Assembly (NCBI GenBank): GCA_016839515.1
Contig: JAEOUE010000222.1
Span: forward strand, 1-15,215
Length of the DNA stretch: 15,215 nt
From: Candidatus Hodarchaeum mangrovi
GTDB lineage: Archaea > Asgardarchaeota > Heimdallarchaeia > Hodarchaeales > Hodarchaeaceae
Direction of reading: 5' to 3'
Shown here one piece after another: positions 1 to 15,215 of the stretch. A program made the position numbers and the translations under genes. Within the stretch, counting starts at the first letter, position 1, and every line of letters starts with the position of its first letter. Under the pieces are notes generated by a model. That model saw only the letters and a program-made list of their open reading frames with translations. It made no database searches and was not told the DNA's origin.

Positions 1-740
1 ATAAAGCTTGGTAATTGAAATTGATATTCATCTTGAATTTGTTTTTTCCTAGCGAGATCACGTGAAAGACGAGCATGAGGAGCCTGATCTGCTCCAATTG
101 GTACAATAGTTGGCATTGGTTCGTATAGTACTTGTGGAAATAAAATATCTGATACTTGAATAAATGCAGCATTATAAATCCCCATTTTATGTTCGCCATA
201 GATGGCTTTCATCATGTTATAGGTTGTATATGTTGAAAGAAGATACCCCAGTTTCATGATTTCAGGTTGCCTACTCTGTCGATAGACATATGCAGAATCC
301 AAGTCCAATCCCAAAGCTATAAAATCCGCAATATTTTCAATAGCGTTTTCTTCAGCTTGTTTTAGTGATACTTTTCCATCGATATAGCTTTCTAGATCAG
401 CTATACAAAAAAAAACTTTTCCTCCAAGTTTTTGAAGATAAATGGTTTCACGACAAGTTACCAAATTCCCCACATGATATTCTTTAGAACTTGGTTTTAT
501 TCCCGTCATTACTGCAAAAGGTTTTCGATGGGTTATTGCATCAATAATGCTTTCAAAAGCCGTATGACCAAAAATTATTCCTCTAGCCATGTAAAAGTGT
601 TGATCTTTAGCTGGAATCTTATCTAAGATTTCTTCAAATGGTGTAATGCCAAATTCGTTCATTAAGCGATTGTAATCAACCACTCCACCTCCAAAAGAAT
701 TAATTAAACTAATTTTACTCAAAATATGGTCATATTCCAT
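1..740 (-). CDS. trpS: Tryptophanyl-tRNA synthetase, archaeal type (5' part; continues beyond the left edge)
   Basis: Manual translation from ATG 740 is open to position 1: MEYDHILSKISLINSFGGGVVDYNRLMNEFGITPF...YMARGIIFGH...VMTGIKPSSKEYHVGN (HIGH-equivalent)...IADLES...YVYRQS...IQVSDILFPQ...VPIGADQAPHARLSRDLARK. These match class Ic TrpRS motifs (VDYxxL..EFG, RGIIFGH, VPxGxDQxPHxRLxRD). An alternative start is TTG at 722. Confidence 0.92.
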   Translation of the reverse strand, partial: MEYDHILSKISLINSFGGGVVDYNRLMNEFGITPFEEILDKIPAKDQHFYMARGIIFGHTAFESIIDAITHRKPFAVMTGIKPSSKEYHVGNLVTCRETIYLQKLGGKVFFCIADLESYIDGKVSLKQAEENAIENIADFIALGLDLDSAYVYRQSRQPEIMKLGYLLSTYTTYNMMKAIYGEHKMGIYNAAFIQVSDILFPQVLYEPMPTIVPIGADQAPHARLSRDLARKKQIQDEYQFQLPSF

Positions 741-936
741 TGTGGACCCTCTTAACATTGTTAAAACTTATAAAAAAGGAAAAGTTAGTGAAGGAATTAG
801 AAATGCTCTGGCTAGAAAACAAAATAAATGCTAGTGAATTTCTACTAGCGATAAAATCCATTGGTAGAGCATTCTCATCTCCATAAAGGATAGGAAATAC
901 AAATTATTAAAAGCTTGTTATCCTGACATTTCACAT

Positions 937-2382
937 CTAAACAAGTTTATGTGTAAAGTGATAGAATCCACTAGTTTCATATAGAAATTGGAGTATAATG
1001 ACAACTGCTGTTACACTTAACCCAAAACAAAACGCTACAACACCTAATGCTCCTCCAAGGTTTAAAAAATAAGCTCCTGAAATTGAACCAAGAATAGAGC
1101 CTGTAGACATAATTGATTGTGTGAAACCCATTTCACGTCCTCTATTTTCTTCTTTCGTTACATCTGAAATCATTCCTAAGGAGCTAGAAGCAAAGCAACC
1201 CGCACTAAGTAGGAATATGAACATCATGATAATAATTACAAGATGAGGAAGGTTAAATACTACTTGTGGCGTAAAATCTGCTGGTGTTAAGGCTAATGGT
1301 TTTGTTTTAGCTAAAGAAAATGGATTTGATATTAGATCAATCAACCCCTCAGACCCTTGACCTAAAATAAAATAGAACATACTGATTAGTAGACTCATTC
1401 CGACTACACCTAGGATTAGAAAGGGTTTCCGACCAAATCTGTCAGATAATTTACCAACTGATGGTTGAATTACCCCAATTATGGCTACACCAACTAGGAA
1501 TATGAAACCAATAGCGGATACAGGTATTTTATCTTCTGCAACCTCTTTTAATATTACAGGGGCATAAGTACCTCCCGCTCCAATTAAAGTAGTATAAGCA
1601 AGCCAAGCTATGGCAAATTTTCTAAATTGCTTATCTTTTAAACTTTCTACCATTGTTTTAAAAGGATTGATACCTATTTCAGAGGAATCTTCCATCTCCT
1701 CAATTTCAGCTTTAAAAGTTGCTTCCTTTGGTTGTTTTCTCTTAGGTTCCTGCAATCGAAATAAATAAAGGGTACAAGCAGAAAACATAATGACTGCAAA
1801 GAAGAAAAACGAATATTCAATAAATGATTCCCATAATAACCCTCCTAATAAAAATCCACTGCCTCCACCAATAGATCGTGCGAGATAAAATTTTCCCATG
1901 GTTTCTCCATGGTTCTGTTCGGGGGAGAGATCAGCAAATATGGCTAAAATCGGGCCAGAAATCATTGCTGCTGCAAGACCTTTAAGTGAATTAAAAAATA
2001 ATAGAATTAGAAACGCAGAAGGAATAACTTCATATATCGAATAAACTATAGGGAATGGTATGAATGAAATTCCAGCTAATCCCGTTCCAATGATTAGTAG
2101 GGGTCTACGACCCAAACGATCACTCAAATAACCGAAAAATGAAGCTGTGGATAATGAAACAAGATAATATACCCCTAAAATAATTGACAAACCGCTTATT
2201 CCACTTGGATCAACATGGTAAAAATATAGAGGTAAACAAATAACAGATGATGAAAAAGCTGACTCTGTAACCGCTACTGCGAGAAGTAATAGCATAATTT
2301 GTTGGCGAAGAAGAAAAGAAATAGGTTGTCCAAAGAATTGCAATGTATCTTTTGTATAACGTGAGATTGACCGTCGAAACAC
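937..2382 (-). CDS. Major facilitator superfamily transporter (DHA1/TetA-like), substrate unknown
   Basis: About 12 hydrophobic segments. MFS motif A occurs twice (GYLSDRLGRRP and GKLSDRFGRKP). There is a charged central loop, and ENRGREMG precedes TM11. The GTG start is uncertain. Confidence 0.92.
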   Translation of the reverse strand: MFRRSISRYTKDTLQFFGQPISFLLRQQIMLLLLAVAVTESAFSSSVICLPLYFYHVDPSGISGLSIILGVYYLVSLSTASFFGYLSDRLGRRPLLIIGTGLAGISFIPFPIVYSIYEVIPSAFLILLFFNSLKGLAAAMISGPILAIFADLSPEQNHGETMGKFYLARSIGGGSGFLLGGLLWESFIEYSFFFFAVIMFSACTLYLFRLQEPKRKQPKEATFKAEIEEMEDSSEIGINPFKTMVESLKDKQFRKFAIAWLAYTTLIGAGGTYAPVILKEVAEDKIPVSAIGFIFLVGVAIIGVIQPSVGKLSDRFGRKPFLILGVVGMSLLISMFYFILGQGSEGLIDLISNPFSLAKTKPLALTPADFTPQVVFNLPHLVIIIMMFIFLLSAGCFASSSLGMISDVTKEENRGREMGFTQSIMSTGSILGSISGAYFLNLGGALGVVAFCFGLSVTAVVIILQFLYETSGFYHFTHKLV

Positions 2383-2572
2383 TACTTTTCCATCCCAAGA
2401 GACATTTACTATCTGAATTCTAAGGAATCATAAGTTCTTTTGGCTTATTAACATGAAATCTTCTTCCTTTTTTAATATTACATTTCTATTAAAAAATAAA
2501 GGATTTTAAACTGACTGATATGTTGCTCTTTCCAGATATTCTCAATCCCATAATTCTTATTGAGGGCTTAGA

Positions 2573-3475
2573 ATGAAGATTTCACTAGTTGGACTTAGTG
2601 GTTGTGGCAAAACATCAATATATTTGACTACTTTAGGCGGTATGACACCTAATGAGACCCGAGATTTAGGGCCTACTGTTATGCATGACGTTAAAAGTCA
2701 CAATTATTTGGGTTTGGAAATAAGCCTTTGGGATTTTGGTGGACAGGAAGAATATCGGCAATCCTATTTCGAAAGGCCTCAGCTTCTAACTAATACTACT
2801 GCTCTTATTTTTGTACTCGATTTACATCAACCTGAACAGTTTGATGAAGCAAATAGATATTTTACTAATGTTTATAAGGTTATCCAAGAAGGGGGTGGTG
2901 CTCCTACTATTTATGTCTTCTACCATAAGTATGATACTGAGGATTATTTTGAAGCAAAGCTTAAGGAAAGCCTTGTAAAAGCTAAAGCTCTTCCTTTCAT
3001 AAAAGAGTATACACCCCAAGCTTATATTACCTCTATTTATAGACAAGATGAGTTAAGCGATGTATTTCGGCAAATCTTAATTGCTGACTTTAAAGAGCTT
3101 CAAGATAGTGTGCAAAAGGCCCAAGAGAATCTAGCAAAACTCAATTCCAAGATAATTGTTAGTGATGTTAATGGTAATGTAATTACTCACAATATCAAAG
3201 GTTTTGCAACTGGTATTCAGCTTCGGGAAGATCTTCGCGATTATATTTTAGCTTGTAATGTAATACGAGAAAATTTCTTAACTACTGATTCTGCAAATTT
3301 CTCAGCCGTATCTGAGGTTAAACGACTTGATCTTCATGTCTTTAACTATGTTTTATCTGTAATGATAATGCTTGAAAAAGGTGCTAAATTAGATGATCCT
3401 AATGATATCAAATCCCTCTTAAAAGAAATGGAAATCTTCGCGAATGTTATTTTAGAGGCCAGTAAAGAAGATTAA
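2573..3475 (+). CDS. Small Ras-superfamily GTPase, Rag/Gtr-like (Arf-related), with C-terminal roadblock-like domain
   Basis: G1 GLSGCGKTS, G2 GPTV, G3 WDFGGQ, G4 HKYD (His in G4, as in Rag/Gtr HKxD), G5 TSI. The ~120-aa C-terminal alpha/beta extension contains KIIVSDVNGNVITHN, resembling the roadblock first hairpin. GAGGG lies upstream of the ATG. Confidence 0.85.
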   Translation: MKISLVGLSGCGKTSIYLTTLGGMTPNETRDLGPTVMHDVKSHNYLGLEISLWDFGGQEEYRQSYFERPQLLTNTTALIFVLDLHQPEQFDEANRYFTNVYKVIQEGGGAPTIYVFYHKYDTEDYFEAKLKESLVKAKALPFIKEYTPQAYITSIYRQDELSDVFRQILIADFKELQDSVQKAQENLAKLNSKIIVSDVNGNVITHNIKGFATGIQLREDLRDYILACNVIRENFLTTDSANFSAVSEVKRLDLHVFNYVLSVMIMLEKGAKLDDPNDIKSLLKEMEIFANVILEASKED

Positions 3476-3865
3476 TGCTTAGGGGTAATATTTCTTAATA
3501 AATTTAACAACGACACAGATTTTTCATTCATCTCTCCTTCTCTTTAGTTAGTTAGGAATCAATGGCATAAATTTTACTTTCTCTTCATGCTGAGAAAATT
3601 CAATATCTGGGGTTTTGGTTGGGTACTTACAGAAAGAATTAAGGAAAAAGAGAATTTATGAGGTTATTAGTCATAAAAGATGCAAAATCGGAGAATTAGA
3701 TCAAAGAAATCTAAGATAAATGATTTGAAAAACTCTACTTCTGTCCCTTAGTAACATTAATTTTACTGATTTTAAAAATAATAAATGATTTAATATTATT
3801 TTTGGTCGATTGAGAATCAGGTTACTATATTCAGTAATTAACTAGTGTTTTTTCGCTTTTATTCA

Positions 3866-3880
3866 GAATAAGTTTTTATA
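3866..3880 (+). promoter_or_regulatory. Candidate archaeal BRE-TATA promoter of the redox operon
   Basis: Purine-rich AGAATAAG is followed directly by TTTTTATA, about 135 nt upstream of the operon start. The AT-rich background makes this weak. Confidence 0.3.
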
Positions 3881-4002
3881 CTCCTAATATAAAAATTGTT
3901 AATGTTGTATCTTAACGTGGAACGAGCCAAGATCAAAGACCATTTCAGAAAATCACAAATTAGATACATTTTAATTGTAATAAGCTAGAAATCATTACTT
4001 TT

Positions 4003-4007
4003 GGAGG
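4003..4007 (+). promoter_or_regulatory. Shine-Dalgarno sequence of the NuoE/HydC-like gene
   Basis: GGAGG lies 9 nt upstream of the TTG start at 4017. Confidence 0.6.
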
Positions 4008-4016
4008 CTTAATCGG

Positions 4017-4508
4017 TTGGCAGTGGACACCTACGAAGAAAAAGATACTATTATTCATGAGATATTAGGTTCTAAAAGTAAGAATCAAGCCAATTTGATA
4101 CCTATTCTGCAAGCAGTACAAAAAGAGTTTGGATATCTTTCCAAAGAGAATTTGATTCATATTAGTGAACATCTTGAAATGTCTGCAAATGAAGTTTATG
4201 GTGTTGCTTCATTCTACCAGCAGTTCAAATTTATAAAACCTGGAAAACATATCATTACTGTGTGCTTAGGGACTGCCTGTTTTGTTAAAGGGGGAAAAAT
4301 CCTCGCAGAAACTGTGAAAACAAAATTAAATCTTGAGCCAGGTGGAACTACAGAAGATGGGTTATTTACATTTGAAAGAGTTGCCTGTCTTGGATGTTGT
4401 GCCCTAGCTCCTGTTGTTCAGATAGATGGCGAAGTTCATGGGGAGATGAATCCAGCAAAATTACTCCGAATTATCAATCGAATTACTCAGAAAGAAAAGA
4501 GTAGATAA
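4017..4508 (+). CDS. nuoE: NuoE/HydC(BfuC)-like [2Fe-2S] subunit of an NAD(H)-linked flavoprotein complex
   Basis: N-terminal helical domain (LIPILQAVQKEFGYL, VYGVASFYQQF) followed by thioredoxin-like [2Fe-2S] ligands CLGTAC...CLGCC. Confidence 0.92.
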   Translation: MAVDTYEEKDTIIHEILGSKSKNQANLIPILQAVQKEFGYLSKENLIHISEHLEMSANEVYGVASFYQQFKFIKPGKHIITVCLGTACFVKGGKILAETVKTKLNLEPGGTTEDGLFTFERVACLGCCALAPVVQIDGEVHGEMNPAKLLRIINRITQKEKSR

Positions 4509-4515
4509 GGTATGA

Positions 4516-6345
4516 ATGATGCTCCCTCATGATACTTCACAAAAAAAAATTTTGATTTGTCAAGGTACAGGTTGTTTGTCCTCTAAATCTGACGAGATAA
4601 AAGAAGAGTTTGAAGATCAGCTAAAAAACTTTAATCTACAGGATAGAGTAAAAGTTGATTTCACAGGATGCCATGGATTCTGTGCCCAAGGGCCAATAGT
4701 AATTATAGAACCTGAAGGCATTATGTATAGTAAAGTGAAAACCACCTATATAAATAGAATTGTAGAGTCTCATTTGAAAAATTCTGATCCAGTAATTGAA
4801 TATTTTTACAAAGATCCAAAAACAAATAAGCCAATAGCAAGATATCAAGATATTCCTTTCTATAACAGGCAAACACGAATGATTCTGGGTAGTTGTGGCC
4901 ATATCAATCCTGAGAATATTGATGATTATATTGAACGGGGAGGGTACTCAGGTTTGAAACGAGCATTAGAAATGTCTCCAGAGAAAATCATCCAAATAAT
5001 AAAAGATTCTGGATTACGGGGTCGTGGAGGAGCGGGTTTTTCTACAGGGCTAAAGTGGAGTTTTTGTCGGGATGCTCCGGGTAGTGAGAAATATATCATT
5101 TGTAATGCCGATGAAGGAGATCCAGGAGCGTTTATGGATCGTTCAATTCTCGAAGCAGATCCGCATAGTGTTTTGGAAGGAATGATCATTGGGGCATATG
5201 CTATTGGGGCACACCATGGTATTATTTATGTTCGTGCTGAATATCCTTTAGCTGTTAAGCGATTTAGGCATGCGGTGAATATCGCGAATGAGAAGGGATT
5301 TCTTGGTGAAAATATTCTGAATTCGAATTTTTCCTTGGATATTTCGATACATGAGGGTGCTGGTGCATTTGTGTGTGGAGAAGAAACAGCATTAATGGCA
5401 TCAATAGAAGGGCATCGCGGAAATCCCCGCCCAAGACCACCATTTCCTGCGACTTCTGGGTTATGGGGTAAACCTACCAATATTAACAATGTGAAAACAT
5501 GGGCCTCTGCAGCTTGGATTTTCAAAAACAGTTGGGAAGAATTTCATAAAGTTGGGGTTGAACATGCTTCTGGGACAGCTATATTTTCATTAACTGGTAA
5601 AGTAAATAATTTAGGTCTAATCGAAGTTCCTATGGGAACCCCTCTGAGAAAGATAGTATTTGAAATTGGTGGAGGCATTTTAAACAACAGAAATTTTAAA
5701 GCGGTTCAAACAGGAGGTCCTTCGGGAGGATGTTTACCTCCAAGTCATCTAGATTCTCCAGTTGATTACGAAACGATGGCAGCTTCAGGAAGTATTATGG
5801 GTTCTGGAGGAATGATTGTCCTTGATGATACTGATTGTATGGTCAAGCTTGCTCACTTTTTTTTAACCTTTACTCAAGCTGAATCATGTGGAAAATGTGT
5901 ACCATGTAGAATTGGAACAAGGGCAATGTTACTAGTTCTTGATCGGATTATTAAAGGAGAAGGTGAAGATAAAGATTTAATGTTGTTAGAGGAACTTGCT
6001 TATACCGTGAAAATGGGATCTTTATGCGCTCTTGGACAAACTGCTCCGAATCCTGTTTTAACTACCTTGAAGTATTTCCGAGAGGAATATCAAGCTCATA
6101 TCCTTGAAAAACGGTGTCCTGCCAGAGATTGTCAGGATCTAATTGATTATAGAATTGATGGTAATATTTGTAATGGATGTACACTTTGTGCGGGTAATTG
6201 TCCTGTTAAGGCAATCTCCGGTCAAAAAGGTAATGTACATACTATCGATCTGAATATTTGCGTAAAATGTGGAATTTGCTATTCTAGTTGTCCGAGAAAA
6301 GCAATATATAAGCAAGATAGGAATTCACAGTTGGTGGAAATATGA
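4516..6345 (+). CDS. nuoF: NuoF/HydB(BfuB)-like FMN/NADH-binding subunit, long electron-bifurcating type
   Basis: N-terminal [2Fe-2S] domain (CQGTGC...CHGFC); SGLRGRGGAGF; NADEGDPGAFMDR; GAGAFVCGEETAL; SLBB GGPSGG; [4Fe-4S] ESCGKCVPCR...C; HILEKRCPARDC; C-terminal 2x[4Fe-4S] ferredoxin (CNGCTLCAGNCP, CVKCGICYSSCP). Confidence 0.95.
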   Translation: MMLPHDTSQKKILICQGTGCLSSKSDEIKEEFEDQLKNFNLQDRVKVDFTGCHGFCAQGPIVIIEPEGIMYSKVKTTYINRIVESHLKNSDPVIEYFYKDPKTNKPIARYQDIPFYNRQTRMILGSCGHINPENIDDYIERGGYSGLKRALEMSPEKIIQIIKDSGLRGRGGAGFSTGLKWSFCRDAPGSEKYIICNADEGDPGAFMDRSILEADPHSVLEGMIIGAYAIGAHHGIIYVRAEYPLAVKRFRHAVNIANEKGFLGENILNSNFSLDISIHEGAGAFVCGEETALMASIEGHRGNPRPRPPFPATSGLWGKPTNINNVKTWASAAWIFKNSWEEFHKVGVEHASGTAIFSLTGKVNNLGLIEVPMGTPLRKIVFEIGGGILNNRNFKAVQTGGPSGGCLPPSHLDSPVDYETMAASGSIMGSGGMIVLDDTDCMVKLAHFFLTFTQAESCGKCVPCRIGTRAMLLVLDRIIKGEGEDKDLMLLEELAYTVKMGSLCALGQTAPNPVLTTLKYFREEYQAHILEKRCPARDCQDLIDYRIDGNICNGCTLCAGNCPVKAISGQKGNVHTIDLNICVKCGICYSSCPRKAIYKQDRNSQLVEI

Positions 6346-7952
6346 GCAAATGGATGAATATTAATGGAAAGCGTGTGGTTTTCGAAGAAGGGGAGACCGT
6401 ACTAGAAGTTGCCACTAAAGCAGGGATTTATATTCCAACTCTTTGTGCAAGACCAGATCTTCCATCAATAGGAGCTTGTCGATTGTGTATAATAGATATT
6501 GAAGGAGGTAGAGGATATCCAAATTCTTGTACATTACCCGCTAGAGAAGGGATGGTTGTTAGAACAGCTACCCCAGACCTTCAGGCTGTACGTCGTAACA
6601 TTCTTCAATTGATACTTGCAGAGCATCCAAGCTATTGCCTTGTTTGTAAAGAACAGGATGAATGTGCAAAACTACGACATGGAGAATACAAAGCAGGCCG
6701 AGTTATCGGGTGCTATACATGTAGTCAAAAGGAATTATGTGAAATTAGAAAGCTTGTAGAGTATCTACGGGTAAGAGAAATTCGTTTTCCCATACTTTAT
6801 AAGGATCTACCTTTAGAGCGAGACGATCCTTTTTTAGTTCGGGATTATAATCTTTGTATTTTATGTGCTCGATGTATTAGAGCTTGTCAAGATGTACTAG
6901 GGTATAGTGCTATTGCTCTTACAAAACGAGGTCATGATACTAAAGTAGGTACACTTTTGGAAGTCTCCCATTTAGAAAGTGGTTGCGTTTTTTGTGGTCA
7001 CTGTATTGATGTTTGTCCAACAGGAGCTTTGACCGCACGGGGTTCGTCTTGGTTTGGAACCCCTGACAAGTCCGTTTCCACGACCTGTGTTCTCTGTTCT
7101 CATGGCTGTCAAATGATTGCTGATGTAAGATGGAATACAGTCGTTAATGTTCATCCCCCATATGATATGTCAGCTCGACGGGAATATTGTGTAAAAGGTC
7201 GTTTTTGTATCCCAGCTCTTATGAATGGACGTAACCGTTTGAAATATCCTACTATTAAGCGAAAATTTATTCAAGAGGAGCATTTTCCAGTATCTTGGGA
7301 TGAGGCTTTTTCTTATAGTGCAGAAAAATTAAAGCAATACAAATTAGAAGAAATTGGGATCCTGGCTTCACCATTTTTGCTAGATGAGGCAATTTTTTTG
7401 CTTTCAAGATTCGCTAAGGAGGTTAGCGCTCATAATATCGTCTATGATGATGAAGGGCTTCAAGATTTAGCTTCTCGTAGAATAAAAGTTCTATTTGCTA
7501 CATTTAATGCAAAATCATTATCAGAAATTAAAAATATAGAGTTTTTAATCTTACAGGACGTTTATGAATCTTCCAACCTCAATGTTGCAGATGTTATTTT
7601 TCCAACTACAACTTTTACCGAAGAAAGTGGTACAAAAACAGGTGAAGATTTCATTAAAAATCAAATTAATAAAGTTGTTGATCCTCCTGGTGAAGCCTTG
7701 CCAAGTTGGAAAATTATAGGTGGCTTAGCACAAGGCATGGGATTAGCAGGTTTCTCTTTTAACTCTTTAATCGATTTACAAGATGAAATATCCAAATATG
7801 ATCCAATTAACATCCCACTTGTTCCTAAAGAATGTCTAGAGTATATGGGTACTCCTATATCAAATAAAGTGAGTGAATTGGACTTGTATCTAAATGCCAA
7901 GCGTGTGTTGAATGAAGCCAAAGGAGAAAGAACGCTAAATGTTAGAATTTAA
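6342..7952 (+). CDS. NuoG/HydA(BfuA)-like multi-Fe-S subunit with truncated, non-catalytic molybdopterin-oxidoreductase-like domain
   Basis: [2Fe-2S] (IPTLC...GACRLC...C); HxxxCxxCx5C; 2x[4Fe-4S] (CILCARCIRAC, CVFCGHCIDVCP); FdhF-type [4Fe-4S] CVLCSHGC...CVKGRF; remnants VSWDEA, ADVIFP..TFTEESGT and PPGEALPSW. No H-cluster motifs and no Mo-ligand segment. ATGA overlap with the upstream gene. Confidence 0.88.
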   Translation: MSKWMNINGKRVVFEEGETVLEVATKAGIYIPTLCARPDLPSIGACRLCIIDIEGGRGYPNSCTLPAREGMVVRTATPDLQAVRRNILQLILAEHPSYCLVCKEQDECAKLRHGEYKAGRVIGCYTCSQKELCEIRKLVEYLRVREIRFPILYKDLPLERDDPFLVRDYNLCILCARCIRACQDVLGYSAIALTKRGHDTKVGTLLEVSHLESGCVFCGHCIDVCPTGALTARGSSWFGTPDKSVSTTCVLCSHGCQMIADVRWNTVVNVHPPYDMSARREYCVKGRFCIPALMNGRNRLKYPTIKRKFIQEEHFPVSWDEAFSYSAEKLKQYKLEEIGILASPFLLDEAIFLLSRFAKEVSAHNIVYDDEGLQDLASRRIKVLFATFNAKSLSEIKNIEFLILQDVYESSNLNVADVIFPTTTFTEESGTKTGEDFIKNQINKVVDPPGEALPSWKIIGGLAQGMGLAGFSFNSLIDLQDEISKYDPINIPLVPKECLEYMGTPISNKVSELDLYLNAKRVLNEAKGERTLNVRI

Positions 7953-8829
7953 GATTGTAGAAAAGGAAGAATATGTACCTAATATTCATAAATTTGTGGT
8001 TTCCGTTCCCAAAATTGCACAAAAGACCCAACCAGGACAATTTATTCTTGTCATGGCTGATGAAAAGTCTGAAAGAATTCCTTTGACGTTAGCTGATTGG
8101 GATCCCATTTCAGGTACAATAACTTTCTTCGTTCAAGAATTAGGATTATCTACAACTAAAATGGCATATATGGAGGTACAGGATTCATTTTATTCAATTG
8201 TAGGTCCTTTAGGAAAACCTGCATACTTGGCAAAATTTGGTACTGTTGTTACGTCAGGGGGATGTTTTGGATTAGGTGGAATTTATTCAATTACTAAAGG
8301 GTTGAAAGAGCTTGATAATCAAATTATATCAATTTTAGAAGCAAAAAATGAAAGCCTTCTTTATTTTGAAGACGAGTTCCAAGAAATTAGTGATGAGGTT
8401 ATTTTTGTTACAGGTGATGGATCGAAAGGTACCAAGGGGCACATTTATGACGTCTTGGAAGACATTATTTCTACTCAAAAAAGAGAAATAGATCATATTA
8501 AGGTTATAGGCTGTAATGTAATGATGAGTAAGGTGGCGAAATTAACAAAAGAGCTTGGGAACATTCCTACCTATGCAACAGTATCAAGTATAATGGTTGA
8601 TGGTACTGGCATGTGTGGAGCTTGTAGACTTACTTATGATGGAAAAACAAAATTTGCATGTGTAGATGGACCTGAATTTGATGCACACAAGATAGATTGG
8701 GATGAACTAATCGGTGTACGAAATACAGCCTACATTCGTGAAGAATCGCTAAGTTTACAAAACTTTTCACCCCAATGTAAATCTTTAGCGAAATTTTTGG
8801 AAAAAAATATTGAGAAGGGATCAGTTTGA
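7939..8829 (+). CDS. nfnA: NfnA/SudB-type small subunit (FAD, [2Fe-2S]) of NADH-dependent ferredoxin:NADP+ oxidoreductase; NAD-site variant
   Basis: QPGQFI, ERIPLTLAD, VGPLG and MVDGTGMCGACR...FACVDGPEFDAH (Asp/Cys3 [2Fe-2S] signature of NfnA). Overlaps both neighbouring genes. Confidence 0.9.
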   Translation: MLEFKIVEKEEYVPNIHKFVVSVPKIAQKTQPGQFILVMADEKSERIPLTLADWDPISGTITFFVQELGLSTTKMAYMEVQDSFYSIVGPLGKPAYLAKFGTVVTSGGCFGLGGIYSITKGLKELDNQIISILEAKNESLLYFEDEFQEISDEVIFVTGDGSKGTKGHIYDVLEDIISTQKREIDHIKVIGCNVMMSKVAKLTKELGNIPTYATVSSIMVDGTGMCGACRLTYDGKTKFACVDGPEFDAHKIDWDELIGVRNTAYIREESLSLQNFSPQCKSLAKFLEKNIEKGSV

Positions 8830-10559
8830 AGGCGAAGGAACGAATGGATATTCAACGGACTGAGATGCCATCTCAACCAGCTTCAGTTCGGGCAAAGAAT
8901 TTCAGGGAGGTCCCATATGGATATACTGAAGAAATGGCTTTAGCTGAGGCCAGTCGTTGTTTAAGCTGCAAAAAACCAAAATGTGAAGAAGGTTGTCCAG
9001 TATTTGTTCCAATACCTGAATTTATAAGTTTAATACAGGAAGGAAAGTTTCTAGAAGCAGCATGGAAGATTAAAGAGAAAAATGTCCTTCCAGCTATATG
9101 TGGTAGAGTTTGTCCTCAGGAAAATCAATGTGAGGGGATGTGTATCCGTGGAAAGAAGGAAAAGCCAGTTGCAATAGGAAATCTCGAACGATTTGTAGCT
9201 GATTACGAAAGATTAAGCGGTTTTGTGCCTAAACCTTTGATCGTAAAGAAGAATGGAAAAAAAATAGCCATAATCGGAAGTGGGCCATCAGGATTAACTG
9301 TTGCTGGTGATCTAATTAAACTTGGATATGAAGTCTCTGTATTTGAAGCTTTTCATCGTGGTGGTGGTGTTCTTGTTTATGGAATTCCTGAATTTCGACT
9401 ACCTAAATCTGTTGTGGAATATGAGATTCGCAATCTAAAAAATCAAGGTGTTCAATTTGTCTATAATAATGTAATTGGACGTATTAGAACCATTGATGAA
9501 TTATTCGCAAACGATAACTTTGATGCAATTTACATTGGGGTTGGGGCAGGATTACCAGTTTTTTTGAATATTCCTGGGGAAAATCTTAAAGGAGTTTATT
9601 CTTCAAACGAATATCTGACTCGCTCAAATTTAATGAAAGCATATCTTTATCCAGAATATAATACGCCCCTTGTCCGTGGGAAAAATGTTGTAGTTGTTGG
9701 TGGTGGGAATGTAGCAATGGATTCAGCTCGTACAGCCCTTCGTTTAGATGCTAAAAATGTATATATAGTATATCGACGATCTAGAGAACAAATGCCTGCC
9801 AGATTGGAAGAAATTCATCATGCTGAAGAGGAAGGAATCCAATTTATGTTATTATCAAACCCTGTTGAGATTTTCGGGGATGAACAGGGTCGTGTAAGCA
9901 AAATAAAGTGTCAAAGATACAAACTTGGAGAACCAGATAAATCGGGTCGGGCTCGTCCGATTCCAATCGAGGGAGAGTTTTTTGAGTTAGAGACTGACTT
10001 ATTAATAATTTCAATCGGGAATAAGGCAAACCCACTTATTACAATGACTACACCTGATTTAGAAGTTAATAAATGGGGAAATATTGTAGCAGATGACTTT
10101 GGCCGCACTAGTAAACCTTTTGTTTATGCAGGTGGAGATATAGTCACAGGTGCAGCAACTGTCATATCAGCTATGGGTGCAGGTAGACGTGCTGCAATAG
10201 CAATCCATGAAGATCTATTCCCAGAAGAGAAAGAAGAACCTGAACTATTAATTGTCCCAATTGAAGCTATAAAAATTGAAGAAGCTTCAATTTATCCAAA
10301 TTCTACAGTAGTAAACATTTCTTTGAAAAATAATTCTAATAAGGAACTAGATAAGGTAAAAATTTCGGTTTCACATGTTCAGGAATTGTTTGAGCAGGCC
10401 TTATTAGATATTACAATTTTACGCTGGCTTCCCAATGAAATACAAAAATTAGAATGTCCTAGGATTCATGAAAATGAAAAGGATTACCTTCTGTCAGTAA
10501 AGGATATAAGTGGAATTCTATTATCTAAAATTATTAATGCTGAAAAAATTATGAAGTAA
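8826..10559 (+). CDS. nfnB: NfnB/SudA (GltD-like) large bifurcating subunit with an extra ~110-aa C-terminal extension
   Basis: EASRCLSCKKPKCEEGCP, CGRVCPQENQCEGMC, GNLERF, IIGSGPSGL (FAD), YGIPEFRLPK, GGGNVAMD and YRR (NADPH), YAGGDIVTGAATVISAMGAG. The family core ends near 10220. TTG start overlaps the nfnA stop (TTGA). Confidence 0.93.
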   Translation: MKAKERMDIQRTEMPSQPASVRAKNFREVPYGYTEEMALAEASRCLSCKKPKCEEGCPVFVPIPEFISLIQEGKFLEAAWKIKEKNVLPAICGRVCPQENQCEGMCIRGKKEKPVAIGNLERFVADYERLSGFVPKPLIVKKNGKKIAIIGSGPSGLTVAGDLIKLGYEVSVFEAFHRGGGVLVYGIPEFRLPKSVVEYEIRNLKNQGVQFVYNNVIGRIRTIDELFANDNFDAIYIGVGAGLPVFLNIPGENLKGVYSSNEYLTRSNLMKAYLYPEYNTPLVRGKNVVVVGGGNVAMDSARTALRLDAKNVYIVYRRSREQMPARLEEIHHAEEEGIQFMLLSNPVEIFGDEQGRVSKIKCQRYKLGEPDKSGRARPIPIEGEFFELETDLLIISIGNKANPLITMTTPDLEVNKWGNIVADDFGRTSKPFVYAGGDIVTGAATVISAMGAGRRAAIAIHEDLFPEEKEEPELLIVPIEAIKIEEASIYPNSTVVNISLKNNSNKELDKVKISVSHVQELFEQALLDITILRWLPNEIQKLECPRIHENEKDYLLSVKDISGILLSKIINAEKIMK

Positions 10560-10596
10560 TTTACCTCTGTGATAATTCAGGAAATTTACTAAGTGA

Positions 10597-11001
10597 TTAT
10601 TCCAAATTTAATGAATTAAAAGCAGCAATAATATCATACGAAGAAATAATCCCAACAAGTTTATTACTCTCTGGATTTCGTACAGGGAGCCGTTTTATCT
10701 TATGCTTTAACATAAGTAAAAATGCTGCTTTAATATTTTCTTCAGAAGAAATGGTAATAAGATTTTTAGTTGCCACATCTCTCGCTTTGATTTCACAAGG
10801 ATTACTGCATTCTATTACTACTCTTGATACTATATCCCGAAGAGTAATGATACCAATATTTAGATCATCAAGACTTTCACATACTAGGATTGAACCAATT
10901 ACATTTTCCATCATTAATCTAGAAACAGTAACAATGGTCTCTTCTGGACTTACAAATATGATATTTCGTACCATTAAATCTCTAACTTTAACAACATTCA
11001 C
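10597..11001 (-). CDS. Stand-alone CBS-pair (Bateman module) protein, putative adenylate sensor
   Basis: VRDLMVRN...IGSILV...GIITLRD and ARDVATKN...IKRLPV...GIISSYD give two CBS motifs, each with G-h-h-T/S-x-x-D. GTG start is 11 nt downstream of the upstream gene's stop. Confidence 0.92.
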   Translation of the reverse strand: MNVVKVRDLMVRNIIFVSPEETIVTVSRLMMENVIGSILVCESLDDLNIGIITLRDIVSRVVIECSNPCEIKARDVATKNLITISSEENIKAAFLLMLKHKIKRLPVRNPESNKLVGIISSYDIIAAFNSLNLE

Positions 11002-11012
11002 TAGAGCTCAAC

Positions 11013-11996
11013 TTATCCTATGATTCGCTTTAATTTGATTGTTTCTTCCTTATCATCAATTTTTAGGAAGTAAATATAGCTTTTCGTGAGATTAGCTTTA
11101 AAGTTTATTTCCTTTACTTCATCTGGTTTCCAAGTTGTAATTTGCGTTTTATGAATATCTTTACCAAAAAATCCTTCAGATTGCATGATTTTTACAGAGA
11201 TATCAACTAATTCAATATTTCCAGAGTTTAATAGTTCGAGCTTGATCGTGTCATTGATTATCATTCCAACGATTCGAATACTCTTAATTTTTAAGTCTTT
11301 TTTCTCTTTCTTCCCTTTTTCTTCTTTTATATCCTGTACTGGGACACTAAATCTGAGTATATTAGGTCGTGAGAGTCTTTTTTCTAAAAGTTGGGGGGTT
11401 GGGGTTCTAATATCACTTACAGCTGTTTGGAGTTTAGAAAGAGGTACTCTCGGGATTAATGACTGGCAAATATTATTTAATTCATCAATCACACTCTTAA
11501 CACTCGATTCAGAAATTTCTTTTTCAACAGCGGTATCAGAAAATTCGAGTTTTTTTTCCACAAGCATACACATCTTAGCGTCCAGATTTACCTCCAAATT
11601 AGTTTTTAATTCCTGAAGAATCTCATGAGCGATAAATGACACTGATGCAGGGGCTTTAACAATCAAAACAAATCGCTCATATTGCCATTTCTTAGAATCC
11701 ATACCTAAACGACGCTTTTTTCTTTTAGATTTACAAAAAAATAGAGTAGCAGAATAGATCTTATTTTGGATCTCTAGATCAATATGTGTAAGTTTTTCTG
11801 AATCTAGAAATCGATCTTGATGCCACCAAATTGAATGAACCGATAGAATCCTTTTTTCAGCTTCGTTTTGCATTAAATTACTTGGATATGAAAATAGAGG
11901 GATATGTCCTTTTAATTCATCAAAAAAATAGATAAAGACGCCGTAATGTTTTTCATCAGGAGAATTCTCCTTAGAACTGTTACCCAGATTCGACAA
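11013..11996 (-). CDS. Hypothetical protein: N-terminal longin/uDENN-like domain, linker, C-terminal Ig/CARDB-like domain
   Basis: 327-aa ORF with TTG start and AAGGA upstream. GVFIYFFDELKGHIPLFSYP resembles the uDENN/NPRL2-type start (h-h-h-x-F-D-x3-G-P...Y-P). Paralogous to 12166-13095. The fold call is inference. Confidence 0.75.
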   Translation of the reverse strand: MSNLGNSSKENSPDEKHYGVFIYFFDELKGHIPLFSYPSNLMQNEAEKRILSVHSIWWHQDRFLDSEKLTHIDLEIQNKIYSATLFFCKSKRKKRRLGMDSKKWQYERFVLIVKAPASVSFIAHEILQELKTNLEVNLDAKMCMLVEKKLEFSDTAVEKEISESSVKSVIDELNNICQSLIPRVPLSKLQTAVSDIRTPTPQLLEKRLSRPNILRFSVPVQDIKEEKGKKEKKDLKIKSIRIVGMIINDTIKLELLNSGNIELVDISVKIMQSEGFFGKDIHKTQITTWKPDEVKEINFKANLTKSYIYFLKIDDKEETIKLKRIIG

Positions 11997-12165
11997 ACTT
12001 CGACTAGTCCTTATCCATTAATTCTAATGTCCCTAATTATCACTTACTCAGGGGGAGTTGTGCAGATATACTTGGGAAGTAGATCTCTTTATTTTTTTCG
12101 TTTCGAGATTTTAAAAAACTTATTTTTCCATTAGAACTTTTTTTGTGTTCTATAAATTATTTTTT

Positions 12166-13095
12166 TTATAATGGATCAATTTTTAATGATTTAATTGCAA
12201 TGGTTGTTTTTCGACTACTTACTTTGATCAAATAATTTTGAATTTCGTCGGATTGAGTAAAATCAAGGATTATATCTTCCTTTTGGGGCCAAAGATCTAG
12301 TTTTTGTTCCCAGACAGTTTCACTAAAAAACTCTGAGCGTTTAGAAACATGAATAAGAACATCTTTCAGGTCTATATTTTTTTCATTAAAAAGAATCACA
12401 AGTATATGGCCAGGATCATCATCTGTAGAAAAAGTACGCATAGATATTTTTTGTTTATAAAGTGGAGTTGAATATTTTATTATATCAGAACTTTTTTCTT
12501 CAATTATCTCTTCTGGAAGAGTTGTAGACGTTTTTTTATTACTAGATTGTGATAAATTGAATATGAAAGTAAGCCAAGCTTCCTCGAACTGTCTATTAAG
12601 TCGGGCTATTTTTAAAGCATTCTTCAAAAAAAATTGTTTTTTAAGTGGATTTGAGGTGTATTTCTCTCGTTTATGAAGTAAATCGATATTTACACTTACT
12701 ATTTCTTCAATTTTCTTCTTTAAGCTCAATAAAAATGTGTTTTCGATCTGTTGAGTCTTGGATAGCTTAATTATAATAGCATAGATTCGTTGATTTAGAT
12801 TTTTATAATCTGATTGTAAGTTTTCATTTAATAAAACTGCAGCATAGATATAATTGGTTATTTTTAAATCGACTCGAATAGGAATATCGTCGATCTTCCA
12901 AATAGAATGCGTTTTTAAAATATTTTTCTCATTTTGGTCATCTTTCAGGTGAGGGGGTATACTATAAAGAAGTAAAAGTCCATCAATATTATCAAGAGAG
13001 CAGAGAAAAAAGCTTGGGGGTTTTAATGGTGTTCTAGATAATATGGAATCGTCAAAATCTGCCACTTCTCTATCAAAAAAAGGATCTCTCTTCAT
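12166..13095 (-). CDS. Hypothetical protein, paralogue of 11013-11996 (longin/uDENN-like plus Ig/CARDB-like domain)
   Basis: 309-aa ORF. It shares D-x3-G-x5-S-x-P-x2-L-x5-EKxILxxHSIW...DLxIxNxIYxAxL and the C-terminal motif with the neighbouring ORF. Confidence 0.75.
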   Translation of the reverse strand: MKRDPFFDREVADFDDSILSRTPLKPPSFFLCSLDNIDGLLLLYSIPPHLKDDQNEKNILKTHSIWKIDDIPIRVDLKITNYIYAAVLLNENLQSDYKNLNQRIYAIIIKLSKTQQIENTFLLSLKKKIEEIVSVNIDLLHKREKYTSNPLKKQFFLKNALKIARLNRQFEEAWLTFIFNLSQSSNKKTSTTLPEEIIEEKSSDIIKYSTPLYKQKISMRTFSTDDDPGHILVILFNEKNIDLKDVLIHVSKRSEFFSETVWEQKLDLWPQKEDIILDFTQSDEIQNYLIKVSSRKTTIAIKSLKIDPL

Positions 13096-13479
13096 TCTTC
13101 TTCATAGCCTATTAATTTATTAATGAACATTAGCTTATTCAAAGTTTATTAAATACAGATTCGATAATAGATATTATACTTCTTGTTTTTTCTTGATGGA
13201 AATGGACTTATTATATTAAATATAGTTTTCTGTGAATTTTAATGTAAAAATCTTAATTTTTAATCATTTATTTTCTTATTGTTTACAATTTTTTGGGAGA
13301 CTTAGTTTGTAAGGAATAAATAAATTCTTAAATTCTTGAATAAATCCAGAATCAAAGATAAAAATCGTTAGAAGTGGCTTTATATCTAAATTGAATCAAC
13401 TAATTATTTTCTAAAAAGAACTCAGATAAACAAATAATTTTTCTTTGAATATGTATAGACCTTATTGGAGAAGAATCAT

Positions 13480-15215
13480 TTGAGCTCGGATGAAATATTC
13501 GATCTTATAATTGTAGGGGGTGGACCTGCTGGATTATCATGTGCAATTCGTGCTGCTGAAATGGGGTTATATGTAATTGTACTAGAGGCCCGTTCTGGCG
13601 CAGCTACAGCTGGAACCATGCATGTGGATGGATATCCAGGATTCTATAGTATAACTCGTCAAGAACTTTTAGATAAAATAGCAAAACAAGCCAAATATCA
13701 GGCTAAAATCAAATATTCTCAGAGAGTAAGTAAATTAGAACTTAAAGATCCTATTAAACGTGTTCATACTCGTATTACCCGAGGTGAATTTTTTACAGAA
13801 GAACTGAAATATCAAGGAAGGACAGTTCTTATTGCTACAGGACTTTATCCAAGTGCTCTTGGCGTTGCAGGTGAAAAAAAGTTTATAGATAAAGGGATTT
13901 ACTACGCTATCCCTCCTGGTGATTTTTATGAAAAAACTGTTGTTATTATTGGTCATACTTCGTGGGCAGTAAGGAATGCACTTCATTTCGATGCTATGGG
14001 TGCATATGTATATCTCATTACTAGCCGAGACTCTCTAGATGCGCATCCTGCCCTTTTACGTCGATTAAATGAAAGTTTTGTTACTATTAGATATTCTGTT
14101 GAAACACAATATTTTGAGGGATCAAACCAATTAAAGAAAATATTCTTTACAGATAAAGAAGGAAAAACACATTCAATTTCTACAAATTACGTTATTGTTT
14201 TAAGAAGTGTAAATAGAAATCGAGATCTATTTCTTGACGCTGGATTAAACACAACACCTCAAGGATTACTTATTATTGGGTATGATGGTAATTCCCAAGT
14301 AACTAATATTCCTGGGGTTTTTGCAGCTGGTAGTGCTACAAGAGGTGATTCTATTGTTGGAGTTGATGCGGCTGAAGGGCAACAAGCTGCTATGGAAATT
14401 TCTAAATATTTAACTGATATGGGAAAAGACTCCACAGAGGTCATTGAAACCAAAAAAGCAATTGAACTCGAAAAACGATTTTTAGAAGGTAGGAGTGAGA
14501 TTATTGAAAAAGAAATGCTATCTCCTGAGATAGTTAAGTGGATTGTAAAGGCACCTCTTATTGCTAAGAAAGCAGAGCCAGGACAATTCGTTATCCTTCG
14601 CGTTACAGGGCAAGGAGAACGTATTCCTCTAACAATTGCTGATTTTGATAGAACAACAGGGACCATAACTCTGATATTTCAAATTGTAGGGAAAAGTACG
14701 AAAGAGATGGCTTTACTGAAGAAAGGAGATCATATTCTGAATCTTTTAGGACCTTTAGGTAAACCAGTGGAAATAGATAAGTGGGGAACAGTGGCTGTAT
14801 TGGGTGGCGGATGTGGGGTTGCCCCTGTATTACCTAAAACCAAGGCATTAAAAGATTTAGGTAATTATATTATCAGCATAATCTCTGCTCGGTCAAAAAA
14901 TTTGCTAATTTGTCAAGCTGAAATGGAGGGACCAAGTGATGAGCTCTATATTGCGACTGATGATGGAACTTTAGGTCATCATGGATTTGGAATAGAAGTT
15001 TTAAAGAAATTAATTGAAGAAGGAAGAAAAATTGATCATGTAGTTGCAGTAGGGCCTATTCCCATGATGAGAGCAATTGTTAATCTAGCCAAAGAACATT
15101 CAATACCTACAACAGTAAGTTTAGCTCCTCTTATGGTTGATGGTACTGGTATGTGTGGATCATGTCGAGTTACGGTTGCAGGAGAGGTTAAATTCGCGTG
15201 TGTCGATGGGCCAAA
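13480..15215 (+). CDS. Fusion of a thioredoxin-reductase-like FAD domain (no CxxC) with an NfnA/SudB-type domain; 3' end outside the window
   Basis: Manual translation from TTG 13480 (GGAG at 13467-13470; in-frame TAG at 13456) has no stop up to the edge: MSSDEIFDLIIVGGGPAGLSCAIRAA...VDGYPGF...VLIATG...GEKKFIDKGIYYAIPPGD...TNIPGVFAAGS...AAEGQQAAMEISKYL, then a linker, then EPGQFVIL...ERIPLTIAD...LGPLGKP...GGGCGVAP...VGPIPMM...MVDGTGMCGSCRV...FACVDGP. Confidence 0.9.
   Translation, partial: MSSDEIFDLIIVGGGPAGLSCAIRAAEMGLYVIVLEARSGAATAGTMHVDGYPGFYSITRQELLDKIAKQAKYQAKIKYSQRVSKLELKDPIKRVHTRITRGEFFTEELKYQGRTVLIATGLYPSALGVAGEKKFIDKGIYYAIPPGDFYEKTVVIIGHTSWAVRNALHFDAMGAYVYLITSRDSLDAHPALLRRLNESFVTIRYSVETQYFEGSNQLKKIFFTDKEGKTHSISTNYVIVLRSVNRNRDLFLDAGLNTTPQGLLIIGYDGNSQVTNIPGVFAAGSATRGDSIVGVDAAEGQQAAMEISKYLTDMGKDSTEVIETKKAIELEKRFLEGRSEIIEKEMLSPEIVKWIVKAPLIAKKAEPGQFVILRVTGQGERIPLTIADFDRTTGTITLIFQIVGKSTKEMALLKKGDHILNLLGPLGKPVEIDKWGTVAVLGGGCGVAPVLPKTKALKDLGNYIISIISARSKNLLICQAEMEGPSDELYIATDDGTLGHHGFGIEVLKKLIEEGRKIDHVVAVGPIPMMRAIVNLAKEHSIPTTVSLAPLMVDGTGMCGSCRVTVAGEVKFACVDGP

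What the first reader, a model, noticed from the sequence alone, without database searches (positions are those of the whole stretch)
10221..12447. One unannotated beta-sandwich domain ends three neighbouring proteins: the bifurcating enzyme NfnB and both longin-like proteins
Seen in sequence: after the normal NfnB end (~10220) and an acidic/Pro linker (PEEKEEPE) comes a ~95-aa domain (10269-10559). It aligns without gaps over 39 residues with the C-termini of ORFs 11013-11996 (nt 11016-11279) and 12166-13095 (nt 12169-12447): LKNNSNKELDKVKISVSHVQELFEQALLDITILRWLPNE / LLNSGNIELVDISVKIMQSEGFFGKDIHKTQITTWKPDE / LFNEKNIDLKDVLIHVSKRSEFFSETVWEQKLDLWPQKE. The motif is L-x-N-x2-N-x-[ED]-L-x2-[VI]-x-[IV]-x-[VI]-x6-F-x11-W-x3-E, followed later by Y-[LF]-[LI]-x-[VI]. 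Established: the NfnB/SudA proteins I know end right after the FAD domain. Inference: the alternating pattern fits an Ig/CARDB-like sandwich that could act as a shared docking or oligomerisation tag bringing the redox enzyme and the longin proteins into one assembly. The genes lie on opposite strands, so this is domain shuffling and not simple tandem duplication.
Basis: partly seen in the sequence, partly recalled or inferred. Interest (0 to 1): 0.88.

Follow-up and report, generated by a model that had tools for sequence, protein, structure and literature searches.

The report
Shared Ig-like tag in Rag-GTPase cluster
A small, previously unnamed beta-sandwich domain really is shared by a redox enzyme and two neighbouring longin proteins in this Asgard archaeon, and across related archaea it marks the proteins of a conserved gene cluster built around a Rag-like GTPase, hinting at an archaeal forerunner of eukaryotic nutrient sensing.

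Summary
NfnB (8826-10559) carries a roughly 100-aa C-terminal domain. It is homologous to the C-termini of two longin-fold paralogs, here called LonA (11013-11996) and LonB (12166-13095). Profile-profile E is 8e-15, and these are the only three significant carriers in this genome. The predicted fold is a 7-strand Ig-like sandwich with no Pfam or PDB sequence match.

In the same genus the tail sits on NfnB in 10 genomes and on an FrhB/FdhB-like flavoprotein in 12. It always lies at the same locus, between a Rag/Gtr1-like GTPase and CBS-LonA-LonB. In six other Asgard families, FrhB-like+tail, Rag, LonA, CBS and an arrestin-like protein with the same domain form one cluster.

LonA has a conserved Arg-rich loop that LonB lacks. 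Its longin domain matches NPRL2 and FLCN about as well as it matches other longins.

My best reading (confidence 0.45) is a shared address or assembly module that ties a redox enzyme to a Rag-GTPase/longin signalling set. Binding is not shown. Two genomes keep a constrained tail without Rag or LonA/LonB, which argues against simple docking onto the longin proteins.

The parts
2573..3475 (+). Rag/Gtr1-like small GTPase, 300 aa. It is a conserved neighbour of the tail-bearing enzyme in all cluster types.
   Evidence: Pfam Gtr1_RagA E 4e-22, 79 bits against a cutoff of 22. Orthologs of 67-69% identity occupy the same position in 7 other loci of the genus, and 41-48% orthologs lie directly beside FrhB-like+tail in 7 loci of other families.
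4017..8829 (+). NuoE-like, NuoF-like, NuoG/molybdopterin-like and NfnA-like genes. With NfnB they form one co-directional redox operon.
   Evidence: Pfam 2Fe-2S_thioredx, Complex1_51K, Fer2_4/Molybdopterin and DHODB_Fe-S_bind; NCBIfam PRK06222 for NfnA. The same operon is present in the 3 other Type I loci examined.
8826..10220 (+). NfnB/GltD-like catalytic core (Fer4_20 plus FAD/NAD(P) domains), residues 1 to about 465.
   Evidence: TIGR01316 at 583 bits, above its cutoff of 471.75, matching residues 18-463. Pfam Fer4_20 and Pyr_redox_2. PDB 4ylf_B and 5jca_L align to residues 10-465 and 10-467.
10221..10253 (+). Acidic, Pro-containing linker (PEEKEEPE...) between the NfnB core and the tail.
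   Evidence: Read from the translation. Conserved as a charged linker in 5 NfnB homologs.
10254..10556 (+). C-terminal Ig-like beta-sandwich domain on NfnB (the 'tail'); the stop codon is at 10557-10559.
   Evidence: HMM hit E 7.4e-14 genome-wide; hhalign E 8e-15; AF2 model pLDDT 86.4 with 7 strands; VIA best match DUF3244 4g5a_B, Z 9.3, rmsd 2.4, 81 aligned; dN/dS 0.07-0.18.
10597..11001 (-). Stand-alone CBS-pair protein, 134 aa. It is a conserved neighbour of LonA and is fused to LonA in other lineages.
   Evidence: Pfam CBS E 2.7e-23, two stretches. Same position in 7 other loci of the genus. LonA-sandwich-CBS fusions P0099 (641 aa) and L037 (631 aa).
11013..11996 (-). LonA: longin-fold N-domain (about 11421-11942), disordered linker, and C-terminal sandwich (11016-11294).
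   Evidence: AF2 model pLDDT 73, strands and helices in longin order, 7-strand C-domain. VIA: residues 16-192 match 8fw5_B from a GATOR1 complex (Z 9.7), Sec22 (9.5) and 6nzd_H from an FLCN complex (9.3); the C-domain matches 4g5a_B (Z 9.4). No Pfam family.
11685..11729 (-). Conserved Arg/Lys-rich loop after longin strand 4 of LonA (residues 90-104; R92, K94, R96, G98, M99, W104). Candidate arginine finger.
   Evidence: At least 90% conserved in 56 sequences. The pattern S-x-R-x-K-x-R-[SA]-G-[ML] is kept in LonA orthologs of 6 other families and is absent from LonB.
12166..13095 (-). LonB: paralog of LonA with the same architecture (sandwich at 12169-12462) but without the Arg-rich loop.
   Evidence: BLASTP against LonA over the full length, E 3e-10, 23% identity. 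HMM hit 1.5e-19. Alignment of 13 LonB sequences. Loop deletion seen.

Best explanation
The roughly 95-100-aa segment is a real, selected Ig-like beta-sandwich domain of a new sequence family that is restricted to Asgard archaea. I read it as a common address or assembly module of a gene set centred on a Rag-like GTPase.

Every protein that carries it is encoded in or beside the same cluster:
- a redox flavoenzyme: an FrhB/FdhB-like protein ancestrally, replaced by NfnB in this sub-lineage;
- LonA, a longin protein with a conserved Arg-rich loop;
- LonB, its loop-less paralog, in this genus;
- an arrestin-like protein in other families.

The proposed working is as follows. LonA/LonB form a FLCN-FNIP- or NPRL2-NPRL3-like longin pair that regulates the neighbouring Rag-like GTPase. 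The CBS pair supplies adenine-nucleotide sensing. The sandwich domains bring the redox enzyme to the same complex or site, so that redox or energy state and the GTPase switch are coupled.

Shown here: homology of the domain, its fold class, purifying selection, its restricted set of architectures, the conserved cluster, and the enzyme swap with the tail retained.

Inferred, not shown: any physical binding, GAP activity of LonA, and which way information flows between enzyme and GTPase.
For: 1. Homology and restriction. hhalign E 8.2e-15. Only three carriers in this genome, all within 2.9 kb. Only 84 of 1.84e9 representatives match at E<=0.001: 37 have the longin N-domain, 6 are FrhB-like, 8 are large multi-stretch proteins (4 of the 4 tested carry CARDB/NPCBM_assoc-type repeats), and 33 are short or unclassified.

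2. Same locus, different enzyme. In 22 of 24 genomes of the order (all 22 belong to one genus) the tail sits on NfnB (10 genomes) or on an FrhB-like protein (12, one of them cut by a contig end). Eight loci examined show Rag - [enzyme+tail] - CBS - LonA - LonB in the same order. The two enzymes are mutually exclusive: this genome has no FrhB-like core, and the FrhB-type genomes have no close NfnB1 ortholog.

3. The NfnB and FrhB tails are sister clades (95/93), separate from the LonA and LonB clades.

4. Outside the genus, 7 of 10 loci fetched, from 6 families, have FrhB-like+tail directly followed by Rag and by a 377-404-aa protein ending in the same domain, with LonA nearby. A stand-alone CBS lies beside LonA in 5 of them. 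All genes are co-directional in 6 of the 7; L038 lies on both strands.

5. A LonA-sandwich-CBS fusion exists.

6. Rag, LonA and LonB are absent together from G013 and G014.

7. The LonA N-domain is a longin fold. All 11 longin-part rows among the 50 rows that pdb_via lists (from 997 Foldseek-ranked chains aligned) are chains of GATOR1, SEAC or FLCN-FNIP entries, Z 8.2-9.5. The Arg-rich loop is conserved in LonA and missing in LonB.

8. The tail is under purifying selection.
Against: - No direct evidence of binding exists.
- G013 (90% complete) and G014 (94% complete) keep FrhB-like+tail but have no ortholog of this Rag and no LonA/LonB. Their tails still show dN/dS 0.17 against 0.07 for the core. 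The tail therefore has a use that does not need the longin proteins.
- In the largest family (f20, 130 of 135 genomes positive) the two loci examined hold only LonA-like proteins, with no tail-bearing enzyme and no Rag nearby.
- The longin match to NPRL2/FLCN is tied, within 1 Z unit, with Sec22, CPLANE, BLOC-3, VAMP7 and AP-3 sigma in the search that does not depend on Foldseek.
- LonA has G-H-x-P rather than the published GP motif.
- No sequence-level link to any Pfam or PDB longin was found.
Confidence: 0.45

Rival explanations
1. The sandwich has a self-contained role in each carrier and does not join the carriers into one assembly. Possible roles are homo-oligomerisation, stabilisation, or binding of a small ligand or of a partner outside the cluster. 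Under this reading, sharing among neighbours reflects local duplication and recombination.
For: FrhB-like+tail persists, with tail dN/dS 0.17, in G013 and G014, which lack the Rag ortholog and LonA/LonB. LonA and LonB share the domain simply because they are whole-gene paralogs. Ig-like sandwiches are generic modules: Z 7-9 to hundreds of unrelated chains.
Against: The domain family is extremely narrow (84 of 1.84e9 representatives), yet it recurs on three or four different protein types of one conserved cluster in at least 7 families. When the enzyme was exchanged, the tail was retained at the same locus. This pattern is hard to explain without a function common to the cluster.
Confidence: 0.3
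2. The domain is a membrane- or lipid-targeting module, working like a C2 domain or PDE6-delta. It would bring all carriers to the same membrane site rather than to each other.
For: Structural neighbours include PDE6-delta (Z 8.4-8.5) and a C2A domain (Z 7.3). An invariant aromatic pair (F46 and its neighbouring F/L) lies in a loop of lower confidence. From recall: the eukaryotic Rag, FLCN and GATOR machinery acts on a membrane. This reading would also explain why the tail is kept without LonA/LonB.
Against: These Z values are no higher than those for many unrelated Ig-like domains. No lipid-binding pocket or basic patch was examined. No transmembrane or lipid-anchor partner lies in the cluster.
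Confidence: 0.12
3. The similarity is chance, or the NfnB extension is a read-through or assembly artefact.
For: Pairwise BLASTP is marginal (E 0.008) or negative.
Against: Profile E-values of 8e-15 and 7e-14. The fused frame is intact in 10 species-level genomes. dN/dS is 0.07-0.18. Both models give a confident 7-strand fold.
Confidence: 0.01

Closest known systems
Longin-domain GAP pairs for Rag/Arf GTPases: FLCN-FNIP2, NPRL2-NPRL3 (GATOR1/SEACIT), SMCR8-C9orf72
   Same: - Two paralogous longin proteins are encoded side by side, and only one (LonA) keeps a conserved Arg-rich loop.
- A Rag/Gtr1-like GTPase lies in the same cluster.
- All 11 longin-part rows among the 50 rows that pdb_via lists are chains of GATOR1, SEAC or FLCN-FNIP entries, Z 8.2-9.5, 130-142 residues aligned.
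- PMC12290439 (passages read) already proposes that some Heimdallarchaeial longins are FLCN/SMCR8-like GAP longins. The preprint 10.1101/2020.10.19.343400 (passages read) reports NPRL2-like longins in Asgard.
   Different: - The C-terminal partner domain is a roughly 95-aa Ig-like sandwich, not a DENN domain or the NPRL2 C-terminal domain.
- There is no sequence-level match to Pfam or PDB.
- The loop before strand 2 reads G-H-x-P, not GP.
- The structural match is tied with non-GAP longins.
- The same sandwich also sits on redox enzymes; the five literature searches run and the passages read found no such link described for the eukaryotic complexes.
NfnB, the large subunit of NADH-dependent ferredoxin:NADP+ oxidoreductase (T. 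maritima 4ylf_B, P. furiosus NfnI 5jca_L)
   Same: The core, residues 10-465, aligns end to end with the solved NfnB chains (E 1e-155 and 3e-148). It is above the TIGR01316 cutoff. An NfnA-like gene lies directly upstream.
   Different: It carries a roughly 110-aa linker plus sandwich that the solved NfnB chains lack. It is the last gene of a NuoE/F/G-like plus NfnA operon. The two other NfnB paralogs in this genome (462 and 467 aa) have no tail.
DUF3244 / CARDB-type Ig-like domains (E-set beta-sandwiches)
   Same: Seven-strand sandwich. The best VIA matches are 4g5a (Z 9.3-9.4) and 3sd2_A (Z 8.7); the CARDB domain 3idu_B scores Z 8.0. The domain profile weakly hits CARDB/NPCBM_assoc/DUF11 repeat proteins, E 1e-10 to 2e-6.
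   Different: No Pfam model reaches E<=1 on the window's three carriers. The domain is cytoplasmic, present in a single copy, fused to longin, flavoenzyme or arrestin-like proteins, and restricted to Asgard genomes.

Membership tests
NfnB / GltD-like NADPH-dependent oxidoreductase (TIGR01316) | Whole-protein score above the curated cutoff, with end-to-end coverage of the model | tested here: met
   583.1 bits against a cutoff of 471.75; residues 18-463 match model positions 1-448 of 449.
NfnB / GltD-like NADPH-dependent oxidoreductase (TIGR01316) | Partner NfnA-like (DHOD-B electron-transfer-like) subunit encoded adjacently | tested here: met
   7939-8829 matches PRK06222 at 332.8 bits against a cutoff of 220, and Pfam DHODB_Fe-S_bind.
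NfnB / GltD-like NADPH-dependent oxidoreductase (TIGR01316) | Electron-bifurcating Nfn activity | not testable with these tools
The operon context with NuoE/F/G-like genes differs from the classical two-gene nfnAB arrangement.
Longin domain fold | beta-beta-alpha-beta-beta-beta-alpha(-alpha) sandwich | tested here: met
   AF2 secondary-structure elements E19-26, E30-37, H39-52, E72-76, E79-89, E106-116, H117-137. VIA Z 8.9-9.7 to NPRL2, Sec22, FLCN, VAMP7 and AP-3 sigma longins, 119-142 residues aligned.
Longin-GAP family (FLCN, NPRL2, SMCR8) | Catalytic arginine finger in the longin domain of one subunit, absent from the partner | tested here: inconclusive
   R92 and R96 lie in a conserved loop after strand 4 of LonA and are absent from LonB. 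A residue-level superposition on NPRL2 R78 or FLCN R164 could not be made. The position of those arginines after strand 4 is recalled, not tested.
Longin-GAP family (FLCN, NPRL2, SMCR8) | GP motif at the start of longin strand 2 (PMC12290439) | tested here: inconclusive
   LonA has an invariant G30 followed by H31-x-P33 (G-H-[IV]-P), so the Gly is kept but the Pro is displaced by two residues. LonB has only the G.
Longin-GAP family (FLCN, NPRL2, SMCR8) | Specific structural or sequence relationship, closer than to other longins | tested here: inconclusive
   All 11 longin-part rows among the 50 rows listed by pdb_via are chains of GATOR1, SEAC or FLCN-FNIP entries. In the independent wide search, Sec22, CPLANE, BLOC-3, VAMP7 and AP-3 sigma are within 1 Z unit. 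No HMM hit to Pfam or PDB.
Longin-GAP family (FLCN, NPRL2, SMCR8) | GAP activity toward a Rag or Arf GTPase | not testable with these tools
   Only genomic linkage to a Gtr1_RagA-type GTPase is available.
Rag/Gtr1 GTPase | Gtr1_RagA Pfam match above the gathering score | tested here: met
   PF04670, E 4e-22, 79.2 bits against a cutoff of 22, residues 2-194.
CARDB / DUF3244-type Ig-like domain families | Match to the family HMM at or above its threshold | tested here: not met
   No Pfam family reaches E<=1 on the tail or on the LonA/LonB C-domains. Among 56 family members, the only match in this region is Por_Secre_tail in 5, with best E 0.025. There is fold-level likeness only.

The most novel reading that the evidence does not exclude
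This cluster may be a prokaryotic forerunner of the eukaryotic Rag nutrient-sensing axis. Under this reading:
- An Arg-finger longin (LonA) and its non-catalytic paralog (LonB) form a FLCN-FNIP/GATOR1-like GAP for the neighbouring Rag-like GTPase.
- A CBS pair reads adenine nucleotides.
- A flavin/FeS redox enzyme (FrhB-like ancestrally, NfnAB here) is physically recruited through a dedicated Ig-like domain carried by every component.

The cell's redox and energy state would then directly set the GTPase switch, or the switch would gate electron flow. The exchange of one enzyme for another with the tail kept would show that the coupling, and not the particular enzyme, is what selection preserves.
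Probability: 0.2. Interest if true: 0.9.

Novelty: new variant of a known kind. Interest (0 to 1): 0.72.

Why it matters
Asgard archaea encode many Rag-, Arf- and Rab-like GTPases and many longin and roadblock proteins. It has been hard to say which regulator serves which GTPase. Tran et al. 2024 (PMC10933270, passages read) state that in MK-D1 the GTPase genes generally do not lie in operons with longin genes.

This finding offers three things:
- A cluster conserved across at least 7 families, which pairs one Rag-like GTPase with a specific longin protein that carries a candidate arginine finger.
- A new, easily recognised domain that labels the cluster's members.
- An unexpected tie to redox enzymes, and a CBS sensor in the same cluster.

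It turns "do Asgard longins act as Rag GAPs, and what do they sense?" into a bench experiment with named genes. It also shows a domain being kept while its enzyme carrier is exchanged, which is a clean natural experiment on modular coupling.

Tried and rejected
- **Complex prediction.** Chains were LonA (alignment A1), LonB (A3) and the NfnB tail (A2, the partner). The verdict was "no answer": ipSAE 0.01 and 0.00, controls not run. This is neither for nor against binding.
- **Pairwise BLASTP** of the tail against LonB found nothing; profiles were needed.
- **Sequence searches for a known family.** Pfam on the three proteins and on all 56 family members, NCBIfam, and PDB sequences with the LonA/LonB profile and the domain profile gave no meaningful hit.
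- **Remnant of an FrhB-like gene in the window.** tblastn found only Fer4 motif matches inside NuoF/NuoG.
- **Earlier findings of this scan.** By place and by sequence, nothing.
- **Literature.** Five searches found no description of this domain, of an NfnB or FrhB fusion to it, or of the cluster. Supplementary tables of the Asgard ESP papers (asCOG lists; Data S1 of PMC12290439) could not be seen and may already list LonA-type proteins among the "NPRL2-like" or "FLCN/SMCR8-type" longins.
- **ESM Atlas** for the 378-aa neighbour gave only leads to arrestin-like clusters, below the 0.9 mark.
- **The search for homologous proteins with the domain profile, lengths 'longer'** returned 67 proteins, but only 8000 candidates were scored and no FrhB-type protein appeared. 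It is not a census.
- **Rejected: the two longin proteins acquired the domain independently.** They are homologous over their full length.
- **Rejected: the tail is a species-specific read-through**.

Full report
**1. What is in the window**

ORF listing and family scans give the following map.

| Coordinates | Strand | Product |
|---|---|---|
| 3-758 | - | class I (Trp/Tyr-type, PF00579) aminoacyl-tRNA synthetase fragment |
| 937-2382 | - | MFS transporter |
| 2573-3475 | + | Rag/Gtr1-like GTPase (PF04670, E 4e-22) |
| 4017-10559 | + | co-directional operon: NuoE-, NuoF-, NuoG/molybdopterin-like, NfnA-like and NfnB-like genes |
| 10597-11001 | - | CBS-pair protein |
| 11013-11996 | - | unannotated protein, here LonA |
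| 12166-13095 | - | unannotated protein, here LonB |
| 13465-15213 | + | thioredoxin-reductase-like/NfnA-like fusion, running off the window |

G+C content is about 30-40%. Public names for close relatives point to Hodarchaeales, within the Asgard archaea.

**2.

- The quoted strings are in the translations.
- The NfnB core is complete at about residue 465. TIGR01316 matches 18-463 above its cutoff. The solved NfnB chains 4ylf_B (468 aa) and 5jca_L (474 aa) align to 10-465 and 10-467. Residues from about 468 to 577 are therefore an addition.
- Pairwise BLASTP is weak: E 0.008 to LonA and nothing to LonB.
- Profiles settle it. Five NfnB tails against 51 LonA/LonB C-domains give hhalign probability 98.4, E 8.2e-15, over 87 columns.
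- An HMM built from LonA/LonB C-domains alone finds exactly three significant ORFs among the 10,120 six-frame ORFs of this genome: LonA, LonB, and NfnB at 7.4e-14. The next hit is at 0.046. The reverse search also works, at 1.2e-4 and 0.011.
- A 27-sequence alignment of four carrier classes is almost gapless, with invariant N26, F46, W58 and Y78.

**3. Fold**

The AF2 model of LonA (56-row alignment, pLDDT 73) has three parts:
- an N-terminal longin-type alpha/beta domain, residues 19 to about 194;
- a disordered linker;
- a 7-strand sandwich, residues 240-326.

The NfnB tail modelled with the domain alignment gives pLDDT 86.4 and pTM 0.78, again with 7 strands. That alignment contains LonA/LonB rows, so this model is not independent of the homology call.

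Both sandwiches have the same best VIA-align match, DUF3244 4g5a: Z 9.4 for LonA and Z 9.3 (rmsd 2.4, 81 residues aligned) for the tail. A long list of Ig-like domains at Z 7-9 follows, including CARDB 3idu_B at Z 8.0. These Z values are in the range the tool calls "middling", so only the fold class is claimed.

**4. The two longin proteins**

- LonA and LonB are paralogs over their full length (E 3e-10).
- The family has 55 relatives at 90% clustering, none with a Pfam domain. All those with a name are called "hypothetical". LonA and LonB often have adjacent locus tags.
- The N-domain is a longin fold. In the search that does not depend on Foldseek, the top rows are 8fw5_B from a GATOR1 complex (Z 9.7), Sec22 (9.5), 6nzd_H from an FLCN complex (9.3), CPLANE (9.2), 8adl_S from the SEA complex (9.2), BLOC-3 (9.0) and 6ulg_N from an FLCN-FNIP2 complex (8.9). 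All are tied within one unit.
- Among the 50 rows that pdb_via lists (997 of Foldseek's 1000 highest-ranked chains were aligned), all 11 rows covering the longin part are chains of GATOR1, SEAC or FLCN-FNIP entries, Z 8.2-9.5.
- LonA carries a conserved loop after strand 4, S-x-R-x-K-x-R-[SA]-G-[ML]. R92, K94, R96, G98, M99 and W104 are at least 90% conserved in 56 sequences. The loop is kept in LonA orthologs of six other families. It is deleted in LonB.
- This asymmetry mirrors FLCN/FNIP, NPRL2/NPRL3 and SMCR8/C9orf72, where one longin supplies the arginine finger (PMC8213707 and PMC12290439, passages read). That those arginines also follow strand 4 is my recollection, not a test.
- The published GP motif appears in LonA as G-H-x-P.

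**5. The wider picture: same locus, exchangeable enzyme**

Searching the order with the tail finds it in 22 of 24 genomes. All 22 belong to one genus, including the window's own genome. The two genomes of the other family have none.
- In 10 genomes it ends a 581-588-aa NfnB.
- In 12 it ends a 490-509-aa protein; one of these is cut by a contig end. This protein is an FrhB/FdhB-family FeS flavoprotein (PF04432, PF04422, Fer4).

Eight loci of the genus show one of two layouts:

| Type | Loci | Gene order |
|---|---|---|
| I | window, L016, L017, L018 | MFS - Rag> NuoE>F>G>NfnA>NfnB+tail> <CBS <LonA <LonB, then TrxR-NfnA> NfnB2> |
| II | L013, L014, L015, L019 | MFS - Rag> <FrhB-like+tail <CBS <LonA <LonB, then TrxR-NfnA> NfnB2> |

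- The window's genome has no FrhB-like core and no remnant of one in the window.
- In four of the five FrhB-type genomes searched, the best NfnB-core hit is only the tail-less paralog at 51-55% identity; the fifth (G014) has no hit at the 1e-30 threshold.
- The two other NfnB paralogs of this genome (462 and 467 aa) lack the tail.
- In a maximum-likelihood tree of the domain, the four classes are each monophyletic, and the NfnB and FrhB tails are sisters (95/93). One enzyme-tail lineage therefore passed from one enzyme to the other. Since other families have only the FrhB form (next section), NfnB is most likely the derived carrier.

**6. Beyond the genus**

The domain profile finds 179 of 400 genomes of the phylum, with sharp family limits:
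- Present: 21/21, 3/3, 5/5, 6/6, 3/3, 2/2, 2/2, 1/1, 130/135 and 4/4 in ten families.
- Absent: 0/31, 0/19, 0/14 and 0/12 in others.

Of 10 loci fetched from 8 families:
- Seven, from six families, hold one cluster. It is co-directional in six of them; in L038 the genes lie on both strands. The order is CBS - LonA - [a Peptidase_C25 protein in three of them] - FrhB-like+tail - Rag - a 377-404-aa protein that also ends in the sandwich.
- In L037, LonA is fused to CBS domains, as in P0099 (641 aa).
- One locus (L043) has only FrhB-like+tail within the 10 kb fetched.
- Two loci of the large family f20 have only LonA-like proteins.

The 377-404-aa protein is probably arrestin-like. The evidence is a weak Arrestin_C hit (E 0.0027, below threshold) and language-model neighbours at 0.83-0.86. 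Both are leads only.

Against 1.84 billion representatives, the profile finds 84 proteins at E<=0.001:
- 37 have the longin N-domain.
- 6 are FrhB-like.
- 8 are large multi-stretch proteins of 681-1846 aa. The four I scanned carry CARDB/NPCBM_assoc/DUF11-type Ig repeats.
- 33 are short or unclassified, many of them evident fragments.

NfnB carriers are hidden there by the 50% clustering.

**7. Selection, and a result against simple docking**

- NfnB tails have dN/dS 0.07-0.18 for pairs with dS below 1.
- FrhB tails have 0.017-0.11 in genomes that hold the full cluster.
- G013 (90% complete) and G014 (94% complete) have FrhB-like+tail but no ortholog of this Rag; the best hits are 29-34% paralogs. 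They also have no LonA/LonB; the full-length profile hits only the FrhB tail.
- This joint absence fits Rag, LonA and LonB being one functional set.
- The tail of these two species is still constrained, at 0.169 against 0.067 for the core over 101 codons. The tail therefore cannot serve only to dock onto LonA/LonB.

**8. Interpretation**

The facts that need explaining are these:
- a very rare domain;
- always C-terminal and single-copy;
- found on three or four unrelated protein types that are encoded together around a Rag-like GTPase in at least 7 families;
- retained at the locus when the enzyme was exchanged;
- under purifying selection.

The simplest account is a common address or assembly module for the components of one pathway (confidence 0.45). 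Whether the domains bind each other, a common partner (Rag is the obvious candidate) or a membrane is open. One multimer job gave no verdict; it is listed under Tried and rejected only.

Calling the pathway Rag-GTPase signalling with a longin GAP-like pair, a CBS nucleotide sensor and a redox enzyme is an inference from family resemblance and gene order. The main rival is that each carrier uses the domain on its own (0.30). A membrane-targeting version of the address idea gets 0.12.

**9. Comparison with what is known, and novelty**

- NPRL2-like and FLCN-like longins in Asgard archaea are in print (10.1101/2020.10.19.343400, passages; PMC12290439, passages). Rag-like GTPases are too (PMC10933270, passages).
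- I found no description of this sandwich family, of its fusion to NfnB or FrhB-like enzymes, or of the Rag/LonA/CBS/FrhB cluster in five full-text searches.
- The supplementary lists of those papers could not be read and may include LonA-type proteins under other names.
- I rate the finding a new variant of a known kind: a longin/Rag regulatory set with a new shared domain and an unprecedented tie to redox enzymes.

Noticed in passing
window 13465-15213 (+), continuing off the window; L013:6288-9550 and equivalents: A thioredoxin-reductase-like domain (Pyr_redox_2, TRX_reduct E 1.5e-43) is fused to an NfnA-like domain (PRK06222). In relatives it is followed by a tail-less NfnB paralog. The pair flanks LonB in all 8 loci of the genus that hold the cluster. 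The TrxR-NfnA fusion itself looks unusual.
   Followed up: partly
L035:10059-12080, L036:9124-11655, L042:9430-12045 (all -): In three loci of two other Asgard families, a 673-871-aa Peptidase_C25 (gingipain-type) protein with CarboxypepD_reg lies inside the cluster between LonA and FrhB-like+tail. In two of the three it also has DUF4350/IFT52-GIFT-like domains.
   Followed up: no
L036:5415-6551(-), L039:4700-5914(-), L038:12420-13592(-) and 4 more: A 377-404-aa protein directly beside Rag ends in the same sandwich domain. Its N-terminal ~290 residues may be arrestin-like: Arrestin_C E 0.0027, below threshold, and atlas neighbours at 0.83-0.86. This is a fourth carrier class, absent from the window's genus.
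   Followed up: partly
L036:1779-5316, L037:1353-4896, L039:12464-16190, L042:1994-5586: A roughly 450-aa multi-[4Fe-4S] protein and a second, tail-less FrhB-like protein (474-567 aa) lie next to the cluster in four loci of three other families. This suggests a larger redox gene neighbourhood.
   Followed up: no
L015:3742-7548, L019:11775-15480, L020:1209-5050; own genome C98:1430-5201: A second set of two Rag-like paralogs (about 309 and 334-358 aa, 22-31% identical to the window's Rag) with intervening genes lies just beyond the MFS gene in FrhB-type genomes, and on another contig in this genome. It may encode a Rag heterodimer.
   Followed up: no
protein P0015 and P0157: A LonA/LonB pair on a 55-kb contig is labelled 'Bacteroides sp. 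SM23_62_1' in NCBI. All other named relatives are Asgard MAGs, so that contig is probably mis-binned.
   Followed up: no
window 3476-4016: A 541-bp AT-rich (28% G+C) non-coding gap lies between the Rag gene and the NuoE-like gene. This is where FrhB-type genomes have the convergent FrhB-like gene instead. No FrhB remnant was detected.
   Followed up: partly
window 6342-7952 (+): The NuoG-like protein (536 aa) has the N-terminal 2Fe-2S/4Fe-4S domains and only part of a molybdopterin-oxidoreductase domain (PF00384 stretch 395-463 against model positions 282-351). It may be a truncated, cofactor-less NuoG/Fdh-type subunit.
   Followed up: no
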